This document shows, one piece after another, positions 1-64,000 of a stretch of DNA of 64,000 nt. Each line of letters opens with the position of its first letter. The stretch's first letter is position 1. The stretch is from positions 32,001 through 96,000 of the forward strand of contig DASZWM010000005.1 in the NCBI GenBank assembly GCA_035546615.1. Direction: 5' to 3'. The DNA comes from Minisyncoccota bacterium. Its GTDB lineage: Bacteria > Patescibacteriota > Minisyncoccia > Phycocordibacterales > SBAW01. The notes under the pieces were generated by a model. The model was given only the letters and a program-made list of their open reading frames with translations, was not told where the DNA came from and did no database searches. Made by a program: the position numbers and the translations under genes.

Positions 1-1462
1 CGTGGCATTCAGGGCAGCCTTCGGGGCTGGCATCGTATATGGTGCCGGTCTGGGGAGGTAGCAGCGCCTTGTTGGTAAGGTCCGCGAGCACGCGGTCTAT
101 TATTTGCTGCTCGCCGGGGGTGGCCGGCCTGGTCTTGCGGCACTGCGCGCACAGCTTGCGCACGAGGCGCTGTGCCATCGCGACATTTACCGATGATGAA
201 AGCACCTTTTCGGAAATCCCGAGGTCGATGAGGCGGGGGAATGTCCCGGCCGCGTCGTTGGTGTGGAGCGTCGAGAATACGAGGTGGCCGGTCAGCGCCG
301 CGTTAATGGCGGTCGAGGCGACCTCTTCGTCGCGGATCTCGCCGATCATGATGATGTCCGGGTCCTGGCGGAGCGCGGAGCGCAGGCCCGCGGCGAACGT
401 GTATGTCTTTTTGTCCACCTGCGTCTGCACGACGCCCTGAAGGTGGTACTCGATAGGGTCCTCTATCGTGATAATTTTGCTGCCCGGAGAGTTCACCTTG
501 CGCAAAAAGGCGTAGAGCGTCGTCGTCTTGCCCGAACCCGTGGGGCCGGTGTTGAGTATCATGCCGTTTGGCTTCGTTATTTCGCGCTCGATGCGCGCGC
601 GCAGTTCGGGCTCGAGCCCCAGCTCCTCAAGCGGCACGCCGATGGATTTCGGATTCAGAATGCGCAGCACCATGGTCTCGGCGTAATTGCCGGGCAGCAC
701 CGAGGTGCGCAGCTCGATTTCCGCGCCTTTAATCTTTATGGAAAACCGGCCGTCCTGCGCTTCGTCGGCGACGTTGAGCTTGAGGCCGGAGAGAAGCTTG
801 AGGCGCGAGAGCACCTGCTTGTACGTTTCGTGGTCGAAAGTGAGCACGTCGACAAGCACGCCGTCGAGCCGATAGCGCAAACGCACGGCCGCCTCTTCCG
901 GCTCGAAGTGCACGTCGGATGCGTTGGTGGAGAGCCCGCCGGCAAGTATGACCTCCAGGATGCGCGTGATGCGGTAGGCGCGCTTGAGGTCTATCGCGTC
1001 TTTCACGAGCGCGCTGATGTCGGAGAGGCCTTTTACTTTCGAAAGCAGGTCTTCCAGCTCCTGGTTGGAGAGCTCGAACACGCCGGCCTTCGATTCGGTC
1101 GCGTAGGAGAGGTCCGCGTAGCGGGTGAATGCGCGCTTGAGGCTCTCGCTTGAGGTGATGAACACCGTTACCTCGTAGCCGAGGTCCTTGAGCTTTTGTA
1201 TCATGGCCTTCGCCTTCGGGTTCTCCGGCGAGCGGGCCGCGACGGTAACGCGCTTGCCCACGCGGCCGAAAGCGACGATTTCCGCGTCGTGCGCCTCGTC
1301 CTCGGTGAGGAGCCTCAGCGCGTCTGTGTTGACGGCCACCAGGGAAAGGTCCACATACTCCACTCCGTACTTGCCGGCGAGCATCTGCGCGAGTTCCTCT
1401 TCCTCGCGCTTGCGCAGAAAGTCGATGCGCTTTGTCTCTTCCGTGTCGTTAAAGACCACCAT
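1..1462 (-). CDS. Type IV pilus assembly / type II secretion ATPase (PilB/GspE family). Partial: the C-terminus runs past the left window edge, so it is absent from the ORF track.
   Basis: Reverse-strand translation gives an N-terminal GspE_N-like domain starting MVVFNDTEETKRIDFLRKREEEELAQMLAGKYGVEYVDLSLVAV. It also shows a Walker A motif (NTGPTGSGKTTTLYAF) and downstream LHTNDAAGTFPRLIDLGI and CxxC motifs typical of GspE/PilB. The ATG maps to 1462..1460. Confidence 0.8.
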   Translation of the reverse strand, partial: MVVFNDTEETKRIDFLRKREEEELAQMLAGKYGVEYVDLSLVAVNTDALRLLTEDEAHDAEIVAFGRVGKRVTVAARSPENPKAKAMIQKLKDLGYEVTVFITSSESLKRAFTRYADLSYATESKAGVFELSNQELEDLLSKVKGLSDISALVKDAIDLKRAYRITRILEVILAGGLSTNASDVHFEPEEAAVRLRYRLDGVLVDVLTFDHETYKQVLSRLKLLSGLKLNVADEAQDGRFSIKIKGAEIELRTSVLPGNYAETMVLRILNPKSIGVPLEELGLEPELRARIEREITKPNGMILNTGPTGSGKTTTLYAFLRKVNSPGSKIITIEDPIEYHLQGVVQTQVDKKTYTFAAGLRSALRQDPDIIMIGEIRDEEVASTAINAALTGHLVFSTLHTNDAAGTFPRLIDLGISEKVLSSSVNVAMAQRLVRKLCAQCRKTRPATPGEQQIIDRVLADLTNKALLPPQTGTIYDASPEGCPECH

Positions 1463-1484
1463 GCATATATTGTACACTAGCTCT

Positions 1485-1925
1485 ATGGAGAGAATTACGC
1501 TCAGCGGTCTGCCAGAGACGGCAAAAACGGTGCTCGAGAAGATCCCGGAGAAAACGGACGGCGCCGCGGTGCTGGCGCTCTCGGGCGACCTCGGAGCAGG
1601 GAAGACCACTTTCGTGCAGGCGCTTGCCCGCGAGCTTGGCATACAGGAGACCGTGCAGAGTCCGACGTATGTGTTGATGAAGTCGTACCCCATAGCCTAC
1701 AAACAGTTCACGACCCTTATACATATAGATGCGTATCGTCTGGAGAAGCCTGAGGAGTTCGCGGCGCTGAAGCCCGATATATTCTTGGCCGACCCAACGA
1801 ACCTGGTATGCATCGAGTGGCCGGAGAAGGCAGGTACGGCGCTTGCGAAGCCTGACCTGCTGCTGAAGTTCTCTTCCGAAGGCGCACAAGAAGGGGAGCG
1901 GTACATTTCGATCGAACAGGAGTAA
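1485..1925 (+). CDS. tsaE: tRNA t6A biosynthesis ATPase TsaE (YjeE).
   Basis: The C-terminal 146 aa of ORF 1188..1925 starting at MERITLSG contain LSGDLGAGKTTFVQ (P-loop) and SPTYVL, characteristic of TsaE. The upstream part of that ORF is antisense to pilB. Confidence 0.7.
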   Translation: MERITLSGLPETAKTVLEKIPEKTDGAAVLALSGDLGAGKTTFVQALARELGIQETVQSPTYVLMKSYPIAYKQFTTLIHIDAYRLEKPEEFAALKPDIFLADPTNLVCIEWPEKAGTALAKPDLLLKFSSEGAQEGERYISIEQE

Positions 1926-1942
1926 ACTCTCTTAGACAAACC

Positions 1943-4324
1943 ATGGAAAAGAGCAAAAAACGGCTGGTGATACTCGATACGCACGCGATACTGCATCGCG
2001 CGTTCCACGCGCTGCCGGACTTCGCTTCGAGCAAGGGGGTGCCGACCGGCGCCCTGTACGGCCTTGTGTCTATGCTGGTGCGCATCGCGAGCGACCTCAA
2101 GCCCGACTACATCGCCGCGGCGTTCGACCTCCCCAAGCCGACCCACCGCCACCTGGCGTACGACAAATATAAATCGCACCGGCCCAAGACAGACGACGCA
2201 CTCGTGGCGCAGATAGAGCAGTCGCGCGAGGTGCTGAAAGCGTTCGGCATTCCGCTGTATGAGAACGAAGGATTCGAGGCGGACGACGTCATCGGGACCA
2301 TCGTGGAGGAAATGAAGGGCAGGAAGGACGTGGACCTCATTATTGCCTCCGGCGACATGGATATTCTCCAGCTGGTTGACGATGCGCGGGTGCGCGCGTT
2401 CATGCCGAAAAAAGGGCTTTCAGAGACAATGCTGTACGACGAAGACGCGGTCATTGCCCGCTACGGCTTCGGGCCTTCGCTCATTCCCGACTACAAGGGC
2501 CTGCGCGGCGATACAAGCGATAACATCCCGGGCGTGAAGGGCATAGGAGAAAAGACCGCCACAACGCTTATCACTACCTTCGGCACTGTGGAGGATATGT
2601 ACAAGGCGCTCAAGAAAAGCCCAAAGAAGTTCGAGGATGCGGGTATCAAGGGCGCGATGCTCGAAAAATTAAAGGCAGGAGAAGAGGAGGCGGAGTTTTC
2701 CAAGATGCTTGCGACGATACAGCGCGACGCGCCTATCGACTTTAAGCTCCCTGAGCGCAGCTGGCGCGAAAGCGCGCAGGTGGAGACCGTGCTCGATATG
2801 CTCGCGCAGTACGAGTTCCGTTCGCTAAGCCCTCGCGTGCGCGAGCTCTTCAACGGCAATACGCAGGACAAGGACTATGTGGCGGGCGACGAGCTGTTCG
2901 CGGAAGCGGCAGAGGTAGTTCCTGAGGACGAATTCAACAAGATAGCGCTGGCGGTATCAGTGCTGGACTCCAACATCGCGGAGCCGACGCTTGAGGATAT
3001 CTATCGCCTCGGGCGCTCGCGCGTGTTCGAAGAGGCCAAGAAGAACATTCTCGCCGAGATAAAGGAGAAGGAGCTTTCGTTCGTGTACGAGGCGATAGAG
3101 CTGCCGCTCATGCCGGTACTGCGGGCGATGGAGCGCAAGGGCGTGTGCATCGACAAGAAATTCCTGGCGGAGCTTTCGAAGGAATATCACGCCGAGCTCA
3201 AGAAAATAAGCGCGCGGATATTCGAAGCGGCGGGGGAGGAGTTCAATATCAATTCGCCGAAGCAATTGGGCGACATTCTTTTCGACAAGCTCGGGCTCAA
3301 GCCCGAGAAGCAGAAGAAGACCGCGGGGGGCGCCCGCTCGACGCGCGAGTCGGAACTCGAGAAGATGCGCCTGATGCATCCTATCGTTGCCGACATTTTG
3401 GCCTTCCGCGAGCTTTCAAAATTGCTTGGAACCTATATCGACAACCTGCCGACGCTTTTGGACGAGCATAACCGCGTGCATACGCACTTTATCCAGATGG
3501 GCGCCGCCACGGGACGCCTGGCGACCAAGGACCCGGGCCTCCAGAATATTCCCATCAAGACCGAGCTCGGCCGCGCTATACGCCGCGCATTCATCGCCGA
3601 GAAAGGCTACGAGCTTGTCGCGTTCGATTACAGCCAGATAGAGCTGCGCATCGCCGCGTGGCTCTCGGGTGACCCGGGCCTTATGGAGATATTCCGCGAC
3701 GGACGCGACGCGCATACCGAAGTCGCTTCGCGCGTGTTCCATGTGCGCGCCGAGGACGTGAGCTACGAGCAGCGACGCCGCGCCAAGGTCATCAACTTCG
3801 GTATCCTCTACGGCATGGGCGTTACCGCGCTCCAGCAGTCGCTCGGGACCTCCCGAAAAGAGGCGCAGGAGTTCTACAATCAGTACTTTGAAGCATTTCC
3901 CCGGCTGGCTGCATATATAGACGAGATAAAAATAAGCGTGAGCAAGCTCGGGTATGTCAAAACGTATTTCGGCCGACGCCGGTACATGGACGCCATCCAG
4001 TCGCCGATACCGTACGTGCGCGCGGCCGCCGAGCGCATGGCGGTCAATGCGCCGATGCAAGGGACGCAGGCAGACATCGTGAAGCTCGCCATGGTCGAGA
4101 TAGTGAAATATTTGAAGGACCAGGGCGCGCATGACAGCGCCCATATGCTGCTTCAGGTCCACGACGAACTCGTGTTCGAGATAGAAGAGGGGAGAGTAGC
4201 TGAGCTGGCGCCGAAAATAAAAGGCATCATGGAGAACATCGTACCGAGCGAGGAGCGAAACGGCATTCCGTTCATTGCCGAAGGGAAGGTCGGCAAGAAC
4301 TGGGGCGAGATGGAAAAACTATAA
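1943..4324 (+). CDS. polA: DNA polymerase I, 793 aa. It has a 5'-3' exonuclease domain plus the polymerase domain; the 3'-5' exonuclease region looks reduced.
   Basis: The N-terminus has a 5' nuclease domain (LVILDTHAILHRAFHAL ... ASGDMDILQL) and a 5'-nuclease HhH region (GVKGIGEKTATTLI). The C-terminus has family A polymerase motifs (DYSQIELRIAAWLSGD; RRRAKVINFGILYGMG; QVHDELVFE). Confidence 0.9.
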   Translation: MEKSKKRLVILDTHAILHRAFHALPDFASSKGVPTGALYGLVSMLVRIASDLKPDYIAAAFDLPKPTHRHLAYDKYKSHRPKTDDALVAQIEQSREVLKAFGIPLYENEGFEADDVIGTIVEEMKGRKDVDLIIASGDMDILQLVDDARVRAFMPKKGLSETMLYDEDAVIARYGFGPSLIPDYKGLRGDTSDNIPGVKGIGEKTATTLITTFGTVEDMYKALKKSPKKFEDAGIKGAMLEKLKAGEEEAEFSKMLATIQRDAPIDFKLPERSWRESAQVETVLDMLAQYEFRSLSPRVRELFNGNTQDKDYVAGDELFAEAAEVVPEDEFNKIALAVSVLDSNIAEPTLEDIYRLGRSRVFEEAKKNILAEIKEKELSFVYEAIELPLMPVLRAMERKGVCIDKKFLAELSKEYHAELKKISARIFEAAGEEFNINSPKQLGDILFDKLGLKPEKQKKTAGGARSTRESELEKMRLMHPIVADILAFRELSKLLGTYIDNLPTLLDEHNRVHTHFIQMGAATGRLATKDPGLQNIPIKTELGRAIRRAFIAEKGYELVAFDYSQIELRIAAWLSGDPGLMEIFRDGRDAHTEVASRVFHVRAEDVSYEQRRRAKVINFGILYGMGVTALQQSLGTSRKEAQEFYNQYFEAFPRLAAYIDEIKISVSKLGYVKTYFGRRRYMDAIQSPIPYVRAAAERMAVNAPMQGTQADIVKLAMVEIVKYLKDQGAHDSAHMLLQVHDELVFEIEEGRVAELAPKIKGIMENIVPSEERNGIPFIAEGKVGKNWGEMEKL

Positions 4325-4326
4325 TC

Positions 4327-4887
4327 ATGCTTACTGTCGTCGTCGGAAAATCAGCAAAGAAAAAGGGAGCCGAAGAGCTCAAGTGGGAGGCGCTCGCTCC
4401 TGAGGAGCTTTCGATACTTGCTTCTACCGAAGCGCTCTTCGGGGGTGCCAAGACGTATGTATTGATGGGAGCATTGGCGGGGGAGCGGATGGAAGAATTT
4501 TTAGATATCGCAGAGGTGCTCGCGGAATCCCCGCATACATTTATTTTCGAGGAAGAGAAGCTCCTCAAGCGCGAGACGGATATTCTCACTAAAGCGGGGG
4601 CAAAGATAGAAAAAAAGGAGAAAGCAGCAGCTGGGAAGTCGGGTTTTGACCCGTTCGGCATTACCTTCGCGCTCGGCAGCCGCGACAAAAAGAAGCTGTG
4701 GTTGGGGCTCACCCAAGCCATCCGCGCCGGCGAGAAGCCGGAAGCGCTCGCGGGCCTGCTCGCCTGGAAGGCGCGGCAGATGAAAGACGCAAAGCTGAGT
4801 CGCGAACTGGTCTGGATGTATCACGACTCGCACAGGGGAGCGGGGGATTTGGAACTGTTGCTCGAGCGGTTCGCTCTAAAACTCTAA
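4327..4887 (+). CDS. Hypothetical protein, possibly a short DNA polymerase III delta (HolA)-like protein.
   Basis: 186 aa ORF starting 3 nt after the polA stop. An LFGGAKTYVL-type N-terminal motif weakly resembles HolA. High-GC codon usage is consistent with coding. Confidence 0.3.
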   Translation: MLTVVVGKSAKKKGAEELKWEALAPEELSILASTEALFGGAKTYVLMGALAGERMEEFLDIAEVLAESPHTFIFEEEKLLKRETDILTKAGAKIEKKEKAAAGKSGFDPFGITFALGSRDKKKLWLGLTQAIRAGEKPEALAGLLAWKARQMKDAKLSRELVWMYHDSHRGAGDLELLLERFALKL

Positions 4888-5495
4888 TGAACCTTAAAGA
4901 TACATACAACAAAATCGCGCGTGATTGGTTTAAGGATCACAACGACGATACGTGGTGGATTGAGCGGACGGACAAGTTGATCTCGCTACTGCCGCCCCAT
5001 GCAAAAGTTTTGGATATCGGCTGCGGGGCCGGACACAAATCGGCATATTTCGCAGGTAAGGGATTTGAAGTCGTAGGAGGAGATTTTTCCGAGGAGATGA
5101 TAAAGATTGCGCGCGAGCAAGTTCCCGGCGCAGAATTTAAGGTCCTAGATCTCTATGAGCTGGATACACTTACGGAAAAATTTGACTGCGTCTTTGCGCA
5201 AGCGGTATTTCTCCATATCCCGAAAAAAGACGTTCTAGGGATTTTCAGAAAAGTAAAAGAGATATTGCGGGAGGGCGGGCTGTTTTACATCGCGGTTAAG
5301 GAAGCGAGAGAAGGCAGCCCCGACGAAGCGGTTCTGACCGAAAATGGATACGGATACGAGTATCAAAGATTTTTCAGCTACTTTTCCGCCGCCGAGATCC
5401 ATGAGTATCTTTCAGAAGCAGGGTTCGAGGTTGTGGACTCCGGAGTAACTGATGTAGGCCATACTCGCTGGGTACAAGTAATAGCAAAACTCTAG
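4887..5495 (+). CDS. Class I SAM-dependent methyltransferase.
   Basis: Internal start at MNLKDTYNK. VLDIGCGAGHKSAYFAGKGFEVVGGDFSEEMI is a canonical SAM-binding motif I/II. The upstream part of ORF 4698..5495 overlaps the previous gene. Confidence 0.7.
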   Translation: MNLKDTYNKIARDWFKDHNDDTWWIERTDKLISLLPPHAKVLDIGCGAGHKSAYFAGKGFEVVGGDFSEEMIKIAREQVPGAEFKVLDLYELDTLTEKFDCVFAQAVFLHIPKKDVLGIFRKVKEILREGGLFYIAVKEAREGSPDEAVLTENGYGYEYQRFFSYFSAAEIHEYLSEAGFEVVDSGVTDVGHTRWVQVIAKL

Positions 5496-5530
5496 TAATT
5501 TAGGCGTTTTCGTTGTATTTTGTTGATATT

Positions 5531-5603
5531 CCGCCCATAGCTCAGTCGGTAGAGCGGCTCCCTTTTAAGGAGATGGTCCTTGGTTCGAATCCAAGTGGGC
5601 GGA
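5531..5603 (+). tRNA. tRNA-Lys (anticodon TTT).
   Basis: Cloverleaf read by eye: acceptor CCGCCCA/TGGGCGG, D-arm GCTC-AGTCGGTA-GAGC, anticodon loop CTTTTAA, T-arm CTTGG-TTCGAAT-CCAAG. 73 nt. Confidence 0.85.
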
Positions 5604-5615
5604 CACGGATACTGC

Positions 5616-6569
5616 ATGAGCATATTTCCTAAAGCAAAATCTCTGATACGCAGAGGACTGGCGAGTATCGCCCGGCTCCTGCCGGCTTCGGCGCAATCCC
5701 TGCTGATTAATGTCCTTTCCGAAACCGCAGGCTCATATTCTTTGTTTCAGTCCATGGCTCGCACATATCATGTCACGGACATCCGCGTGGAGGGGAGCTA
5801 CGGCACAATCATCGGCTCTCCAGAAGATGGCGCGGTGCTTGCGGCCTATGCCCGCACCGGCGCCTGGGCGGAGGAATTCAACAGCTATTTTGGGGACTTT
5901 TTTGAAAAGAGCGGAGGCGGCACGTATATAGATATCGGAGCGAACATCGGCCTTACTACCATACCTATTGGCCGCAACGCTGCAGTTGTCTGCAAAGCGT
6001 TCGAACCCGAGCCGAGGAATTTGGCGTATCTGCAAGAGAACGTGCGGGAAAATTGTCCGGCAGGAAATGTCGAGATATTTAATACCGCTCTTTTTGACGC
6101 GAAAACCACCATCGAATTCGAGCTTGCCGAGCGCAACTTAGGCGACCACCGGATTCGCTTCAGCGGCGAGGACGGCGCATATGGGGAAAAAGGGCGTACC
6201 CAAATTGTCGTAGAGGCGGATCTGCTGGACAATGTGCTCGATCTGAAAACGCTGCCGCAGCCCATAGCGGTGAAGATAGACACGCAGGGCGCAGAGGCCC
6301 ATGTCTTTGCCGGAGGCCGCACTGTTCTCGCATCCGCCCGGCTTGTGGCCTTCGAGTTCTGGCCTTATGGTCTTGCGCGGGCGCAGGGGGACACAGCTTC
6401 CGTGCGGCGATTCTTGGAGAAGAATTTTACGGAAGGGGCCGCTGCAGCGGAATCCCAGAACGAGCCCCTGGTCTGGCAGCCAGTACGCGCTATTACGCAG
6501 CTCATGGAGGAGCTGGAGAAGGATGCGGCCAATCCGAAAGTGTACAAGAATATCTTCGTAAGAAAGTAG
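5616..6569 (+). CDS. FkbM-family SAM-dependent methyltransferase.
   Basis: YIDIGANIGLTTIPIG ... FEPEP matches the FkbM methyltransferase domain. Start placed at MSIFPK because the longer ORF would overlap tRNA-Lys. Confidence 0.6.
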   Translation: MSIFPKAKSLIRRGLASIARLLPASAQSLLINVLSETAGSYSLFQSMARTYHVTDIRVEGSYGTIIGSPEDGAVLAAYARTGAWAEEFNSYFGDFFEKSGGGTYIDIGANIGLTTIPIGRNAAVVCKAFEPEPRNLAYLQENVRENCPAGNVEIFNTALFDAKTTIEFELAERNLGDHRIRFSGEDGAYGEKGRTQIVVEADLLDNVLDLKTLPQPIAVKIDTQGAEAHVFAGGRTVLASARLVAFEFWPYGLARAQGDTASVRRFLEKNFTEGAAAAESQNEPLVWQPVRAITQLMEELEKDAANPKVYKNIFVRK

Positions 6570-6574
6570 ATTTG

Positions 6575-7045
6575 CTATTGTAGCAGCACAAACGTTGCGA
6601 TTCCTGCTGCTACCGAAACATTCAGCGATTCTTTTTTGCCGCGCATGGGGATTTCTACTATCGCGTCGACTAGCTTGAGCGATTGTTTGGAAACGCCGCG
6701 CACTTCGTTGCCGAGCACGAGCGCCAGCGGCTTATCCTTCGGACCTTTGAATTCGAATAGGGAACTGGAGCTTTTGTCTTGCTCAACCGCAACGATGTAG
6801 AAGCCTTCTTTTTTAAGCCGGCTTACCGCTGCCGCAAGCGTTTTTGTCTGCTCCCAAGGAATCGTTTTTTCTGCGCCGAGCGACACTTTTGAAAAGTCTT
6901 TGCGCGGCAGGTTGAATCGATCCACCGGCGCGGGCGTATAGCCCGAGAGAAGTACCTTGGATACGCCGGCCGCATCCGCCGTGCGGAAAATGCTCCCGAC
7001 GTTATGGACGCTGCGGATGTTATGGAGAATGAGGGCGGAGGCCAC
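6575..7045 (-). CDS. SpoU/TrmH-family RNA 2'-O-methyltransferase.
   Basis: NVGSIFRTADAAG ... LVLGNEVRGVS ... EIPMRG..ESLNVSVAAGIA are the three SpoU methylase motifs. Confidence 0.75.
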   Translation of the reverse strand: MASALILHNIRSVHNVGSIFRTADAAGVSKVLLSGYTPAPVDRFNLPRKDFSKVSLGAEKTIPWEQTKTLAAAVSRLKKEGFYIVAVEQDKSSSSLFEFKGPKDKPLALVLGNEVRGVSKQSLKLVDAIVEIPMRGKKESLNVSVAAGIATFVLLQ

Positions 7046-7054
7046 CCTTCCGTT

Positions 7055-7462
7055 TTACAGCCCCGGCGTGTCGAATGCAAAGATGCCCGCGCCCGTAAGC
7101 ATAAGCGACGCGCAGATGACGAGGATGAGGAAGTACGTGGAGCGAGAGAAGAGGAATACTGTCGGATATCGTTTGCCGAGCAGGAGCCCCTTGATGGCGC
7201 CAAGCGTTCCCAGAAGCGCCGCTATCTGCGTATAGTAGCCCAGGAAGAGCATGAGGCCCGCGACGAAGTGGAACAGTACCGCGAGCCAAGCCACCCATTC
7301 GCCCCTGCCAACAAGAGGAAAGGAGAGCTGTGCCGTGGCTTCGCGTGCTTTCCAGTGCCTGTATCCCGCGTACAAAAACATGGCGGCAATCGCCAGGCGC
7401 AGCAGGGTAGGGGCGAATATGCGGAAATCGAACAGATGCGGGAAAGGCATAAAGATATCCAT
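7055..7462 (-). CDS. DoxX-family membrane protein.
   Basis: 135 aa, about four TM helices, LRLAIAAMFLYAGYRHW ... typical DoxX pattern. Confidence 0.5.
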   Translation of the reverse strand: MDIFMPFPHLFDFRIFAPTLLRLAIAAMFLYAGYRHWKAREATAQLSFPLVGRGEWVAWLAVLFHFVAGLMLFLGYYTQIAALLGTLGAIKGLLLGKRYPTVFLFSRSTYFLILVICASLMLTGAGIFAFDTPGL

Positions 7463-7466
7463 AAGC

Positions 7467-7709
7467 TTATTGGCCTTGATTATTATTAGTAGTGCTGTCG
7501 TCGGGATTGGAAACGGTCTGCGGATGTCCTATTTGCGGGCCGTATCCGCCGCCGGGGCCAAGCGGCGCGGGGGGAGCAAGGAATACGCCGCGCAGGTCGG
7601 CGTTCTTATACGCGCCGCTTGCGAACCAGAGGAAGACCAGAATGGCCATCCCGCCGAGCACCATAAGGAGCAGCTGCATCGGATCGTGGTGCGGTTTCTC
7701 GTCTGCCAT
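7467..7709 (-). CDS. Small membrane protein (hypothetical).
   Basis: 80 aa, one TM helix (LLLMVLGGMAILVFLWFA) and a Pro/Gly-rich tail. Lies 4 nt upstream of the DoxX gene on the same strand. Confidence 0.35.
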   Translation of the reverse strand: MADEKPHHDPMQLLLMVLGGMAILVFLWFASGAYKNADLRGVFLAPPAPLGPGGGYGPQIGHPQTVSNPDDSTTNNNQGQ

Positions 7710-7729
7710 GGGTTTATTCTACCACCCCT

Positions 7730-9004
7730 CTACTTCTTCTTTCTTGTTCCTTCGCCTTCGTAGCCAAGCTTTGCGAGCTCTTCCTGAGCGACCCTCCGGT
7801 CGCTCCAGACTTCCTTGGTTCCCTTGGGGCCCATGATGTACGGGTCGGTGCCTTTGCCGGTTATGAGCACCGCGTCGTTCTGCTTTGCCTCGCGCAAGGC
7901 CTCGCGTATGGCGGCGTGGCGGTTGAGAATAATGTGCGGTTTCTTTTTAGAAAATCCTTTGGCGATTTCAGACACTATCTTCTGCGGGTCCTCGTCATAC
8001 GGGTCCTCGTTGGTGAGTATCGCAACGTCGCAATATTCGTCGGCTATTTTGCCCATTTCCGCGCGCTTCCACGTGTCGCGGCCGCCGCCGGTTGAGCCCA
8101 GGACGCCGATGATGCGGTGGTCTTTGTGGTAGGTCTCGTACAGGGCCTTGAGCGAATCCGGCGTGTGCGCGTAATCAACGACGACAAGATAGGGCTGCGG
8201 TCCCGGCACGCGCTCCGCGCGGCCGGCGATGGGCGCCTGGTGCTCGAGCGCGCGCTTGGCCGCCTTCATGGGGACTCCCATGGCGTTGGCGAGCGTAAGC
8301 GCGGCGAGGATGTTGCGCAGGTTAAATACTCCCGGCAGCGGCACGGTGAACAGCTCGCCGCGCTTCCATACGAAGCGCACGGAAGAGTCGTCGGTGTTGT
8401 ACGGCTCGGCGTCGCGCAGGGAAAACGGCTCCTTCACCTCGATATCGATGTCCATGAACTTCTCGCCGTACTTGTCGTCGGCGTTGGCGACGATATAGCG
8501 CGGGCGCTTGCGCGAGGATTCCAAGTGCTTCGCGAGCGAAAGCTTCGCCTCCGCGTACTTCTCGAAGCTGCCGTGGCTTTCGATGTGCTCCGGCTGGAGG
8601 TTGGTGAACACGAGGGCGTCGAGCTCGATGCCTTTGTGGCGGAACTGGCGCGCGCCCTCGGACGTCATTTCGATGACCGCGTGCGTGCAGCCGGCCTCGA
8701 CCGCGCGGCGCAGGAACTTCTGGAGGAAGAGCCGCCCCGGCATCGTCATCTTGAACAGGTTCGGCTCAGATTCGGCGCCTATCGAGAAGCGGATGGTGCT
8801 TGCGGCCGCGACATTGTGGCCGGCTTCCATAAGTATGGAGCGAATGAGCTCGACGGTCGTGGACTTTCCCTTGGTGCCGGTGACGGCGATGACGAAGAGC
8901 TTGCGGGAAGGGAAGCGGTAGACGATGCTGCCGAGCATGGCGAACGAACGGTAGTACAGCTCGAAGACGGGAGCGGGGACTATTTTTTTAAGCAGGCGTT
9001 TCAT
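7730..9004 (-). CDS. Mur ligase family protein, most similar to MurE (short form).
   Basis: VIAVTGTKGKSTT is the Mur ligase P-loop. TMPGRLFLQKFLRRAVEAGCTHAVIEMTSEG resembles the MurE TTPxxxxLQ region. LQPEHIESHGSFEKY resembles the MurE DHLDYHG motif, and VVVDYAHTPDSL is also present. Confidence 0.55.
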   Translation of the reverse strand: MKRLLKKIVPAPVFELYYRSFAMLGSIVYRFPSRKLFVIAVTGTKGKSTTVELIRSILMEAGHNVAAASTIRFSIGAESEPNLFKMTMPGRLFLQKFLRRAVEAGCTHAVIEMTSEGARQFRHKGIELDALVFTNLQPEHIESHGSFEKYAEAKLSLAKHLESSRKRPRYIVANADDKYGEKFMDIDIEVKEPFSLRDAEPYNTDDSSVRFVWKRGELFTVPLPGVFNLRNILAALTLANAMGVPMKAAKRALEHQAPIAGRAERVPGPQPYLVVVDYAHTPDSLKALYETYHKDHRIIGVLGSTGGGRDTWKRAEMGKIADEYCDVAILTNEDPYDEDPQKIVSEIAKGFSKKKPHIILNRHAAIREALREAKQNDAVLITGKGTDPYIMGPKGTKEVWSDRRVAQEELAKLGYEGEGTRKKK

Positions 9005-9009
9005 AGTAA

Positions 9010-9606
9010 TTATTTCATTGAACCCAGATGTTTAAGCGCGGCGGCCAGGCGTTCGCGCACCGCGGCGGCCTCGGGCGCATCCTTCGCACTTTCTTTTACC
9101 GCTTTGCGGGATTCGGACGCGGAGTACCCGAGCGCCATAAGCGCTTCAATCACTTCGCCGTCGCCTCCGGCACCCACGGCTTCGCCCCGCGCGGCCGCCT
9201 GGTCCGCCAGCTTATCGCGCAGTTCCACCACGATACGCTCCGCGCTCTTTTTGCCGATGCCAAACACTTTGGTGAGTATCGTGCTGTCGCCTTGCGCGAT
9301 GGAGCGCTTAAGCGTTGAGGCTTCGGCGACATTGAGTATGCCGAGCGCCGATTTCGGGCCGATGCCCGAGACGCTCGTGAGCTCCCGGAAGAAGGCGAGG
9401 TCGTCGCCGGTTGCAAAACCGTACAGGTCTATCGCGTCCTCGCGCACCGCCGTATGTATAAATAGAGAGATGTCGCCCGCGCGGCCGCTCATGGAAGATA
9501 TAAGGAGCGCCGGTACGCGCACGCAGTAGCCTACGCCGCCTACCTCCACTATGAGCGTCCCGTCTCCCGCCGTTCCCCCGTATCGTCCGGTCAGTTTGCC
9601 AATCAT
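9010..9606 (-). CDS. ruvA: Holliday junction DNA helicase subunit RuvA.
   Basis: MIGKLTGRY...TLIVEVGGVGYCVRVP (OB domain), HhH pairs (LTSVSGIGPKSAL; VFGIGKKSAERIV) and a C-terminal domain III. Confidence 0.9.
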   Translation of the reverse strand: MIGKLTGRYGGTAGDGTLIVEVGGVGYCVRVPALLISSMSGRAGDISLFIHTAVREDAIDLYGFATGDDLAFFRELTSVSGIGPKSALGILNVAEASTLKRSIAQGDSTILTKVFGIGKKSAERIVVELRDKLADQAAARGEAVGAGGDGEVIEALMALGYSASESRKAVKESAKDAPEAAAVRERLAAALKHLGSMK

Positions 9607-9630
9607 GTAGTATTAGAGTACTATCTTCGC

Positions 9631-9873
9631 ATGGCAATTACCAAATCCGCCAAGAAAGCCCACCGCCAAAGCCTTCGCCGGAAGGTTATGAACGATGCGC
9701 GCAAGGACGCTTTGCGCGGGGCATTCAAGGGTATCCGCACGGCGGCCAAGGGTGACACCAAGGCTATCGCGGCGGCATACAAGGCTATCGATAAGGCGCT
9801 CAAGGGCGGCCTTATCAAGAAGAACACTGCCGCTCGCCGCAAATCAAAGGTTGCGCGGGCGCTTAAGGCCTAA
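9631..9873 (+). CDS. rpsT: 30S ribosomal protein S20.
   Basis: MAITKSAKKAHRQSLRRKVMNDARKDALRGAFK is a typical S20 N-terminus. 80 aa. Confidence 0.9.
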   Translation: MAITKSAKKAHRQSLRRKVMNDARKDALRGAFKGIRTAAKGDTKAIAAAYKAIDKALKGGLIKKNTAARRKSKVARALKA

Positions 9874-9888
9874 CTCTTTAGGCCACCC

Positions 9889-9960
9889 CCTCTCGTCGTT
9901 CAATGGATAGGACGCCTCCCTCCGAAGGAGGCGATGCAGGTTCGATTCCTGCCGAGAGGA
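9889..9960 (+). tRNA. tRNA-Arg (anticodon CCG).
   Basis: Acceptor CCTCTCG/CGAGAGG, D-arm GTTC-AATGGATA-GGAC, anticodon stem CCTCC/GGAGG with loop CTCCGAA, T-arm GCAGG-TTCGATT-CCTGC. CCA is not encoded. Confidence 0.85.
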
Positions 9961-10078
9961 CAAATTTCACGAAGTGAAATGTGCCTCTCGGAGCGCGCCA
10001 ACTGCTTGGCGCGAGTAAGGAATCGAAAGGCTTTTCGTTGCTTCGTCTAATAAAGTCGAAAAGCACCCGCGACGGGAG

Positions 10079-10105
10079 TCGAGATTCCTGCCGAGAGGAC
10101 AAATT
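10079..10105 (+). repeat. Degenerate copy of the tRNA-Arg(CCG) 3' end plus flank. Direct repeat of 9941..9966; a third copy lies at 13645..13673.
   Basis: TCGAGATTCCTGCCGAGAGGACAAATT compared with the tRNA copy TTCGATTCCTGCCGAGAGGACAAATT. It does not fold as a T-arm. Lies 26 nt upstream of the start of the 609 aa ORF. Confidence 0.7.
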
Positions 10106-10131
10106 GTGCATAAACAGCCTGGCGGAAAAAA

Positions 10132-11961
10132 ATGCGCTACTATGTATGCATGGTTCTACACCGCTCTTTGTCCGGCCTGACGTTCATCATCAGCATATTT
10201 GTATTTCTCTTCGCGCTTGCGATATTTTTTCCGCCTTCGTTCGCCAGTGCCGGAGGAGGGGGTGGGGGAAGCGGCGGGGGAGGCGCATCCTGCCCGCCGT
10301 TCGCGACGGACCCCCCTGCGGTGGCAGCTGTGCCGGGATATAAGCCTGCAGGCCCCACCCTCTACGAGATGCCGGGAAGCCTGGGATATTTCGACGCCGT
10401 CGTTCCCACCGTTGTAAAGCGGGCCTGGTACAACAAGATGCCGTCGGCCGGCGTATGTGGCGGGCAACAGATGGGCCTATGCATGACCGACAATTTTTCC
10501 GTTATCCAAGGAACGAAGATAGCGGCTCTCACCGCCTCTATGAATATCAAGCTCGGCAAGCCGGCGGCGTCGCAGGTGAGCATAGACGCTGTTACCAAGC
10601 CAATCAGCAATAACTGCGGACAAACTTCGACGCTCTGGTCGTACGTGCTTACCCCTTCGGCGGGGGACTTTACGATGAAGGTCCCCAAAGGCGTTTCGAT
10701 AGACCTGACCTACAGCTGTCAGCCGAACCAGACCTATACCTGGGAGACGCACACCAGCTGCTTTTTGGGCATCGGCAACTGCAACGTCCGGCAGCATGCG
10801 CGCTCGTTCATGTTCGCGGACCGCGCGGTAAGCAACATTCCCTCGGGCTCTTCCGGCCTTTCAGGCACCAAGACCTTCGTGCCCCAGGAAGGCACGTCCT
10901 ATTCGCTCGCCTGCGGCGGCTACCGTCCCGAGAACGGCAGCGCGACTCCTCCCACCTACGGCTCAGCGAGCAGCGCCGGAGGCGTATGCTTCCTCGGCAT
11001 CGACTGCGACAGCGGCGGCGACTTCTCCTCCTACAACGTCAAGGACTCCTCCTACCAGCAGCCCCCGCTGGCCATGTCTGTGGAGGCCTGCACCGGCGAC
11101 GACGAGGTAGTCGTCAATAACGTTTGCACCCCATGCTCGCAGGTGCTCCCGGGGAGCTGGCGCATCGAGAACATATGCGTCACTTCCTTGCCCGTGGTTT
11201 CCATTGACGCGTTCGTGAACGGAAAGTCGGTGAGCACCACGACTCCCGGCATCCCGGTTACCATACGCGCCACGTACGTTTCCACCACGTCCGACCCGAT
11301 AGCCGGCGCCGTCATCAATGGCGGGACCAAGGGCAAGGATACGCCGGCGTGCACCGGCTCGTGCATGCAGACTACCTATAGCCGCACCAAGGCCACCGCT
11401 ACCACTACGTACACATTCACGCCGAGCGCTTCGGGCGTTTTCACCTTCTATCCCTCGGTGCAGACCAAGCTGCTTGCCGCCTGGAGCAATTATGGCGATG
11501 TGTCGAAGACGCTCATCGTGGGCAACGCGTGTCCGGCTAACGCCACGCCCTCGGGCTCGAGCTGCACGTGCAACGACAAGTACTCCGCCTATATCGGCAA
11601 CGCGTGCGTGCTGACGTGCCCCGCGACCATGCATCCAAACATGAGCGGCAGCACCTGCATCGCCAACCTTCCCACGAGCGCGATGCTGGACTTCACCGCC
11701 CTGCGCGTGCGCGAAGGCGCCAGGTCCACCCTGTCATGGACGATACGAGGCATGCAGAGCGGCATCGCCTGCGACATCGCGCCGCGCGAGCTGCTTGAGA
11801 GTCCCATGCCGGCCTACCCCGGAGGCTCCACGTGGAGCGGCGCTCTCGGGACCACCCCCATCAAGGATCCCACGCGCTATACCCTGAGCTGCACCAACGG
11901 GGAGGAGACGGTTAGCAAGACAACGACCGTGCAGCTTATCCCCGAGTACCAGGAAATCTAA
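10132..11961 (+). CDS. Secreted Gly- and Cys-rich surface protein, 609 aa. Paralog of the 1278 aa protein at 13716.
   Basis: N-terminal hydrophobic signal/TM segment followed by GGGGGGSGGGGAS. Shares with ORF 13716 the internal blocks LACGGYRPENG/LQCGGYQPQEG, SYQQPPLAMSVEAC/SYRQPQIQVDVQTC and VCTPCSQV/ACVPCNTV. Also shares a C-terminal domain of about 75 aa ending IPEYQEI. Confidence 0.7.
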   Translation: MRYYVCMVLHRSLSGLTFIISIFVFLFALAIFFPPSFASAGGGGGGSGGGGASCPPFATDPPAVAAVPGYKPAGPTLYEMPGSLGYFDAVVPTVVKRAWYNKMPSAGVCGGQQMGLCMTDNFSVIQGTKIAALTASMNIKLGKPAASQVSIDAVTKPISNNCGQTSTLWSYVLTPSAGDFTMKVPKGVSIDLTYSCQPNQTYTWETHTSCFLGIGNCNVRQHARSFMFADRAVSNIPSGSSGLSGTKTFVPQEGTSYSLACGGYRPENGSATPPTYGSASSAGGVCFLGIDCDSGGDFSSYNVKDSSYQQPPLAMSVEACTGDDEVVVNNVCTPCSQVLPGSWRIENICVTSLPVVSIDAFVNGKSVSTTTPGIPVTIRATYVSTTSDPIAGAVINGGTKGKDTPACTGSCMQTTYSRTKATATTTYTFTPSASGVFTFYPSVQTKLLAAWSNYGDVSKTLIVGNACPANATPSGSSCTCNDKYSAYIGNACVLTCPATMHPNMSGSTCIANLPTSAMLDFTALRVREGARSTLSWTIRGMQSGIACDIAPRELLESPMPAYPGGSTWSGALGTTPIKDPTRYTLSCTNGEETVSKTTTVQLIPEYQEI

Positions 11962-13498
11962 TGTTTTTCTTGCGCGCGTACGCGGCCAGGAAAAGCGCCG
12001 CAATGGCCGCGTAGAGCGGATAGCTTCCCGCGAGCGAGTACAGCGTCGCGCGTCGCGCTTCGGGGATCTCGAGCGTGCCCTGAAGCAGGCCCTGCTGTCT
12101 GAAGCCGAGCGACTTCACCACGGCGCCGCGTGCGTCTATGAGCGCCGACGGCCCTTCTATAGAGGCCCGCACGGCGGGAATATTGTTCTCGGCGGCGCGG
12201 TAGCGGGCGGCCGTGAGGCTGTATGCCTCGCCGGCGTCTTCGGGCAGTATCCACTCGAACCCCATATTAAGGAAGAAGCCGGCGCCCTTGGCGTCGCGGC
12301 GGGCAAGGCCCGCCAGGTGTATTTCCGAGCACTGGAGGCTTGCGGCGACAACGCCGCTTTCAAGCTCGACAACGCCGCTTCCGGTGCCGGCGCTCAGGGG
12401 AGCGGGCGTCGGCCCGAAGCCGAAAGAAGCGTACGCAGGCGCGTATTCTGTAAATGCGAATAAGTTGCGTTTATCGTAAGCGGCGGCCAGCGTCCCCGAA
12501 TGCCAGAAGTGATATGTCTGGAAGTATTCGCCGCCCCGGTACGCGAGGTCCCAGGTAACCACCGTGCTCGAGGCGGGCGCGTTCTCGCGCATCCAGTCAT
12601 CGAGCGCCCGGCGCGGGAAGAACCGCAATTCTCCATAGCCGTCCGCGGGCGGCGCGCCCTCGTAGGCGACCTCGTTCGCCACTGCCGCCGGATAGACGAC
12701 GAGTTCATTCCCTTGCGCTCCGGCTTCGCGCAGCGCCGCGGCGAGCGCCGGGAACGTGAGGCGGTCCTGGTATACGTTGGCGAACGGGAGCGCGTCGCGC
12801 GGTCCCGCCTGCACCACGGCGACGCGCATCTCCCGCGGCGCGGGAGCGCCCCCGAGGTACCGCTCGTGCGCGAAGCACAGGAGCCATGCCGCCAGCGCGA
12901 GATATGCGGCCAGCGCGAGGGCCCGCCTGCGCTGGCCGCGCGGTGCGGCCAGCAGTTCTCCCGCGAGCGCTCCCGCGAGCGCAACCGTGAACGAGACGAG
13001 AGCCTCTCCTCCCAGCGCCGCTCCCGCGAAGGAGGCTGGCAGGAAGCCCGTCGTGTACGCCAGCGCGCCGAGATAATAATGGCCGGTCACCCACTGGAGG
13101 GCGCTTTCAAGCGTGACATACGCTCCCGCGAACAGCGCCGCATTGAGGAGAATCGAATCAAAGCGAAACGCGCGGTAGAGAACGATGCAGCCGCCCCCCA
13201 CGCATCCGAACAGGAGCGCCCACAGGACGGGGCTGCAGTGTATGAGCTCCAGGACGAACGGCGCGTCGGAGGGCCATGCGAAGCCCGTAAAGATAAAAGC
13301 GGAAAGCGATGCGCCGGGCAGGGCGCCGGCAATAAAACCCGCGACGAACAGGTGTTTTGCGGGGATGGGGGCCCTTCGCGCGGCGACAAAGACCACCGGC
13401 GCGAACGCCATAAGGGAGAAAAGGGGAGCGGAAAAAGGCGGCAGGGCCAGTGCAAGCAATACTCCCGAGGCGGCCGCAAAAACAAGGCTCATGACCAT
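11936..13498 (-). CDS. lnt: Apolipoprotein N-acyltransferase (Lnt).
   Basis: Multi-TM N-terminal half followed by a C-terminal carbon-nitrogen hydrolase domain (MRVAVVQAGP ... catalytic region). Start set at MVMSLVFAAASG because the longer ORF reaches into the upstream intergenic repeat. Confidence 0.75.
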   Translation of the reverse strand: MVMSLVFAAASGVLLALALPPFSAPLFSLMAFAPVVFVAARRAPIPAKHLFVAGFIAGALPGASLSAFIFTGFAWPSDAPFVLELIHCSPVLWALLFGCVGGGCIVLYRAFRFDSILLNAALFAGAYVTLESALQWVTGHYYLGALAYTTGFLPASFAGAALGGEALVSFTVALAGALAGELLAAPRGQRRRALALAAYLALAAWLLCFAHERYLGGAPAPREMRVAVVQAGPRDALPFANVYQDRLTFPALAAALREAGAQGNELVVYPAAVANEVAYEGAPPADGYGELRFFPRRALDDWMRENAPASSTVVTWDLAYRGGEYFQTYHFWHSGTLAAAYDKRNLFAFTEYAPAYASFGFGPTPAPLSAGTGSGVVELESGVVAASLQCSEIHLAGLARRDAKGAGFFLNMGFEWILPEDAGEAYSLTAARYRAAENNIPAVRASIEGPSALIDARGAVVKSLGFRQQGLLQGTLEIPEARRATLYSLAGSYPLYAAIAALFLAAYARKKNIRFPGTRG

Positions 13499-13644
13499 GA
13501 CGCAAGTATACTGTCTCCGCGCTGACCCTGCTTGCGGCATCCTTGCTGCCGGCATTCGGGCAGGCGTTCGTCTATTTCTGCAAACAGTCCTCCCGCCTCG
13601 GGGGCCTGGGCCGCATCCAGCGACGGCGAGAGGAGAGCCGAAGG

Positions 13645-13673
13645 CGTTTCCTGCCGAGAGAACGGATTTTGTG
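13645..13673 (+). repeat. Third copy of the tRNA-Arg 3'-end-derived motif.
   Basis: GTTTCCTGCCGAGAGAACGGATTTTGTG. Lies about 45 nt upstream of the GTG start of the 1278 aa ORF. Confidence 0.65.
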
Positions 13674-13715
13674 GACAAAATATTATGTAGCGAATTCTCG
13701 GGGTAGTATAGAAGA

Positions 13716-16700
13716 GTGAGCTTCAAGTGCTTGAAGAAATATTTTTTTCTCCTTCCGCTGCTTGTTTTTATAGGTCCTGCGCCCTTTGTCATGGCCGCCC
13801 CCACGTTTCAAGTGGGGCCGATTTACCTCACTACGACAAGCGCGTCAAACCAAACCTGGCCCGTGCCTTCTGACTGGAACAATGCGAGCAACATCGTGCA
13901 GGTTATTGCGGCTGGAGGAGGCGGGGGCGGAGTCGCCAGCAACACGACGGGGAGCGGCGGGGGCGGCGGGGGCGGCGGATATTCAAAATCGACAAATATT
14001 ACCCTTTCCGGTTCATCGGTAACGTATCGTCTTGCGCCCGGCGGCGCCGGCGGAGGATCGTCGGCTGCGGTTGCCGGAGGCGATGCATGGTTTAACGGCA
14101 CCACATGCGCGGCTGCCTCCGTCTGCGCGAAAGGCGGAGGGGCAGGGGGCGCAGGCACAGGCGGAGGGGGAGGCGCCGCGGGCGCAGGCGGGCCGGCTAC
14201 AGGAGGAGTCGCGTCAGGCACCGGCTCAATAAAAAATAACGGCGGCGCAGGCGGGGCAGGCACAGGTGTTTCCGCCGGCGGCGGAGGGGGCGGCGCGGGC
14301 GGCCCAAACGCCGCCGGCGGGACTGGCAATCGCACCAATGGCGGGCAAGGGGACGGCACTGCAGGCGGCGCCGGCGGGATGACAAGCCTCATCAGGGCCG
14401 CGTCTGCTGGAAGCCCAGGAACTGAATTTTCATCCTCGCCCGCGTACGGGTCCGGCGGCGGCGGCGGAGGTTCTAGATACGCAGCGGACGCGGCAGCGGG
14501 AGGCACGTACGGCGCGGGCGGCGGCGGAGCTTTTGCTGCCTCCTCCGGTACCCTCCGCCGCGGAGGAGCCGGCGCTCCCGGGCTTATTGTGATTAATTAC
14601 AGCGCACCTCTTACCGTTTCCATTACCGCGCCGACCAACAGCGGCAACGCATGTATTGGCACGCCCGGTGCATTTACCATCAGCCGCAACGGGCCGGCAA
14701 CTTGGCCTGCAGTGCCGGTTGATCTTATATACGGCGGAAGCGGGAGCACCGCGGCTGCGGGGATAGACTACTCCGCTGCTGCGACAACGGTCACCATACC
14801 GGCAAATACCATGTCTATAACGCTTCCCATTACCGCGCTTCAAAAAACATCGGGCGGCAGCACTACGCTCAAGGCGACCATAGCCGCATCCTCGGCCTAT
14901 TCCGTCGGTACGCCAGCGAGCGCCACAATAGTTATTAACAATGGGACTCCGGCGATTGAGACAGTCGCCCCCTACACGATCGCTCCTTTTGCTGCTTACC
15001 CATTGCCCTACAATGGCTACATTTATCACCAAAATGGCGGTTCCGGCTACACTAATCCATTTGCCACTCCCGCAAGCATTCTTAATACATGGATCAGCAA
15101 TAGCCCTTCGCCCCAACTATGCGGCGCCAACGGCGGTACGGCCGGTATATCGCTTCCTAGTGACACGGCACAGGGCGTATGCATGGGTCCTAATTTCTCC
15201 GGCACTGTAGCAGGCACCCGGGTTGCGGTCCTGCAGGCGGTAGCGCAGACTGCAGGCATTCCTCCGGTTAATGTCGGCCTCGATCTCACGAATGTCAAAA
15301 AAACAAATCCTTGCAACACTTCAACAACGCACTGGGCGTACGCTACTGCGCCGACACAAAATACGCCCGCCGCGACGCTTAAGGTCCCTAAATACACACC
15401 GGTCCAGTTCTCTTATCAATGTTTGCCGAACCAGAATTATGTTTGGTTTAACGCCGCATGCCAAGGCGCTTACATTATTAGCTGCCTTAGCTGGACGCTT
15501 GTTACCGATGGCGACCTCAATGTCCAGACAGCGGATCGAGCGTGGTACAAGGGCACTGAAACGGCGAACCTTATCGACAGTTCTACGCAGACATTCAGCA
15601 ATTCGCAGAGCGTTACGCTCCAATGCGGCGGCTATCAGCCTCAAGAAGGGATTCCCGCAAACGGCGGTTCTCCGCCAGCTGCATCCTCCGGCACTGCTCC
15701 TACTGGAGGCAGCTACACGGTATACGGTATGCAGAATCCTTCCTATCGGCAGCCGCAAATACAAGTTGACGTACAGACATGCTCGGATCCTACCGCTATC
15801 GTACAGGGCGGTGCGTGCGTTCCGTGCAATACGGTAACTTCGGGCAGTTATCGTTCGGGTAATACCTGCGTCTTGTATCCGCCCCCGACGGCGACTATCC
15901 AAGCCAATAACGCCGGTTTTCAAGCGGCAGACAGCAGCGGCAACAAGAACGGAAAATTAGTTTCAGTTGGGGCGGGACAGCAAGTAACTGTAGCCGCCAC
16001 GTATGCTGGCAGTACCAATCAAACTCAAAAAACCGTCTTTATTACTGCCGCAGGTTCTGGCGTATGGACCGTGCCAAGCGATTGGAACAGCGCCAATAAC
16101 AGCATCGAGGTTATAGGCGGCGGCGGCACGGCGGCTTTTACGGGAGGCCGAGGCGGCGGGGGCGGCGGCGGCGCGTATTCAAAAAAGACTAATATTTCCC
16201 TCACGCCTGGCGCGCCTGTGACATATAGGGTGGGTCAAGGTGCGGCCCAAGGGAGTCCGGCCGCTCCGGGTGACGATACTTTTTTTAACCGGACCGCCGG
16301 TTCCTCAAATACCTGCGCCGATACGGTTTCGGTATGTGCCAAGGGCGGAAACAGCGGCAATGGCAACAATGGTGGAGCTGGAGGCGCTGCGAGTGGCGGC
16401 GTCGGCACTGTTAAATATTCGGGGGGCGCCGGCGCTTACGGCGATAATAACAATTCCGGCAACGGCGGCGGCGCAGGAGGTCCCAACGGGAATGGTCAAG
16501 CGGGAGACAGTGGCGGCGCAGGGGATGCGGGGCTTGGCGGCGCGGGCAGCGGTTGTGGCAACCCACCTGCGGCTGGGGGGAATGGTGCCGAGTGGATTGC
16601 TACCAATGTGTGGAGTGGCACTGCATACACGGGCGCAACGCCGACGGGCGGCTCCGGCGGGGGCGGCGGGTGCCGCTCATCCATTGCCGCTCCGGGCGGT

Positions 16701-17552
16701 AACGGCGGTTTGTATGGCGGCGGAGGCGGCTCCGGCGGAGGCAGCCAGAGCAATGAAGGAGTCGGGGCTCAGGGCATTATCGTAATCAAATATACCTCAA
16801 CCGGCGACCCTCTTGAGGCTACCGCTATCAATTGCGACTCGGGATGCGATTCACAGGACGGTGATACTGTTAACTGTAACCTTGTTGCTCCTCCCAATCC
16901 GCCGGCGGCTCCTGATCCAAACTGTTGGCGGAAACCCGATGCGACAAAGACGTATACCTTTACGCCGGCATCAGCAGACGCGGGAAAGACGTTTGTATTT
17001 TCCGCACAGGCAAAAACTTTTAACTACATCAACTATAACGGCTACGCTACCGTGCAGGTGCGGGTATGCCCGATCGGTCAGGGAACGGACGGCAACGGCG
17101 GATGTATTGCGGACGCATGCACCAACAATATCGTATTCCCAGGCAGCCAGACGACAGTACCCGCAGGATGTACGGGTAATCCGGACAATACGTGCAGCGT
17201 GCCCACCGGCTATGCGTTCAACGGCGCGGCCTGCGTCCCTTCAGCTCCGTCGGTTCCGACCCTTAGCCAAAACTCATTTACCGCCACCCGCGTACGTATG
17301 GGGGCGGCATCGACGCTTTCATGGAACATACCGGGTATGGCGAGCGGCATTACATGCGATATCAGTCCTGCGGATAAATTGCAGAGCCCGATGCCTGCCT
17401 GGACAAGCGGCTCTACTTGGATCGGCTCGGTACAGACGACCAGCATATACGGGCCCACCAAATATACGCTCACGTGCACTAACAGCACGACCGACCCGCC
17501 GGCCACCCGCAGCGTCATCGTCAACATCATCCCTGCGTATCAGGAGATATAG
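13716..17552 (+). CDS. Giant secreted Gly-rich surface protein, 1278 aa, with two internal repeat modules.
   Basis: GTG start; signal peptide MSFKCLKKYFFLLPLLVFIGPAPFVMA. Two about 300 aa modules, each with SDWN..N..V.VI.GGGG ... YSK.TNI.L ... VTYR ... VCAKGG ... G.I.VI.YS and many GGN-encoded Gly runs. The C-terminal domain of about 75 aa is shared with ORF 10132 and ends IPAYQEI. Confidence 0.75.
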   Translation: MSFKCLKKYFFLLPLLVFIGPAPFVMAAPTFQVGPIYLTTTSASNQTWPVPSDWNNASNIVQVIAAGGGGGGVASNTTGSGGGGGGGGYSKSTNITLSGSSVTYRLAPGGAGGGSSAAVAGGDAWFNGTTCAAASVCAKGGGAGGAGTGGGGGAAGAGGPATGGVASGTGSIKNNGGAGGAGTGVSAGGGGGGAGGPNAAGGTGNRTNGGQGDGTAGGAGGMTSLIRAASAGSPGTEFSSSPAYGSGGGGGGSRYAADAAAGGTYGAGGGGAFAASSGTLRRGGAGAPGLIVINYSAPLTVSITAPTNSGNACIGTPGAFTISRNGPATWPAVPVDLIYGGSGSTAAAGIDYSAAATTVTIPANTMSITLPITALQKTSGGSTTLKATIAASSAYSVGTPASATIVINNGTPAIETVAPYTIAPFAAYPLPYNGYIYHQNGGSGYTNPFATPASILNTWISNSPSPQLCGANGGTAGISLPSDTAQGVCMGPNFSGTVAGTRVAVLQAVAQTAGIPPVNVGLDLTNVKKTNPCNTSTTHWAYATAPTQNTPAATLKVPKYTPVQFSYQCLPNQNYVWFNAACQGAYIISCLSWTLVTDGDLNVQTADRAWYKGTETANLIDSSTQTFSNSQSVTLQCGGYQPQEGIPANGGSPPAASSGTAPTGGSYTVYGMQNPSYRQPQIQVDVQTCSDPTAIVQGGACVPCNTVTSGSYRSGNTCVLYPPPTATIQANNAGFQAADSSGNKNGKLVSVGAGQQVTVAATYAGSTNQTQKTVFITAAGSGVWTVPSDWNSANNSIEVIGGGGTAAFTGGRGGGGGGGAYSKKTNISLTPGAPVTYRVGQGAAQGSPAAPGDDTFFNRTAGSSNTCADTVSVCAKGGNSGNGNNGGAGGAASGGVGTVKYSGGAGAYGDNNNSGNGGGAGGPNGNGQAGDSGGAGDAGLGGAGSGCGNPPAAGGNGAEWIATNVWSGTAYTGATPTGGSGGGGGCRSSIAAPGGNGGLYGGGGGSGGGSQSNEGVGAQGIIVIKYTSTGDPLEATAINCDSGCDSQDGDTVNCNLVAPPNPPAAPDPNCWRKPDATKTYTFTPASADAGKTFVFSAQAKTFNYINYNGYATVQVRVCPIGQGTDGNGGCIADACTNNIVFPGSQTTVPAGCTGNPDNTCSVPTGYAFNGAACVPSAPSVPTLSQNSFTATRVRMGAASTLSWNIPGMASGITCDISPADKLQSPMPAWTSGSTWIGSVQTTSIYGPTKYTLTCTNSTTDPPATRSVIVNIIPAYQEI

Positions 17553-17590
17553 CGGGAGGAGGAATTTTGCTCCGCTTAGCACACAAGCGC

Positions 17591-17616
17591 AAAACCTGCC
17601 GCAGGGCAGGTTGTTG
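17591..17616. terminator. Bidirectional rho-independent terminator.
   Basis: CCTGCC-GCA-GGGCAGG hairpin flanked by a T-run on the + strand (after ORF 13716) and an A-run that is a T-run on the - strand (after tRNA-Arg GCG). Confidence 0.6.
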
Positions 17617-17625
17617 CGTCTAGTG

Positions 17626-17697
17626 TGCTCCCGGTAGGAATCGAACCTACATCACGAACTCCGCAAGCTCGTGTCCTATCCATTGAACGACGGGAGC
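17626..17697 (-). tRNA. tRNA-Arg (anticodon GCG).
   Basis: Reverse complement folds with acceptor GCTCCCG/CGGGAGC, D-arm GTTC-AATGGATA-GGAC, anticodon loop TTGCGGA and T-arm GTAGG-TTCGATT-CCTAC. Confidence 0.75.
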
Positions 17698-17739
17698 GCT
17701 CAATAACTCCTTGAGCTTACAACGAAAATTAGCTTTTTT

Positions 17740-18210
17740 CTAGAGGCCGAAGATCTCGGCTACGTGCTCGCCCACGTGCGGGCCCTGCTCCTCTTCCTGC
17801 ACCCGGGTTTTGAGATGCTCGCGCACGTCGGCGCCCTGCTGGGCGCTGTCGAGTATCAAAGAGAAGTGGGGAGCAAGAACTCCGCGCATTGTCATGAAAA
17901 GCCGGGGATTTTCCTGGTCATGCTCGACCCAGAACGTGTGTATGGCTGAATAGGGGTAGCGCGTGCCGTCTACCGACAGGCCGCGGTCGTCCATATGGAC
18001 CGAGTGCTCGCGGGGGCCGCGCGCGGCGAGAAAGCCTATCGACAGCGCGCCTATTGCGATAATAACGGCGAAAAGAAAGTTGCCGAAGAATACCGCAGCT
18101 ACTCCGCCCGCGAGCGCGATAACGCCCAAGCCCCAGTACCAGTCGGTGCTGCGCTCGCGGTGCTCGTGCGTCGTAACGCTCCATTCCATGCGCTCCGTAG
18201 TGCCTGGCAT
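17740..18210 (-). CDS. Hypothetical membrane protein.
   Basis: 156 aa with two adjacent TM helices (WYWGLGVIALAGGVAAVFFGNFLFAVIIAIGALSIGFLAA). No motif recognised. Confidence 0.4.
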   Translation of the reverse strand: MPGTTERMEWSVTTHEHRERSTDWYWGLGVIALAGGVAAVFFGNFLFAVIIAIGALSIGFLAARGPREHSVHMDDRGLSVDGTRYPYSAIHTFWVEHDQENPRLFMTMRGVLAPHFSLILDSAQQGADVREHLKTRVQEEEQGPHVGEHVAEIFGL

Positions 18211-18254
18211 ATCGTCTTCAGTATACCATCACGCAACTGGTATACTTTTAAGAT

Positions 18255-19067
18255 ATGAAGACAATCAAACTAAACGAGGATGCGAATATCCCCGTGCTCG
18301 GCCTGGGCACGTGGCAGCTGACGGGGGATGCGTGCACGGAAGCCGTCCGCTACGCGCTTGAGCTCGGCTACACGCATATCGATACCGCCGATGTGTATGG
18401 TAATCATGCGGAAGTGGCGAGCGGCGCTAAAGCCTCCGGCGTCGCACGGGAGAAGTTCTTCCTTACCACCAAGGTGTGGCGCACCGACTTGGCGCACGAC
18501 CCGCTTGTGGAGAGCGCGGACCGCTTTCTTGAAGAGCTCGCTACCGACTATATCGACCTCCTCCTTATTCACTGGCCTAACAGCGAGATTCCTGTCGAGG
18601 CCAGTCTTAGGGCGATGGAGGAGCTTAAGCGCGCCGGAAAGGTGCGCGCGATAGGCGTTTCTAACTTTACTGTTCATCACCTTAAGGACGCACTTGAAGC
18701 CGGGGTTGAAATAACCAACAACCAAGTAGAGATACGTCCCGCCTTCGCGCAAAAAGAACTGCGTGATTTCTGTGCTTCCAAGGATATTTCCGTAACCGCG
18801 TACTCGAGCCTGCGCGGCGGTGCTAATGAATTGCCGCTTATCGTGGAATTGGCAGGGAAGTACGGCAAGACTGCTTCGCAGATAATCCTCAACTGGGTTG
18901 TGGCTCGCGGCATGATAGCGATACCTAAGAGCTCGCACCCGGAGCGCATTAAAGAGAATTTCGAGTCAGTAGATTTCGAAATGGAAGAAGCGGACCTCGC
19001 GCGCATAGATGCGCTGCCGGAAGGGAAGCGGGTTAATACGCCGGCCTTCGGGGAATTCGATTATTGA
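18255..19067 (+). CDS. Aldo/keto reductase (2,5-diketo-D-gluconate reductase-like).
   Basis: GLGTWQ ... HIDTADVYGNH ... LLLIHWP ... AIGVSNF ... IPKSSHPERIKENF are AKR superfamily signatures. Confidence 0.85.
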   Translation: MKTIKLNEDANIPVLGLGTWQLTGDACTEAVRYALELGYTHIDTADVYGNHAEVASGAKASGVAREKFFLTTKVWRTDLAHDPLVESADRFLEELATDYIDLLLIHWPNSEIPVEASLRAMEELKRAGKVRAIGVSNFTVHHLKDALEAGVEITNNQVEIRPAFAQKELRDFCASKDISVTAYSSLRGGANELPLIVELAGKYGKTASQIILNWVVARGMIAIPKSSHPERIKENFESVDFEMEEADLARIDALPEGKRVNTPAFGEFDY

Positions 19068-19533
19068 GAAAAGTTTTTGCCGATGGCATTCCACGGCAGT
19101 TTCATGCCTGATTCCGGAAACTTGTCGAGAATCCATTGTACGTAAGTATTACTGTTGGGACCACGCAAGCCGTATTTCTCTTTAAAAGGATATTGATCTA
19201 CAGAAGAAGTAATACAGTCAGCCATTCGCTCCGCAGTGGAACCATCTGCACCTTCGACAGTATCTACTATTGCAGAATTCCAGTGGAAGTAATGAACAAA
19301 AGCGAATGTCTGTATCCCGTCGGTAGGGGAAAGTAAGTCTGCGTCGAGATGGCCCCAGCTTTTGTCGCGAATCTGTCGTCCGAATCCTATTTCCCAGCGT
19401 GATATAGCGCCTTTTTATTCACGACGAACCAAGGATGGATAGCAAAGTTAAAAGGGATACAGGCAGGACATGCAAAAAGAAATACCTGATATAAGTCTTT
19501 CTTTAAGAGTTTCTGGAACTCGGCTTCGGTCAT
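19061..19533 (-). pseudogene. Frameshifted ORF in the AT-rich islet.
   Basis: On the reverse strand, ATG at 19533 gives MTEAEFQKLLKKDLYQVFLFACPACIPFNFAIHPWFVVNKKALYHAGK then a stop. A neighbouring frame continues RWEIGFGRQIRDKSWGHLDADLLSPTDGIQTFAFVHYFHWNS...YGLRGPNSNTYVQWILDKF...SQ to 19061 with no start codon. This implies a frameshift near 19385. Confidence 0.35.
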
Positions 19534-19545
19534 ATTTCCAAACTT

Positions 19546-19633
19546 TGGCGGAGGGGGTGAGATTCGAACTCACGGTACCTTGCGGTACTCTTGTTTTCAA
19601 GACAAGTGCACTCGGCCTCTATGCGACCCCTCC
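19546..19633 (-). tRNA. tRNA-Ser (anticodon TGA), type II with long variable arm; CCA encoded.
   Basis: Reverse complement: acceptor GGAGGGG/CCCCTCC, anticodon stem CTTGT/ACAAG with loop CTTGAAA, long variable arm AGTACCGCAAGGTAC, T-arm GTGAG-TTCGAAT-CTCAC, then GCCA. Confidence 0.8.
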
Positions 19634-20113
19634 CTGGCGATTTTGTATCTTACCACTGTACCAGTTATTTTCTAGGTAATGTTCCTCTGAGTGACAATTT
19701 GGACAAAGTAGTTCCAGGTTATCCAGCGTATTGTGTTGCCGGTTTCTGTCTTTGTGATGTACGTTTAATATCTCATACCTTGCATATCCGCATCGTTCGC
19801 AAATGGGGCCTCGCAGTTTCAACAGACGAAGTTTCAAGCCTCGCTGGTATACAACTTTGTCCTTAGGCGCTCGACCTTTGTATTTTATTCCTGCACGGTT
19901 GGTATTGGCGCAGCCTCTGCTACATGTATTTTTGTTTGCACTAGAGAGAATAGGTTTACCGCAGACAACACAAGGGTGTTCTTTTCGAGTAGCTAGTCCA
20001 TAACAGGTTTGACTGCAAAATACTCGACCTTGTTTAATTTGACCCGGTCGTCTATAGATTGGTTTGCCACAAACTGTGCATGCAGTATTGGGATTTCTTT
20101 TATACTCATCCAC
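19619..20113 (-). CDS. HNH endonuclease with N-terminal Cys-pair zinc-finger-like repeats.
   Basis: C-terminal HNH motif NVHHKDRNRQHNTLDNLELLCPNCH. Four CxxC pairs occur upstream (CTVCG, CSQTC, CVVCG, CERCG). The region 19070..20160 is clearly more AT-rich than the flanks. The 3' end overlaps the 5' end of tRNA-Ser by about 15 nt. Confidence 0.7.
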   Translation of the reverse strand: MDEYKRNPNTACTVCGKPIYRRPGQIKQGRVFCSQTCYGLATRKEHPCVVCGKPILSSANKNTCSRGCANTNRAGIKYKGRAPKDKVVYQRGLKLRLLKLRGPICERCGYARYEILNVHHKDRNRQHNTLDNLELLCPNCHSEEHYLENNWYSGKIQNRQGGVA

Positions 20114-20172
20114 TAATCCAGTATACCAATTCTTAGTATGGCAGGCAATACACTTTTTCCTGTCCGTAGGCT

Positions 20173-20847
20173 ATGCTCGAAGGGAACATGGATATCCAGA
20201 TTGAGCGGCTGAAGAAAAATATAGACAAATTACAGAAGACGCATGGCCACCCGGACTATACAGCCTTGTACGGGACTGGCTGTATCGATCATCCGGACCT
20301 TTTTCTTATTCTTATGAATCCGACCGCACGCAATATATCCGTGCACAAGGATTGGAAGGGTCTTAAGGCTTCCTGGCTCGGGACAAAGAACTTTTGGAAG
20401 ATACTCTATAAACTCGAACTGATCTCGGCCAAAACTTTTGCAGCTACCCAGGAACGCGCCCCGGCCGAATGGGACAATGATTTCTGCGTCGCGGTGTATA
20501 CGGAGCTGGCGCGCAACAAGGTTTTTATCACCAACTTAGGCCGTTCAACCCAGCCTGACGCTCGACCACTCCCTGACGCGGTATATAAAGCGTGCGTTGC
20601 GCTCACCCAGGAAGAGATAAACGCAGTGAAGCCTAAAGTGGTCGTTCTCTTCGGGAATCAAGTAAGCTCAGCTTTGCTTGAAACACCGATCAAGGTTTCT
20701 GAAACCCGCAAGAAACGTTTTGATCTTGAGATAGGCGGTACGGTGTATCCCGTATATGCCACCTATTACCCGGTCGGCATGGGATTTATGAATGCCGATA
20801 AGACGATCGAAGATGTTCGCTGGATTCGCAAGGCGCATTCACGATAG
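20173..20847 (+). CDS. Uracil-DNA glycosylase superfamily protein; family uncertain.
   Basis: LFLILMNPTARN resembles the UDG/MUG motif-A region (GxNPG-like). A Tyr/Pro-rich motif-B-like stretch (TYYPVGMGF) lies near the C-terminus. 224 aa. Confidence 0.4.
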   Translation: MLEGNMDIQIERLKKNIDKLQKTHGHPDYTALYGTGCIDHPDLFLILMNPTARNISVHKDWKGLKASWLGTKNFWKILYKLELISAKTFAATQERAPAEWDNDFCVAVYTELARNKVFITNLGRSTQPDARPLPDAVYKACVALTQEEINAVKPKVVVLFGNQVSSALLETPIKVSETRKKRFDLEIGGTVYPVYATYYPVGMGFMNADKTIEDVRWIRKAHSR

Positions 20848-20858
20848 ACTTACTTAGC

Positions 20859-21281
20859 ATGAAATATCTCGGCATAGATTACGGGACCAAGCGCATCGGC
20901 GTAGCTGTCTCTGATGATGGGGGCGTGGTAGCATTTCCCCTCACGACCCTGAAGAGCGATAGGGACGCGGCAGGGGAGGTTGCCGCGCTTGCCAAGAGCC
21001 GCGAGGTCGGAACAATCGTCATCGGCGAGTCTCGCAATTTTCAGAACGAGCCCAACCCTGTGATGGAGGATATTGAGCAGTTCAAAAAAGACATTGCCAA
21101 CCTGACAGGTCTGCCTGTGGAATACGAACGGGAGTTTTTTACCAGCACGCAGGCGGCGCGGCAGTTTGCGCCCGACGGCTCGCGCAAAGACAATCCTTCG
21201 CAGGAAAAGCTGGATGCATCGGCTGCAGCCTTGATTTTACAGGGGTATTTAGACAGAATAGGTGCTAAGAAGCCCATATAG
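20859..21281 (+). CDS. ruvX: Holliday junction resolvase-like / pre-16S rRNA nuclease RuvX (YqgF).
   Basis: MKYLGIDYGTKRIGVAVSDDGGVVAFPLTTL is the canonical YqgF N-terminus with catalytic Asp. 140 aa. Confidence 0.85.
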   Translation: MKYLGIDYGTKRIGVAVSDDGGVVAFPLTTLKSDRDAAGEVAALAKSREVGTIVIGESRNFQNEPNPVMEDIEQFKKDIANLTGLPVEYEREFFTSTQAARQFAPDGSRKDNPSQEKLDASAAALILQGYLDRIGAKKPI

Positions 21282-21345
21282 TCGTCGCTCGCTCGGAAAT
21301 TAAAGTAAAACTTTATTTCTCTCACTCGCTAGACTATTAAAAACA

Positions 21346-21675
21346 ATGGAACCAATTAGCATAGACGATTTCAAAAAGATAGAGATCCGCATCGGAGAGA
21401 TAAAGAGCGCGGAGAAGATAGAAGGGAGCGACAAGCTCCTGAAGCTTAAGGTTATGTTCGGCGAAGAAGAGCGTCAGGTGCTTTCCGGCATCTCGGCGTA
21501 TTTTCCCAACCCGGAGGACTTGGTGGGGAAGAAGTGCCCGTTCGTTACCAACCTGGCGCCGCGCACCATGATGGGGCTTGAGAGCCAGGCGATGATATTG
21601 GCAACCGGCGGCGACGGCGAAACGCCGTTCGCTCTGTTCGAAACCTCGGGCGCTTCCGGCGCGCGCGTCCGCTAA
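21346..21675 (+). CDS. Standalone tRNA-binding domain protein (CsaA/Trbp111/EMAP-like OB fold).
   Basis: FKKIEIRIGEIKSAEKIEGSDKLLKLKVMFGEEERQVLSGISAYF matches the tRNA-binding domain found at the C-termini of MetRS and PheT. Confidence 0.7.
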   Translation: MEPISIDDFKKIEIRIGEIKSAEKIEGSDKLLKLKVMFGEEERQVLSGISAYFPNPEDLVGKKCPFVTNLAPRTMMGLESQAMILATGGDGETPFALFETSGASGARVR

Positions 21676-21678
21676 TTC

Positions 21679-22269
21679 ATGCTTGAGCGACTGCATGAGT
21701 GGAAGGATTCTGCATGGCAGAAATTCATAGTGCTGGCGCAAGGCCCGCATGCGCTCTTCTGGCTCGGCGTATGCGCGCTGACCGATCCGATATTCTTTCC
21801 CATACCGCCGGAGGCATACCTTGCCGCGCTGATCTTGGCTCACCCCAAACGTTTTAATCTATATTTGGGTATTGCCGCCGTCTTTTCGGTACTGGGTGCG
21901 GCACTCGGCTATTTTGTAGGAGCATTTGTATTCCACCAGTTCGGGATGCCGCTCCTCCATTTCTATCACCTGGAGCCCGCATTCCTGCAGGCGCAGGAGC
22001 TTATAAAGGGCGGCGTGTTCGTCGGCATGATATTGGTGGCCTTCCAGCTGATTCCGGAGAAGGTATTCGTGCTCGCGGCGGGCTTCTTGGGAGCGCCGTT
22101 CTTTCCGTTTTTAGCGGGATTCCTGGTGGGCCGCGTGGCGCGTCTTGCCCTTATCGCATATCTCACGAAACGGTTCGGCGCGGACGTAGTGCTGCTTATA
22201 AAGCGGTACTTCCTCGCCGCGACTGTTTTGTTCTTGCTCGCAATAGCGTATTATTTCCTAGTGAAGTGA
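21679..22269 (+). CDS. DedA/VTT-domain-family membrane protein (tentative).
   Basis: 196 aa, four to five TM helices. The RFGADVVLLIKRYF region resembles DedA family motifs. Confidence 0.35.
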   Translation: MLERLHEWKDSAWQKFIVLAQGPHALFWLGVCALTDPIFFPIPPEAYLAALILAHPKRFNLYLGIAAVFSVLGAALGYFVGAFVFHQFGMPLLHFYHLEPAFLQAQELIKGGVFVGMILVAFQLIPEKVFVLAAGFLGAPFFPFLAGFLVGRVARLALIAYLTKRFGADVVLLIKRYFLAATVLFLLAIAYYFLVK

Positions 22270-22305
22270 GTGAAGGAAAGCTCGCTTTATTTCCGAACGA
22301 AAGGA
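22261..22305 (+). repeat. About 45 nt intergenic motif, copy 1. Copy 2 is at 35485..35528 with about 85% identity.
   Basis: GTGAAGTGAGTGAAGGAAAGCTCGCTTTATTTCCGAACGAAAGGA compared with GTGAAGTGAGTGAAATAAAGTTTACTTTAATTCCGAACGAAGGA. Copy 1 is followed by the palindrome CATATGAA-N8-TTCATATG and then tRNA-Arg(TCT). Confidence 0.6.
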
Positions 22306-22374
22306 CGGAAATATGAATGTACTCGTTCATATGCTATTGTGCATTTCCGCCTGCTGCTTTTGTAGGGGGACAAT

Positions 22375-22446
22375 GCCTTCGTAGCTCAACGGATAGAGCC
22401 GCGCTCTTCTAAGGCGTTGATGTAGGTTCGATTCCTACCGAAGGCA
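22375..22446 (+). tRNA. tRNA-Arg (anticodon TCT).
   Basis: Acceptor GCCTTCG/CGAAGGC, D-arm GCTC-AACGGATA-GAGC, anticodon loop CTTCTAA, T-arm GTAGG-TTCGATT-CCTAC. Confidence 0.8.
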
Positions 22447-22563
22447 CAAATAGTGCGGGGCACTATTTGTGAGCCGCAGGCGCGACGGCGCCGAGGCGGG
22501 GTCGCGGAAATTTTCAGCAGAAAATTATCTGTGACCAAATAGCGGAGAATAAGATAACAGCAC

Positions 22564-22636
22564 GGGCGATTAGCTCAGTTGGTAGAGCAACTCTTTTACA
22601 CAGAGAAGGTCACAGGTTCGAGTCCTGTATCGCCCA
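22564..22636 (+). tRNA. tRNA-Val (anticodon TAC).
   Basis: Acceptor GGGCGAT/ATCGCCC, D-arm GCTC-AGTTGGTA-GAGC, anticodon loop TTTACAC, T-arm ACAGG-TTCGAGT-CCTGT. Confidence 0.8.
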
Positions 22637-22640
22637 CACT

Positions 22641-23312
22641 ATGGAAGGTCCTGCCAAACCCAGTAACAACACTAAGGAAAGCTCTCCTAAGCCTTCTGTT
22701 GAAGTTGAATCAGAGTTTGCCGAATTCGTGCCACAGGACTTCCTTAATGACCCTGTAGGATATTTTGAACGTGGAGGAAAGAATATAAAAACAGGAGAAG
22801 TTAAATATGATGAGGCTGGTGCGCTTCGTGAGGATCCAACTGCTGTAAAAGATTTACCAGTCTGGACGAATAGCAATGGAATAGAAATTCTTACGGTAGG
22901 AAGAAGGGTAAATACGATTAAGGGCGCTGTAGGAGAATCAGGAGATCCTTTCTACGAGTACAAAATCCTTGAGAAGCTTATGGAAATCGGGTTACCCGCT
23001 GCGAGGCCTATTGCGAAAGCAGAACAGGGCGGTACTCATATCATTGTCATGGAGCGTATTCCGGGGGTTAGGTGGTCTGAAAGAGAAAGTCTGAATCTCA
23101 AAGAAAAAGGATACTCTGACGAAGACATTGCAACTCTAATAAGTGAAGCAGAACAGAAAATGGATGGCCTGAAAACTCGCTTTGACGAAGCGGGAGTTAT
23201 TCGCAGTTGGAAACTGAAGGATATGGTATTTGAGATAGACATTGAGAATAAGAAAGTTATTTCTATAGTCCCCACAGATTGGGAAAGGACGAAGATTATT
23301 GAAAAGCAATAG
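22641..23312 (+). CDS. Small atypical kinase-like protein (RIO/Kdo-kinase-like fold; tentative), lower-GC gene.
   Basis: THIIVMERIPGVRW resembles the IVMEYIxG hinge motif of RIO/Kdo kinases. The downstream GVIRSWKLKDMVFEIDIENKKVISIVPTDWER resembles the catalytic-loop/DFG region. The gene starts 5 nt after tRNA-Val and its GC content is clearly below neighbouring genes. Confidence 0.4.
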   Translation: MEGPAKPSNNTKESSPKPSVEVESEFAEFVPQDFLNDPVGYFERGGKNIKTGEVKYDEAGALREDPTAVKDLPVWTNSNGIEILTVGRRVNTIKGAVGESGDPFYEYKILEKLMEIGLPAARPIAKAEQGGTHIIVMERIPGVRWSERESLNLKEKGYSDEDIATLISEAEQKMDGLKTRFDEAGVIRSWKLKDMVFEIDIENKKVISIVPTDWERTKIIEKQ

Positions 23313-23381
23313 AGGTTCTAATATCGTGTACTTCTGACCACAGAAGACGTCTTTATTCAAGTCTTGTGCTATAACACTTCC

Positions 23382-24098
23382 ATGGAGCCGACAGTTATAT
23401 ATGAAGACGATTCCGTTATCGTCGTTAACAAGCCATCGGGCCTGCCTGTGCATGCGGACGGACGGCATGACCGCGCCACGCTTGTGGACTGGCTCGCCGT
23501 GCACTATCCGGAACTCAAAGGAGTGGGGGAGGAGCAGCGGCTCGCCGACGGCACGATAATAGACCGGCCCGGCATCGTGCACCGCATCGACCGCGAGACG
23601 TCCGGCGTGCTTGTCGTGGCGCGCACGCAGGCGTCTTTTGAGCATTTAAAGGAGCAGTTCCAGAACAGGGAAGTGAGAAAGGTGTACCGCGCCTTCGTGT
23701 ACGGCGCCCTTAAAGACGAGCGCGGCACGATAGACAGGCCGATAGGCTCCTCGCGCGGAGGCCACGGTCCGCGTTCGGCGACGCGCCCGCACGGTGTCAT
23801 GCGCGAAGCGCAGACGCTCTACCGCGTCATACATAACGGCAAGGACGCCGCATATGTGGAGGCGTTTCCGAAAACCGGCCGCACGCACCAGATCCGCGTG
23901 CATTTCTCCGCCATTCAGCATCCGATAGTAAATGACACTTTGTATGCGCCCAGCCGCAAGCCGATACTGGGCTTCACCCGGCTCGCGCTCCACGCGTATT
24001 CCATCTCCTTTATCCATCCCGACGGGCGGGAGGTCCTTTTTGAGGCTCCGCTGCCGGCCGATTTTGCCGAAGCCGAGCGGCAATTGCGGGCTAATTAA
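23382..24098 (+). CDS. RluA-family pseudouridine synthase.
   Basis: VIVVNKPSGLPVH ... HRIDRETSGVLVVART (catalytic Asp motif) ... GRTHQIRVH are RluA family signatures. Confidence 0.85.
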   Translation: MEPTVIYEDDSVIVVNKPSGLPVHADGRHDRATLVDWLAVHYPELKGVGEEQRLADGTIIDRPGIVHRIDRETSGVLVVARTQASFEHLKEQFQNREVRKVYRAFVYGALKDERGTIDRPIGSSRGGHGPRSATRPHGVMREAQTLYRVIHNGKDAAYVEAFPKTGRTHQIRVHFSAIQHPIVNDTLYAPSRKPILGFTRLALHAYSISFIHPDGREVLFEAPLPADFAEAERQLRAN

Positions 24099-24130
24099 AG
24101 CCGTGTTAGAGTGTTCAGGCATTAAATCAT

Positions 24131-24634
24131 ATGAAATCCGCAGTTAAAATCTCTCCGGTCGACATGGAAGCCCGCGTAGCCCTTGGGGTGCGTCCGGGCG
24201 ATACTGTCCGTGTCTGGCAGAAGATAGTCGAGCTCAAGAAGGGCAAGGCAGCCAATAAGAAGGAGGTGACGACGAAAAATGTCCGCCGCCAGGCCTTTGA
24301 GGGCCTCGTGCTCGCGGTTAAGCACGGCTCCGAGGCGGGAGGCATGTTCACGGTCCGCCGGGTCGCTTCCGGCGTAGGTGTCGAGAAGATTTTCCCGCTC
24401 TATTCTCCCAATATCGAATCTATCGAGGTACTGCGCCGCACCCGCACCCGCCGCGCAAAGCTCTACTTCATCCGCGACAAGGCCGCCCGCGACCAGAAGC
24501 GCGCGATGCGCAAGGCCCGCGAGTATGTCGCCCCCGCGGCAGCGGCAGCCGACGCCGAAGTTCCCGCGGAAGAGCCTGTTGTTGAGGCTCCGGCTGCAGA
24601 GGAGGCTGCCGCTCCGGAAGTCGCAGCGGAATAA
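24131..24634 (+). CDS. rplS: 50S ribosomal protein L19 with an Ala/Glu-rich C-terminal extension.
   Basis: [14 protein letters not shown]...[52 protein letters not shown] is canonical L19. The tail [32 protein letters not shown] is an extra low-complexity extension. Confidence 0.9.
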
Positions 24635-24692
24635 GAAAACGAGCTCACGCTCGTTTTTCGTTTTGGCGTTTTCGTTGTAGGTTTATAGACAT

Positions 24693-24776
24693 GCCCAGGT
24701 GGCGAAATTGGTAGACGCACTACCTTGAGGTGGTAGCTCCCGCAAGGGATTGGAGGTTCGAGTCCTCTCCTGGGCA
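24693..24776 (+). tRNA. tRNA-Leu (anticodon GAG), type II.
   Basis: Acceptor GCCCAGG/CCTGGGC, anticodon stem CTACC/GGTAG with loop TTGAGGT, long variable arm CTCCCGCAAGGGAT, T-arm GGAGG-TTCGAGT-CCTCT. Confidence 0.8.
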
Positions 24777-24785
24777 CAAAAAAGA

Positions 24786-24823
24786 CAGAATAATCTGCCC
24801 TGCGGCAGATTATCTGCTTTTTG
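24786..24823 (+). terminator. Rho-independent terminator after tRNA-Leu.
   Basis: CAGAATAATCTGCC-CTGC-GGCAGATTATCTG hairpin followed by CTTTTTG. Confidence 0.8.
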
Positions 24824-24978
24824 TGAGCCGGAGCGATGTTTCGCGAGTACGCGAAACCGCGAGGCAGGGTCGTGCGGCCGCATTCGCGACGGCGAATGCG
24901 GAACGCCTGACCAAAAGGATTTGTAGATGTGACGCAGACCCTAGATTAAGGGTATTTCCGACGGTTCCCACGGAGGTC

Positions 24979-25007
24979 TTGACAAAGTACCCGAAAGGGT
25001 ATACACT
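24979..25007 (+). promoter_or_regulatory. Sigma70-like promoter.
   Basis: TTGACA, a 17 nt spacer, then TACACT (TATACT immediately after). Confidence 0.5.
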
Positions 25008-25014
25008 ATACTTA

Positions 25015-25316
25015 GTTGTGAGGGAGCCAGCCTACGGTGTGTCATCGTGCACCGAAGGTGGGACCGGAAAGTGGCAACCTCGCGCCGGGACGATCGCAAA
25101 AGTCCCTTCTGTTCTTTCAGCGCGGAACGCGCAACGTGGTCTACTGTTTAGATGGTCTTGGGTCGCGAGGAGGTCAAAAATAACCCGCGACACTGCAAAA
25201 GTGATTGGCAATCTCAATCATGAAGGACCGTCACACGTAAGAATGGAAAAACCAAGGTCCTCGGACCAGTGGCCCCCCAGCACAACTGCATTGACAGTTG
25301 AGTGGGGGCCTTTTTA
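25015..25316 (+). ncRNA. Candidate structured leader / riboswitch-like RNA upstream of the TerC/DUF475 membrane protein gene; identity unknown.
   Basis: About 300 nt with no credible ORF, bounded by a promoter and an intrinsic terminator (GGCCCCCC ... GGGGGCC + TTTTT at 25271..25316) that ends 25 nt before the start codon at 25341. Many local hairpins. Confidence 0.3.
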
Positions 25317-25340
25317 CATTCAATGTAGTATTCTGTAACA

Positions 25341-26342
25341 ATGAAACTTTTCATCGCCCCCATCGTCATTTCGTTCATAGCGCTTATCGCCGTATTCCTG
25401 TGGGGCGGTACGGCAGCCCTGCTTCTTGCCGCAACGCTGGCGGTGCTCGAAGTGACGCTTTCTTTCGACAACGCGGTCGTCAACGCGAAGGTGCTCGAGG
25501 AAATGGACGCGCGCTGGCAGCGCAGGTTCCTTACCTGGGGCATCATCCTTTCGGTATTCGGCACGCGCCTGGTGCTGCCGATACTTATCGTCAGCGCCGT
25601 GGCATTTACTTCGCCGTTCACCATTACGACGCTGGCCCTCTACGAGCCCGACCAGTATTCTGCGCTTCTTACTTCGGCCGAGGCGGCTATCAAGGCGTTC
25701 GGCGGCGCATTCCTGCTCATGGTGTCGCTCAAGTATTTCTTCGACGTCGGCAAGAGCGTGCACTGGTTCGCGCCGCTTGAGCGCCGCTTGTCGCGGTGGG
25801 GAAGGGTGGAGGCGATTGAGATCGCTTTGGCGCTCGCCATGCTGCTCGGCATCTCCTACGTGTCGCACGACTCGGTTGAGACGATACTCCATGCCGGCAT
25901 TATCGGCATCATCCTCTTTACGCTGACGGAAGGCATCGCGCACGGCCTCGGGGTGGAAACCAAAGGCGCGGTCCGCTCGGGCCTCATGCTCTTCGTCTAT
26001 CTCAATATCCTCGACTCGGCCTTTTCTCTGGACGGCGTCATCGGCGCGTTCGCGCTCACGACCTCGCTCCCGATAATCGTGGCGGGCCTTGGCATCGGCG
26101 CGTATTTCGTCCGCTCGCTCACGGTCTACCTGGTACGACAGAAGACGCTTGCGGCGTTGAAGTACCTGGAGCACGGCGCGCACTGGGCGATATTCGGCCT
26201 GGCGCTCTCGATGTTCGCCGGCCTGATAATCCGCGTGCCGGAAGTGGTGATAGCGGGCATTGGGCTCGGCTTCATCACGCTTGCGTACATTTCGTCCCGC
26301 CGCGCCCTGCGCGCGGACGAAGTGGCCGAGTCGCTCGGCTAG
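25341..26342 (+). CDS. Integral membrane protein, DUF475/TerC-like family.
   Basis: 333 aa, about nine TM helices, paired LEVTLSFDNAVV and LDSAFSLDGVIGAFALT motifs typical of the TerC/DUF475 clan. Confidence 0.6.
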   Translation: MKLFIAPIVISFIALIAVFLWGGTAALLLAATLAVLEVTLSFDNAVVNAKVLEEMDARWQRRFLTWGIILSVFGTRLVLPILIVSAVAFTSPFTITTLALYEPDQYSALLTSAEAAIKAFGGAFLLMVSLKYFFDVGKSVHWFAPLERRLSRWGRVEAIEIALALAMLLGISYVSHDSVETILHAGIIGIILFTLTEGIAHGLGVETKGAVRSGLMLFVYLNILDSAFSLDGVIGAFALTTSLPIIVAGLGIGAYFVRSLTVYLVRQKTLAALKYLEHGAHWAIFGLALSMFAGLIIRVPEVVIAGIGLGFITLAYISSRRALRADEVAESLG

Positions 26343-26386
26343 CCTCATCGCTTCTCCTTTGGTATATTGACTTCGTTGTTCGATAT

Positions 26387-26460
26387 GGTGGTCGTAGCTC
26401 AATCGGTAGAGCCCTGGTTTGTGGTACCAGTTGTTGTGGGTTCGAGTCCCATCGACCACC
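26387..26460 (+). tRNA. tRNA-His (anticodon GTG) with encoded G-1.
   Basis: G-1 followed by acceptor GTGGTCG/CGACCAC, discriminator C, D-arm GCTC-AATCGGTA-GAGC, anticodon loop TTGTGGT, T-arm GTGGG-TTCGAGT-CCCAT. Confidence 0.8.
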
Positions 26461-26464
26461 CAAG

Positions 26465-26998
26465 ATGGAGGAATTTAAAAAATCTAAGGAAGCCGCGACA
26501 AGGAGCCTCAACCTTGCCGGCACTTTGCAGAAGCTTTTTCGCCCTGTCCTGATTAAAGGCATGGAGGGCGAAAAAACAGAGGATCCGATAGCTCGAGTAA
26601 TAGCGGAAGCAGGCCCTAAAAACCTAAGCGATATAGAATCGTATCTTACAGCGCAGAGCATTGATGCCCTTGCTCCTCTTGAGCACGGCTATGGCTTTAG
26701 TGCCGTAGTGCTTGACGCAGGCGATCGGGTGGTGCGCTTAAGCAGACTGAAGCCTACGCATAAACCCGGTATTCCCCTTGTCCTCCAGCCTCTTGCGGAG
26801 GAAATAGTGGGAAAAATTTCTGTGCAGATCTTCAAAAAGCTTCAGACGGCGGGAATTACGGACGCCGATGTACAGAATGTTAAGGACCAATTGGGGATGG
26901 AAGGGTATAGGTGGGATGACGCCGGTACCGACAACCTTGGGCGGGACGAGAACGGCCAACTTTTTATACTCGACGGTTCGGTGCATACACTCGCATGA
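26465..26998 (+). CDS. Small hypothetical protein with a weak kinase-like C-terminal pattern.
   Basis: 177 aa. VVRLSR ... GYRWDDAGTDNLGRDENGQLFILDGS resembles the beta3 / catalytic-loop / DFG arrangement. Starts 5 nt after tRNA-His. GC content is moderately below the flanks. Confidence 0.3.
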   Translation: MEEFKKSKEAATRSLNLAGTLQKLFRPVLIKGMEGEKTEDPIARVIAEAGPKNLSDIESYLTAQSIDALAPLEHGYGFSAVVLDAGDRVVRLSRLKPTHKPGIPLVLQPLAEEIVGKISVQIFKKLQTAGITDADVQNVKDQLGMEGYRWDDAGTDNLGRDENGQLFILDGSVHTLA

Positions 26999-28194
26999 GC
27001 AATGCTCCCATAACCTTCGTTATCTTCGGCGCCACGGGCGATCTGGCTCAGCGCAAGATAGTGCCCGCGCTCTGCGCGCTGTACGCAAGCGGGGCGCTTC
27101 CTGAAGGCTCAGATATAGTCGCTTTTTCGCGCCGGCCGTGGGGCGACGCGGAGTATCGCTCCTTCATACAGCCCTCCCTCAAGGCTTTTCCGGAAGAAAA
27201 GGCGGTTAAATTCCTGGAGCGTATCCGCTATGTGCAAGGTACGTTCGGCGATCCCGCATCGTTCGCTGCATTGAAAGATGCATTACGCACGCAGAATATC
27301 TTCTTCCACCTCGCAGTCCAGCCTGAGTTTTACGAATCCATCGTGCATGGGCTGGGGGATGCGGGCTTGCAGGGCTCGCTCCTTATCGAGAAGCCGTTCG
27401 GCCACAACTACGCCTCCGCCGCATCGCTTGAGCGAGGTCTTGAGAAGTACTTTTCGCCCGAGCATATTTTCCGCGTCGATCATTACTTGGGGAAGGAAGG
27501 ACTCGAGGTGCTTCTGAATCGCCGCCGCACGGATGCCGATTTTGAAAAGTCACTAAGCAGCGAGCGCATCGCGTCCGTCGCGGTCCGCCTGCTTGAGACG
27601 TTCGACGTAGAGGGTAGGGGAGAGTTCTACGACGCGGCGGGCGCGCTTAAGGACGTGGGCCAAAATCATCTGCTTGAGATGCTCGCGACACTTCTTATGA
27701 ATATTCCGGAAGATGCTCGCGGCATTCCGCAGGCGCGCGCTGAAGCGATAGCGGGACTGGCCCCGAAGATGTCCGTTCAGGGGGCGGTGGCTGCCGTGCG
27801 CGGCCAATACGAGGGGTACCATGCCGATCCGGAAATTCCGGACGGCTCGCAAACGGAAACGTATTTTAAAGTCGAATTGCGCAGCGCAATTCCGCGCTGG
27901 CAGGATGTCCCGCTCGTGCTTGAAGCGGGGAAAGCCCTGCGCGAAAAGAAAAGCGATATCGAGATCTCATATAAGGACGGCTCGAAGCAGGTATTCGACA
28001 TGGATATCCCCGGCGCGCGCGACGCATACGAGCACATGATAGAAGCGGCACTGCGCGGCGACGCGACGCGCTTTGCCGGAAGCGAAGAAGTGTTCGCCGC
28101 GTGGAAGCTTATCGACCCGCTGCGGGAGCAGCTCCTGAAATTGCCGCTTCACAGGTACGACCGCGGCGGCGACGGCGCGGGGCGGTTTTTGTAA
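26995..28194 (+). CDS. zwf: Glucose-6-phosphate 1-dehydrogenase, short form (399 aa).
   Basis: FVIFGATGDLAQRKIVPAL (NADP-binding N-terminus), IEKPFG, RVDHYLGKE (G6PD signature), GQNHLLEM, RGQY, RWQDVPLVLEAGKAL. All are collinear with the E. coli Zwf motifs. Confidence 0.8.
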   Translation: MSNAPITFVIFGATGDLAQRKIVPALCALYASGALPEGSDIVAFSRRPWGDAEYRSFIQPSLKAFPEEKAVKFLERIRYVQGTFGDPASFAALKDALRTQNIFFHLAVQPEFYESIVHGLGDAGLQGSLLIEKPFGHNYASAASLERGLEKYFSPEHIFRVDHYLGKEGLEVLLNRRRTDADFEKSLSSERIASVAVRLLETFDVEGRGEFYDAAGALKDVGQNHLLEMLATLLMNIPEDARGIPQARAEAIAGLAPKMSVQGAVAAVRGQYEGYHADPEIPDGSQTETYFKVELRSAIPRWQDVPLVLEAGKALREKKSDIEISYKDGSKQVFDMDIPGARDAYEHMIEAALRGDATRFAGSEEVFAAWKLIDPLREQLLKLPLHRYDRGGDGAGRFL

Positions 28195-28211
28195 AGTGAT
28201 ACAATTGCCGC

Positions 28212-28619
28212 ATGCCTATGCTGCCGAAGCCCAAAACCAAGCTTGAAGAGATAGCGCTCGGCTTTACCAGCTGGGTAGGGTCCATCCAGTCGGTCGCGGT
28301 GCATACCGTCGCCTTCGTCGCGAGCTTCCTGGCGGTGGCGTTCGACCTCATTACCTTCGACCGGATGCTCCTCGTGCTCACCACCGTAGTGTCGCTTGAA
28401 GCAATTTATCTCGCCATATTCATACAGATGAGCCTCAACCTGACGCGCGAAAGCCTGGCGGAGGTTGAGCAGGACATAGACGAGATCCAGGAGGACGTGG
28501 GCGAAATTCAGGAGGATGTCGACGAGATACAGCAGGACGTCGATGAGATCCAGGAAGACGTTGACGAGATACAGGAGGAAATAGTAGAAGAGGAGGATGG
28601 AGAATCGGCGCATGCTTAA
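28212..28619 (+). CDS. DUF1003-family membrane protein with a DEIQ-repeat acidic tail.
   Basis: FD..LLVLTTVVSLEAIYLAIFIQMSLN fits the DUF1003 pattern. C-terminal repeats DIDEIQEDVGEIQEDVDEIQQDVDEIQEDVDEIQEE. Confidence 0.45.
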   Translation: MPMLPKPKTKLEEIALGFTSWVGSIQSVAVHTVAFVASFLAVAFDLITFDRMLLVLTTVVSLEAIYLAIFIQMSLNLTRESLAEVEQDIDEIQEDVGEIQEDVDEIQQDVDEIQEDVDEIQEEIVEEEDGESAHA

Positions 28620-29037
28620 GGAAAAGGTCGGCGGCTTTTTTTCGGAGTTCAGGAACTTCGCCGTCAAAGGCAACGCCTTCGACCTCGCGGTCGCGGTCGT
28701 CATCGGCAACGCCTTTACCGCCATCGTGAACTCGCTCGTGGGCGACATCATCACCCCCTTCCTCGGGCTCGTGACCGGGAATGTTGACTTCAAGAGCCTC
28801 TCGTATGCGGTCCGGCCCGACCTCGTCATAAAATACGGCGCGTTCATCCAGGCGATATTCAATTTCCTGCTCATTTCGCTGTCGATATTCGTCGTTTTCA
28901 AGCTGCTCTCGGTCGCGCGCAGAAAGGTCTTCCGCGAAGGGGAGAAGGCGGTGCCGGAGCACGAAAAGCCCGCTCAGGAGCGCCTCCTTGAGGAGATCCG
29001 CGACCTTTTGAAGGAAAAGAAGGAGGAAGTGGTATAG
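28612..29037 (+). CDS. mscL: Large-conductance mechanosensitive channel MscL.
   Basis: MLKEKVGGFFSEFRNFAVKGNAFDLAVAVVIGNAFTAIVNSLVGDIITP is the canonical MscL N-terminus and TM1. Confidence 0.85.
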   Translation: MLKEKVGGFFSEFRNFAVKGNAFDLAVAVVIGNAFTAIVNSLVGDIITPFLGLVTGNVDFKSLSYAVRPDLVIKYGAFIQAIFNFLLISLSIFVVFKLLSVARRKVFREGEKAVPEHEKPAQERLLEEIRDLLKEKKEEVV

Positions 29038-29044
29038 TTAGCGC

Positions 29045-29734
29045 ATGCCTGACATAAAAAAGTTCGAGCTTTCTCCCTCGATAGCCATACTCGTGTGCGG
29101 CGTGCTCATCGCCGGCTCGATTATTTTCGTGAATCTCCATCCCGGCCAGCCCGCGGTTGCCGCAGACCCGAATCAGCTTCCGGCGAATGCCAACGTGCCG
29201 GCGCCGAACGCCAACGACCACATCCGCGGCTCATTGAGCGCGCCCATTGTGCTGGTCGAGTATTCGGACTTCCAATGTCCGTATTGCCAGATGGTGCATC
29301 CGACGCTCAAGCGCCTTGTGGACGAATCCAACGGCAAGATAGCGTGGGTATACCGCGAGTATCCGCTCACGAGTCTCCACCCGCAGGCCCGCCCCGCAGC
29401 GCTCGCCGCCGAATGCATCGAGGAGCAGCTCGGCAATGACGGGTTCTGGAAGTTCGCCGACACCATATTCGCCGACCAGACCAAAATGAGCCCCGAGTAC
29501 TATGCCCAGCTTGCCGCGCAGTTCGGCGCGGACCCGGCGCAGTTCGCCTCGTGCGTCTCGAGCGAGAAATATGCGGGGAAGATAGCGTCGCAGTCGCTTG
29601 AGGCGCAAAGCAACGGCGGCAACGGCACGCCGTTCACGGTCATCGTGGGTGCAGGCGTGCAGGTGCCGGTGTCGGGCGCGCAGCCGTACGAGAACTTCAA
29701 GGCTGTAATAGACGCGATGCTCGCGCGTCAGTAA
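29045..29734 (+). CDS. DsbA-family thiol:disulfide oxidoreductase (secreted or membrane-anchored).
   Basis: N-terminal TM/signal segment, thioredoxin-fold CxxC motif FQCPYCQ, and a second Cys pair. Confidence 0.75.
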   Translation: MPDIKKFELSPSIAILVCGVLIAGSIIFVNLHPGQPAVAADPNQLPANANVPAPNANDHIRGSLSAPIVLVEYSDFQCPYCQMVHPTLKRLVDESNGKIAWVYREYPLTSLHPQARPAALAAECIEEQLGNDGFWKFADTIFADQTKMSPEYYAQLAAQFGADPAQFASCVSSEKYAGKIASQSLEAQSNGGNGTPFTVIVGAGVQVPVSGAQPYENFKAVIDAMLARQ

Positions 29735-29777
29735 CAGGATAGCTATTAGTTATTAATGTTTTTTATAATCACTACGT

Positions 29778-30620
29778 ATGAACGGCTTGTTTGAGGGTTC
29801 TCAGGGCGTGTGGCTTAGGCGCGCCATTATCGCGTCGGTAGCATTGCTTGCTTTGTTCCTGGCGGTCCAGGTCATCGCCGGCGTTAAGGAATGGCGCTAC
29901 ATAGGCGCTGGGCTTTCCGCCACCAACACCATTACCGTATCCGGCCACGGCGAGGCGCTCGCGGTGCCCGACATTGCAACGTTCTCGTTCTCGGTCGTCT
30001 CCGACAAGGCGACGGTCGCCGCCGCGCAGGAAGACGCGACTGCAAAGATCAACGCAATAACCGCGTATCTTAAGGATGCGGGCATCGACGAGAAGGATAT
30101 CCAGACCAGCGACTACTCGGTCTATCCGCAGTACGAATACCAGAACGCGGTATGTCCCACCGTCGCGCCGACCTATTCGGGAGCTTCGGCAAGCGCTATC
30201 TACTGCCCGTCCGGCAAGCAGGTGCTCAAGGGCTACGAGGTGCGCCAGACCACCGCTATCAAGGTGCGCGATACCGAGAAGGCGGGCGATCTCCTCTCCG
30301 GCGTAGGAACCAAGGGCGCCACCGAGGTTTCGGGCCTGACATTCACGTTCGACAAGCCCGATATGGTTCAGGATGAGGCCCGCGATAAGGCTATCCAGAA
30401 CGCGAAGGAGAAGGCGGATACGCTCGCGAAGTCCCTCGGCGTCCACCTGGTGCGCGTCGTCTCCTACAACGAGAACGGCAACTACTCGCCGATGTACGCC
30501 CGCGACGTGGCGTACGGCAGCGCAGGCCTCGCCAACGAAACCAAGGCTGCCGCTCCGGAGATCTCCATAGGCCAGAACAAGGTCACCTCGGATGTCGCGG
30601 TAACCTACGAGATTAGGTAA
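29778..30620 (+). CDS. SIMPL/DUF541-family periplasmic protein.
   Basis: N-terminal TM segment then ITVSGHGEALAVPDIATFSFSV... typical of the DUF541 (26 kDa periplasmic immunogenic protein) family. Confidence 0.6.
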   Translation: MNGLFEGSQGVWLRRAIIASVALLALFLAVQVIAGVKEWRYIGAGLSATNTITVSGHGEALAVPDIATFSFSVVSDKATVAAAQEDATAKINAITAYLKDAGIDEKDIQTSDYSVYPQYEYQNAVCPTVAPTYSGASASAIYCPSGKQVLKGYEVRQTTAIKVRDTEKAGDLLSGVGTKGATEVSGLTFTFDKPDMVQDEARDKAIQNAKEKADTLAKSLGVHLVRVVSYNENGNYSPMYARDVAYGSAGLANETKAAAPEISIGQNKVTSDVAVTYEIR

Positions 30621-30648
30621 GCCTATGCAGAGCTAGGTAAGCCTAGGG

Positions 30649-30676
30649 TTGACTCCAGCCTTAAATAGGGTAGTAT
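30649..30676 (+). promoter_or_regulatory. Sigma70-like promoter upstream of secE-nusG.
   Basis: TTGACT, a 16 nt spacer, then TAGTAT. Followed by a GC hairpin with a T-run at about 30693..30715. Confidence 0.45.
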
Positions 30677-30765
30677 AAGAAAAAGCCCCGGGAGGGGTTT
30701 TTTCTTAGGCAACCGTCTTGCCTGTCGGCAGACAGGGAAGACGGAAAGTTAAATAGAACTAAATT

Positions 30766-30936
30766 ATGCCCCAATACTTTAAAGACGTCCGCAGCGAGCT
30801 GAACCATGTAAGCTGGCCCACGCGCAGTCAGATAATCGCGTATACCGTCGTGGTCATTCTCGTGTCGCTCGGCACGTCCGTGTACCTCGGGCTTCTGGAC
30901 TACGTCTTCTCCGCGATTATCCGCAGCGTTGTTTAG
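30766..30936 (+). CDS. secE: Preprotein translocase subunit SecE (56 aa; below the ORF-track cutoff).
   Basis: Manual translation: MPQYFKDVRSELNHVSWPTRSQIIAYTVVVILVSLGTSVYLGLLDYVFSAIIRSVV. Single-TM SecE pattern, immediately upstream of nusG. Confidence 0.8.
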   Translation: MPQYFKDVRSELNHVSWPTRSQIIAYTVVVILVSLGTSVYLGLLDYVFSAIIRSVV

Positions 30937-30997
30937 TAATTAGCTACTTGGGTGTAGCCACTAGTCGCTATACCCCAAACCCTAACACCTAACTAAT

Positions 30998-31549
30998 ATG
31001 GCAAAACAAGATGCAAGCGTCGGAAGGGCATGGTACGCGATACACACGTACGCGGGCTACGAGAACGCGGTCGCGCGCAACCTGCGCCAGCGCATCGAGA
31101 GCCTCGGCCTCACCGATAAGATATTCCAGGTGGTCGTGCCGACCGAGCGCACGGTAAAGATAAAGGGCGGCAAGCGCGTGGAGGAAGAGGAGAAGGTGTA
31201 TCCGGGCTACGTGCTCGTCGAGATGACCGTGGACGACCAGTCATGGTACGTGGTGCGCAATACGCCCCGCGTGACCGGCTTCGTGGGCTCCGGCGTCAAT
31301 CCGGTCCCGCTCCAGCAGAAGGAAGTGGACGAGCTCTTGGGCCGCATGCAGGCGACCGAAGGCTCCATCAAGCACGCCATCGACCTTTCGGTGGGCGACT
31401 CGGTCGTCATCGTGGACGGTCCGTTCAAAGAGCTCGACGGCAAGGTGGGCGAGGTGGACGAGGCCCGCGGCAAGGTGAAGGTTCTCGTGCCGATGTTCGG
31501 CCGCGAGACGCCGGTGGAACTCGACTTCCTTCAAATTAAGCGTATATAG
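30998..31549 (+). CDS. nusG: Transcription termination/antitermination factor NusG.
   Basis: WYAIHTYAGYENAV ... (NGN domain) and C-terminal KOW (GDSVVIVDGPFKELDGKVGEVD). Confidence 0.9.
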   Translation: MAKQDASVGRAWYAIHTYAGYENAVARNLRQRIESLGLTDKIFQVVVPTERTVKIKGGKRVEEEEKVYPGYVLVEMTVDDQSWYVVRNTPRVTGFVGSGVNPVPLQQKEVDELLGRMQATEGSIKHAIDLSVGDSVVIVDGPFKELDGKVGEVDEARGKVKVLVPMFGRETPVELDFLQIKRI

Positions 31550-31589
31550 CCAAAAACAATAAACTAAGGTATTCTCTTAATCTCGATAT

Positions 31590-32012
31590 ATGGCAAAGAA
31601 AATCGTTAAAAAGATAAAGATCATCGCGAACGGCGGCGCCGCGGCGATGACCCCTGCCATGGGCCAGGTGCTCGGCCCGGCCGGCATCAACATCGGCGAA
31701 TTCATCAAGAAGTTCAACGACGCATCCAAGGAGATGCGCGGCGACATGGTACCGGCAGAGATCTCCGTCTACGAGGACCGCTCATACGATTTCATCCTCA
31801 AAACCCCGCCGGTATCGAGCCTCATCCTTAAGGCCCTCGGCAAGGAGAAGGGGAGCGGCAAGCCCAATACCCAGAAGGTAGGCGCGCTCACGAAGGCCCA
31901 GGTAAAGGAAATCGCAGAGAAGAAGATGCCCGACCTCAATGCCCACGACCTCGACCAGGCAATGAAGACCGTCGCCGGCTCCGCCCGGAGCATGGGCGTT
32001 GATATGAAGTAA
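31590..32012 (+). CDS. rplK: 50S ribosomal protein L11.
   Basis: KIIANGGAAAMTPAMGQVLGPAGINIGEFIKKFND ... canonical L11. Confidence 0.9.
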   Translation: MAKKIVKKIKIIANGGAAAMTPAMGQVLGPAGINIGEFIKKFNDASKEMRGDMVPAEISVYEDRSYDFILKTPPVSSLILKALGKEKGSGKPNTQKVGALTKAQVKEIAEKKMPDLNAHDLDQAMKTVAGSARSMGVDMK

Positions 32013-32093
32013 GATAATTGGTAACTTTCAACCCACCTTGCCTGTTTTCTTTAGGGAACAGGCATTTTTGGTTCTTCGACAAGGAGGCATATC

Positions 32094-32507
32094 ATGCTGG
32101 AAGAAGGGAAGACTTTTGTTACTTTTGCGCAGATCCATTTTTCTACTCAAGGAGGCGGTCAGCTCAATCTTGCGGAGATTGAGGAAAAATTCCGTGCCAT
32201 CCTCGCAGAAGAACCCTCTCGTTGGGAAGTGGAGTGGTTAAGGGCAGAAGACGCTACCGCAGGCGGCCTGCGCATGTCTTTCGCGCTTACAGATGCGGCG
32301 ATCCTCTACTTCGGTTGTCGTTCCGGTAGCGAGCGCGATATTTCCATCCAGGAAATATCATGTCTCATGGATTGGGTTGGGAGTATAACTAAGAAATTCT
32401 CCGAAGCCGAGTTCAAGTTTGGACTGCCGGTATTCGTGAGCGGTGGAGTCCAACTCAACAGCAGCACAGGCGCTTACGCAACTAAAGCTTTTTCTGCCAC
32501 CATATAG
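32094..32507 (+). CDS. Hypothetical protein.
   Basis: 137 aa, strong RBS AAGGAGG 7 nt upstream. Occupies the position where rplA normally follows rplK. Local GC content is reduced. Confidence 0.45.
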   Translation: MLEEGKTFVTFAQIHFSTQGGGQLNLAEIEEKFRAILAEEPSRWEVEWLRAEDATAGGLRMSFALTDAAILYFGCRSGSERDISIQEISCLMDWVGSITKKFSEAEFKFGLPVFVSGGVQLNSSTGAYATKAFSATI

Positions 32508-32616
32508 GGATCTAAGAAAAAGCCCGGCGCCAAAGGTGCCGGGTACTGCTTTTCATTTGGAACGGCAAGGAGTACTCTGGGCGTCAGAGATCCTTTCGGC
32601 TAGCACAGGAGTTCCC

Positions 32617-33321
32617 ATGAAGCCCAACGTCTCTCTTCCTACCTGGATTCAGGACTTGATGGTGACGTGGGTCCGGCCCCAAGTCACTCTCCGCAAAGTG
32701 GTGCGGTGGAGCAAATACCGCAAGCGCGGCACGCGCCGCCAAGACACGCTCCAGCACACGCTCTCGCTTCTCTTGTTCGCAACGTGGGCGTTCCCGCTTT
32801 TCAGGCCCCATGTGCGGTTCGACGAATCGCTGCTCTTCCGTACCCTTTTGCTCCACGACTTCGGGGAGGGGGAAACGCAGAAGGGCGACACCCTTTACAT
32901 CGACAAGACGCGCGGCGGCGACCTGGCGGAAACCGCGGCGTTCATGGAACGGTTCGGCATCGTTATCGGCCAGGAAGGCACTAAGGCCTTTCTTCTCCAG
33001 TTCGCGAAAAACGCGAACCAGATGGGCGAATTCAGAAGCATTCTGCAGGGGATTAAGAAGAAATACCCCGTCGAATGCCTGCTGTTCGACGCCCTGGAGC
33101 GCTTCGACTACTTTCTCTACGCTCTCGAGCAGTATCGGGAACTTGGGAAGGCGAAGATCCTGGTGCAGGTGTTGCGCCATCAGATACCGCACTTCGAGCG
33201 TCTGTCACGCGAGCTGCCCGGCTTCAAACAGGTGCTCTGGCGGCCCGACTTGGCCGGCTGGTGCTCGCTGTTCCTCAGCCGCTACGACGGTCAGTGGATC
33301 GAGCAGAAGGGCGAAAAGTGA
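32617..33321 (+). CDS. HD-domain phosphohydrolase, YfbR-like 5'-deoxynucleotidase (tentative).
   Basis: H..H.LS ... LLHDFGEGE matches the HD motif (H...HD..E) of YfbR-type 5'-nucleotidases. Start set at MKPNVSL with an AGGAG RBS. Confidence 0.55.
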   Translation: MKPNVSLPTWIQDLMVTWVRPQVTLRKVVRWSKYRKRGTRRQDTLQHTLSLLLFATWAFPLFRPHVRFDESLLFRTLLLHDFGEGETQKGDTLYIDKTRGGDLAETAAFMERFGIVIGQEGTKAFLLQFAKNANQMGEFRSILQGIKKKYPVECLLFDALERFDYFLYALEQYRELGKAKILVQVLRHQIPHFERLSRELPGFKQVLWRPDLAGWCSLFLSRYDGQWIEQKGEK

Positions 33322-33363
33322 ACCAATATCGCCCGTCCCGGAACCCGGGACGGGCGATATTTT

Positions 33364-35478
33364 TTAGACGGCTGCAACAGGATTTCTTTCGACGATATCC
33401 TGGGTGCCGCGCTTGTAGTTGAAGCGGTCTTCGCTTGAGTCTATGTGGAGTATTAATCCTTCGCTCTTCAATTCCCGAAGCATAAGCGCGCCGATGTTCT
33501 GGGAAATAACGCGGAGCGTTGGATGTACGGAAATGCCCGAACGCAGCTCGACGACAAAGGCTAGCGCGGGCAGGTCGCCGGTAATGCGGCAGGCAACCTG
33601 GTATCCCATCGGGACATAATACTGGGCTAGGGTAGGGGACAGATTCAGCCTCTCGAGGCCTGCAACGTAGCGGGCGAGAAAAGCTTTCGCCTCGTCCGCG
33701 AGCTGTTGCGGTACCTGGCTGAAGTACCATTCGCCGAACCCGTGCTTCGTCGTCAGAAGCGGCATCCGCTGGGTGATGGAACGATGCCGGTGCAGGTCGC
33801 GGAACGAGCCGAAGTCGAGCGGAAACGAGAACTGCATCCCTCCGGCTTCCGCAAGGAATTTCGGCAGCTCCGCTTTTGCGGGGCGGCTGTCCAGGATATG
33901 GCGATGCTTCTGGAGCAGTCGCGGTTCCACGGTATTCCGCAGCAGAAGAACATTTCCGTATCCGGCCTTCGAGCCATTAAGGGTCGGTTCTGCTTCAGCG
34001 GAATAGTAGTACGCATTCTGCATCCACTCTTCGACGTATTCTTCCTGTGCAGAGTAGCGCTTAGCGAAGCCGGAATTCGGATACTTCTCCATTAGCGCTT
34101 CGCCCACCGCATTTGCGATATCGCGCACTTCTGCAAGCGGATGATGGCGCAGGCGCAGGAGATGGTCGGAAGCGTGCCGCAGCTCGGTATGCCACGCGAG
34201 GTTCGTTGCGGCGCCGGCAGGCAGGAATCCCCGCATGATATCGAACGCGCGGGCATTGATGGCCTTCTGCCAAACCTTCTCGTCCTCATCAGTTTGGCGC
34301 GGATGGCGCTTGGCGAGCTCTTCCTTCATGGTTTCGAGCCCATTCAGATGGAATGCGCGCAGCGATTCAAGGAGCTCTGCGCCCTCTGGGGAGTTGTGCG
34401 GATTGCCGAACGCCTGTTTGGAGAAGTCGATGTAACGAGTCGAGGATTCCTGCCCATTGTAGAGCTGGGAGTCTTGTACCGCTTTCGCCGCGAGCATCGA
34501 CACTCCTTCTATAAAGATGGTCGCCGTGCCGTCATCGCCGATGGATTTGTCGCCGTAACCGACATAGTAGGTCTGCATGAAATCTTGGGCGCCCCGCTTG
34601 GCAAGCCTGATCAGGTGCGCATCTATGCCGCCCAGGGAGCGCGAATGAAGTGCTTGAAGCATTGCATCTTCCTCAGCATTGATGATAGCGCCGGTGTCGA
34701 GTACGACTACCTGCCCGTTTCCTGGGAGCGGCTTGCGTACGTGTTTCAGGTCTTCGTATTTTGTAGCAGTTCCTTTTTGTACTTGTTCCTGCGCGGGTGC
34801 GGCGCGTTGTCCGATGTCGCGATCAAGGTAGAGGCGGGGGAGCATCTGCTCAGGGGTCCAGCTGCTTTTTACCTCTTCAAGGTTCGTGCTGACCTGATAT
34901 TTGCCGCTCTTGGTGTAATCGGACTGTAGAATAGGCCCGGTCTCGAAGAAGATGATCTGCGCGATGCGGCGGCCGACCACAAGCGGAATGATGTAATTCT
35001 TGGAGTTGTTGGTTATCTCCATCGTCCAGCGGTTGACGTATCCGACGTCGCCCCAGCCGGCACATTTGCACACTTCTATGAAGTTGCGGCCCATGCTTGA
35101 GCGCGCCTTCATCATCGTCGTGATATGGTCGCGCCCGCCGATGAACTCGTTCGTATGCGCGAGGATGGTTTCGCCGGGCCGCAGGATGATGACCTTGTCC
35201 TCCGGGCTGATGCCGTCCCACTCAAAGTTATATTTTTCGAACGCTTCCTTCGCGGGTACCGCCCGCTCCACCTTAGAGGCGCCCCACACATGCTCCATGT
35301 GCGCGCGGCTCCAGATGTTGTAGAGGCTGTGATTGTACTTGGTCGGCTGCTCGCGGAAGAAATGCTCCCCGAGCGTCACGTCGTAGGAAGAAGTGGCAAG
35401 ATTTTCCCGCTTGAACGGCTCTATAATGACGGAGCCTTCCTGCATCGCTTCGAGGATTTTCTTGTCCGATAGTGCCAT
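33364..35478 (-). CDS. Fusion protein: dCTP deaminase/dUTPase-fold domain (N-terminal) plus a tandem ThyX-like (flavin-dependent thymidylate synthase) region (C-terminal).
   Basis: The N-terminal about 190 aa (MALSDKKILEAMQEGSVIIEPF ... GWGDVGYVNRWTMEITNNS ... ) match the Dcd/Dut beta-jelly-roll family. The C-terminal about 170 aa align to ThyX: FSFPLDFGSFRDLHRHR against [13 protein letters not shown], and AQYYVPMGYQVACRITGDLPALAFVVELRSG against [31 protein letters not shown]. A degenerate upstream ThyX-like half (TATIFIEGVSMLAAKAVQDSQLYNGQESSTRYIDF against [33 protein letters not shown]) lacks the RHR motif. Confidence 0.6.
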   Translation of the reverse strand: MALSDKKILEAMQEGSVIIEPFKRENLATSSYDVTLGEHFFREQPTKYNHSLYNIWSRAHMEHVWGASKVERAVPAKEAFEKYNFEWDGISPEDKVIILRPGETILAHTNEFIGGRDHITTMMKARSSMGRNFIEVCKCAGWGDVGYVNRWTMEITNNSKNYIIPLVVGRRIAQIIFFETGPILQSDYTKSGKYQVSTNLEEVKSSWTPEQMLPRLYLDRDIGQRAAPAQEQVQKGTATKYEDLKHVRKPLPGNGQVVVLDTGAIINAEEDAMLQALHSRSLGGIDAHLIRLAKRGAQDFMQTYYVGYGDKSIGDDGTATIFIEGVSMLAAKAVQDSQLYNGQESSTRYIDFSKQAFGNPHNSPEGAELLESLRAFHLNGLETMKEELAKRHPRQTDEDEKVWQKAINARAFDIMRGFLPAGAATNLAWHTELRHASDHLLRLRHHPLAEVRDIANAVGEALMEKYPNSGFAKRYSAQEEYVEEWMQNAYYYSAEAEPTLNGSKAGYGNVLLLRNTVEPRLLQKHRHILDSRPAKAELPKFLAEAGGMQFSFPLDFGSFRDLHRHRSITQRMPLLTTKHGFGEWYFSQVPQQLADEAKAFLARYVAGLERLNLSPTLAQYYVPMGYQVACRITGDLPALAFVVELRSGISVHPTLRVISQNIGALMLRELKSEGLILHIDSSEDRFNYKRGTQDIVERNPVAAV

Positions 35479-35484
35479 AATCGA

Positions 35485-35528
35485 GTGAAGTGAGTGAAAT
35501 AAAGTTTACTTTAATTCCGAACGAAGGA
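35485..35528 (+). repeat. About 45 nt intergenic motif, copy 2 (see 22261..22305).
   Basis: Sits in the divergent region between the Dcd-ThyX gene (-) and tmk (+). Followed by AT-rich TATATAAT and the palindrome AATTGC-GAA-GCAATT. Confidence 0.6.
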
Positions 35529-35608
35529 TGATTATATAATTGCGAAGCAATTCTATACGGTATAGTGTGTTTCGGGAGTACTATACCACTGTGGAGAGGG
35601 GAACAAGT

Positions 35609-36247
35609 ATGGACAAACGCGGAAAATTTATCGTAATTGACGGCATGGACGGCTCCGGCAAGGGGACGCAGATAAAACTGCTCCAGGAGCGGCTTGCGGA
35701 CAAGGGCGTGCTCTTCACTCGGGAGCCGGGCGGCTCGCCGCTTGGAGAGGAGATCCGGGAGATATTATTGAGGACCGAAGGAAATTCGCGCGGCCCGTTA
35801 GCGGACCTCTTTCTCTTCTTCGCGTCGCGGGCGTCGCATGTGGAGGATACCGTTACGCCGGCGCGCGAGCGCGGTACGCACGTCATAAGCGACCGGTACG
35901 CTTCCTCTACCTACGCCTTCCAGGCCTACGGGGAAGAGAAGCGCGAATTGCTGCCGCTTTTTGATGCGGTCATGCATTCGCTCGACCGGGCGAAGTACTG
36001 GCCGGACCTCTATCTCATCCTCGACCTTCCCGGCGAAATGGCCTACGAGCGCAGAAGGAAGGATGCCGCGCAGGCGAAAAGCGGTTTTGATCTCAAGCCG
36101 CTCGCATACCATGAGCGCACGCGAGAAGGCTTTAAGGCGTTCGCCAAAAGCTACGGTCCGGTCGAATTTGTCGACGCGAGCCGTAGCCCTCAGGAAATCC
36201 ATGCCGATATCTGGAACATTGTCGCTCCCATGGTAGGATTTAAATAA
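35609..36247 (+). CDS. tmk: Thymidylate kinase.
   Basis: KFIVIDGMDGSGKGTQ (P-loop), REPGGSPLGE, DRYASSTYAFQ (DRY motif region) and a lid-region Arg. Confidence 0.9.
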   Translation: MDKRGKFIVIDGMDGSGKGTQIKLLQERLADKGVLFTREPGGSPLGEEIREILLRTEGNSRGPLADLFLFFASRASHVEDTVTPARERGTHVISDRYASSTYAFQAYGEEKRELLPLFDAVMHSLDRAKYWPDLYLILDLPGEMAYERRRKDAAQAKSGFDLKPLAYHERTREGFKAFAKSYGPVEFVDASRSPQEIHADIWNIVAPMVGFK

Positions 36248-36297
36248 TATGATCTAGCGCGCTCAGAGACCGACTTACTTAGCTAACCGATATACCA

Positions 36298-37566
36298 ATG
36301 GATCTCTACGACGCTATACAAAAACAGGATAAGGACGTCTTCGCCACGCTTGAGGGCGAGGAAACGCGCGAGCGGGAAGGGCTTGAGCTCATTCCTTCCG
36401 AGAATTACGTTTCAAAAGCGGTGCGCCAGGCGCAGGGCTCGATATTCACCAACAAATATTCCGAAGGATATCCCGGAAAGCGCTACTACGGCGGACAGAC
36501 GTACACCGACCAGGTTGAGACGATAGCTATCGAGCGCGCCAAGCAATTGTTCGGCGCCAAATTCGCCAACGTGCAGACGCACTCGGGCGCCAACGCCAAC
36601 ATCGCGATGTACATGGCCTTGCTGCAGCCGGGGGACACGGTACTGGGTATGGATCTCAGCCACGGCGGGCATCTGACCCATGGCCACCCGGTTACCTATA
36701 TCACCAAGTTCTTCAACTTTGTGCGCTATAAGATGAAGGACCCGGAAACCGGTGAGATAGATTACGACGACATGCGGCGGGTGGCGCTTGAGGCCAAACC
36801 CAAGATAGTGCTGGCCGGATACTCGGCGTACTCCCGCGAGCTCGACTACGAAAAGATTTCTGCAATAGCAAAAGAGGTCGGCGCGTACGCGGTCATGGAT
36901 GCGGCGCATATCGCGGGCCTTATTGCCGGCGGCGTTGCGAAAAATCCGTTCGACTACGGCTTCGATATCATTACTTCAACTACGCATAAGACTTTGCGCG
37001 GCCCTCGCGGCGGGCTCATCCTGACGCGCGAGTCCGAAGACATTGCCAAAAAAGTGGACAAGGCGGTGTTTCCGGGTCTCCAAGGCGGCCCCTTGATGCA
37101 CGTGATAGCGGGAAAGGCGGTCGCCTTCGGCGAGGCGCTTTCTCCGAAGTTCAAAGTGTATGCGGCGCAGATACTCAAGAACGCCAAAGCGATGGAAGAA
37201 GTATTTCGTGCTGCCAATGTGCGCATGCTCGGCGGCGGCACATCTAACCACCTTATTCTCGCCGATGTGTTCGGCAGCCTCGGCATCCCCGGGAAAGAAG
37301 CGGAAGTTTTGCTCGACCGCGTGGGCATCACGCTTAACAAGAATGTCATCGCAGATGACACGAGGAACCCCATGGACCCGTCCGGCATTCGCTTCGGCAC
37401 ACCGGCCATAACGACGCGCGGGTTCAAGGAAGGGGAGTCCGCCCGCGTAGCCGAGCTTATGCTTGAGGCTATGAAGAATCGCACTGATGAAGCGAAGCTC
37501 GACGCTATCCGCGAGGAGATAAAGGACCTCTGCGCGAAATTCCCGATTCCGGACTCGTTCGTATAA
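36298..37566 (+). CDS. glyA: Serine hydroxymethyltransferase.
   Basis: LELIPSENYVS, KYSEGYPGKRYYGG, PLP-Lys motif TTHKTLRGPRGGLI. 422 aa. Confidence 0.95.
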   Translation: MDLYDAIQKQDKDVFATLEGEETREREGLELIPSENYVSKAVRQAQGSIFTNKYSEGYPGKRYYGGQTYTDQVETIAIERAKQLFGAKFANVQTHSGANANIAMYMALLQPGDTVLGMDLSHGGHLTHGHPVTYITKFFNFVRYKMKDPETGEIDYDDMRRVALEAKPKIVLAGYSAYSRELDYEKISAIAKEVGAYAVMDAAHIAGLIAGGVAKNPFDYGFDIITSTTHKTLRGPRGGLILTRESEDIAKKVDKAVFPGLQGGPLMHVIAGKAVAFGEALSPKFKVYAAQILKNAKAMEEVFRAANVRMLGGGTSNHLILADVFGSLGIPGKEAEVLLDRVGITLNKNVIADDTRNPMDPSGIRFGTPAITTRGFKEGESARVAELMLEAMKNRTDEAKLDAIREEIKDLCAKFPIPDSFV

Positions 37567-37886
37567 AATCGTGCTACAGTAGCAATCGGACGCTCTTCGA
37601 GTCACTTCTTCCAGACTAGCCTTAGGCCATCTTGGCCTCATCGATATGGCTTGGGAGCGTCCGCTTTCCGCAACAGCAAGGGAGTATGTGACATGAAAGG
37701 TCACGTCCGTCACCTCGTGATCTAGGCGGCGCTTAGCGCACTCTGCGGCCTTGGGCCGCGATCACACCCGCCGTCGGTTTATGTCTGAACCGGCAAAACC
37801 CTTCTAGACTAAGAAAGGTCTCCGCTTCAGTCGTTATCGGCCCGCTCCTCCCCGGAGCGGGCCGGCGTTTTTTATCTGTACAATAG
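37567..37886 (+). ncRNA. Candidate structured RNA or highly structured 3' UTR downstream of glyA; identity unknown.
   Basis: About 320 nt without an ORF >=60 aa on either strand. Contains multiple perfect hairpins (GGCCA-TCT-TGGCC; GTGAC-ATGAAAG-GTCAC; GCGGCC-TTG-GGCCGC) and a long-range pairing CGGACGCTC ... GAGCGTCCG. Ends with a strong intrinsic terminator GGCCCGCTCC-TCC-CCGGAGCGGGCC + GGCGTTTTTT (37849..37886). Confidence 0.25.
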
Positions 37887-37890
37887 AGGA

Positions 37891-39012
37891 ATGGTCATCC
37901 GCTCCGGATTTCATCGCCTCATCGAACTATGGGAGCGCTATGAGCGGCCGCTCGCGGCCGGTTCGCTCATCATTGGCTTCATATTCGACCTGTTCATCGC
38001 GCGCAGGCCGGACAACGTGTTCAACAACATCCTCCTGCTCACGTACCTCTTCATTGCGGCGGCGCTCATACTCATCCTCAATATCCGCACGTACCGCCGC
38101 AAGAGCGAGGAGCCTGAAGCAACGCCGCTCTTCCTCCTGCTTGTGCTCCAGTTCTGCTTCGGAGGCCTGGCCTCCAACATGCTGGTGCTGTACGGCAAAA
38201 GCGGCACCTTCGCGGGCTCCGCGCTTTTTCTCCTGCTCCTGCTCGGCATGCTCATAGGCAACGAGTTTTTGAAGTCCCGCTACGCGCAGCTGCGCTTCAA
38301 TATCGTCATCTACTACACCCTGCTCCTGACCTACTGCATCATCGCGGTGCCGACGTTCCTGCTGCACTCGGTCGGCACGCTCGTGTTCCTCGCAAGCGGC
38401 GTCCTAAGTCTCATTCTCATTGCGGGCTTCCTGTCGCTTGTGTACGTCATTATCTTCCGCGGCCGCGACCGCATCGCGCACCTGTACGAAGTGTCGATCC
38501 TGGTCGGGCTCGTGTTCCTTTTCTACAACCTCCTCTACTTTATGAACATCATCCCGCCCGTGCCGCTCTCGCTTCGCGACATCGGCGTGTACCACTCCAT
38601 TACTCGCCTGCCCACTTCCGCGGGCAGCGAGCAGGGGATATATTCCGCCACGTACGAAAAGGCGCCGTGGTACGAGTTCTGGCGCAGCACAAGCCCGACC
38701 TACACCGTATTCTCCTCCGGAGAGGCCGCATGCTTCTCGTCCGTCTTCGCGCCCACCAACCTGTCCGCTCCCATTTACCACCGCTGGGAAAAGCATAACG
38801 ACGAGAAGAACACCTGGGCCACGGCGGCGCGCATCTCGTTCGACATAAGCGGCGGACGCGACGCCGGGTATCGCGGATTCACGACAAGCGCCGTCAGCCC
38901 CGGCCGCTGGCGCTGCGACGTGGAAACCGAAGGCGGCGCGCTCATCGGCAGGACCTCCTTCACCGTCGAGTCGGCCTCGACGACCCCCGCGCTTTCGACA
39001 AAAACCCTCTAG
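37891..39012 (+). CDS. Hypothetical polytopic membrane protein with a C-terminal extracytoplasmic domain.
   Basis: 373 aa. Six to eight TM helices in the first 230 aa, then a soluble Cys-containing C-terminal region. No motif recognised. Confidence 0.45.
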   Translation: MVIRSGFHRLIELWERYERPLAAGSLIIGFIFDLFIARRPDNVFNNILLLTYLFIAAALILILNIRTYRRKSEEPEATPLFLLLVLQFCFGGLASNMLVLYGKSGTFAGSALFLLLLLGMLIGNEFLKSRYAQLRFNIVIYYTLLLTYCIIAVPTFLLHSVGTLVFLASGVLSLILIAGFLSLVYVIIFRGRDRIAHLYEVSILVGLVFLFYNLLYFMNIIPPVPLSLRDIGVYHSITRLPTSAGSEQGIYSATYEKAPWYEFWRSTSPTYTVFSSGEAACFSSVFAPTNLSAPIYHRWEKHNDEKNTWATAARISFDISGGRDAGYRGFTTSAVSPGRWRCDVETEGGALIGRTSFTVESASTTPALSTKTL

Positions 39013-39112
39013 ACGCGGCTTCTGTAGTCTATTGACTTTTAATATATTTGGGTGTATAATAATAGAGGTACTAAATCGCCCAGTTTTTTGGGCTTGAACA
39101 GGGAACCTTCTC

Positions 39113-39694
39113 ATGCAGACAAACGTAATACACACGTCCCGGGGTCCCAAGACTCCGGGCGAAGCGCGGCTGCTCTTCGTGGGGGGTGCGCTGAACAACG
39201 GCGACTTGCTGGGGATCATCAGCGGTCTTGCTGCCATCAAGAACACGGGCGGCGAAGCGTACGAGGTCGCCCGGTACGTTCTTACGCGCAAGGACCAGTA
39301 CCGCGACAACATCGTCGCCAAGGCTCGCGAGATTCTCGGTCTGTCCGAAGCCGCGCCGGCGGCCAAGACTGGGCCACAGCGCGTCGAGGGCCAGAAGCAC
39401 CTGGAGCAACTGGTCCAGGACGTCAAGCCGGGCATGCAGTTGCGTATGCGCTTCAAGCAGAACGGCTTCGCCGGCCTCACCTACCTCAGCGGCATGGAGA
39501 TGGGGGGTGTCATTGAAATCTCCAACGACAAACGGATTCTGATGCAGGTAGCCAATCAAACCCGCGACTGGGGCAACTCTGATCAGAACCGTACCCTGAC
39601 GGTCAGGGTCGCTCACAGTTTCAAGCCGACCTGGTTCAGCCAGCGCCTCTACCGTGAGATCGAGACCATCGAAATCCTGCCGGCGGTCGGCTAG
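39113..39694 (+). CDS. Hypothetical protein.
   Basis: 193 aa. Genome-typical GC3-rich codon usage on the + strand. Preceded by a TATAAT-containing AT-rich stretch. The overlapping - strand ORF 39071..39718 is judged antisense. Confidence 0.45.
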   Translation: MQTNVIHTSRGPKTPGEARLLFVGGALNNGDLLGIISGLAAIKNTGGEAYEVARYVLTRKDQYRDNIVAKAREILGLSEAAPAAKTGPQRVEGQKHLEQLVQDVKPGMQLRMRFKQNGFAGLTYLSGMEMGGVIEISNDKRILMQVANQTRDWGNSDQNRTLTVRVAHSFKPTWFSQRLYREIETIEILPAVG

Positions 39695-39774
39695 GTTCGT
39701 TCGCGCAGTTCGACTCAACTGGCTCCAGCAATGGAGCCAGTCTTCTTTTTATATATACGGTATTCTGCTACTCT

Positions 39775-41421
39775 TTGTGCATGATCCGTGAGGCATTAGA
39801 GAAGGCTATCGCCGCGGCGCTGGGAGAACTCGGCGCCGGCAGTGTTTCGTTTACCGTAGAGCGCCCGGGCTCCATGGACCATGGCGACTACGCCACCAAC
39901 GCGGCGCTTGCCGCGGCAAAAGCGCTCAAGAAGAACCCGAAAGAAGTGGCGCAGATGCTGCTGACCATGCTCAGCAGCATCGAGGGCATAAAAAAAACAG
40001 AAATCGCGGGCGCGGGATTCATAAACTTTTTTATTTCGCGCGAAGCGGTTGCAAAAGAAATCTCGCGCGCCGCGCAGGACGCGGAGTGGGGAAGCAACAG
40101 TTTGTATAAAGGAAAGACGGTGATGGTGGAATATACCGACCCGAATCCGTTCAAGGAGTTCCATATTGGGCATCTGATGAGCAACGCGATAGGCGAGAGC
40201 GTTGCGCGAGTACTTGAAATCTCCGGCGCAAAAGTTATCCGCGCTAACTACCAGGGCGATGTAGGGCCGCATGTGGCAAAGGCTATCTGGGGAAAGATGC
40301 AGAAGCCGGAATTAAGCTGGGGCGAAACGTATGTGCTCGGCAACGCCGAATATGAAGCGCATAAGGCGGATATCGATATGATCAACAAGCAGGTCTACGA
40401 GAAAAGCGACGACAAGGTCGCTGAGCTATATGCCGCGGGACGCAAGCTTTCGCTGGAGCACTTTGAAGAGCTGTATACAGCGCTCGGCACGAAATTCGAC
40501 CGTTACTTTTTTGAAAGCGAGACGACGCCCCTAGGCACGGCTCTTGTAAAAAAGCATCCCGAGCTGTTCGTGGAAAGCGAGGGGGCAAGGGTATTTCGCG
40601 GCGAGGAAGAGGGGTTGCATACCCGCGTTTTTATCACTTCGCAGGGCTTGCCGACGTATGAAGCGAAGGACCTCGGACTTCTGGACGTAAAGAGCAAAGA
40701 GAAGCTCGACGTGTCCATCACCGTTACCGCGAACGAGCAGAACGAGTACTTTAAGGTAGTTCTTGCGGCTGCCGCGCATATCGCGGAACTTGCGGAGATA
40801 GCCGGAAAGACGAAGCACGTCTCGCACGGCATGATGCGCTTCGCCGAGGGCAAAATGTCCTCGCGCAAGGGGAACGTGATCACCGGCGAGTCGCTCTTGG
40901 AAGACCTTAAGGACGCCGCGAAAGAAAAGATGGAGGGCAGGGAACTGGCGGATGCCGAAAAGACTGCCGAGGCGGTTGCGGTGGGAGCGATAAAGTATTC
41001 GGTGCTCAAGCAGGGAAGCGGTCGCGACATTATATTCGACCCGGAGAAGTCGCTGAGCCTCGAAGGCGACTCGGGACCGTATATACAGTACGCGCACACC
41101 CGCGCGCTGTCGCTGCTTAAGAACGCCGGCCGCGAAGGCGTTGAACCAGGAACGGATGACAAGCCTGCTGCAGCAAATGCGCTCGAGCGGCTTATTCTGC
41201 ATTTTCCAGACGTGCTTTCCCGCGCAGCGCAAGAGTTGGAGCCGCATCACATAACGACGTACGTTACGGAACTCGCTTCAACGTTCAACAGCTGGTACGC
41301 GAGCGAGCGGATTATCGGCGGCACCAATCCGCAGTACGGAATTCTCATCGCGCAGGCGGTGGAAGCGACGCTCAAAAAAGGCCTGCATGCGCTTGGCATC
41401 CCAGCGCCCGAGGAGATGTAA
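39775..41421 (+). CDS. argS: Arginyl-tRNA synthetase.
   Basis: N-terminal Arg_tRNA_synt_N, HIGH-region PNPFKEFHIGHLMSNAIG, class I core, C-terminal DALR anticodon-binding domain. 548 aa. Confidence 0.9.
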   Translation: MCMIREALEKAIAAALGELGAGSVSFTVERPGSMDHGDYATNAALAAAKALKKNPKEVAQMLLTMLSSIEGIKKTEIAGAGFINFFISREAVAKEISRAAQDAEWGSNSLYKGKTVMVEYTDPNPFKEFHIGHLMSNAIGESVARVLEISGAKVIRANYQGDVGPHVAKAIWGKMQKPELSWGETYVLGNAEYEAHKADIDMINKQVYEKSDDKVAELYAAGRKLSLEHFEELYTALGTKFDRYFFESETTPLGTALVKKHPELFVESEGARVFRGEEEGLHTRVFITSQGLPTYEAKDLGLLDVKSKEKLDVSITVTANEQNEYFKVVLAAAAHIAELAEIAGKTKHVSHGMMRFAEGKMSSRKGNVITGESLLEDLKDAAKEKMEGRELADAEKTAEAVAVGAIKYSVLKQGSGRDIIFDPEKSLSLEGDSGPYIQYAHTRALSLLKNAGREGVEPGTDDKPAAANALERLILHFPDVLSRAAQELEPHHITTYVTELASTFNSWYASERIIGGTNPQYGILIAQAVEATLKKGLHALGIPAPEEM

Positions 41422-41423
41422 CT

Positions 41424-42026
41424 ATGAAAATACTTGGCCGAGGCTGGCAATATACTACCTACGATATAGGAAATGGTCGCGTGCTTAAAAAGTATAATTC
41501 GTTCCTAGTAGCTTATGCGGTAATGCTCAATGCCTGTGTCAAATCAGATAGGCTTTCGATTTTTAAAATTCCGCAATACCACAGAGGCTGTAAAGAATTT
41601 GCACGAAGCTCTCTAAAGAAAGCGACCAGTGGCCTGCTTGATAGTTGGATGGTTGGCAATCCAAAGCCGCTAAATGAATTGGATTACGAACAAGACAAGC
41701 TCATTCCGCTCCATGAACGCATCAACGGAATTAGTTTAGAAAAGGCAAAAGGGTATATTGACCGTTTTGTTGATTTCAATAAAACTCTTTTGGAGAGAGG
41801 TCTCATCGACAAAAGTTTTAATATTACTAAGAACTTCGGCATAGATTCCGAAGGAAGGATTGTTTTGATGGATCTTGGTGAATTGCACTCAGAAAAGCTA
41901 GCTATAGAAAAACAACGACGTAAACGGATGTGGACGTACCCATATGTAGTAAATTGCATCTTAGATGAGGAAGTACGTGCCTACTATGTTCAGCGGATGG
42001 ACGAAAGCTTTGGATTAGCCGCATAG
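41424..42026 (+). CDS. Small atypical protein-kinase-like protein (tentative), strongly AT-rich gene.
   Basis: KILGRGWQYTTYDIGNGRVLKKY (Gly-rich loop followed by a Lys) ... GLIDKSFNITKNFGIDSEGRIVLMDLGELH (catalytic-loop-like D..N and DLG in place of DFG). GC content is far below the flanking argS and ileS. Confidence 0.4.
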   Translation: MKILGRGWQYTTYDIGNGRVLKKYNSFLVAYAVMLNACVKSDRLSIFKIPQYHRGCKEFARSSLKKATSGLLDSWMVGNPKPLNELDYEQDKLIPLHERINGISLEKAKGYIDRFVDFNKTLLERGLIDKSFNITKNFGIDSEGRIVLMDLGELHSEKLAIEKQRRKRMWTYPYVVNCILDEEVRAYYVQRMDESFGLAA

Positions 42027-42058
42027 CCTTTGTTTTTAAGGCTTAAGTGCTATAGTTT

Positions 42059-45000
42059 TTGGATATGTCCGAAGTGGGGAAGTCAGAAGTGGCCAAGCGC
42101 GAGGAGAAAGTACTCGCTTTTTGGAAAGAACAGCAGATATTCGAGCGCAGCGTTGGGAAGCGCGCGCCGCGCGGCGAATTCACCTTTTATGACGGCCCGC
42201 CGTTCGCAACCGGCCTGCCGCACCACGGCAGCCTCCTGTCCTCGATAATTAAGGACGTCGTTCCGCGCTATAAGACCATGCGCGGCTACCGCGTCCCGCG
42301 CCGCTGGGGCTGGGACTGCCACGGGCTTCCCATCGAGAACCTGGTCGAAAAGAAGCTCGGCCTCAAGACAAAGAAAGACATTCTTTCCATCGGCATCGAT
42401 ACGTTTAACGAGGAGGCGCGCTCGACCGTGCTCCAATACGTGCACGACTGGGAGCAGTACGTGGACCGCGTGGGCCGCTGGGTGGATTTCAGGAACTCGT
42501 ACAAGACGATGGACAACTCGTATATCGAGACCGTCTGGTGGGCGCTCAAGGAAATGCAGGACAAGAAGCTTTTGTACGAGGGCCGGAAGGTGCTCATGTA
42601 CTGCCCGCACTGCGAAACGCCGCTTGCCAAGGCCGAAATTGCCGCCGACAATACCTACAAGGATATTACCGAGGAGGCCGTTACCATCAAGTTCAAGCTT
42701 AAGTATCCGCAGAAGTTCGGCCTTCCCGAAAATACGTATCTGCTTGCGTGGACGACGACCCCGTGGACGCTTCCGGGCAACGTGGGGCTCGCGGTCGGGC
42801 CTGACATCCCATACGTGCTTGTGGAGCAAAACGGCGAGTACCTCGTGCTTGCGCGCGACCTGAAAGGGCAGGCGTCCGGCACGGTCGCGGGAGAACTGCT
42901 CGGCCGGCAGATGGTCGGCGCGGACTACGAGCCGCTCTATCGCATCAATGCGGTAGAGGCGCACAAAGGAAGGAAGCATCAGGTGCTTGCGGCGGACTTC
43001 GTCACTACGACCGAAGGCACGGGCATCGTGCACACCGCCGTCATGTACGGCGAGGACGACTTCGCGCTCGGGCAAAAAGAGGGCTTGCCGATGGTGCAGC
43101 TCCTCAGCCAGAACGGCACGTACAACGACAACGCGCCGGAGTTCGTGCGCGGCGAGTATATAAAGAAGGCGGAGAAGCTCATCAAGGAAGACCTCGAGGA
43201 AAAGGGCCTGCTCTTTTCCCGCGCGAACCACACGCACTCCTACCCGCACTGCTGGCGCTGCGGCACCGCGCTCATCTACAACGCCGTCGCGTCCTGGTTC
43301 ATCAATATTCAGAAGGTGAAGGCGAAGATGCTTTCGGAGAACCAGAAGATAAACTGGGTGCCCGCGTACCTGCGCGACGGGCGGTTCAGGAACATCCTTG
43401 AGAACGCGCCGGATTGGACGATATCGCGCAACCGCTTCTGGGCCTCTCCCTTGCCGATATGGAAGGAGAAGGGCGGCAAGAACCTGATGGTCGTGGGTTC
43501 TGTCGAGGAATTGCTGAAAAAGACGAAGCGCTCCGGCAACAAGTACTTCGTGATGCGCCACGGAGAGGCGCGTCACAATGTGGAAGATGCCATGGACGGC
43601 GCCGGAAGGCCGGACAACCACCTGACCGACGCGGGGAGAGAATATGTGCGCGCGGCGGCGCAGGAGTTTAAAAAAAGGCAGGAGATAGACCTTATCGTTA
43701 TGTCTCCGTTCGTGCGCACCCGCGAAACTGCCGCTATCGTCCAGGAAGTATTCGGTCTTCCCGATTCTGCCGTGGCCGTCGATAACCGCCTCCATGAAAT
43801 AGGGTTCGGCGAGTTCGAAGGCAGGCCGCTCAGGGAGTGGGCGGAATTCTTCGGTTCGCTTGAGAACAGGTTCTTAAAGACTCCCGAAGGGGGAGAGCCG
43901 TTTAGCGACGTGCGCCGGCGCGTGGGGGATTTCCTGTTCGAGATAGAGCGCCGGTATGTGGGCAAGAATATCCTCATCGTGACCCACAAGGGGCCGGGCT
44001 GGCTGCTTAATGCGGTGGCAAAGCGCTACTCCGCCGCGCAGATAGCCAATGAAGAGGAATATTCGCCCTTCATGCGCAACGACAAGGCTCAGCGCATATA
44101 CGAGCTTCCGTTCACGCCCTTCCCGCACAATAAGGACTACGAGATGGACCTGCACCGCCCGTATATCGACGCGATAACGCTTGTGGACGCTCAAGGCCGC
44201 GGCTACGAGCGCATTCCGGAGGTCATCGACTGCTGGGTCGAGTCCGGCGCCATGCCGTACGCGAGCAATCACTACCCCTTTAAGAACAAGAACCGCTTCA
44301 ATCCGGCGCGCTTCTTCGGCTTGTGGCCGAAAGGTTTCCCGGCGCAGTTCATCGCCGAGTACATCGGGCAGACGCGCACCTGGTTCTACTACATGCTTGC
44401 GGTCAGCACCGTTCTCTCGGGACGGGCCTCATTCCAGAACGTGGTATCCACCGGCAACCTGCTTGCGGCGGACGGCGCGAAACTTTCCAAATCCAAGGGC
44501 AACTACACCGACCCGCTCAACATCATGAACCAGTTCGGCGCCGACGCGTACCGCTTCTACCTCATGGGCTCGGTCGTGATGAACAGCGAGGACCTCCAGT
44601 TCCGCGACGAGGACGTGCGCGAGGCCAACAACCGCGTGCTCGGCATACTTTGGAACTGCTACAAGTTCTTCGAGCTCTACAAAGACGAGCGCGACCCCGC
44701 GATACGCGCTCAGGATAGCTCGCACCCGCTTGATCGCTGGGTACTGTCGCTTCTTAACAAAACCACTGCCGCAGTAACGGCAGCGATGGAAGCGTACGAC
44801 ACGCCGGGGGCATGCAAGGCCCTGCGCGCGTTCGTCGACGACTACTCCACCTGGTATGTGCGCCGCTCGCGCGACCGCGTGAAGGGCGAGGATGAGGCTG
44901 ACAAGCAGTTCGCGCTCGCGACCCAGTACGAGGTGCTTTTAACGCTTTCGCAATTGTTCGCGCCCATCACGCCGTATATTTCCGAAAGCATCTACCGCTC

Positions 45001-45490
45001 AGCCGGCGGCGAAGAAGACAGTGTGCACCTGAGCGAGTGGCCGGAAGCCGGAGCCGTGGACGAGAAATTGCTTGCCGACATGGAGGTCGTGCGCAAGACC
45101 GCGTCGATGGCGCTGGAGGCGCGCGAGCGCGCCGGCATCAAGATACGCCAGCCGCTCGGGAAGCTCTCCGCAAAGTCCCTGCCCGCCGACTTGGGGCTTC
45201 GCCAGCTTATCGCCGAAGAAGTGAATGTGAAGGAGATCATTGAAGATGTCGTGATGGAAGATGACATATCGCTCGACACCACGATGACGCCGGAGTTGCG
45301 CGATGAGGGCATTATGCGCACGCTCATGCGCCGCGTGCAGGAATGGCGCAAGGACGAGCAGCTCACCATTGCCGACAGGCCGGACTACACGCTCGTCGTT
45401 ACCGCCGAAGAAAATCCCGTGGCGCAGAAGTACCGCGAAGAGATACGGAAAGCGACCGGCCTCAATAGCCTCGAAATAACGGTAGAATAG
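42059..45490 (+). CDS. ileS: Isoleucyl-tRNA synthetase (type 2, eukaryote-like), 1143 aa, with an inserted histidine-phosphatase (PGAM-like) domain.
   Basis: HIGH-equivalent PFATGLPHHGS, editing-domain region, WTISRNRFWASPLP, KMSKS as KLSKSKGN, C-terminal anticodon-binding region. Between WTISRNRFW and IDCWVESG sits FVMRHGEARHN ... LTDAGREYVRAAAQEF ... IDLIVMSPFVRTRETAAIV ... LHEIGFGEFEGRPL ... ILIVTHKGPG, which is collinear with phosphoglycerate-mutase/histidine-phosphatase motifs. Confidence 0.9.
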   Translation: MDMSEVGKSEVAKREEKVLAFWKEQQIFERSVGKRAPRGEFTFYDGPPFATGLPHHGSLLSSIIKDVVPRYKTMRGYRVPRRWGWDCHGLPIENLVEKKLGLKTKKDILSIGIDTFNEEARSTVLQYVHDWEQYVDRVGRWVDFRNSYKTMDNSYIETVWWALKEMQDKKLLYEGRKVLMYCPHCETPLAKAEIAADNTYKDITEEAVTIKFKLKYPQKFGLPENTYLLAWTTTPWTLPGNVGLAVGPDIPYVLVEQNGEYLVLARDLKGQASGTVAGELLGRQMVGADYEPLYRINAVEAHKGRKHQVLAADFVTTTEGTGIVHTAVMYGEDDFALGQKEGLPMVQLLSQNGTYNDNAPEFVRGEYIKKAEKLIKEDLEEKGLLFSRANHTHSYPHCWRCGTALIYNAVASWFINIQKVKAKMLSENQKINWVPAYLRDGRFRNILENAPDWTISRNRFWASPLPIWKEKGGKNLMVVGSVEELLKKTKRSGNKYFVMRHGEARHNVEDAMDGAGRPDNHLTDAGREYVRAAAQEFKKRQEIDLIVMSPFVRTRETAAIVQEVFGLPDSAVAVDNRLHEIGFGEFEGRPLREWAEFFGSLENRFLKTPEGGEPFSDVRRRVGDFLFEIERRYVGKNILIVTHKGPGWLLNAVAKRYSAAQIANEEEYSPFMRNDKAQRIYELPFTPFPHNKDYEMDLHRPYIDAITLVDAQGRGYERIPEVIDCWVESGAMPYASNHYPFKNKNRFNPARFFGLWPKGFPAQFIAEYIGQTRTWFYYMLAVSTVLSGRASFQNVVSTGNLLAADGAKLSKSKGNYTDPLNIMNQFGADAYRFYLMGSVVMNSEDLQFRDEDVREANNRVLGILWNCYKFFELYKDERDPAIRAQDSSHPLDRWVLSLLNKTTAAVTAAMEAYDTPGACKALRAFVDDYSTWYVRRSRDRVKGEDEADKQFALATQYEVLLTLSQLFAPITPYISESIYRSAGGEEDSVHLSEWPEAGAVDEKLLADMEVVRKTASMALEARERAGIKIRQPLGKLSAKSLPADLGLRQLIAEEVNVKEIIEDVVMEDDISLDTTMTPELRDEGIMRTLMRRVQEWRKDEQLTIADRPDYTLVVTAEENPVAQKYREEIRKATGLNSLEITVE

Positions 45491-45494
45491 GAGG

Positions 45495-46088
45495 ATGCAT
45501 AAGCTGTTCGTAAGCGAAGGACTGGTGCTCGGCAAGCGCGGAGTGGGGGAGGCGAATACGCTTCTGGCTATTTTGACCCGCGACATGGGGCTTGTGAAGG
45601 CGGTCGCGCGTTCCGCCCGCCGCGAGAACTCGAAGCTGCGCTACGGGCTTGAACCGCTGACCCTCGCCACGTACTCGTTCATCCGCGGCAAGCACGAGTG
45701 GAAGCTTGTCGGCGCCGAGCGCGCATCAAAAGAATTGCAGGACCCGGCGCTGCCGCTGCCTGCGCGCCAAGCCATGGGCCGCTCCATCCGGCTGCTGCTC
45801 AGGCTCATACACGGCGAGGAACACAGCGAAGCACTCTATACGACCGTGATGGAAGGATTCAAGGCGCTTGCTTCTTCTGCTCGGCAAACGCCGCAGGAGA
45901 TGCAGCATGTAGAGACCGTGCTCGTCCTGCGTATCCTCTCGCACCTGGGCTACTTGCCGCAGACTCCGGAGCTCAAGCCTTTCATTGAGGCCGATTTCTT
46001 CGCGATAGAGCTGGCCGCCGAGGTCGCGGCCTCCAAAGCCCTGCTCACGAAAGCCATAAATGAATCTCTCAACGCTACCGGCTTGTAG
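45495..46088 (+). CDS. recO: DNA repair protein RecO (short form).
   Basis: EGLVLGKRGVGEANTLLAILTRDMGLVKAVARSARRENSKL...LEPLTLATYSF is the RecO N-terminal OB-fold pattern. 197 aa. Confidence 0.65.
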   Translation: MHKLFVSEGLVLGKRGVGEANTLLAILTRDMGLVKAVARSARRENSKLRYGLEPLTLATYSFIRGKHEWKLVGAERASKELQDPALPLPARQAMGRSIRLLLRLIHGEEHSEALYTTVMEGFKALASSARQTPQEMQHVETVLVLRILSHLGYLPQTPELKPFIEADFFAIELAAEVAASKALLTKAINESLNATGL

Positions 46089-46111
46089 CGGAGTGATATA
46101 CTTCTCCCTAT

Positions 46112-48088
46112 ATGGCACGGGAGGAAAAGGGAGGGGTCGAGGGTCTTAAGCGGCGCCTTTACACGCGCAAGCCCGCTCCGAAAACCGGCGACGCACGAAC
46201 GCCGCTGTCGCCCTCGGAAACGCACATTCCGACCTCGTGGAGCGAGATACATGCGCCGGGAGAGGGAGCGGAACCCGCAATGCCCGAGGAGCCCGCGGCT
46301 CCGGCCGCGCCCATTACGTCCATAGCCCCGGCGGGCCTTGAAATGTCCAGAAAACGCATGACATTCGCCACAAAGTTCTTTTTAGGCTCCATCGCCTTTT
46401 TTGTGGTGGCCGCGGGCATTGCGGCCGCGCTCTTCCTCGGAGGCGTCAACACTACTTCGCCGCAGAATATTTCCATATCGATAGACGCGCCGTCCTTAAT
46501 AGACGGCGGCAAGGAGGCGCAGTTCAACATCACCATTACCAACCGCAACACCACGTCGCTCAACGAAGCGGACCTGGTCATCGATTACCCGGACGGCGCG
46601 CGCGCGGTGAACGACCCGACGCAGGCACTGACCCACGAGCGCATTTCGATAGGCACTATCAAATCAGGCGAGCAGATAAAGCGCACGGCTTCGGCGCTCT
46701 TGTACGGGCAGGAAGGCGCGCAGCAGAAATTAGTCGCGCGGCTCGAATATAATCTTTCGGGCTCCAACGCCGTGTTCGAGAAATCCGCGGAGACGTCGTT
46801 CACCATCGGCTCGGCACCGGTATCGCTCACCGTGGACGCTCCGGAGCGGGTTATCGCGGGCGACCAGTTCGCGATGGACATAACCGTGCGCTCAAACGCA
46901 GCCGCTCCCGTCAACAATGTCACCGTGGAGGCGCAGTACCCGTTCGGATATTCCGTCGCGGCAGCAACGCCCTCAGCCGCAGCAGGCGGTTCGCTCTGGC
47001 GCCTGGGCACGTTGGCGCCCGGCGCTTCAAAAAAGATACACATCACCGGCGCCATAACCGCCTCCGACGGAGACGACCGCGTATTCAAGTTCCTGATAGG
47101 CTCCAACGCCGACCAGACCGACGTGCATGTGCGCGTGCCGTTCCTAACGCTGCCGCAGACCATAAGCGTCGAGCGGCCGTTCATTAGCGGCTCGGTTTCC
47201 GTGGAAGGCAAAACGGGCCAGAGCATTTCCGTCGCGGCGGGAAAGACATTGCGCGGCACGGTGGAGTGGGAGAACAATCTCGACGACTCCATCTCCGACC
47301 TTGAGCTCAGTCTTTCCTTCAGCGGCCCCGCGCTCGATAAAAGCTCCGTGAACGCGCAGAACGGCTTCTACCAGTCGGGGAACTCCACCATAATCTGGAC
47401 GAAGGACCGCAGCGGGGAGCTCGAGTCGGTAGCGCCCGGCGCCACGGGCTCCTACCAATTCTCCTTCGGTACGCTTCCGCCGGGCTCGTCCGGCACGCTC
47501 ATCACTAATCCGACCGTAACGCTCAACCTCACTGTGCGCGCGGTGCGCCAGGGCTCAAGCGGCTCGCCTGAGACAATCACTTCAGCGGCGACCGCCAAGG
47601 TAACGCTCGCATCCCAGCTTTCAATAGGCGCGGAATCGTCGCACTCGGGCGGGCCGTTCCAGAACGGCGGGCCGGTGCCGCCGCGCGCCGAAACGCCGAC
47701 CTCCTACACGATTACCTGGACGGTAAAGAACTCCGCCAATGCAGTTGCCAATGCTGTGGCTTCCGCCGTGCTGCCGCCGTACGTCACCTTCGTCACCGCG
47801 CAGTCGGGAAGCGGCATCACGTACGACTCCGGCAGCCGCACCGTGCGCTGGAACCTGGGCGACGTGAAGGCGGGCGTGGGCTATACCACCGCCGCGCGCC
47901 AGGCCGCTTTCCAGGTGACGCTCACGCCAAGCGCCTCGCAGGTAGACTCCGTGCCTGCCCTTACGGGCCCGGCCAGCATTACCGGCCAGGACCGCTTCGC
48001 GCAGGTTACGGTGGAGGGCCAGGCGGAGTCTGTCAGTACCCATACCAGCGACGGCGGCAGCGGCAATGACGTTGTACAGCCGAAGTAA
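46112..48088 (+). CDS. Cell-surface protein with a Pro-rich cytoplasmic N-terminus, one TM segment and DUF11/CARDB-like repeats.
   Basis: The N-terminal about 90 aa are Pro/Ala-rich. TM helix FATKFFLGSIAFFVVAAGIAAALFL. Repeated beta-rich modules (VSLTVDAPERVIAGDQFAMDITVRSN ... ) are typical of DUF11/CARDB repeats. Confidence 0.55.
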   Translation: MAREEKGGVEGLKRRLYTRKPAPKTGDARTPLSPSETHIPTSWSEIHAPGEGAEPAMPEEPAAPAAPITSIAPAGLEMSRKRMTFATKFFLGSIAFFVVAAGIAAALFLGGVNTTSPQNISISIDAPSLIDGGKEAQFNITITNRNTTSLNEADLVIDYPDGARAVNDPTQALTHERISIGTIKSGEQIKRTASALLYGQEGAQQKLVARLEYNLSGSNAVFEKSAETSFTIGSAPVSLTVDAPERVIAGDQFAMDITVRSNAAAPVNNVTVEAQYPFGYSVAAATPSAAAGGSLWRLGTLAPGASKKIHITGAITASDGDDRVFKFLIGSNADQTDVHVRVPFLTLPQTISVERPFISGSVSVEGKTGQSISVAAGKTLRGTVEWENNLDDSISDLELSLSFSGPALDKSSVNAQNGFYQSGNSTIIWTKDRSGELESVAPGATGSYQFSFGTLPPGSSGTLITNPTVTLNLTVRAVRQGSSGSPETITSAATAKVTLASQLSIGAESSHSGGPFQNGGPVPPRAETPTSYTITWTVKNSANAVANAVASAVLPPYVTFVTAQSGSGITYDSGSRTVRWNLGDVKAGVGYTTAARQAAFQVTLTPSASQVDSVPALTGPASITGQDRFAQVTVEGQAESVSTHTSDGGSGNDVVQPK

Positions 48089-48126
48089 TTGTTTCGTTTT
48101 CCGGACTATAGTACAAACATAAGGAT

Positions 48127-49518
48127 ATGGCTGAAATGGACTTGATGGAGAAGATAGTGTCGCTGTGCAAGCGGCGCGGCTTCGTATTCCAGGGCTCCGA
48201 AATATACGGGGGGCTCGCCGGCACCTGGGACTACGGGCCTCTGGGCGCTGAGCTCAATAACAACATCAAGCAGTACTGGTGGAAGACGTTCGTATATGAC
48301 CGCGACGACGTGTACGGCGTGAACGCCTCTATCCTGATGCATCCGCGCGTATGGGAGGCTTCCGGCCATACGGAAGGATTTACCGATCCGCTGGTGGAAG
48401 ACAAAGTGACGCACAAGCGCTACCGCGCGGACCATATCCTTGAAGACGCGGGCGTGGACGTGAAGAACCTCTCCGTCGCCCAGATGGGGGAGAAGCTCGC
48501 CGAATTGAAACTCAAGAGCCCGGATGGCAACGCGCTTACCGAGCCGAAAGTGTTCAACCTGCTCGTAGAGGCCGGCATCGGCGCCGTCGAGGGCGCGAAG
48601 GAAAAGGTATTCCTGCGCGGGGAGATAACGCAGGGCGTGCACGTGAACTTCAAGAACGTGCTCGACGCGATGCACCCGAAGATCCCGTTCGGCATCGCCC
48701 AGATAGGGAAGGCATTCCGCAACGAGATAGTGCCCGGCAACTTCCTCTTCCGTGTCCGCGAGTTCGAGCAGATGGAGCTCCAGTATTACGTGAAGCCGGA
48801 GGATGAGGAAAGCAAGAAGCAATACGAGGCTTGGAAGGAGCGCAGCATGGAATGGTACAAGGGCCTCGGCATCAAGCCCGAGAACCTGCGCTTCCGCCAG
48901 CACGAAACGGACGAGCGAGCGCACTACGCGCGCGATGCGTGGGACATAGAGTACCAGACGCCGTTCGGCTGGAAGGAAGCGTGGGGCATACACCACCGCG
49001 GCGACTGGGACCTCAGGCGCCATCAGGAGTATTCAGGCCAGTCGATGGAATACGTCGATGACGAAGGAAAAAAGTTCTTGCCGTGGATAATCGAAACTTC
49101 GGGAGGCGTCGGCCGCGCCTTTCTTTTTACGCTTCTCGATGCCTACCGCGAAGACGAAGTCGGGGGAGAGAAGCGGGTTTACCTTGCGCTGTCTCCGCGC
49201 GTAGCGCCGGTCAAGGCCGCCGTGTTCCCTTTGCTCAAGAACAAGCCGGAGCTTGTGGCCAAAGCGCGCGAGATATACGCCGCGCTCAAGAAAGAGATTC
49301 CGCAGGTCGTGTTCGACGACAACGGCAACGTCGGCAAGCGGTACCGCCGGCAGGACGAGATAGGCACGCCGTGGTGCATCACGATAGATTTCGACACGCT
49401 CGGCGAGAATCCGGAGCTTACAGATACTGTCACGCTGCGCGACCGCGACACGGGCGAGCAAAAGCGCGTCGCAGTGAGCGAATTGGCTTCGCTTCTGCTT
49501 CCGCTGGCGAAGGTGTAG
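48127..49518 (+). CDS. glyQS: Glycyl-tRNA synthetase, alpha2 dimeric type.
   Basis: Class II motifs and the GlyRS-specific N-terminus MEKIVSLCKRRGFVFQGSEIYGG, plus C-terminal anticodon-binding domain. 463 aa. Confidence 0.9.
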   Translation: MAEMDLMEKIVSLCKRRGFVFQGSEIYGGLAGTWDYGPLGAELNNNIKQYWWKTFVYDRDDVYGVNASILMHPRVWEASGHTEGFTDPLVEDKVTHKRYRADHILEDAGVDVKNLSVAQMGEKLAELKLKSPDGNALTEPKVFNLLVEAGIGAVEGAKEKVFLRGEITQGVHVNFKNVLDAMHPKIPFGIAQIGKAFRNEIVPGNFLFRVREFEQMELQYYVKPEDEESKKQYEAWKERSMEWYKGLGIKPENLRFRQHETDERAHYARDAWDIEYQTPFGWKEAWGIHHRGDWDLRRHQEYSGQSMEYVDDEGKKFLPWIIETSGGVGRAFLFTLLDAYREDEVGGEKRVYLALSPRVAPVKAAVFPLLKNKPELVAKAREIYAALKKEIPQVVFDDNGNVGKRYRRQDEIGTPWCITIDFDTLGENPELTDTVTLRDRDTGEQKRVAVSELASLLLPLAKV

Positions 49519-49528
49519 TATAGGGGAG

Positions 49529-50599
49529 ATGCCGAAGAATCTCTCCGTCACCATCAGCCCGTCGACCATATTCACCACCATCCTCATCCTCGCGGGGGCG
49601 GCGCTTTTGTACTACCTGCGCGACCTGGCGCTCATGGTGCTTACCGCCGTGATTATCGCGTCGGCCATGGAGCCGGGCGTTCACGCCTTCGTGCGCCGCG
49701 GCGTGCCGCGGGTGCTCGGCGTCATTATCATGTACCTTACCGTCGCCTCGGTCTTCTTCGGCGTGCTGTTCCTCTTCATCCCGCCGGTCTTGAGCGACTT
49801 GGCCACGTTTTTGGCAACGCTCCCGCAGACGCTCGTATCGCTCAACATTTCCGACGTAACGCACGGGCTCCTTCCGTGGGGGAGCGTGGCGGATACTGTT
49901 TCCTCGGCCCAGCTTCTGCAGAATGTATCCTCGGCGCTTGGCGACTCGGCCGGAGGCGCGTTCTCCACGCTTTCCTCCATCTTCGGCGGCCTTACGTCAT
50001 TCGTCCTCATTGTCGTGTTCTCTTTCTACTTCTCCGTGCAGGAAACCGGCGTGGATGACTTCCTGCGCGTCGTGACGCCGGTCAGCGAGCAGGCGTACGT
50101 GCTCCATCTCTGGAAGCGCAGCCAGGAGAAGATAGGCAAGTGGATGCAGGGCCAGCTCATACTCGCGCTTATCGTGGGCGTACTGCTCTATCTTGGTCTC
50201 ACTATACTTGGCGTGCCGCACGCGCTTTTGCTTGCGATACTGGCGGGCATGTTCGAGCTCATACCGGTCTTCGGCCAGTTCCTGGCGGCCGTTCCGGCTA
50301 TCGCCATCGGCTTCAGCGTGGGAGGCGTCACCGAGTCGCTTCTTATCGTCGGCCTCTATATGCTGGTGCAGCAGTTCGAGGCGCATCTCATCTACCCGGT
50401 CGTGGTGAAGAAGGTCGTGGGCGTACCGCCGCTCATGGTCATCCTCGCGCTTCTCATCGGCTTCAAGCTCTTCGGGTTCCTCGGCGTGCTGTTGTCCGTA
50501 CCCATCGCCGCAGCCATACAGGAGTTCCTGTCCGATGTGGACCGCGAGAAGACGCGCGCGCTCGCGCGGCAGCTTGCGGCTGAGCACGCGAAAGAGTAG
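49529..50599 (+). CDS. AI-2E family transporter (PerM/UPF0118).
   Basis: 356 aa, eight TM helices, and a conserved mid-protein pattern typical of AI-2E/PerM. Confidence 0.65.
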   Translation: MPKNLSVTISPSTIFTTILILAGAALLYYLRDLALMVLTAVIIASAMEPGVHAFVRRGVPRVLGVIIMYLTVASVFFGVLFLFIPPVLSDLATFLATLPQTLVSLNISDVTHGLLPWGSVADTVSSAQLLQNVSSALGDSAGGAFSTLSSIFGGLTSFVLIVVFSFYFSVQETGVDDFLRVVTPVSEQAYVLHLWKRSQEKIGKWMQGQLILALIVGVLLYLGLTILGVPHALLLAILAGMFELIPVFGQFLAAVPAIAIGFSVGGVTESLLIVGLYMLVQQFEAHLIYPVVVKKVVGVPPLMVILALLIGFKLFGFLGVLLSVPIAAAIQEFLSDVDREKTRALARQLAAEHAKE

Positions 50600-50608
50600 T
50601 TTTCTGAT

Positions 50609-52039
50609 ATGGCCGACAAGAAAACGTTTTACCTCACGACGCCGATTTTCTATCCCAACGCGAATCTGCATTTGGGCCACGCGTACGTAACAACCTTGTG
50701 CGACGTTCTTGCCCGCTACCATCGTTTGGCGGGGGACAAGACGTACTTTTTGACCGGTTCGGACGAGAACGCGCAAACCGTATTACAGGGAGCAAAGAAG
50801 GCCGGCAAAGACCCGGAAGTATTTCTGGAGGAGATTGTCACTAATTTCAAAAAGCTGTTCGCGAGCCTGAATATTTCTCAGGACCAGTTCATCCGAACAT
50901 CCGACAGGCAAGTGCACTGGCCCGGCGCCATCGCTCTCTGGAAAAAACTGGATGTCGCGGGTGACATATACAAAAAAGAGTACGAGGGCCTGTACTGCGT
51001 CGGTCATGAGGCATTCATAACCGAAAAGGAATTGGTGGATGGCAAATGCCCCGACCACGGTACTGTGCCGGAACTAGTCAAAGAGGAAAATTACTTCTTC
51101 CGCCTTTCCAAATACACGGATGCTATAAGAAAAAAGATAGAGTCAGACGAACTCAGTATCGTTCCTACCACCCGAAAAAAGGAAATCCTCTCTTTTCTGG
51201 AGGAAGGGCTGCAGGATGTAAGTTTTTCTCGTCCTAAGACTTCTAACGCGGTGGGCATTCCCGTTCCCGGGGACGACTCACAGGTGATGTATGTGTGGTG
51301 TGATGCGCTTTCAAACTACATAACAGCGCTTGGGTACGGTAAGGATGATGAATCGCTCTACAAGGAGTTTTGGCCCGGTATACATGTTGTGGGAAAGGAC
51401 ATCCTGCGCTTCCATGCCGCAATCTGGCCGGGCATGCTCATGTCCGCCGGTATTCCGCTTCCGCAGAAAATATTCGTGCACGGAATGATAATTTCCGGCG
51501 GTAAAAAGATGTCCAAGACTCGCGGGAATGTCATTGATCCGGTTGAACTGTTGAGCGAATACGGAACTGACGCGGTACGCTACTTCCTTTCGCGCCACGT
51601 CTCGCCTATGGAGGACAGCGAGCTTACCTTAGAAGGGCTTAAGGATATCTATAATGCCGATTTGGCGAATGGTCTTGGCAACCTAGCTGCGCGCATCATG
51701 CAGCTCGCACAAACACACCTTGCTGAGCCCGTGGTCGTAGAATTTACCGGGTATCCAGAAGAATATACGAATGCCCTTGAACGCATGGAAATCAATAAAG
51801 CCGCTGATTTCGTCTGGAGCCGCATCAAGAGCCTAGACCAGCAAATAACGGACACGAAGCCCTTTACGGTAGTGAAAGAGAATCCCGAAGAAGGAAGGAA
51901 GCTTATCGCCGCGCTGGTGCGCGAGCTTGCGGCTGTAGACCTTCTTATCGAGCCGTTTATGCCCGAAACCAGCAAGAAGATAATCGACGCCATCATGGCG
52001 AACAAAAAGCCCGAGAATCTTTTCCCTCGCAAAGACTAA
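50609..52039 (+). CDS. metG: Methionyl-tRNA synthetase, minimal form (476 aa, no C-terminal tRNA-binding domain).
   Basis: HIGH motif as NLHLGHAY, connective peptide, KMSKS as KMSKTRGN, helical anticodon-binding domain. Ends without the EMAP/Trbp111-like C-terminal domain. Confidence 0.9.
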   Translation: MADKKTFYLTTPIFYPNANLHLGHAYVTTLCDVLARYHRLAGDKTYFLTGSDENAQTVLQGAKKAGKDPEVFLEEIVTNFKKLFASLNISQDQFIRTSDRQVHWPGAIALWKKLDVAGDIYKKEYEGLYCVGHEAFITEKELVDGKCPDHGTVPELVKEENYFFRLSKYTDAIRKKIESDELSIVPTTRKKEILSFLEEGLQDVSFSRPKTSNAVGIPVPGDDSQVMYVWCDALSNYITALGYGKDDESLYKEFWPGIHVVGKDILRFHAAIWPGMLMSAGIPLPQKIFVHGMIISGGKKMSKTRGNVIDPVELLSEYGTDAVRYFLSRHVSPMEDSELTLEGLKDIYNADLANGLGNLAARIMQLAQTHLAEPVVVEFTGYPEEYTNALERMEINKAADFVWSRIKSLDQQITDTKPFTVVKENPEEGRKLIAALVRELAAVDLLIEPFMPETSKKIIDAIMANKKPENLFPRKD

Positions 52040-52041
52040 GT

Positions 52042-52599
52042 ATGAGAATTTGTATTTTCGGCGATAGTATCACTTGGGGAGAGGGAGATAAGGAAATCGG
52101 CGGATGGGCTGATCGTCTAAAGGTCCATTTAATGGAACGGGATTTTAGCGTTTACAATCTTGGAATTAGAGGGGACACAAGCGCTGGCGTTTTAGATCGG
52201 TTCAAACAAGAAATTGCTGCACGCAGCCGAAAGCTGGGAGGTATCTTGTTCGCGATAGGAATTAACGATTGCCTTCAGGGAGTTTCCGTAGAAGAGTTCC
52301 AGAATAATATGCGAACCCTTATGGAGCTATCTCCGGAGTTTGCGGACACAACTATAATGATAGGCCTAACAAGAACCACGGATACCTCGGCCAATGAAAA
52401 GATAGAGCAATTTAATAAGGAGCTGGAGGTCCTCTGCAGAGAAAGAAAAGTTTTGTTTATTCCCATGTTCGACCTTTTCGCAACAGATGATTTAACGAAA
52501 GACGGTCTCCATCCGAGTCCGACTGGCTACAAGAAGATGTTCGAGCGTATCAAACTTGTTCTAGAACCGCTTCTGCCTGTAATGACTGTCGACCAATGA
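52042..52599 (+). CDS. SGNH/GDSL-family hydrolase.
   Basis: MRICIFGDSITWGEGD (GDS(L) block I), G in block II, GINDC block III, DGLHPS block V. Confidence 0.7.
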   Translation: MRICIFGDSITWGEGDKEIGGWADRLKVHLMERDFSVYNLGIRGDTSAGVLDRFKQEIAARSRKLGGILFAIGINDCLQGVSVEEFQNNMRTLMELSPEFADTTIMIGLTRTTDTSANEKIEQFNKELEVLCRERKVLFIPMFDLFATDDLTKDGLHPSPTGYKKMFERIKLVLEPLLPVMTVDQ

Positions 52600-53372
52600 A
52601 GCTATTCGACGCCCATTGCCACTTGCAGCTTTCGCAATTCGACGCGGACCAGGCGGAGGTGCTTTCGCGCATGCGCGATAAGGAGATGGGCGCCATTGTT
52701 ATCGGCGTAGACCTGGCAACGAGCAGGGAAGCGGTCGCGCTGGCTGAAGCTCACGACTTCTTGTGGGCTGCGGTAGGGCTGCACCCGAACGATAATCCGA
52801 AGGAGGAGTTCGACACGACGGCTTTTGAAGAGTTGGCGAAGCATCCCAAGGTCGTCGCAGTAGGGGAATGCGGGCTCGATTATTTCCGAAGCGGCGGCAC
52901 TCCTGAGGAAAAGCTGGCCCAGAAAGAGCGGTTTGAAAAGCAGATAGCGCTGGCCATTAAGGTAGGAAAGCCTCTGATAATCCATTGCCGCAACGCGCAC
53001 GACGACATGCTTGAGATCTTATCCTTATATTCTGCAGAATTAGAGAGTAAGGAGTTGCGGGCGGTTATTCATTTTTGCACCGTCGATGGGGCGCTTGCCC
53101 AGAAATATATCGACCTGGCCTGCTATCTTTCGTTCCCCGGGCCCATTACCTATACCGACATGTACGACGATTCGATCAAAGTCGCGCCGATGGATAGGAT
53201 TCTTGTCGAAACCGACTCACCATTTGCCGCCCCGGTGCCGTATCGCGGCCAGCGCAACGAGCCCGCATACGTAGAGGACGTGGTAAAGAAAATCGCAGCT
53301 CTTAAGGGCGTCTTGGTCGAAGAAATGGCGGCCCAGATAGTCAAAAACAGTCAGGAAGTCTTCAAACTGTAG
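52596..53372 (+). CDS. tatD: TatD-family metal-dependent deoxyribonuclease.
   Basis: MKLFDAHCHLQ ... GLHP ... AVGECGLDY ... IHCR ... ETDSPF are the TatD His/Glu/Asp metal-ligand motifs. Confidence 0.85.
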   Translation: MKLFDAHCHLQLSQFDADQAEVLSRMRDKEMGAIVIGVDLATSREAVALAEAHDFLWAAVGLHPNDNPKEEFDTTAFEELAKHPKVVAVGECGLDYFRSGGTPEEKLAQKERFEKQIALAIKVGKPLIIHCRNAHDDMLEILSLYSAELESKELRAVIHFCTVDGALAQKYIDLACYLSFPGPITYTDMYDDSIKVAPMDRILVETDSPFAAPVPYRGQRNEPAYVEDVVKKIAALKGVLVEEMAAQIVKNSQEVFKL

Positions 53373-53394
53373 GGTTATTGCGGGGGCTAAACCC

Positions 53395-53949
53395 TTGTGC
53401 TATAGTGCCCGCATGGCAGAAACGTCGCAGGTCTCGGCTGAGACCTCATCCCAAGCGAATGCCCCTAAGGACACCCGTCTCATCTACGAGATCGGGTTTC
53501 ATGTCGTGCCGACCGTTGAGGAGGCGAAAGTGGGGGATGTCGTAGAGACCATCCGTACCGCGCTTTCCAGCATCAAGGCCGACATAATCGGCGAGCAGTT
53601 CCCGAACAAGATAACCCTCGCTTACGAGGTGGAGCGCTCGACGACCGGCAAGCGCGAAAAGTACACGCAGGCCTACTTCGGCTGGATAAAGTTCGCGGTC
53701 GAGGAGCGCGACGGCATATCGTCGGTTGAGGCGATGCTCCGCTCGTCCAAGGACATCCTGCGCTACCTCCTTGTCGCTTCTTCTCTCGTAGAGGCGATCC
53801 AGCCTCGCCGCGCGGTCTTCTCCTCCAACCGTCTCGAAGGCGAGACGATAAAGAAGCCCACCGCCGCTCCCGAGGAGGCGGGCGTCGTATCCGAGGCCGA
53901 GCTCGACAAGAGCATCGAGGCGCTCGTGAGCGACGAGAAGGCGGTATAA
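53395..53949 (+). CDS. rpsF: 30S ribosomal protein S6 with N- and C-terminal extensions.
   Basis: LIYEIGFHVVPTVEE...VETIRTAL...GGIIGEQ.P.KITLAYEV....GKREKYTQAYFGWIKF is canonical S6. About 184 aa if the first ATG is used; the true start may be a few codons in. Confidence 0.8.
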   Translation: MCYSARMAETSQVSAETSSQANAPKDTRLIYEIGFHVVPTVEEAKVGDVVETIRTALSSIKADIIGEQFPNKITLAYEVERSTTGKREKYTQAYFGWIKFAVEERDGISSVEAMLRSSKDILRYLLVASSLVEAIQPRRAVFSSNRLEGETIKKPTAAPEEAGVVSEAELDKSIEALVSDEKAV

Positions 53950-53956
53950 TCAGCGT

Positions 53957-54406
53957 ATGAACAAAGTCATCCTGTACGGCAATCTCACCCGCGACCCGGA
54001 GCTCAAGGCGCTCCCGTCAGGGGCGCAAGTAGCTTCTTTCGGCCTCGCGACCAACCGTGTGTGGCGCGACAAGGAGGGCAACAAGCAGGAGCAGGTGGAG
54101 TTCCACAACATAGTCGTGTTTGGCCGCCAGGCGGAAACCACAGCACAGTATCTTAAGAAGGGGAACTCAGCCATTATCGAGGGCCGCATCCAGACGCGCA
54201 GCTGGGACAGCCCGGAGAAGGGCAAGCAGTACCGCACCGAGATAATCGCGGACCGCGTAGAGTTCGGCTCGCGCTCCTCAGGCGGCGCAGGCTCAAACTC
54301 GGCCCCGGCAGCCATGAGCGACGCGGAGGCGCCGCAGAAGGCGGTCAAGGAGGACGCGATAGACTACCCGCAAGAAGACATTAATCCTGACGACATCCCC
54401 TTCTAG
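53957..54406 (+). CDS. ssb: Single-stranded DNA-binding protein.
   Basis: MNKVILYGNLTRDPEL......NRVWRDKEGNKQEQVEFHNIVVFGRQAE (OB fold) and an acidic C-terminal tail ending DDIPF. Confidence 0.9.
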   Translation: MNKVILYGNLTRDPELKALPSGAQVASFGLATNRVWRDKEGNKQEQVEFHNIVVFGRQAETTAQYLKKGNSAIIEGRIQTRSWDSPEKGKQYRTEIIADRVEFGSRSSGGAGSNSAPAAMSDAEAPQKAVKEDAIDYPQEDINPDDIPF

Positions 54407-54442
54407 AAGGGGATAGTATAAAAGACGTTCGTAATAATTTTT

Positions 54443-54652
54443 ATGGCAGCACGCACAGAAACTCAATTGCTCGGAGCCCAGATCCAGACCCTGGATTATA
54501 AGGACGTGGAAACGCTGAAGAAGTTCCTTAATCCGCACGGCAAGATAATGTCGCATCGCCGCACGGGCCTTTCCGCGGCCAACCAGCGCGCGCTCGCGCA
54601 GTCGGTCAAGCGCGCCCGCTTCATGGCGCTTCTTCCATTTATCGTAAGATAA
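54443..54652 (+). CDS. rpsR: 30S ribosomal protein S18.
   Basis: [41 protein letters not shown]. Confidence 0.9.
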
Positions 54653-54848
54653 ATAAATTAAATAGATCGTCCGCTAACAAAACCCCGCCTTTGGGCGGGG
54701 TTTTCAGTTGGAAGAATCAGGGTCGTGAGCCGGCCGAGAGGAGCTATACGCCTTATCTTCTGAGGCTTGCGATGTGCTATGGGAGATTAAGCTCCTTCTG
54801 CCTGTCGATTGCCCTCAGGCCGCAATCGTCCCAATAGTAGATCGAGCC

Positions 54849-55418
54849 TTATTTTTTGTCGACGCGCTCCACGTACTGGCCGAGCTCGGTGTTGACGCGG
54901 ACAATATCACCCTCGTTTATAAAGAGGGGGGCCTGCACCGTGGCGCCGGTCTCAAGTGTTATCTCTTTCGTGCCGCCTTGGGAGGTGTTGCCGCGCACTG
55001 CCGGCGGGGCGTCCTTCACGACGAGTTCCACCTTGATCGGCACGCGCACCGCGATAATATTGTCGTCGAATACGAGGGCCTCGAGTACGGAGTTGGGCTT
55101 CAAAAACTGCCCGGCCGGTCCGATGGTTTCCTCCGGAAGCTTGAACCGGTCGGCGGGATTCTTCACGTCGCTGAACCACCATTCGCCGCGGTTGGTATAG
55201 AGGTATTTCACATCGCGGGTGGAAAGGTCGGCTTCCTCTGCTTTTTCAGACACGTGGAAGGCCTGTTCGGTCACCTTGCCGGTGATAAGGTGGCGCAGCT
55301 TCGTCTGGTTCACCGGCTTGCGCTGCTGCTTGCGGAAGACGTGCGCATCCAGGACTTCGTACGGCTGGCCATCCATTAGGATGACCTTTTTGGGCAAAAT
55401 CTCGTTATATTCAAGCAT
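54849..55418 (-). CDS. efp: Elongation factor P.
   Basis: MLEYNEILPKKVILMDGQPYEVLDAHVFRKQQRKPVNQTKLRHLITGKV... KOW-like domain I with the conserved loop Lys region plus two OB domains. 189 aa. Confidence 0.9.
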   Translation of the reverse strand: MLEYNEILPKKVILMDGQPYEVLDAHVFRKQQRKPVNQTKLRHLITGKVTEQAFHVSEKAEEADLSTRDVKYLYTNRGEWWFSDVKNPADRFKLPEETIGPAGQFLKPNSVLEALVFDDNIIAVRVPIKVELVVKDAPPAVRGNTSQGGTKEITLETGATVQAPLFINEGDIVRVNTELGQYVERVDKK

Positions 55419-55463
55419 TGAAACATTTTACACAAAGATACGGTTATATCAATCGAAGCCGCC

Positions 55464-56075
55464 ATGATATATGCTGTGACCATGGGAAAGGGATATCTCT
55501 CGCTTGAAGAAGAAGCCAGGGAGCAGACCGACGAGGAAGTGCTCGCGGCTTCGGTGTCGCATCCGGCGCTGTTCGCGATTCTGGTTCGCAAGTACGAGGC
55601 CCCGTTCATGCGAAAGGCCAGAAGCATCGTGCGCGAAGAGACGGAGGCCGAGGACGTGGTGCAGGAAGCCTTCACCAAGATTTATCTCAACGCGGCGAAG
55701 TTCAAGACGGTCGAAGGCGCGACGTTCTCTTCCTGGGGCTACCGCATCCTCATCAATACCGCGCTGACGCATTACGCGCGGCAGAAGCGCGAGCGCGGCA
55801 GGACGGCGGAACTCGACGACGAGATTTGGGCGCTCATTCCGGACAAGAATTTGAAGCAGTTCGAAAAGAAGGAATTCATGGACGAGGTCGCATCGGTGCT
55901 CTCGCGGATGCCGCCGATATTCGCACAAGCCTTGTCCGGGTTCTTTCTGGAAGGGAAGTCCCAGGAGGAGATGGCGCAGGCTGAAGGCGTGTCGGTCGGG
56001 GCGATAAAGACCCGGGTGCACCGCGCCAAGAAGGAGTTTAAAAAGGTGTTCGAGGCGATTAGCACTAATATTTAA
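55464..56075 (+). CDS. RNA polymerase sigma factor, sigma-70 family (ECF-like group).
   Basis: Region 2 (VQEAFTKIYLNAAKFK ... FSSWGYRILINT) and region 4 HTH (EGKSQEEMAQAEGVSVGAIKTRVHRAKKEFKK). 203 aa. Confidence 0.8.
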   Translation: MIYAVTMGKGYLSLEEEAREQTDEEVLAASVSHPALFAILVRKYEAPFMRKARSIVREETEAEDVVQEAFTKIYLNAAKFKTVEGATFSSWGYRILINTALTHYARQKRERGRTAELDDEIWALIPDKNLKQFEKKEFMDEVASVLSRMPPIFAQALSGFFLEGKSQEEMAQAEGVSVGAIKTRVHRAKKEFKKVFEAISTNI

Positions 56076-56078
56076 TAT

Positions 56079-56405
56079 ATGAGCAAGATAGAAACACAGG
56101 TGATGGCGAGCGTCGGCGTTATATACGCCGCCCGCGCCTTGATGAGCGCAACGGCCATAAAGCTCTACGCGCTTGTCGCGTCTTTCGCCGGCATCGTGTT
56201 CTTCGCTTCGGTGCCGCACGTGGCTGCCAACTTCTTCTCGGTTGCCCATAGCGGTCCTACGAGTGTTGTATTCTTCGTCGTCTACGCCGTATTAAGCACA
56301 ACGGTAGTCGTGCAATTCGCGCTTGCGGTAGGAGCCGCAGCTGCCGTGTCGCTGTTTGTTTCCGGAGTCCATTCGTTTCTCTCCGGCAAAGCAGTGACAG
56401 CCTAA
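56079..56405 (+). CDS. Small membrane protein (possible anti-sigma partner; speculative).
   Basis: 108 aa, three TM helices, immediately downstream (4 nt) of the sigma factor gene. Confidence 0.35.
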   Translation: MSKIETQVMASVGVIYAARALMSATAIKLYALVASFAGIVFFASVPHVAANFFSVAHSGPTSVVFFVVYAVLSTTVVVQFALAVGAAAAVSLFVSGVHSFLSGKAVTA

Positions 56406-56463
56406 ACATATTTTGGACTTCGTAAGTCCAGAATATCGGCAAAAAGCCTTATTTGCAGGCGTT

Positions 56464-57561
56464 TTATTCTTCTTCCGAGCCGTCGGAATCTTCGGAGCCG
56501 CCTTTTTTGCTCGGGACTGCCGACGCGTTCTCGGCCAAGCCCTTCCTGATAGCTTTCAGAAGGTCGCTCGACACTTTCTTATTCTCGCGCAGGTACGTGC
56601 GCGATGCGTCGTATCCGCGGCCGAGCTTTTCCTCGCCGAAGGCGTAGGAGCTGCCGCTCTTCTGTACGACGCCGAGCTTCTCGCCGAGCGCCAACAGTTC
56701 GCCTTCGGTCGAGATGCCTTCGCTGTACATAATGTCGAACTCGGTCGTGCGGAAGGGGGCCGCGACCTTGTTCTTGACCACCTTCACGCGATGGCGGCCG
56801 CCCACGACCTCTTCTCCTTTCTTGATTTGCGCGATGCGCCGGATGTCGAGGCGGATGGAAGTGTAGAACTTAAGCGCCTTGCCGCCGGTCGTGGTTTCCG
56901 GATTGCCGAACATCACGCCTATCTGCATGCGGATCTGGTTGATGAATATGATGATGGTCTTCGATTTGGAAACGATCGCGGTGAGCTTGCGCAGCGCCTG
57001 GCTCATGAGCCGGGCTTGCTTGCCGACCTGGTAGGAACCCATGTCGCCCTCGATTTCGTCTTTCGGAGTGAGCGCGGCCACGGAGTCCACCACGATGATG
57101 TCCACCTTGCCGGAGCGCACGAGACCCTCGACTATCTCAAGCGCCTGCTCGCCGTTGTCCGGCTGGGAGACAAGCAGCTCGTTTATCTTTACGCCGAGCT
57201 TCTTTGCGTACTCCGGGTCAAGCGCGTGCTCCGCGTCGATGAACGCGCACACGCCGCCTTTTTTCTGCGCCTCGGCGATGGCGTGGAGGCTGAGGGTCGT
57301 CTTGCCGGAAGATTCGGGACCGAATACTTCCAAAATGCGGCCGCGAGGATAGCCGCCGATGCCGAGCGCCCAGTCGAGGCCTACGGAGCCGGACGGGATG
57401 ACGTCGACGTCCACCTTGGGGGAGTCGCCGAGCTTCATGATAGCCTCGTCGCCGAACTTCGTTTTTATATCGCGTATGGCCGCGTCTATCGCGCTATTGT
57501 CCTTCTCTTTGCCCGAACCCATCGTCTTCTCCGGCTTCTTGTCCTTTCCTTTTAGTGCCAT
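56464..57561 (-). CDS. recA: Recombinase RecA with an N-terminal Lys-rich extension.
   Basis: [13 protein letters not shown] (Walker A), IVVDSVAAL (Walker B), L1/L2 loop regions and the typical C-terminal acidic tail. 365 aa. Confidence 0.95.
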
Positions 57562-57582
57562 ATGTTTTTTAAATAGCGCCCG

Positions 57583-57930
57583 TTATACGATGCTCGTTGA
57601 GCAGTAGTTTAAGACAGTAATGTGAACTTGAGCGGAAGCGCGCCTGCCGAAGCGGTCGGTGGCCGCGACGGTGAATATAGCATACCCGGGCGGGGGAGTG
57701 AGCCGCAAGGAGAACCGTCCGGCCTCGTCAGTATAGGCCGGCGCGTCGTTGATGGTCAAAAACGAGATGTTCCGGGCCACGCCCGATACGGTAACGGCCG
57801 GACTCGAGGTGGCGCTGCCGTCCTGCGGCGCGTATATGGTTATTTCCGGACCGCCCAAAAGCCGCCGCGATTCGAACAGCCCGTAGGCGAGGATGCCGAG
57901 CGCAAGCAGCACTATAAGGGCCCGCTTCAT
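57583..57930 (-). CDS. Small secreted hypothetical protein.
   Basis: 115 aa, signal peptide MKRALIVLLALGILAYG. Overlaps the ftsK stop by 4 nt on the same strand. Confidence 0.4.
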   Translation of the reverse strand: MKRALIVLLALGILAYGLFESRRLLGGPEITIYAPQDGSATSSPAVTVSGVARNISFLTINDAPAYTDEAGRFSLRLTPPPGYAIFTVAATDRFGRRASAQVHITVLNYCSTSIV

Positions 57931-60158
57931 ACCTCCTCCGGCGGAGGCGGCGCTTCTGCGGGCTTCATGCCCAGTATCTCGCGCGGCTTGGCGCCGTCGC
58001 CGGGGCCTATGACGCCGCGCTCCTCAAGTATGTCGATAAGCCTGGCCGCGCGCGCGTAGCCCACGCGCAGCTTGCGCTGGAGGTACGAGGTCGAAGCCTT
58101 GCCGGCCTCAAGCACCGCGGCGCGCGCCGCCTCGTACATGTCGTCGTCTATCTCTTCGTCGTCTCCGCCGAACCCGCCGCCCGAGGAGCCTGCGCCGTCC
58201 AGGCTCAGGCTCGTCGTGCCCGGGGCGGGCGCGCCGATGTCTACCGGTATCTCCGCCTCGTTGTTCTTGGCGATGAAGTCAACGACCTTCTTCACCTCGC
58301 CTTCGCTGATGAACGCGCTCTGGAGGCGCACCGGCTTTCCCATGTCGCCCGAAAGATACAGCATATCGCCCGCGCCCAGGAGCTTTTCCGCGCCGCCCTG
58401 GTCGAGGATGGTCCGCGAGTCTATCTGGGAGGCTACCTGGAGCGCCAGGCGGGCGGGAATGTTGGCCTTAATAAGGCCCGTGATGACGTTAACGGAAGGC
58501 CGCTGGGTGGAAAGAAGCAGGTGGATGCCGACCGCGCGCGACATCTGTGCCAGGCGCACGATGGCGCCTTCAAGCTCGCGCGGGTAGCTCTGCATGATGT
58601 CGGCGAGCTCGTCGATGACGATGACGATGTACGGCATGCCCTCGGGCACCTTTTCGCCCTCGTCCGGCGCGCCGCCTTTCTTGCGCAGGGCTTCAAGCGC
58701 GGGAGCGAGCACGTTCTCGTGGTACGAGTCTATGTCGCGCACGCGGTGCTCTTCGAGGATGTTGTAGCGCCTTTCCATCTCCTTGCCCGCCCAGCGCAGG
58801 GCGGTTATGGCGCGTTTCGCGTCGGTAATGACAGGGGAGAGCAGGTGGGGAATCGGGTTATACAGCGTAAGCTCCACGCGTTTCGGGTCTATCATCAGGA
58901 ATCTGAGCCGCGAGGGGCCCATACGGAAGAGAAGCGAGGCGATGATCGCGTGTATGGTGACCGACTTGCCCGAGCCGGTCGCGCCAGCAATGAGCGCGTG
59001 CGGCATTTTGGCGACATTGGCGAAGTGGGACGAGCCGGCGATGTCGCGGCCAAGCGCCACCAGAAGCGGCTTGCGCGAGGAGGCGAACTCGGGGGACTCC
59101 AGCAGGGTGCCGAGGCCGACCGTTACCTTAGCGGAGTTGGGGACTTCGATGCCCACCAGCGACTTGCCGGGGATAGGCGCCTCGATGCGCACCGGGTGCG
59201 CCGCGAGCGCGAGCTCAAGGTTGGTCTGGAGCGACAGTATCTTCTGCAGGCGCACGCCTTCGGCGGGCTTTATCGCATAGCGCGTTACCGACGGGCCGAT
59301 TGATATTTCGTCCAATTCAACTGTAATCCCGAAGTTCTGGAGCGTGCGCTTGATGATATTGGCGTTGCCCTTTATGTCGCCGACGCCCGGCCGGCCCTTG
59401 TCGCGCTCAAGCAGGGACAGGGGAGGCGGCTGATACTCGCCTAGAAGAGTTTGGAGCGCTGCGGCGTTCGCGATGCGCGCGTCGTGGGCGGCGGCCCGGG
59501 CAGGCGCTTTGGCGATGACCGGTTCCTCGTCGTAGTCTTGCGCCGGCGGCTCTTCATGCGCCGAAGCGCGCGCCGGAGTTTCATCGCCGCCCATGTCCGC
59601 GCCGGTGATGAGGGCATCTTTTGCGGCGTCATCACTCCCCTTTTTGAACAGGCGCATAAGCAGGCTCCAAAGCGCTCGGAGAGGCGCGAGCGAGATATTC
59701 CCTTCAACCAATATAAGGAGCGAAATGAGGGAGAGGCCGCCCAGCACGCTTACCGCGGCGTAAACGTCGAACAAGCCCACCAGGGGGTCGGCGATATGGG
59801 CTCCGACGAACCCCCCTTTGCCGCTTACTATTGTGACGAAGCCCAGACCCGCCACGAAAAATATCGCGCTCGCCAGTACCTTAAGCAGGGGGACGCCGCT
59901 CCCCTCCTGTTCGCGCAAGGCCGCCGCGGCAAGGACAAAGGAAAGGAGCGGCAGCAGGAAGTAGCCGATGCCGAGCAGATATGCAAAAAGATTGTAGGCG
60001 CTTGTGCCGGCCTCTCCCGCGCCGTCGAACGCGGCAAGGGTCAGGAACACGCCCACTATGGCAAACACGACCGCGACTATCGCGCGCAGTGTAGCCGGCG
60101 GAAGGGCGGTAAGGGGATTCAGCGAGGGCTTATTTTGCCTGTTGTGCTTGCGTGCCAT
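57927..60158 (-). CDS. ftsK: DNA translocase FtsK.
   Basis: N-terminal four-TM region, motor domain with Walker A (GATGSGKS) and the HIAI region, and a C-terminal gamma winged-helix domain (YLQRKLRVGYARAARLIDILEERGVIGP). Confidence 0.9.
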   Translation of the reverse strand: MARKHNRQNKPSLNPLTALPPATLRAIVAVVFAIVGVFLTLAAFDGAGEAGTSAYNLFAYLLGIGYFLLPLLSFVLAAAALREQEGSGVPLLKVLASAIFFVAGLGFVTIVSGKGGFVGAHIADPLVGLFDVYAAVSVLGGLSLISLLILVEGNISLAPLRALWSLLMRLFKKGSDDAAKDALITGADMGGDETPARASAHEEPPAQDYDEEPVIAKAPARAAAHDARIANAAALQTLLGEYQPPPLSLLERDKGRPGVGDIKGNANIIKRTLQNFGITVELDEISIGPSVTRYAIKPAEGVRLQKILSLQTNLELALAAHPVRIEAPIPGKSLVGIEVPNSAKVTVGLGTLLESPEFASSRKPLLVALGRDIAGSSHFANVAKMPHALIAGATGSGKSVTIHAIIASLLFRMGPSRLRFLMIDPKRVELTLYNPIPHLLSPVITDAKRAITALRWAGKEMERRYNILEEHRVRDIDSYHENVLAPALEALRKKGGAPDEGEKVPEGMPYIVIVIDELADIMQSYPRELEGAIVRLAQMSRAVGIHLLLSTQRPSVNVITGLIKANIPARLALQVASQIDSRTILDQGGAEKLLGAGDMLYLSGDMGKPVRLQSAFISEGEVKKVVDFIAKNNEAEIPVDIGAPAPGTTSLSLDGAGSSGGGFGGDDEEIDDDMYEAARAAVLEAGKASTSYLQRKLRVGYARAARLIDILEERGVIGPGDGAKPREILGMKPAEAPPPPEEV

Positions 60159-60320
60159 GGGGAAATAGTAGCACGCCGGAGCCTAACTTTTTTGCGCCCG
60201 GATTCGTGTGGATAGGAGCTTGCGTTTGGTTCGAAGTGCGCTACTCTAAACGACAAGGAAGTGTCCCTTTGCCGGATTGGAAATCATAAAAGACTAAAAG
60301 AGACATAATAAAAGACATAC

Positions 60321-61064
60321 ATGGATGGGGCTGGTAAAAATTTTCACGAAATAGCTTTAAAATCAATCCTTTTTAAAGGACGCGGCGACTGGTATTTCTG
60401 CTATTTGAAGTCGGAAAAGATAGCCCATGTGCTCACGCTTCTGCTCCAGGGCTCGCCTGCGAAAGACAAGGAATTATTGCAGGAACTTGTCGCTTCGGCG
60501 GGGCGGCTGCCGCATATGATAACGCATTTCGTAGCCGGCGAAGTAGAAGCGGCGCTCGTGCTTGCTGATATTTTCTCCGTCCTTTCCCTTGTCAGGCTGA
60601 GCGCGACGCAGGGCTATATCCGTCCCGAAAATACCCGCATTTTGGCAGCAGAATATGAGGATATGGTGCGCCGGATAGCGGCGGAAAACCACCCCTCGCC
60701 GTTCATCACGGCGCAGGATTTTACCGTTGAGGAGGCGGTCGGGCGTATTCAGCTGGGAGGGCCCGTGTCGCCGTTTTCTGAGCCTGCCTCTGCCACACGC
60801 CACCAAGCTCCCATAAAGGACAAATCTAAAGGACATATAAAAGGCAATGCCGGCGAATCTAAAGGACAACAGGAACGGGCCGCTCAAATATACGATTTTG
60901 TGAAGTCTCACAAGGGGGTGTCTATTAAAGAGATAGCGGCGGTAGTGCGCGGCTGTAGCGAAAAGACTATCCAGCGCGAGCTTGCCGGCCTTATCCGCCA
61001 GGGTCTTATACAAAGGAAGGGGGAAAAGCGTTGGAGCATATACGTTCCAATCCCTTCTTTCTAG
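60321..61064 (+). CDS. Hypothetical protein with a C-terminal winged-helix DNA-binding domain.
   Basis: 247 aa. The C-terminus IYDFVKSHKGVSIKEIAAVVRGCSEKTIQRELAGLIRQGLIQRKGEKRW has the HTH/wing pattern of MarR/DeoR-like wHTH domains. The N-terminal 180 aa carry no recognised motif. Confidence 0.4.
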   Translation: MDGAGKNFHEIALKSILFKGRGDWYFCYLKSEKIAHVLTLLLQGSPAKDKELLQELVASAGRLPHMITHFVAGEVEAALVLADIFSVLSLVRLSATQGYIRPENTRILAAEYEDMVRRIAAENHPSPFITAQDFTVEEAVGRIQLGGPVSPFSEPASATRHQAPIKDKSKGHIKGNAGESKGQQERAAQIYDFVKSHKGVSIKEIAAVVRGCSEKTIQRELAGLIRQGLIQRKGEKRWSIYVPIPSF

Positions 61065-61565
61065 GGGCAAAGGCTGTTGACCTTTTACCTCCCTTGGTAT
61101 ACCTTCATGGGTGTGGAGCAAACAGAAAAAGAGGCCCAGACGGGGCTTTTTACCTGTTTGCGTAAGACGGGCATAAAGCCGCTTATCCACAGCATTTTTT
61201 TGCAGTGCTCTCGCGTATAGCCCTATAATGGTGTGAGCGACTGAAATCGGGATTCTTGCACTACGCAGACAGACCAGGCGCTACGCAACGTTCATTGACA
61301 ACTCAATAGACGGCACAAACGTCACAGCGGCGCTGTAAGCAATATAGGCTTAGAGCGTCATTAGCAGTGTTCCCCACTGATATTCCTTGTCCCTTCATGG
61401 TTGCTTAAGGTTGCGTGTCAGACTATCCCACTTGCTACCAAGACGCGCCTTTCCGAGGTGCCCGTTTCTTTAACAGGAGCGGGAGCACGGCAAGGTAGTC
61501 GGTAGAATCGTTCGGTTCCCTTTATTCGTAGATTACAAGTAAGAAATTATTAGTTCGCACTTATT

Positions 61566-63617
61566 ATGACTATTACCCAAACCAATCGGTTTGTCGCAAT
61601 CGCAGCAGGCGTTGCAGTCGCACTTTCTCTCATGGTGGGAGCATTCGCGGCTGTTACTCCGGCTCAGGCGGCATCCCTCACTTCTTCGCAGATCAGCGCG
61701 ATCATCTCGCTGCTCCAGTCGTTCGGCGCCGATGCGGCGACGATCGCAAACGTTCAGGCATCCTTGACCGGCGGCACCCCGTCCGGCTCAACTGGCGGTT
61801 CCGTTTCGTCCAGCTGCATGTTCTCACGCAGCCTTACGATCGGTTCTTCCGGCGCTGATGTGACCTGCCTTCAGCAGGCGCTCATAGCGGCAGGCTACTC
61901 GATCCCGGCAGGCGCAACTGGCTACTTCGGTGTCCAGACGCAGACCGCGGTCGCTTCATGGCAGGCGGCTAAGAACATCGCTCCGGCAGCCGGCTACTTC
62001 GGTCCTATCTCGATTGCCGCATGGGCATCCTCGATGGGCTCGACCGGCGGCTCCACTGGTGGCAGCACCGGCGGTTCCACTGGCGGTTCGACCGGCAGCC
62101 TTTCAGGCGGCGAGGCAGACCTCCGCAACTTCGACCTTATCTCGGGCGACGACCTCATGGAGGGCGACTCCAACACGGAGATCGCAGTCGCTGAGTTCGA
62201 TGTCGAGGGCGGCGATGTTCGCGTTCAGCGCGTGACTGTCGACTTCCAGCCGACTGTTGCAAGCACACTTGCTAACCAGCACCCTTGGGAGTACGTTGAC
62301 ACCCTTTCTGTCTACAACGGCAGCAAGAAGGTCGGCGAAGTAGATGCAGGCTCCAAGGATGACTGGGACCAGAATGACTGGGACTCGGCTCACAATGCTT
62401 CCGGCAACTACGACTACTACAGCATCGACATCCCTGTTGATACCATTATCAACGAGGGCGACACCGCGGAGCTCTCTATCCGCGCCGACGCGCAGAGCTC
62501 TATCGATGAGGATGATCAGGACCAGACCTTCGAGGTCCAGGTTCCGGACGACGGCATCCGCGCAGTCGACTCTGTTGGCATTCAGCAGTACACGGGCGAG
62601 GATGGCAATACCGTCGACCTCGGCTTCAATGCCGCGGAGAACGGCGACATCACCATCCGCGAGACTTCGGACAACCCTAACGCAGGCGTCCTCGTTGCAG
62701 ACGACTCCGATACCTCCGGTCCGTTCGATGTTCTCGCAGGCGAGTTCCGCAACCGCGACAGCGCGGATGCGACCATCAACAGCCTGACCTTCCACGTTGC
62801 GACTTCTTCGCTCGTTGGCTACTACCAGCAGGCTGCTAACATCAGCACCATAATCCGCCGCGCGACCCTCACGATCGACGGCAAGGATTACCGTGGCGAT
62901 GTTAACTCGAACAACACCATCGACTTCGATGATATCAATGCTGATATCAGCGGCGATGACACGACGAACTTCGTCCTCTCGGTCGAGCTCTTCGGTTCGG
63001 ACAACCACTTCTCGACCACGTCTGAGTCGCTCACCTTCTCTATTAACTCGAACACTTCGGGTGATGTAGATATCGAGGGCGCAGACACCGGCGACGCGTC
63101 GGATGTATCCGGCTCGGTCAACGGCAACAAGCAGACCATCGCGGTCAATGCGGGCGTCAACGTAGAAGGCGTCAGCATGAGCGGTTCTGCGGTGCAGGCA
63201 AATACCGCATCGGAAAGCTACGGCACCTTCACGCTCAAGTTCGACGTGACGGCTAACGGCGATGATGTGTACGTTCCGAAGACGGTACAGGCGCTTGCGT
63301 CTACTACTTCTCCGGGCGCTTCGACCGGTGTCGTGGTCATCACTGACCTCAACGCTTCAACCACTTCGAGCGGCGTCACCACCTCGATGACTACGACCGC
63401 TGATTCCGACAATGCTTCCTTCTACGTCGTTCGCGACGGAGACACGGAGACCTTTACGGTCAGCGTTCGCATCGATCCGACGGCAGCCGGCTTCTATCAG
63501 GTTGGTCTTGATAGGATCCGCTTCTCGACGACTGACAATGGCCTTGGTATCCAGACCCTCGACATTGACCAGAACGATGACGAGTTCCAGACTGACCCGG
63601 TCAGCATCAGTAACTAA
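61566..63617 (+). CDS. Secreted protein with a peptidoglycan-binding domain, Gly/Ser/Thr linkers and a long Asp-rich repeat region.
   Basis: Signal peptide ending AQA. The PG_binding_1-like block is GSSGADVTCLQQALIAAGYSIPAGATGYFGVQTQTAVASWQAAKNI. An STGG repeat linker follows, and the remaining about 480 aa are Asp/Thr/Ser-rich beta-rich repeats. Confidence 0.6.
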   Translation: MTITQTNRFVAIAAGVAVALSLMVGAFAAVTPAQAASLTSSQISAIISLLQSFGADAATIANVQASLTGGTPSGSTGGSVSSSCMFSRSLTIGSSGADVTCLQQALIAAGYSIPAGATGYFGVQTQTAVASWQAAKNIAPAAGYFGPISIAAWASSMGSTGGSTGGSTGGSTGGSTGSLSGGEADLRNFDLISGDDLMEGDSNTEIAVAEFDVEGGDVRVQRVTVDFQPTVASTLANQHPWEYVDTLSVYNGSKKVGEVDAGSKDDWDQNDWDSAHNASGNYDYYSIDIPVDTIINEGDTAELSIRADAQSSIDEDDQDQTFEVQVPDDGIRAVDSVGIQQYTGEDGNTVDLGFNAAENGDITIRETSDNPNAGVLVADDSDTSGPFDVLAGEFRNRDSADATINSLTFHVATSSLVGYYQQAANISTIIRRATLTIDGKDYRGDVNSNNTIDFDDINADISGDDTTNFVLSVELFGSDNHFSTTSESLTFSINSNTSGDVDIEGADTGDASDVSGSVNGNKQTIAVNAGVNVEGVSMSGSAVQANTASESYGTFTLKFDVTANGDDVYVPKTVQALASTTSPGASTGVVVITDLNASTTSSGVTTSMTTTADSDNASFYVVRDGDTETFTVSVRIDPTAAGFYQVGLDRIRFSTTDNGLGIQTLDIDQNDDEFQTDPVSISN

Positions 63618-63660
63618 TAGCCGAGGATTTCTCAGCTAAAGGTTCTGACGGAACGTTAGC

Positions 63661-63686
63661 AAAAACCACCCTTTCGGGTGGTTTTT
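63661..63686 (+). terminator. Rho-independent terminator.
   Basis: AAAAACCACCC-TTTC-GGGTGGTTTTT. Confidence 0.8.
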
Positions 63687-63708
63687 GCGTTCTCCCCATA
63701 GTTTTCAC

Positions 63709-63744
63709 AAAGGACCGTCCTCTGCATACAGAGGACGGTCCTTT
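63709..63744. promoter_or_regulatory. Perfect inverted repeat with 16 bp arms; candidate operator.
   Basis: AAAGGACCGTCCTCTG-CATA-CAGAGGACGGTCCTTT. A third half-site AAGGACCGTCCTTT recurs at 63830..63843 inside the start region of the next ORF. Confidence 0.5.
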
Positions 63745-63780
63745 GCTATAAGCCCTTGCCAGGCTGTTTTGGATGATAGA

Positions 63781-64000
63781 ATGTATACACCAATGAACTT
63801 TCTTAAGATATCCGCTTCAAACCGATATCAAGGACCGTCCTTTCTTGGCTTCTTTTTTGCCTGTATGCTCGTTTTTGGCGCTTTTGGAGCGGCCACTCCG
63901 GCTCACGCCGCCCTTACCTCCTCGCAAGTTAGTGCCATACTCGCACTCCTTGTATCCTTCAACGCGGACCAGGCGACAATCGCCAAAGTACAGGCCTCGC
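63781..64000 (+). CDS. Paralog of the 61566 peptidoglycan-binding secreted protein; partial, running off the right edge.
   Basis: Signal peptide then AALTSSQVSAILALLVSFNADQATIAKVQAS, which matches AASLTSSQISAIISLLQSFGADAATIANVQAS of the preceding protein. Confidence 0.5.
   Translation, partial: MYTPMNFLKISASNRYQGPSFLGFFFACMLVFGAFGAATPAHAALTSSQVSAILALLVSFNADQATIAKVQAS

What the first reader, a model, noticed from the sequence alone, without database searches (positions are those of the whole stretch)
24979..25340. 330 nt promoter-to-terminator leader upstream of a TerC/DUF475 membrane protein: riboswitch-like architecture
A good sigma70-type promoter (TTGACA-17-TACACT) drives a roughly 300 nt non-coding transcript. 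The transcript is full of hairpins and ends in an intrinsic terminator 25 nt before the ATG of a TerC-clan membrane protein. TerC-family genes are a classic target of the yybP-ykoY Mn2+ riboswitch. Only loose resemblance to that consensus is visible here (GAGGGAGCCAGC and GUGUCAUCGUGCAC segments). The element is much longer than a typical yybP-ykoY aptamer, so it may be a different or composite regulatory RNA. RNase P RNA, tmRNA, SRP RNA and 6S RNA signatures were looked for and not found.
Basis: partly seen in the sequence, partly recalled or inferred. Interest (0 to 1): 0.55.

Follow-up and report, generated by a model that had tools for sequence, protein, structure and literature searches.

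The report
Orphan small RNA gene, not riboswitch
The promoter-to-terminator segment is real and probably makes a folded ~300-nt non-coding RNA, but it is a self-contained small-RNA gene dropped in front of the DUF475 membrane-protein gene in this lineage only, not a riboswitch controlling that gene.

Summary
In detail: TTGACA-17-TACACT promoter (24979-25007), a ~300-nt hairpin-rich stretch, a -24.5 kcal/mol terminator (25271-25315), and the DUF475/TerC-clan ATG 25 nt later.

The riboswitch/leader reading does not hold.
- Rfam gives no hit, even at E<=10.
- DUF475 orthologues in the relatives with readable DNA (81-89% aa identity) lack the ~384-nt segment. They keep a -10-like box 6-9 nt before the ATG, so DUF475 probably has its own near-leaderless promoter.
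- No similar RNA was found in about 750 kb of DUF475 and alaS loci.
- The one true homologue found sits elsewhere: in Candidatus Kaiserbacteria RIFCSPHIGHO2_01_FULL_49_13, 22 nt after alaS and 335 nt before an unrelated gene. Promoter hexamers and spacing are identical, the spacer has diverged, and the terminator is kept.

The two copies are 78% identical (90% in the 5' half). Indels of 8, 26, 2, 6 and 3 nt lie mostly at predicted hairpin tips. Of 61 predicted pairs, 5 change compensatorily and none breaks. No reading frame shows coding-type substitution.

Best reading: a free-standing structured sRNA gene of an undescribed, rare Paceibacterota family. Function is unknown, and only two distinct sequences exist.

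The parts
24693..24777 (+). tRNA-Leu(GAG), the upstream neighbour. In relatives DUF475 follows it directly.
   Evidence: ARAGORN; Rfam tRNA 52.8 bits; the same tRNA is in L083 and L084.
24790..24822 (+). Terminator-like hairpin plus T-run after tRNA-Leu. It isolates the element from upstream transcription.
   Evidence: -16.4 kcal/mol, z = -5.1; a homologous hairpin is present in L083 and L107.
24938..25321 (+). Lineage-specific insertion of about 384 nt relative to orthologous loci. Boundaries are approximate to about +/-12 nt. It contains the whole promoter-RNA-terminator cassette.
   Evidence: Alignment of the window with L083 and L084; sequences.
24979..24984 (+). -35 hexamer TTGACA of the sRNA promoter.
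   Evidence: identical in L089 at 9423-9418.
25002..25007 (+). -10 hexamer TACACT of the sRNA promoter, 17-nt spacer.
   Evidence: identical hexamer and spacing in L089 at 9400-9395, while the spacer sequence differs.
25014..25316 (+). Predicted structured small RNA, about 300 nt. The start is inferred at 7 nt after the -10; the end is at the U-tract.
   Evidence: nhmmer E = 3e-41 to L089; 77.7% identity over 260 ungapped columns; 61 consensus pairs, 5 compensatory, 0 broken; no Rfam hit.
25018..25083 (+). 5' domain. Closing helix 25018-25022/25079-25083, helix 25026-25029/25072-25075, a variable apical hairpin, and the invariant 12-nt internal loop GGGACCGGAAAG (25060-25071).
   Evidence: The apical part carries an 8-nt indel and substitutions; the loop is 100% conserved.
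25087..25106 (+). Hairpin GGGAC-GAUYGCAAAA-GUCCC. It is invariant except for one loop position.
25120..25132 (+). Hairpin GCGCG-GAA-CGCGC. It has a G-C to A-U compensatory change in L089 (GCGCA-GAA-UGCGC).
   Evidence: columns 112/116.
25138..25151 (+). Invariant, predicted mostly unpaired block GGUCUACUGUUUAG. It is part of a 23-nt run identical in both genomes.
25151..25238 (+). 3' domain. Long-range helices 25134-25138/25234-25238 and 25151-25158/25225-25232 (two compensatory pairs). Encloses a window-specific 26-nt extra hairpin, about 25186-25211.
   Evidence: 26-nt gap in the L089 row.
25271..25315 (+). Intrinsic terminator. Long interrupted stem 25271-25310 followed by UUUUU at 25311-25315.
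   Evidence: -24.5 kcal/mol, z = -4.0. The L089 counterpart is -21.1 kcal/mol, with one C-G to G-C swap and a shortened loop.
25326..25331 (+). TAGTAT, a -10-like box 9 nt before the DUF475 ATG. It is the probable own promoter of DUF475, giving a near-leaderless mRNA with no Shine-Dalgarno sequence.
   Evidence: Conserved position in orthologues that lack the sRNA: L084 and L102 TAGTAT, L083 TATACT, L081 TAGAAT, L107 TACAAT. The same layout occurs at many window genes.
25341..26342 (+). DUF475 (TerC-clan) membrane protein gene, 333 aa. It is a neighbour, not part of the RNA unit.
   Evidence: Pfam PF04332 E = 1.5e-86, PF03741 E = 1e-16.

Best explanation
Window 24979-25316 is a free-standing gene for a structured small non-coding RNA of about 300 nt. 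A near-consensus sigma70-type promoter (TTGACA-17-TACACT) would start transcription near 25014. A strong intrinsic terminator (25271-25315) would end it. The product would be a discrete multi-helix RNA with several invariant loop and junction sequences: GGGACCGGAAAG, GAUYGCAAAA and GGUCUACUGUUUAG.

The cassette (promoter, RNA and terminator) is an accessory insertion of about 384 nt into the variable tRNA-Leu/DUF475 spacer of this Paceibacterota genome. DUF475 is probably transcribed on its own from a -10 box 9 nt upstream of its ATG.

Shown here:
- the anatomy of promoter, RNA body and terminator;
- conservation of the whole unit in a second genome in a different gene context;
- absence from orthologous loci;
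- substitutions and indels of the RNA type, not the coding type;
- no membership in any Rfam family.

Inferred, not shown:
- that the RNA is actually made and stable;
- that it acts in trans. I favour a protein-bound or otherwise tertiary-structured RNA over a simple antisense regulator, because conservation is spread over many loops and helices rather than one seed. Its molecular partner is unknown.
For: 1. A homologous unit lies in Kaiserbacteria contig L089 at 9389-9128 (nhmmer E = 3e-41). It starts 22 nt after the alaS stop and ends 335 nt before an unrelated 395-aa gene.
2. The -35 and -10 hexamers and the 17-nt spacing are identical in the two genomes, while the spacer and the upstream flank have diverged.
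3. Identity is 77.7% overall and about 90% in the 5' 139 columns. Indels of 8, 26, 2, 6 and 3 nt fall mostly in predicted hairpin tips.
4. RNAalifold gives 61 pairs: 5 change on both sides, 9 on one side, none breaks. Sliding the partner by 1-3 columns gives 0-1 compensatory pairs and 29-45% of cells paired.
5. Differences are 18/122 in paired columns and 40/138 in unpaired columns.
6. Coding is unlikely. In the 131-nt ungapped core, codon-position differences are 6/8/8, 8/8/5 and 8/5/8 in the three frames. The only frame open in both copies has 3 synonymous against 13 non-synonymous changed codons. A search of 1.84 billion protein representatives with the long sense frame gave 0 hits.
7. The segment is absent between tRNA-Leu (or the upstream gene) and DUF475 in L081, L083, L084 and L102-L107. 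The alaS-to-next-gene spacer is 35-57 nt in L092-L098.
8. Fold z-scores are -2.67 for the window and -1.71 for L089. The terminators are -24.5 and -21.1 kcal/mol.
Against: - Only two distinct sequences are known. L099-L101 are identical to L089. Covariation is therefore anecdotal, and the structure was derived from the same two sequences.
- The shuffle control is weak: 15 of 500 shuffles reach the observed values.
- The single-sequence fold of L089 prefers a different 3' domain, so the 3' half of the structure is unsettled.
- There are no expression data.
- No partner, target or function was identified. Searches for complementarity of the invariant blocks in the window were at chance level.
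- High similarity between the two genomes could reflect recent horizontal transfer rather than long-term purifying selection.
Confidence: 0.68

Rival explanations
1. One reading: a cis-acting leader or riboswitch (yybP-ykoY-like or novel) senses a ligand and controls DUF475 by termination or antitermination at 25271-25315.
For: The architecture of promoter, long structured leader, terminator and gene fits, and the element is co-oriented with DUF475, 25 nt upstream. TerC-clan genes are riboswitch targets elsewhere: Rfam terC RNA RF03067 lies upstream of a DUF475 gene in L071.
Against: - No Rfam hit, including RF00080 and RF03067, at E<=10.
- The element is absent upstream of DUF475 in every relative examined and in 80 further DUF475 loci.
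- The only homologue follows alaS and is separated by 335 nt, including two long palindromes, from an unrelated gene with its own -10 box.
- DUF475 keeps a -10 box next to its ATG with or without the element.
- No conserved alternative antiterminator pairing was seen.
Confidence: 0.07
2. A highly divergent copy of a housekeeping RNA (RNase P RNA, 6S RNA, SRP RNA or tmRNA) that the standard models miss, as is documented for RNase P RNA in CPR bacteria.
For: Lui et al. 2021 (PMC8172020) found that 10 of 35 complete CPR genomes had RNase P RNAs below Rfam thresholds. The RNA has a strong promoter and the right order of size. Short strings GGAAAGU and AAAGUCC recall RNase P CR-I (read directly from the sequence).
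Against: - Rfam gives nothing at E<=10 for either copy on the RNA strand.
- By direct reading of the sequence: the 5' and 3' ends do not pair to form a P1; there is no ACAGAA...GGCUUA (CR-V) and no conserved partner for a P4; AAAGUCCC is the 3' arm of a local invariant hairpin.
- ARAGORN finds no tmRNA.
- The fold is multi-branched, not the 6S rod.
- An essential RNA would be expected in most relatives. No other copy was seen, although only about 10-20 kb per relative was sampled.
Confidence: 0.05
3. An mRNA for a small protein. The 48-aa (window 25037-25183) or 41-aa (L089 9352-9227) sense ORF is open in both copies, for example a type I toxin-like peptide on a highly structured mRNA.
For: The frame is open in both copies and the stop codon falls in the same alignment column, TAA versus TAG. 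The patchy, insertion-like distribution resembles toxin-antitoxin loci.
Against: - Changed codons are 3 synonymous against 13 non-synonymous, with differences of 6/8/8 at codon positions 1/2/3.
- Long nucleotide blocks are invariant at all three codon positions.
- There is no properly spaced Shine-Dalgarno sequence and no shared ATG. The start differs between the copies.
- The peptide is not hydrophobic.
- No antisense promoter was found.
- Neither exact ORF is in the 15-billion-protein collection.
Confidence: 0.05
4. A non-functional relic or selfish cassette, such as a fragment of a decayed mobile element, that carries a promoter and terminator by accident and spreads or persists in variable intergenic slots.
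For: - Both copies lie in spacers that vary between close relatives and hold other cargo. The L19-DUF475 spacer holds HicB and His_Phos_1 genes in L102, with a recombinase nearby in L107. The alaS spacer holds a different insert in L091.
- Only two genomes carry it.
Against: - No terminal inverted repeats, target duplications or extra copies were found in the 64-kb window or about 830 kb of related loci.
- No match was found in viral contigs, phage or plasmid collections.
- The conservation pattern is hard to get without selection on the RNA: hexamers are kept while the spacer is free, indels fall at hairpin tips, and changes are compensatory.
Confidence: 0.12

Closest known systems
Generic bacterial trans-encoded structured sRNA genes with their own sigma70 promoter and intrinsic terminator (orphan 'large-ish' ncRNAs such as raiA-motif RNA, Ms1 or 6S-type RNAs)
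   Same: It is a discrete promoter-RNA-terminator unit of a few hundred nt. It has a multi-helix fold, loop and junction sequences more conserved than helices, variable genomic context, and no coding signal.
   Different: It has no sequence or structure match to any of these (Rfam). It is known from two Paceibacterota/Kaiserbacteria genomes only. Its function and partner are unknown.
yybP-ykoY Mn2+ riboswitch (RF00080) and terC RNA motif (RF03067)
   Same: It lies upstream of, and is co-oriented with, a TerC-clan gene and ends in a terminator.
   Different: It does not match either covariance model. It is about three times longer. It is not conserved upstream of orthologous genes. Its homologue is unlinked to any TerC or DUF475 gene. 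The true terC motif is found upstream of DUF475 in a different, non-CPR record (L071).
Divergent RNase P RNAs of CPR bacteria (Lui et al. 2021, PMC8172020)
   Same: Same group of organisms. It is missed by standard annotation, has a comparable order of size and has short CR-I-like strings.
   Different: There is no P1 closure, no P4 partner and no CR-IV/CR-V. There is no low-score Rfam hit. It is patchily present as an insertion.
Type I toxin mRNAs
   Same: A highly structured ~300-nt transcript with a short ORF, found in variable intergenic slots with patchy distribution.
   Different: The ORF shows no purifying selection, has no ribosome-binding site and encodes no hydrophobic peptide. No antisense RNA promoter was found.

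Membership tests
yybP-ykoY Mn2+ riboswitch (RF00080) | Match to the four-helix aptamer with conserved L1/L3 sequences (covariance model). | tested here: not met
   cmscan of 24780-25360 against all of Rfam 15 gave no match at E<=10. The same holds for the L089 copy on the RNA strand.
yybP-ykoY Mn2+ riboswitch (RF00080) | Conserved position in the 5' leader of Mn2+/TerC-type transporter genes across relatives. | tested here: not met
   Absent upstream of DUF475 in L081, L083, L084 and L102-L107 and in 80 genome loci. The homologue follows alaS.
terC RNA motif (RF03067) | Match to the 59-nt covariance model upstream of terC/DUF475. | tested here: not met
   No hit in the window. As a positive control, the model hits L071 upstream of DUF475 at 61.8 bits.
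Riboswitch / transcription-attenuation leader (generic) | The terminator is directly followed by the regulated gene, which depends on the leader's promoter. | tested here: not met
   DUF475 orthologues without the element keep a -10 box 6-9 nt before the ATG. In L089 the next gene is 335 nt away with its own -10 box. Actual promoter use cannot be tested in silico.
Bacterial RNase P RNA (RF00010/RF00011) | Covariance-model match; P1 formed by the 5' and 3' ends; P4 pseudoknot with CR-I (GGAAAGUCC) and CR-V (ACAGAA..GGCUUA). | tested here: not met
   No hit at E<=10. Direct inspection finds no CR-V, no P4 partner conserved in both copies and no P1.
tmRNA | tRNA-like domain plus tag reading frame. 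| tested here: not met
   ARAGORN finds no tmRNA in the window or in L089. No Rfam hit.
6S RNA / SRP RNA | A rod with a central bubble (6S); a helix-8 GNAR loop with symmetric and asymmetric loops (SRP); a covariance-model match. | tested here: not met
   No Rfam hit. The predicted fold is multi-branched.
Sigma70-type promoter | -35 and -10 hexamers close to consensus, 16-18 nt apart, conserved while the spacer varies. | tested here: met
   TTGACA-17-TACACT is a 10/12 match. The hexamers and spacing are identical in L089 with a diverged spacer. Activity was not tested.
Rho-independent terminator | A stable GC-rich hairpin directly followed by a U-run. | tested here: met
   -24.5 kcal/mol plus UUUUU in the window; -21.1 kcal/mol plus UUUU in L089, with one compensatory pair.
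Protein-coding gene / type I toxin mRNA | A conserved ORF with third-position or synonymous bias, indels in multiples of three, and a ribosome-binding site. | tested here: not met
   Indels are 8, 26, 2, 6 and 3 nt. There are 3 synonymous against 13 non-synonymous changed codons, with differences of 6/8/8 by codon position. There were 0 protein hits.
Structured ncRNA under selection (generic) | Statistically supported covariation across many diverged homologues. | tested here: inconclusive
   With two sequences there are 5 compensatory pairs, 9 one-sided changes and 0 broken pairs out of 61. However, 15 of 500 shuffles do as well, and the structure was derived from the same pair of sequences.

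The most novel reading that the evidence does not exclude
The two copies define a previously undescribed class of complex-folded RNA specific to Paceibacterota/Kaiserbacteria (CPR). Several of its loops and junctions are invariant. It travels as an autonomous promoter-RNA-terminator cassette between variable intergenic slots. It serves a dedicated function, either as a ribonucleoprotein component or as a ribozyme, in these reduced-genome symbionts.
Probability: 0.2. Interest if true: 0.6.

Novelty: new member of a known kind. Interest (0 to 1): 0.33.

Why it matters
If real, this is one of the very few candidate regulatory or structural RNAs proposed for Paceibacterota beyond the housekeeping set. 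These organisms are uncultured and have tiny genomes, and almost nothing is known about their RNA biology.

The result also removes a false lead: there is no evidence for a new metal riboswitch on DUF475.

It shows in passing that genes in this lineage commonly carry a -10 box directly in front of the ATG. 'Promoter-leader-terminator-gene' pictures read from sequence alone can therefore mislead here.

With only two members and no function, its present value is as a seed for a covariance-model search of CPR metagenomes.

Tried and rejected
- **Rfam searches.** Gathering threshold on the whole window: tRNAs only. Rfam at E<=10 on the region and on the L089 copy: nothing relevant.
- **DUF475 loci.** nhmmer and blastn of the element against 80 DUF475 loci from GTDB genomes: nothing. 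Covariance model R1 of the 5' 139 nt over about 830 kb (window, DUF475 loci, alaS loci): only the two known copies. An apparent truncated hit in L087 disappeared with filters off and is only the seeded 18-mer.
- **Metagenome 18-mer scan.** It gave 5 loci. Only L089 is a homologue. L086, L088 and L090 read as coding sequence sharing only the seeded 18-mer; L087 likewise shares only the 18-mer.
- **Viral-contig scans.** Five patterns gave nothing, apart from L085, where the 20-mer falls in what reads as a terminase-like coding sequence (a chance match). blastn against phages and plasmids: no match.
- **'Spurious ORF' trick to reach more RNA homologues through protein databases.**
  - Sense frame against 1.84 billion representatives: 0 hits.
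  - Exact look-up of 10 overlapping ORFs: only the Kaiserbacteria 95-aa antisense ORF is on record.
  - A chimeric six-frame query found nothing. It also failed to recover that positive control, so this negative is uninformative.
- **alaS relatives.** None carries the RNA.
- **Possible targets.** Complementarity of the invariant blocks to the window is at chance level.
- **Readings considered and rejected by direct inspection of the sequence.**
  - T-box: GGUGGGACCGG resembles the T-box sequence, but it lies at the 5' end, far from the terminator, and there is no Rfam hit.
  - CsrB-like GGA sponge: the GGA motifs are not conserved between the copies.
  - MITE, IS200/IS605 end, or omega-RNA: no inverted repeats and no TnpB/IscB neighbour.
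  - Group I intron: it has its own promoter and does not lie inside a gene.

Full report
**1. What is in the sequence**

The window comes from a Patescibacteria (CPR) genome of the Paceibacterota/Kaiserbacteria type. The DUF475 protein is 100% identical to one from a 'Candidatus Paceibacterota' MAG, and the nearest GTDB relatives are CPR genomes.

Around the finding, the + strand carries these features in order:
- pseudouridine synthase and ribosomal protein L19 (24131-24634);
- tRNA-Leu(GAG) at 24693-24777, followed by a terminator-like hairpin at 24790-24822;
- two further spacer hairpins;
- the element under study;
- the DUF475 gene (25341-26342; Pfam DUF475 E = 1.5e-86, TerC E = 1e-16);
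- tRNA-His.

- TTGACA (24979-24984), a 17-nt spacer and TACACT (25002-25007), a 10/12 match.
- About 300 nt that fold at -115.7 kcal/mol, z = -2.67.
- A long interrupted hairpin at 25271-25310 followed by UUUUU (-24.5 kcal/mol, z = -4.0). It ends 25 nt before the ATG.

**2. Known RNA families**

Rfam 15 finds only tRNAs in the window at gathering thresholds. It finds nothing in 24780-25360 even at E<=10 with permissive filters. ARAGORN finds no tmRNA. The suggested kinship to yybP-ykoY therefore has no support.

As a control on the idea that TerC-clan genes carry riboswitches, the Rfam terC RNA motif (RF03067) was detected upstream of a DUF475 gene in one non-CPR record, L071. It was not detected in any of the 14 CPR loci scanned.

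**3. The element is not a conserved leader of DUF475**

I collected 80 DUF475 loci from GTDB genomes. Neither nhmmer, blastn nor a covariance model finds the element in them.

I then fetched the closest DUF475 relatives from metagenome assemblies:
- **L084 (80% aa identity):** the DUF475 ATG lies 22 nt after tRNA-Leu.
- **L083 (87%):** the spacer holds only the tRNA terminator and the two spacer hairpins.
- **L081 (89%):** a different upstream gene lies 118 nt away.
- **The JGI contig carrying P0004 (86%):** the L19-DUF475 gap is 187 nt.
- **L104/L105:** the gap is 114 nt.
- **L102/L103:** the spacer holds His_Phos_1 and HicB-like genes instead.
- **L107:** the spacer holds an unrelated ~220-nt segment.

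The three-way alignment shows that window ~24938-25321, about 384 nt, is an insertion.

All orthologues, with or without an insert, keep a -10-like hexamer 6-9 nt before the ATG. It is TAGTAT in the window, L084 and L102, TATACT in L083, TAGAAT in L081 and TACAAT in L107. None has a Shine-Dalgarno sequence. The same layout is seen at many genes of the window and at the p395 gene of L089 and L091. DUF475 thus very probably has its own promoter, downstream of the element's terminator, giving a near-leaderless mRNA.

**4. A homologue in a different context**

One scan of JGI metagenomes with an 18-mer from the element returned five loci. In the four non-homologous loci only the seeded 18-mer matches; three of them read as coding sequence.

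The fifth, L089, matches from the promoter to the terminator (nhmmer E = 3e-41). L089 belongs to Candidatus Kaiserbacteria bacterium RIFCSPHIGHO2_01_FULL_49_13. Copies from two other assemblies are identical.

In L089 the unit begins 22 nt after the alaS stop codon. It ends 335 nt before an unrelated 395-aa gene that has no Pfam match and its own -10 box. That 335-nt stretch contains two long palindromes.

AlaS relatives at 73% and 67% identity have only 35-57 nt between alaS and the next gene. A relative at 77% has a different 879-nt insert. In both genomes, then, the unit sits as an extra in a spacer that varies between close relatives.

**5. Evidence that it is an RNA gene under selection**

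- Between the two copies the -35 and -10 hexamers and their spacing are identical, while the spacer and everything upstream differ.
- The body is 77.7% identical over 260 ungapped columns, and about 90% identical over the first 139 columns. One run of 23 nt is invariant.
- The indels (8, 26, 2, 6 and 3 nt) fall mostly in predicted hairpin tips.
- RNAalifold predicts 61 pairs. Five change on both sides and stay paired, nine change on one side and stay paired, and none breaks. Sliding the 3' partners by 1-3 columns drops pairing to 29-45%, with 0-1 compensatory pairs.
- The compensatory pairs include the hairpin GCGCG-GAA-CGCGC versus GCGCA-GAA-UGCGC, two pairs in the long-range helix 25151-25158/25225-25232, and one in the terminator stem.

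Caveats: with two sequences the statistics are weak (15 of 500 shuffles do as well), and the structure was derived from these same sequences. The single-sequence fold of L089 prefers another 3' domain.

**6. Not protein-coding**

- The 202-aa ORF that runs from inside tRNA-Leu through the element is closed in L089.
- The sense-frame translation has no relative among 1.84 billion protein representatives.
- One short frame (48 aa in the window, 41 aa in L089) is open in both copies. Its changed codons are 3 synonymous against 13 non-synonymous, and differences fall 6/8/8 on codon positions 1/2/3. The other two frames look the same.
- Invariant blocks are invariant at all three codon positions.

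**7. Rivals**

*Divergent housekeeping RNA.* CPR RNase P RNAs are known to escape Rfam thresholds (Lui et al. 2021, PMC8172020). Here, however, there is no sub-threshold hit at all. The 5' and 3' ends do not pair. There is no CR-V (ACAGAA..GGCUUA). The CR-I-like string AAAGUCCC is the 3' arm of a local invariant hairpin. The RNA is also shorter than the smallest bacterial RNase P RNA I recall (about 276 nt, from memory, not checked here).

*Others.* A selfish or relic cassette cannot be excluded, but there are no inverted repeats, no extra copies and no match to mobile-element collections. The riboswitch reading is left with only the local geometry in its favour.

**8. Mechanism, as far as it can be stated**

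Shown:
- a self-contained promoter-RNA-terminator unit;
- its conservation across two genomes in different contexts;
- RNA-type evolution.

Inferred:
- It yields a discrete, stable RNA of about 300 nt (about 260 nt in L089) that acts in trans.
- Conservation is distributed over several loops and junctions (GGGACCGGAAAG, GAUYGCAAAA, GGUCUACUGUUUAG, GGUCAAAWAUA) and several helices, rather than one seed. I therefore favour a tertiary-structured or protein-bound RNA over a simple antisense regulator.
- Any effect on DUF475 would be limited to terminator read-through.

No target or partner could be found.

**9. Novelty and score**

The element is a candidate new sRNA family, absent from Rfam 15, in a phylum with almost no described regulatory RNAs. 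It has only two distinct members, no function and no expression data.

Interest is 0.33. The most novel admissible reading is a dedicated CPR-specific complex RNA that moves as an autonomous cassette. I give it about 0.2 probability.

Noticed in passing
window 24635-25340; L102 2585-4368; L107 9348-10001: The L19/tRNA-Leu to DUF475 spacer is a variable slot among close relatives. It is empty in L083, L084, L104 and L105. It holds the sRNA cassette in the window and His_Phos_1 plus a HicB-like antitoxin in L102/L103. In L107 it holds a different ~220-nt segment ending in a terminator-like hairpin, and L107 also has a serine recombinase and a LAGLIDADG gene 4-6 kb upstream.
   Followed up: partly
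window 24838-24857 and 24878-24901; L083 3893-3915 and 3936-3959: Two spacer hairpins downstream of the tRNA-Leu terminator are kept between the window, L083 and L107 with compensatory changes (for example CCGCATTCGC-GACG-GCGAATGCGG versus ACCATTTCGC-GACG-GCGAAATGGT). Their function is unknown.
   Followed up: partly
window, many gene starts (e.g. 18255, 29045, 29778, 37891, 42065, 46112, 49529): A -10-like hexamer lies 6-10 nt upstream of the ATG with no Shine-Dalgarno sequence at a large share of genes. This suggests that leaderless or very short-leader mRNAs are the norm in this organism.
   Followed up: partly
L089 8971-9258 (+ in locus coordinates), protein P0241: The annotated 95-aa 'hypothetical protein A2671_02395' (OGG46913.1) of the Kaiserbacteria genome lies antisense to the 3' half of the sRNA and the spacer behind it. 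It is probably a spurious gene call.
   Followed up: partly
L091 11887-12766: At the same alaS-p395 spot where L089 carries the sRNA, a 77%-identity relative carries an unrelated 879-nt insert. It has a Glu/Arg-rich ORF of about 145 aa on the + strand, while the database calls a 146-aa ORF on the opposite strand.
   Followed up: no
L089 8975-8946 and 8898-8856: Two long perfect palindromes (30 and 43 nt) lie between the sRNA terminator and the next gene. They produced only chance microRNA-model hits in Rfam.
   Followed up: no
L071 2663-2724: The Rfam terC RNA motif (RF03067, 61.8 bits) lies about 280 nt upstream of a DUF475 gene in a record titled Bacillus subtilis SK6B4. This motif-gene pairing is worth noting, and the record's taxonomic label may deserve a check.
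   Followed up: no
window 24730-25338: A 202-aa ORF (GTG start) runs from inside tRNA-Leu through the whole sRNA. It is open only in this genome and has no protein relatives, so it is a trap for gene callers.
   Followed up: yes
window 25291-25320: A second promoter-like site (TTGACA-18-TACATT) is embedded in the loop and 3' arm of the sRNA terminator. It could be an alternative DUF475 promoter giving a ~14-nt leader.
   Followed up: no

Follow-up and report, generated by a model that had tools for sequence, protein, structure and literature searches.

The window, by which is meant the whole 64-kb stretch of DNA that was analysed, from an ultra-small bacterium of the Patescibacteria, probably encodes on one polypeptide two consecutive enzymes of dTMP synthesis, a dCTP deaminase (DCD) and a double ThyX, which have been joined by the loss of a stop codon. 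What is unusual is the fusion, which is real but rare and young; the pathway itself is ordinary. The fused dcd-thyX coding sequence (33364..35478, minus strand) specifies 704 amino acids and a stop codon and has no internal stop in the ORF list, and Pfam matches both the DCD family (PF22769, aa 3-179, E 3.4e-30) and Thy1 (PF02511, aa 301-468, E 5.8e-15) within it. A preliminary description of this DNA had proposed the same uninterrupted frame and the order DCD, degenerate ThyX half, RHR-bearing ThyX half, together with the profile search just reported; frame, order and both families were borne out by the ORF list, the Pfam matches and the motifs given below. The DCD domain covers aa 1-222 and is followed by an 18-aa linker and the two-domain ThyX. 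An identical protein is held at NCBI under the label 'FAD-dependent thymidylate synthase [Candidatus Paceibacterota]'; a full-length single-sequence structure model of the 704-aa protein had a pLDDT of 32 and was unusable.

The origin of the fusion was traced by comparing the junction DNA and protein of the window with those of three related loci (L001, L002 and L004). The linker GQRAAPAQEQVQKGTATK (aa 223-240; 34759..34812, minus strand) stands at the position of a former dcd stop codon, intergenic spacer and thyX start codon, and the former thyX Met is Lys240 in the window. In close relatives dcd and thyX are distinct genes with 26-36 nt between them: L002, L003, L004 and L006 carry dcd genes of 224-250 aa and thyX genes of 465-483 aa in identical synteny, and in L004 the two share one reading frame, in which a lone TAG separates them. 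The wider set of unfused dcd and long thyX pairs, from Paceibacterota/Adlerbacteria MAGs (L002-L004, L006, L009-L015), shares with the window the synteny argS-DUF2914-glyA-tmk <> dcd-thyX-rplK-nusG-secE and is 69-86% identical to it in DCD and 62-74% in ThyX, but has a stop codon, a spacer of 26-36 nt that carries a ribosome-binding site, and a thyX ATG where the window has the 18-aa linker. An independent MAG (L001, GCA_035546075.1) is also fused, with DCD 94% and ThyX 67% identical to the window's; it retains the former thyX Met, and its linker differs in sequence and is 21 aa long, with the frame kept. As read from these junctions, the fusion is a young event by stop-codon loss and not an ancient architecture, its closest relatives having two genes; the comparison shows that dcd and thyX were joined when the dcd stop codon was lost and the short spacer came to be read through in frame.

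The rarity of the fusion, which had been claimed beforehand, is confirmed by the survey: at 35 species-representative loci dcd and thyX lie side by side in the same direction, and at just one of these are they fused (77% identical to the window's protein); among the matches listed, only two proteins are fused. Because it is present in only two MAGs, the fusion may be selectively neutral. We accordingly regard as a serious possibility, at somewhat below even weight, that it is a tolerated accident, a chance in-frame stop loss between co-transcribed genes, after which the enzymes work as if separate, without channelling and without kinetic or regulatory benefit. The rarity speaks for such an accident, as does a gene order unfixed in the phylum (dcd precedes thyX at 14 loci and follows it at 20), and in L004 one nucleotide change would be enough to give the same product. 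It is harder to reconcile with an accident that the fusion has been kept in two lineages 33% apart in the ThyX part, that the two linkers, of 18 and 21 aa, have diverged in sequence and length with the frame preserved, and that the loss of the former thyX start codon has made the fusion obligate in the window, where ThyX can be made only as part of it. If the fusion is of use, the tether would fix a 1:1 stoichiometry and may favour the hand-over of dUMP. A trimeric DCD fold joined to a ThyX that assembles about two-fold axes leaves the fusion with a symmetry mismatch to resolve.

The DCD domain (aa 1-222; 34813..35478, minus strand) is complete, including the C-terminal tail ...MLPRLYLDRD(I) seen in free-standing relatives, and stand-alone Patescibacteria DCDs (225-254 aa) are 77-88% identical to it. 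It falls in PF22769, and its score against TIGR02274, an NCBIfam equivalog, is 90.4 bits, slightly below the cut-off of 92.8. Its best PDB matches are 4xjc and the DCD-DUT of M. jannaschii, 1ogh. In a residue-by-residue alignment to 1ogh, the catalytic block ARSSMGR...AGWGDVGY...TMEITN (35008..35106, minus strand) places S127, R131, D144 and E154 of the domain on M. jannaschii S118, R122, D135 and E145, and the printed sequences of 3gf0 and 2hxd carry a change at E145. The domain would thus belong to the dCTP deaminases of the trimeric dUTPase fold and convert dCTP to a deoxyuridine nucleotide.

The evidence leans slightly towards that nucleotide being dUMP, formed directly as by enzymes of the dCTP deaminase:dUTPase type, and otherwise it would be dUTP. 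Its bit scores fall from 57-58 for 4xjc and the M. jannaschii enzyme, which forms dUMP, to 34 for the M. tuberculosis chains, 13.5 for 4dhk and 11.6 for 2j4h, which we take to be E. coli Dcd; the domain also has the block AG(W/F)xDxG(F/Y) in common with 4xjc, the M. jannaschii enzyme and the M. tuberculosis chains. These likenesses speak against a monofunctional DCD, which would release dUTP and need a second enzyme, a dUTPase encoded elsewhere in the genome, before the ThyX step, and so do the lack of a dUTPase among the roughly 60 ORFs of the 64-kb window and the consideration that joining a DCD to a dUMP-using enzyme is most sensible if dUMP is its product. A monofunctional enzyme is nevertheless possible, if the less probable case, because the catalytic Ser, Arg and Glu are common to mono- and bifunctional enzymes, a TIGR02274 match cannot tell the two apart, and the search for dut was confined to the window, in which dut, thyA and a separate dcd are all absent.

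The remainder of the chain (aa 241-704), on the reading preferred here, would be a flavin-dependent thymidylate synthase with two ThyX folds. The N-half (aa 241-490; 34009..34758, minus strand) contains the Pfam Thy1 match and aligns by hhalign with TM0449 over the full length (E 2.7e-4); its RHR is replaced by DSQ, and E344, S346, R348, Y349 and R416 are retained. Within it, LYNGQESSTRY (aa 339-349; 34432..34464, minus strand) provides the Ser-x-Arg-Tyr half of the ThyX motif, equivalent to T. maritima E86, S88, R90 and Y91. The C-half (aa 495-704; 33367..33996, minus strand) no longer has the Ser/Arg/Tyr block or an equivalent of R147 and retains R560, D561, R564, H565, R566 and R646, with the R..RHR half of the motif in FSFPLDFGSFRDLHRHR (aa 550-566; 33781..33831, minus strand), equivalent to T. 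maritima R74, Q75, R78, H79 and R80. Both motifs had been quoted in the preliminary description and are present; the 'LP...T...LR' block which it placed in the second half is clearer in the first (IMRGFLPAGAAT...RLR). It had also made its reading depend on a likeness of the C-terminal region to Thy1: the match of the C-half alone is weak (E 0.064), and 36 of 47 C-halves of family members match, the best at E 6.5e-08. The C-half is a ThyX fold.

The division of the motif is general in the family, as is seen from conservation across 243 members in T. maritima numbering, a mapping which was checked by hhalign against TM0449 (sequence verified against PDB 1kq4). N-halves conserve E86 (99%), S88 (100%), R90 (100%), Y91 (97%) and R147 (97%), and have Asp at the R78 position in 88% and no residue above 40% at the H79 and R80 positions. 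C-halves conserve R74, R78, R80 and R174 (each 100%) and H79 (87%), and have Leu at the S88 position (75%), Thr at the R90 position (74%) and Gln at the R147 position (98%). The ThyX serine, which had been thought not obvious, is therefore present in the first half as S346, conserved in 100% of members; in canonical ThyX this serine is not essential (PMC4913046). ThyX active sites lie at subunit interfaces, to which in PBCV-1 ThyX one monomer contributes Q75 and R182 and another S88/Q89, and in T. maritima dUMP is hydrogen-bonded by R78, R80, S88 and R90 (PMC3498832). Because each half retains residues that the other has lost, a single composite active site is predicted for each chain; the N-half would bring to it the dUMP-phosphate/uracil block and the C-half its six retained residues. 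This conservation bears out the earlier suggestion of an intramolecular pseudo-heterodimer, whose packing we infer from it; a dimer of chains with two sites would then take the place of the canonical homotetramer with four.

The double ThyX had been called unusual, but Patescibacteria ordinarily have their ThyX in this form, with hundreds of 50%-identity clusters, and a domain-duplicated ThyX was noted earlier in Chloroflexi 'and a few other species' (Valas & Bourne 2009, PMC3224940). That paper gives it one sentence, as not characterised, which is the only mention of a long ThyX family in the literature consulted, and contains neither a half-by-half analysis nor a DCD fusion; internal duplication is the likeness to the Patescibacteria proteins. 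The ThyX part is distant from canonical ThyX in sequence (30 bits against TIGR02170, cut-off 88), and sequence profiles of the long family found no PDB ThyX chains.

Such divergence, in an uncharacterised family, leaves some room for a different flavin-dependent pyrimidine C5-modifier, such as the hydroxymethylase suggested previously or a PolB-like UMP methylase, but this is improbable. Of the 86 loci that carry a dcd of this type, 39 have long thyX and 39 have thyA (35 with folA), never both, and the thyA and folA of relatives occupy the same chromosomal position as long thyX, which favours an ordinary thymidylate synthase and not a hydroxymethylase. Moreover, dcd, tmk and glyA are conserved neighbours, the latter two accompanying most of the 86 loci, each of the four T. 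maritima dUMP contacts is invariant (100%) in one of the two halves, and the 64-kb window contains no second thymidylate synthase. Least probable of all is that the one ORF arose through an error of assembly or sequencing and conceals two genes, as in all close relatives but one, since the same fusion recurs in a second MAG from another assembly, both linkers consist of whole codons and are GC-rich like coding sequence where the relatives' spacers are AT-rich, and the thyX ATG is lost in the window.

The cluster with tmk, glyA and an HD-domain gene, as first described, was recovered by profile matches. The tmk gene (dTMP kinase; 35609..36247, plus strand) scores 132 bits against TIGR00041 (cut-off 83) and has about 212 aa from the ATG at 35609, before which lies GGAGAGGGG; relatives have 201-227 aa. 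The mechanical ORF begins at TTG 35540. The 422-aa glyA (serine hydroxymethyltransferase; 36298..37566, plus strand) matches PF00464 (E 1e-148) and NF000586 (568 bits, cut-off 335). GlyA would supply methylene-THF, and Tmk would convert dTMP to dTDP. Downstream of glyA, as in relatives, is a DUF2914 membrane protein (37891..39012, plus strand; Pfam and synteny). The fusion gene and tmk diverge from a 130-bp AT-rich intergenic region (35479..35608), and no sigma-70 promoter of consensus type was detected there. Between the fusion gene and the convergent HD gene, a perfect palindrome with a 17-bp stem and T-rich tails (33325..33361) looks like a bidirectional terminator.

The HD gene (234 aa; 32617..33321, plus strand), whose identical NCBI protein is annotated as hypothetical (VHD55_02500), encodes a divergent HD_3 / YfbR-OxsA-like phosphohydrolase and is syntenic with the dcd/thymidylate synthase cluster in L006, L007, L008 and L041. 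Its own match to HD_3 (PF13023) is weak (E 0.005, 17.2 bits, below the Pfam cut-off of 22.5); 30 of 45 homologues match HD_3, 28 of 45 match HD, and only 5 of 45 match, weakly, the YfbR-like model PF12917. The family profile matches PDB 1xx7, 2cqz, 3kh1 and OxsA 5tk6, and H47, H80 and D81 are invariant. The metal-binding residues H...HD...D are held in common with YfbR, OxsA and PF0395-type HD_3 phosphohydrolases, from which the protein differs in being extended at its C-terminus by about 100 aa.

Three known systems bear comparison with the fusion. The M. jannaschii DCD-DUT (1ogh), which with 4xjc and M. tuberculosis 2qxx/2qlp is by far the top-scoring solved relative of the DCD domain, shares with it the fold family PF22769, aligns with it collinearly and at full length (aa 1-180) and has all four of its aligned catalytic residues kept; unlike it, the window's DCD carries ThyX at its C-terminus and lies below the equivalog cut-off, and its formation of dUMP is only predicted. 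Canonical homotetrameric ThyX/FDTS (T. maritima TM0449; PDB 1o26, 5chp; PF02511) has its dUMP-bonding residues wholly conserved in the long family, but in the window one chain holds two ThyX folds, the RHR-X7-S motif is divided, with RHR in the C-half only and S-x-R-Y in the N-half only, and 2 rather than 4 sites are predicted per 4 domains. The bifunctional DHFR-TS of protozoa and plants, a classic case in the discussion of substrate channelling, is likewise a natural fusion of two thymidylate-cycle enzymes, but its folds, ThyA and DHFR, are unrelated to those found here, it joins steps after methyl transfer where the window's fusion joins steps before it, and it is an ancient fusion, fixed across large clades, where the window's is young and rare.

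The 704-aa open reading frame at 33364..35478 (-) runs without interruption in the ORF list of the window, and its product, which is identical to an NCBI entry named 'FAD-dependent thymidylate synthase' from a MAG of Candidatus Paceibacterota (Patescibacteria/CPR), has two Pfam domains, a dCTP-deaminase-like one (aa 3-179, E 3.4e-30) and Thy1 (aa 301-468, E 5.8e-15), which together bear out the preliminary description of a minus-strand gene encoding a DCD domain followed by ThyX. The Thy1 match (PF02511) reaches 56 bits where the cut-off is 24.8, and TIGR02170 (thyX), at 30.1 bits, does not reach its cut-off of 87.9, which places the ThyX part of the fusion in a divergent subfamily rather than among the equivalogs of canonical ThyX. 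The second ThyX domain of the window (the C-half, aa 495-704) taken alone gives 13.5 bits against Thy1 (E 0.064); when the C-halves of 47 diverse family members are scanned singly, 36 match Thy1 (best 6.5e-08), and aa 495-704, modelled by AlphaFold from a 47-sequence alignment, have a mean pLDDT of 93.1. These matches and this model show two ThyX folds in tandem and uphold the earlier assignment of the C-terminal region to ThyX. A single-sequence AlphaFold prediction of the 704-aa protein (pLDDT 32) is unusable, and a search of PDB sequences with profiles of the whole double ThyX and of the C-half found no ThyX chain. Comparison of the C-half profile with that of the first ThyX domain (the N-half, aa 241-490) using hhalign gives a P of 0.17-0.59 with 24 close sequences, which is not significant, and a P of 0.01 with 243 sequences, which is collinear and weakly suggestive, so internal duplication is not demonstrable by sequence alone.

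The two halves differ systematically in the active-site residues that they retain. The sequence of TM0449, the T. maritima ThyX, was verified against PDB 1kq4 and then aligned to the profile of each half; each alignment runs collinearly from end to end (E 2.7e-4 for the N-half and 1.9e-3 for the C-half). Conservation was tabulated at T. maritima positions across 243 sequences of two-domain ("long") ThyX, and any replacement named here is the commonest one. R78, H79 and R80 are kept in the C-half (100%, 87% and 100%, respectively), and in the N-half R78 is now Asp (88%) while no residue exceeds 28% at H79 or 40% at R80. Conversely, the N-half keeps E86 (99%), S88 (100%), R90 (100%), Y91 (97%) and R147 (97%), positions which in the C-half are now Met (79%), Leu (75%), Thr (74%), no residue above 23%, and Gln (98%). 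R74 is conserved in all C-halves and occupied by K332 (99%) in the N-half; at Q75 the two halves have A333 (95%) and D561 (100%). R174, to which we take R182 of the PBCV-1 enzyme to correspond, is kept in 62% of N-halves and 100% of C-halves. The RHR-X7-S motif is accordingly intact in neither half, being DSQ-X7-S(TRY) in the N-half and RHR-X7-L in the C-half, and is complete only across both halves together; the ThyX serine that had not been obvious at first is present as S346 in the N-half.

In canonical ThyX the active sites lie at subunit interfaces, dUMP is hydrogen-bonded by R78, R80, S88 and R90 in the T. maritima enzyme, and the uracil pocket of the PBCV-1 enzyme combines Q75 and R182 of one monomer with S88/Q89 of a second (PMC3498832; PMC4913046); canonical ThyX can do without the serine of the motif (PMC4913046). 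The residues kept in each half are those expected if the C-half acted as "monomer A" and the N-half as "monomer B" at one composite site, in which case the reciprocal site would have decayed and a dimer of chains would replace the tetramer, presumably with two sites instead of four. The complementary residue split thus lends support to the intramolecular ThyX pseudo-heterodimer of the preliminary description, but not to its supposed unusualness, since the form is phylum-wide and had already been noticed. The split is the most useful by-product of the analysis, because residues given by different subunits of the canonical site have been sorted onto two domains of one chain, and the very large asymmetric subfamily so defined offers enzymologists a natural means of working out the roles of the subunits and half-of-sites behaviour in an enzyme family that is an antibiotic target. 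At the position of T. maritima H53, long ThyX has His in 74% of sequences and Asp in 25%; the window (fusion aa 310, nt 34549..34551) and its closest relatives have Asp.

The strongest basis for assigning a function to the ThyX module is genomic. In 86 loci with this type of dcd, the 4 kb around dcd contain a long thyX in 39, thyA in 39 and both in none; folA accompanies thyA in 35 of the 39 thyA loci, and tmk and glyA lie alongside in most of the 86. Exchange in place of thyX for thyA plus folA argues for an ordinary thymidylate synthase, and it is the counter-evidence to the earlier suggestion of a hydroxymethylase or other modified-pyrimidine synthase, because the two modules occupy the same position and never occur together in these loci. 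In related Paceibacterota the exchange is a clean non-orthologous replacement, in place, of one thymidylate synthase module by another, as in two loci (L007, 7753..9786, and L008, 5590..8361) that have dcd-thyA-folA where the window has dcd-thyX. Three loci (L028, L062 and L068) combine a long thyX with a DHFR-like tblastn match within 4 kb of dcd, a surprising pairing, as dihydrofolate is not a product of ThyX. The conserved island of dcd, thyX or thyA plus folA, tmk and glyA would account for the dTMP supply of organisms that are usually called nucleotide auxotrophs, and the fusion acts as a Rosetta-stone link that marks the DCD and long ThyX of Patescibacteria as consecutive steps.

The origin of the fusion can be read from close relatives that share the synteny of the window, argS-DUF2914-glyA-tmk <> dcd-thyX-(HD)-rplK-nusG-secE. 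In these loci (L002/L003, L004, which is the same as L010, and L006) separate genes encode the DCD (224-250 aa) and the ThyX (465-483 aa), with a gap of 26-36 nt between them. The two genes of L004 share a reading frame, with the junction ...DRDIKKK*SCSGSSLQKGHDMDDHQ..., and one change in the TAG codon would be enough to join them; the corresponding junctions are ...DRDIGQRAAPAQEQVQKGTATKYEDLKHVRK... in the window and ...DRDIGARTTPSDGQTQASKGATAMRYEDLKHVRK... in the second fused locus, L001. The junction sequences show that the fusion arose by loss of the stop codon between dcd and thyX, and both domains are complete in the product. The former initiator Met of thyX is kept in L001 and is Lys in the window, where the lack of an in-frame internal start means that ThyX is made only as a fusion. 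An assembly artefact is ruled out because the two fused MAGs are divergent (94% identity in DCD and 67% in ThyX, that is, differences of 6% and 33%) and the linker is a whole number of codons in each; the possibility, raised in the preliminary description, that a frameshift has joined two genes fails on the same grounds.

The double ThyX and the fusion differ greatly in abundance. The homologue search returned more than 100 ThyX-only proteins of approximately 424-492 aa, which cover 61-68% of the query and come from Kaiser-, Nomura-, Uhr- and Paceibacterota, and an exhaustive search against 1.84 billion representatives yielded 825 matches below 1e-30, of which the best 150 to the full-length query are all single-module proteins. 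The double ThyX is therefore the norm in the Patescibacteria phylum; among ten distant long-ThyX cluster representatives, one is named, as Nomurabacteria. The DCD module is likewise standard in relatives: the fusion DCD shares 77-88% identity with stand-alone DCDs of 223-254 aa, and a DCD-only query returned stand-alone DCDs only among the matches listed. Across Patescibacteria the DCD module (34813..35478), with 77-88% identity over the best 120 clusters, is much more conserved than the ThyX module (33367..34758), with 52-77%.

Both domains occur together in just one other protein (P0002, partial, 77% identical, GCA_035546075.1), in keeping with the rarity that had been claimed for the fusion. 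A scan of one genome per species identified 37 loci with adjacent dcd and thyX, in the order dcd>thyX (14 unfused, plus the fused L001), thyX>dcd (20) or on opposite strands (3), and a stop-to-stop ORF test left L001 as the only fused locus among them. L068 was rejected as a fusion, as the tblastn alignment merely ran across a stop codon; a single in-frame stop separates its dcd and thyX. Adjacent dcd and long thyX genes often lie only 6-40 nt apart, at times in the same frame (L009-L040), so several lineages, in either gene order, are one mutation from fusion. The DCD-ThyX fusion is thus the truly unusual part, a young stop-codon-loss event in two MAGs, and this youth and confinement give it modest biological weight. 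A domain-duplicated ThyX, described as "not characterised", was reported in 2009 from Chloroflexi and "a few other species" (PMC3224940), and this remark is the only mention of a Dcd-ThyX fusion or tandem ThyX, with no later study, that was found in the literature, where no biochemical report on long ThyX was found either. The domain architecture is new, but as a variant of kinds already known.

The neighbouring genes fit a housekeeping setting. The adjacency of tmk (35609..36247, +) and glyA (36298..37566, +) to the fusion, as first described, is substantiated by scores well over the NCBIfam cut-offs (132.4 versus 83.25 bits for TIGR00041 and 567.8 versus 335 bits for NF000586). The mechanical ORF start of tmk is 35540; the ATG at 35609, preceded by GGAGAGGGG, gives 212 aa, a length that agrees with relatives. 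Between the fusion gene and the convergent HD gene (32617..33321, +; 234 aa) is a perfect palindrome (33325..33361) with a 17-bp stem, a 3-nt loop and T-rich tails flanking it on both strands, which looks like a bidirectional intrinsic terminator. The HD gene belongs to a conserved Paceibacterota family of approximately 233-257 aa, for which "YfbR-like nucleotide phosphohydrolase", the family-level label proposed for it, is fair, with 5'-deoxynucleotidase as a candidate activity: across 45 homologues H47 and H80 never vary and D81 and D164 are conserved in at least 90%, preserving the metal-binding H...HD...D, and HD_3 is matched by 30 of the 45 and HD by 28. The window protein itself is sub-threshold (17.2 versus 22.5 bits), and PF12917 (YfbR) gives weak matches in 5 of the 45 only (best 0.015). 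A profile of the family matches the HD phosphohydrolases 1xx7, 2cqz, 3kh1 and OxsA, the nearest solved relatives being 1xx7, 2cqz and OxsA, and in L006, L007, L008 and L041 the gene adjoins the dcd/thymidylate-synthase cluster, irrespective of the type of synthase.

Two other readings were rejected: phage origin, in view of the ribosomal and aminoacyl-tRNA-synthetase neighbours and a composition without a break, and a defence-type dCTP deaminase, in view of the absent kinase domain and the housekeeping synteny. Between rplK and the HD gene lies a 137-aa ORF without a Pfam match (32094..32507, +), which overlaps the GTG-started mechanical version of the HD ORF and has unannotated counterparts of 92-134 aa at the same place in relatives. 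An isoleucyl-tRNA synthetase of 1143 aa (42059..45490, +) has a His_Phos_1 (histidine-phosphatase) domain (aa 497-659) that separates the two parts of its class-I catalytic domain, and the same architecture is listed for the enzymes of L003 and L004.

No dut, thyA, folA or second thyX or dcd is found among the approximately 60 ORFs within the 64-kb window. A uracil-DNA-glycosylase-superfamily gene (20173..20847, +; PF03167, E 9.5e-08) bears on the handling of uracil in DNA if the organism is without dUTPase. It is conceivable, but we think it improbable, that tethering a trimeric DCD to a two-fold double ThyX generates a closed assembly that converts dCTP to dTMP without releasing dUTP or dUMP and reuses the "dead" half-site. 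Such an assembly could be, for example, a D3 hexamer in which two DCD trimers are bridged by three ThyX dimers, with the "dead" half-site serving perhaps in regulation or docking; if this were true, a genome possibly lacking dUTPase could keep uracil out of its DNA.

Deamination of dCTP by the DCD domain is a well-supported prediction. PF22769 matches at 105.6 bits (cut-off 27) over profile positions 2-152 of 153, and TIGR02274 (dCTP_deam), at 90.4 bits, falls marginally under its equivalog cut-off of 92.8. A related CPR/Chloroflexi-type enzyme, the Dcd found in Dictyostelium, can complement a dcd mutant of E. coli (PMC10733785). When the domain is aligned with 1ogh by phmmer, S118, R122, D135 and E145 of the M. 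jannaschii enzyme align with S127, R131, D144 and E154 of the fusion; the printed sequences of 3gf0 and 2hxd differ from 1ogh at the Glu (E145). The M. jannaschii enzyme is labelled "dCTP deaminase, dUMP-forming" in the PDB, and dUMP is also the product of the enzymes of B. halodurans (4xjc) and M. tuberculosis. Direct formation of dUMP by the fusion is likely, with the reservation that no sequence rule separates dUMP- from dUTP-releasing chemistry; fusion to ThyX also argues that the DCD product is the ThyX substrate, dUMP. Among solved enzymes the DCD domain is much nearer to 4xjc (57.9 bits), the M. jannaschii enzyme (57.3 bits) and the M. tuberculosis chains 2qxx/2qlp (34 bits) than to 4dhk (only 13.5 bits) or 2j4h (11.6 bits), the latter of which we take to be E. 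coli Dcd.

Follow-up and report, generated by a model that had tools for sequence, protein, structure and literature searches.

The open reading frame called X here lies, as had been claimed for it, wedged between argS and ileS in the window (the whole stretch of DNA analysed, 64,000 nucleotides in length; Table 1). Two nucleotides separate it from argS; the gap to ileS is 32 nt if that gene begins at a TTG and 38 nt if it begins at the ATG at 42065, which gives a protein starting MSEVGK..., the same N-terminus as in the orthologue at locus L001. The position of a GAGGAG within the 3' end of argS suggests that X is translationally coupled to the gene before it. The only strong terminator-like hairpin found directly precedes argS; between argS, X and ileS there is neither a terminator nor a promoter-like site on the + strand, which makes it likely that X is co-transcribed with argS, and probably with ileS as well. 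A search of positions 41000-42400 against Rfam (E <= 1) found no RNA element, and in particular no T-box, upstream of ileS. Both segments on which the original prediction had based a kinase-like label are present in the translation: the Gly-rich loop plus Lys as LGRGWQYTTYDIGNGRVLKK (aa 4-23), and the catalytic-loop/DLG segment as IDKSFNITKNFGIDSEGRIVLMDLGE (aa 128-153).

Table 1. Features of the argS-X-ileS region and the two other ORFs compared with X, in window coordinates
Feature	Position	Strand	Basis or remark
Terminator-like hairpin	39718..39741		directly before argS
argS	39775..41421	+	Pfam Arg_tRNA_synt_N, tRNA-synt_1d, DALR_1; syntenic in L001, L002, L003
Shine-Dalgarno-like GAGGAG	41410..41415	+	8 nt upstream of the X ATG; read from sequence
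X	41424..42026	+	ATG start, 200 aa; probably a stand-alone minimal protein-kinase-like (AceK-related) protein
Gly-rich loop G5-x-G7-W-Q-Y-x-x-Y13 (beta1-beta2)	41436..41462	+	model strands 2-6 and 10-14
K22, predicted ATP-phosphate-binding beta3 lysine	41487..41489	+	invariant, 51/51 and 58/58; strand 19-24
Signature Y88-E-Q90-D91, strand beta5/hinge	41685..41696	+	family conservation
Predicted catalytic loop D129-KSFNIT-K136-N137	41808..41834	+	alignment with AceK and conservation
D150-L-G152-E153, predicted Mg-binding DFG equivalent	41871..41882	+	D150 invariant, 58/58; aligns with AceK D475
ileS	42059 (TTG) or 42065 (ATG)..45490	+	Pfam tRNA-synt_1, His_Phos_1, tRNA-synt_1g, Anticodon_1
His_Phos_1 insert in ileS	about 43547..44035		aa 497-659 counted from TTG; same architecture in L001, L002
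AT-rich ORF, 223 aa	22641..23312		models as a protein-kinase-like fold
ORF sharing a short motif with X	26465..26998

Taken alone, the window protein is silent: it has no match in Pfam, NCBIfam or the sequences of the PDB, and none in PADLOC or PHROGs. The fold is more informative. The model that AlphaFold2 gives from 51 members of the family (pLDDT 92.5, pTM 0.87) is that of a bilobal kinase of the PKL type, with a beta-rich N-lobe and a helical C-lobe, from which both the activation segment and the large substrate-binding lobe are missing. When the model is submitted to Foldseek, chains of AceK take the top rank (E about 1e-5). The same relative emerges from sequence, once profiles are used: the family profile finds AceK among PDB sequences at E 0.013; of the 51 members, 30 have a Pfam match to AceK_kinase at E <= 1 (best 7.7e-7); and when the family is aligned with E. 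coli AceK by hhalign, residues 78-188 of X pair with 405-522 of AceK (probability 82.7%, E 9.5e-6). Against AceK_kinase the highest score in the family is 29.3 bits, which just equals the gathering cut-off, and others lie at 25-28 bits; there is no match for the window protein, for P0002 or for P0027. The link is one of profiles and spans only the C-terminal two thirds of the protein; the AceK kinase domain is nevertheless the sole relative detectable at sequence level. The claim that X is kinase-like is thus supported by the fold prediction, by the AceK profile match and by the conserved K22, N137, D150 and acidic 129 described below. Profile comparison places X as a distant relative of the AceK kinase domain, its closest characterised relative, and as a new family rather than an AceK.

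Residue conservation was assessed in two sets, 51 close members and 58 sequences of the broad family, the latter reaching down to 24% identity. In the N-lobe, G5, G7, W8, Q9 and Y13 are invariant among the close members, and G7 is kept in 57 of the 58 broad-family sequences. K22 is the predicted counterpart of AceK K336 and PKA K72, as judged from its position in the fold model rather than by superposition. Within the hinge signature, Q90 does not vary even at 24% identity, and 52/58 sequences have D91. In the catalytic loop, position 129 is acidic throughout the broad set (D in 47, E in 11) and N137 is present in 57/58; K136-N137-F-G of X aligns with K461-N462-F-G of AceK, K136 not being conserved in the wider family. 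Further on, D150-L-G-E153 matches D475-Y-D477-E478. In AceK itself the catalytic triad consists of D457, N462 and D475; K461 corresponds in function to PKA K168, the lysine that binds ATP is K336, and D477 is required for phosphatase activity and not for kinase activity (PMC3747045). At the D477 position X has G152, as do all 51 close members and 50/58 of the broad family; the DxD of AceK is absent.

X therefore carries the features by which a PKL protein is recognised: a Gly-rich loop with a beta3 lysine, an acidic residue and an Asn in the catalytic loop, and the Mg-binding Asp of a DxG. Two points are irregular. The distance from 129 to N137 is atypical, 8 residues as against 5, so that the Asp-to-Asn spacing of AceK and of the eukaryotic protein kinases is 3 residues shorter; residue 129, in a loop of unusual length, is accordingly a candidate for the catalytic base. 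In addition, neither the close nor the broad set showed a conserved alphaC glutamate in helix 27-40 or helix 46-68. Some atypical kinases do without this glutamate. Taken together, the conservation of K22, D150, N137 and the acidic 129 is a pattern typical of active enzymes, as far as sequences can tell. Purifying selection on X is strong: it evolves about as slowly as ArgRS.

The differences from AceK are as instructive as the likeness. AceK (PF06315) has 578 aa against the 200 of X; it has an N-terminal regulatory domain, whereas X begins at the Gly-rich loop; and its substrate-recognition loop, after the DxGE, is about 10 residues longer in the alignment than the corresponding loop of X. 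It also depends for phosphatase activity on the D477 that X replaces with Gly152 (PMC3747045). With no regulatory domain, no substrate-recognition loop and no D477, X is therefore not expected to be an IDH kinase/phosphatase or a phosphatase of the AceK type. AceK regulates IDH; no IDH gene was encountered in the window or in the family loci as they were read, a reading short of a systematic search. To RIO1/RIO2 (PF01163), the ribosome-maturation factors of archaea and eukaryotes, X is similar in fold only: among the Pfam families listed for the 51 members there is no RIO1 match, and the N-terminal helix and the winged-helix domain of the RIO kinases are both lacking. X is thus best described as a new family within the known PKL superfamily.

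How widely is this family spread? There are 113 close homologues of about 200 aa, and where a source is named, all are annotated as hypothetical and come from Candidatus Paceibacterota, from Nomura-, Giovannoni- or Staskawiczbacteria, or from a 'Patescibacteria group'; one of them, VHD55_02535 of NCBI, encoded in a MAG of Candidatus Paceibacterota, is identical to the window protein. A profile search of 1.84 billion representatives gave 621 clusters at 50% identity (E <= 1e-3), nearly all of them stand-alone proteins of 195-220 aa. In species-representative genomes, 45 X loci were found, nearly all in MAGs that bear the label Paceibacteria, Parcubacteria or other Patescibacteria; a few contigs are labelled otherwise. 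Some genomes hold two copies, which lie within 3 kb of each other at L008 and form the separate loci L025 and L045 in one MAG. Ten matches are long, and two of these contain recognisable extra domains, fusions that may be merged gene calls. A search of the published literature on AceK and atypical kinases in Patescibacteria or Parcubacteria found nothing on the family. The family is undescribed and, as far as present sequences go, limited to Patescibacteria of the Paceibacteria type.

X had also been counted as the third member of a set of small kinase-like ORFs in the window, and this claim divides in two. A shared fold holds for at least two ORFs, X and the AT-rich ORF at 22641, which independently models as a protein-kinase-like fold; homology is not detectable, as phmmer, the family HMM and hhalign found no paralogue of X in the window. 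Specifically, hhalign of the X family against the ORFs at 22641 and 26465 is not significant, and the latter has only a short motif in common with X. What the window holds is at least two unrelated mini-kinase-fold genes, both persistently AT-rich.

It is likely, then, that X is a stand-alone minimal protein-kinase-like enzyme of an undescribed Patescibacteria family, nearest to the kinase domain of AceK. Such an enzyme would bind ATP-Mg beneath the G5xG7 loop by way of K22, N137 and D150, and would transfer or hydrolyse the gamma-phosphate with the acidic residue 129 as base. Most probably it acts on one specific macromolecular partner rather than on many substrates, as do the minimal kinases AceK, RIO and Bud32; because the C-lobe is very small and the similarity is to these three, a single macromolecular partner seems somewhat likelier than a small molecule. 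In the window lineage X probably shares a transcript with argS and is probably translationally coupled to it; it stands immediately before ileS.

Gene neighbourhood might be expected to name the partner, and does not. When neighbours within three genes were clustered across about 50 loci, no cluster occurred in more than four, so that there is no conserved operon partner; the context of X changes over long time spans within the family, and the argS-X-ileS order is limited to one small clade. What does recur is a scatter of themes (phosphohydrolases, His_Phos_1 domains, TsaD, glycan genes, pth), each of them a weak lead as to substrate.

One line of thought gives X a small molecule or a glycan to phosphorylate, on the analogy of the Kdo/WaaP lipopolysaccharide kinases or the aminoglycoside/choline kinases; the substrate would be a sugar, an envelope polymer or a metabolite. 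In two of the long products X stands together with polysaccharide genes: P0124 combines a pyruvyl transferase, Polysacc_synt and X, and P0139 combines X and a GT4 glycosyltransferase, if these are not the merged calls mentioned above. In one clade, a large protein is found at -1/-2 of X and a multi-pass membrane protein at -2/-3; GH39/cellulase-type Pfam matches, which occur in 4 of 150 near neighbours, may be that clade's large protein, and the membrane protein may be a Wzx-type flippase, on our own reading of the sequences. Hydrolases of phosphorylated compounds also exceed the control set: among the 150 proteins within two genes of X there are NUDIX (5), HAD (4), His_Phos_1 (3), Maf (2) and HD (2) domains, whereas at a distance of 4-6 genes there are two NUDIX domains and none of the others, although these categories were defined after the data were seen. 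The structure argues the other way, as the C-lobe of X extends only about 50 residues after the DxG and the known small-molecule kinases with this fold have a larger helical substrate lobe. On balance a substrate of this kind is rather unlikely.

Another perspective takes X for a bacterial analogue of Bud32 or RIO, that is, an ATPase serving either the t6A modification of tRNA, together with TsaD (the orthologue of Kae1), or ribosome maturation. Bacteria use TsaB and TsaE in place of Bud32. X has the same minimal architecture, with no activation loop, and tsaD adjoins it at L015 (+1) and L041 (-1) and lies five genes away at L005 and L008. This proximity is sparse, however: four of about 51 loci, representing about two lineages, and no TsaD is encoded near the locus in the window. 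Moreover, the sequence affinity of X is to AceK and not to Bud32 or RIO; with Bud32/PRPK of the KEOPS complex there is no sequence similarity, and neither RIO1 nor Bud32 turned up among the Pfam matches. A role of this sort is distinctly improbable.

A further scenario starts from the synthetase genes themselves. HipA and HipT are kinase-superfamily proteins functionally tied to synthetases: these toxin kinases phosphorylate aminoacyl-tRNA synthetases. X resembles them in its position between two synthetase genes, and it might form, with a histidine phosphatase (here the His_Phos_1 insert of IleRS), a pair that reversibly phosphorylates a component of translation, for instance an aminoacyl-tRNA synthetase. 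The insert is present in all three syntenic genomes; elsewhere stand-alone His_Phos_1 genes directly adjoin X (L047, L036 and L030) or lie within four genes of it (L019, L010 and L028). Of the ten His_Phos_1 domains in all loci, six are at +/-1 of X (binomial p ~2e-4, or ~6e-3 with the IleRS lineage counted once), a statistic that is post hoc and built on small numbers. Other neighbours that fit are pth, directly upstream of X at L004 and L011, and a HicA toxin gene, upstream at L055. Against the pairing, the adjoining phosphatases are not of one subfamily, in the majority of loci neither a phosphatase nor a translation gene is close to X, and the synthetase context is the property of the small clade already mentioned. 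The likeness to HipA and HipT is also one of position: HipA, at about 440 aa, has a different domain build and is not among the fold matches of X, and X has no conserved antitoxin-like partner and is conserved like a housekeeping gene. Such a pairing has a slim chance of being right. A domain search for the IleRS insert gave 10 matches only and did not recover full-length IleRS proteins, and no published report of an IleRS with an inserted histidine phosphatase was found.

That X should be a catalytically dead pseudokinase or a scaffold is very improbable: the alphaC glutamate that was not found, the unusual catalytic-loop spacing and the variable K136 would speak for it, and are outweighed by K22, N137, D150 and the acidic 129, held as they are down to 24% identity. 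The preferred reading remains that of an enzyme with a kinase fold.

The composition of X is its most conspicuous property, and here too the initial description was accurate. X has a GC content of about 40.6% (GC1/2/3 = 0.49/0.33/0.40) in a window of 57.4%; no other 603-nt stretch of the window is so low in GC (sliding mean 0.574, sd 0.049; z ~ -3.4, lowest 0.1%), nor is any other of the ORFs called, and the ends of the ORF coincide with the step in GC. Tetranucleotide distance is raised as well (z 3.3, top 1%). After normalisation for base composition, X is no longer an outlier in tetranucleotides (14th percentile); what sets X apart is thus its base composition, with no foreign oligonucleotide signature. 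Amino-acid composition, considered as the whole cause, was rejected: X has an excess of K, N, Y, I and L and a deficit of A, P and T, and this explains only about 30% of the shortfall, the remaining 70% or so being codon choice. Put otherwise, the reference genes average 59.8% GC, and the same amino-acid sequence written in their codon usage would have 54.1%, where 40.7% is observed; GC3 is 0.395 where 0.763 is expected from reference codon usage, and rare codons make up 32.5% of X as against 7-15% of the reference genes.

A sharply bounded dip of this kind invites the view that X was recently acquired, and this had been claimed for it. The relatives tell otherwise. The window, L001 and L002/L003 share one array, SHMT-DUF2914-argS-X-ileS (with its His_Phos_1 insert)-recO-CLIPPER-domain protein-class II synthetase, and the GC offset of X is present in each; comparison of argS-ileS synteny, proposed as a check, thus decides against recent acquisition. 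Divergence of X is in step with that of its neighbours. Between the window and L001, identity is 70.5% for X, 73.7% for ArgRS, 72.1% for IleRS and 71.0% for RecO; between the window and L002 the figures are 52.5%, 51.2%, 60.7% and 56.9%. A neighbour-joining tree of X places the window, L001 and L002 in one clade, inside which falls L055, a 5-kb contig with a 58% identical X and different adjoining genes. At fourfold-degenerate sites of conserved residues, agreement between X orthologues is 26%, the same 26% that is expected from composition; synonymous sites are therefore saturated. The three orthologues nonetheless have GC3 values of 0.40, 0.43 and 0.45, and the genes around them 0.5-0.8. Since saturation is accompanied by low GC3 in three lineages in parallel, the low GC is not a relic of recent import.

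Nor does X keep the company of mobile elements: no mobility genes flank it, tblastn found no phage or plasmid homologues, and PHROG and PADLOC gave none. X already stood between argS and ileS when the lineage of the window parted from these two relatives, and has been inherited there since. The idea of X as a foreign gene of recent arrival, forming a small island between two housekeeping genes, can accordingly be dismissed with near certainty, its position as the window's GC minimum, its sharp GC boundaries and its raw tetranucleotide distance being answered by the same place and offset in relatives at about 71% and 53% identity, by co-divergence, by low GC3 at saturated sites, by the loss of the oligonucleotide anomaly on correction, by the lack of mobile association and by the composition of the family at large.

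The last point deserves a few words. The GC content of X falls short of that of its flanks at 52 of the 54 loci (median difference -5.8 points, Wilcoxon p 2e-10). Where the genome is low in GC, X has the same GC3 as the genome; where the genome is rich in GC, the GC3 of X stays behind (regression slope 0.62). Low GC and rare-codon coding are a stable, lasting trait of X, kept over saturated synonymous divergence. The interpretation we favour is that low GC3 is a property of the gene and is probably selected, for example as a means of holding down the expression of a kinase encoded in a housekeeping operon. One may go further, at some risk, and suppose that X and the histidine phosphatase embedded in IleRS (or stand-alone elsewhere) form a reversible switch on the translation apparatus, with rare-codon coding keeping the dose of kinase low. 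This is a long shot; if true, the switch would be the housekeeping, chromosomally fixed counterpart of the synthetase-targeting kinases of the HipA type.

The findings have three implications. In genome scans a sharply bounded, extreme dip in GC is commonly taken as evidence of horizontal transfer; X, which is vertically inherited, has such a dip as a stable feature, and one may ask why some conserved genes of regulatory type in GC-rich lineages hold to AT-rich, rare-codon coding. An IleRS carrying an inserted histidine-phosphatase domain deserves study in its own right. Finally, Patescibacteria have very small genomes in which many conserved genes are without an assigned function. A family of about 620 clusters, about as conserved as an aminoacyl-tRNA synthetase, can now be placed as a minimal, AceK-related enzyme with a kinase fold and an intact catalytic core; for a family all of whose inspected members are annotated as hypothetical, this placement gives experimenters a concrete starting point.

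The ileS gene downstream of X, the AT-rich kinase-fold gene that follows argS, encodes an IleRS into which a complete His_Phos_1 domain (PGAM-like histidine phosphatase, RHG...H) is inserted. The insert occupies aa 497-659 and splits the class I catalytic domain into two halves. The same architecture is found in the IleRS orthologues of the syntenic loci L001 and L002. A domain search returned only 10 relatives, among them two gene products with IleRS and His_Phos_1, ~300 aa each; no published report of an IleRS with an inserted histidine phosphatase was found in a literature search. The mechanical ORF begins at TTG 42059; translation from ATG 42065 gives MSEVGK..., and because the L001 orthologue begins MSEMGK..., the comparison of N-termini points to the ATG as the true start.

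Coordinates of features in the window and in homologue loci carrying X-family genes
Feature	Locus	Position	Strand	Remark
HNH endonuclease	window	19619..20113	-	GC 43.6%
UDG-superfamily protein	window	20173..20847	+	GC 49.5%
ORF, 177 aa	window	26465..26998	+	
Terminator-like hairpin	window	39718..39741	+	10-bp stem, then T-rich tail
ileS	window	42065..45490		His_Phos_1 insert ~43547..44035
GDSL lipase/acylhydrolase	window	52042..52599	+	GC 44.8%, rare codons 32.6%
TsaD near X	L005	12487..13713		
TsaD near X	L008	7569..8864		
TsaD near X	L015	7787..9109		
TsaD near X	L041	438..1646		
X-family copy	L008	468..1070		
X-family copy	L008	3086..3730		
HicA-toxin gene	L055	3787..3996		contig of P0004

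Besides X, the HNH endonuclease, UDG-superfamily and GDSL lipase/acylhydrolase genes are clearly AT-rich in the window. The 177-aa ORF may be the other ‘kinase-like’ ORF of the original prediction: its C-terminal end, TDNLGRDENGQLFILDG, is similar to TKNFGIDSEGRIVLMDLG of X; it has no Pfam match, and its hhalign comparison with the X family was not significant.

The TsaD proteins encoded near X homologues in four Patescibacteria loci are 402-440 aa long, ~60-100 residues more than is typical of bacterial TsaD. On L055, the HicA-toxin gene overlaps by 4 nt the start of P0004, an X homologue 58% identical to X.

The X family is represented twice in some genomes. The two copies of L008 lie within 3 kb, with an ABC-transporter gene between them; a single MAG, JBAYHJ01, holds two divergent paralogues (L025 and L045), with 45% and 33% identity to X.

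In the window itself, the strong terminator-like hairpin lies directly upstream of argS, and probably marks the beginning of an argS-X-ileS transcription unit.
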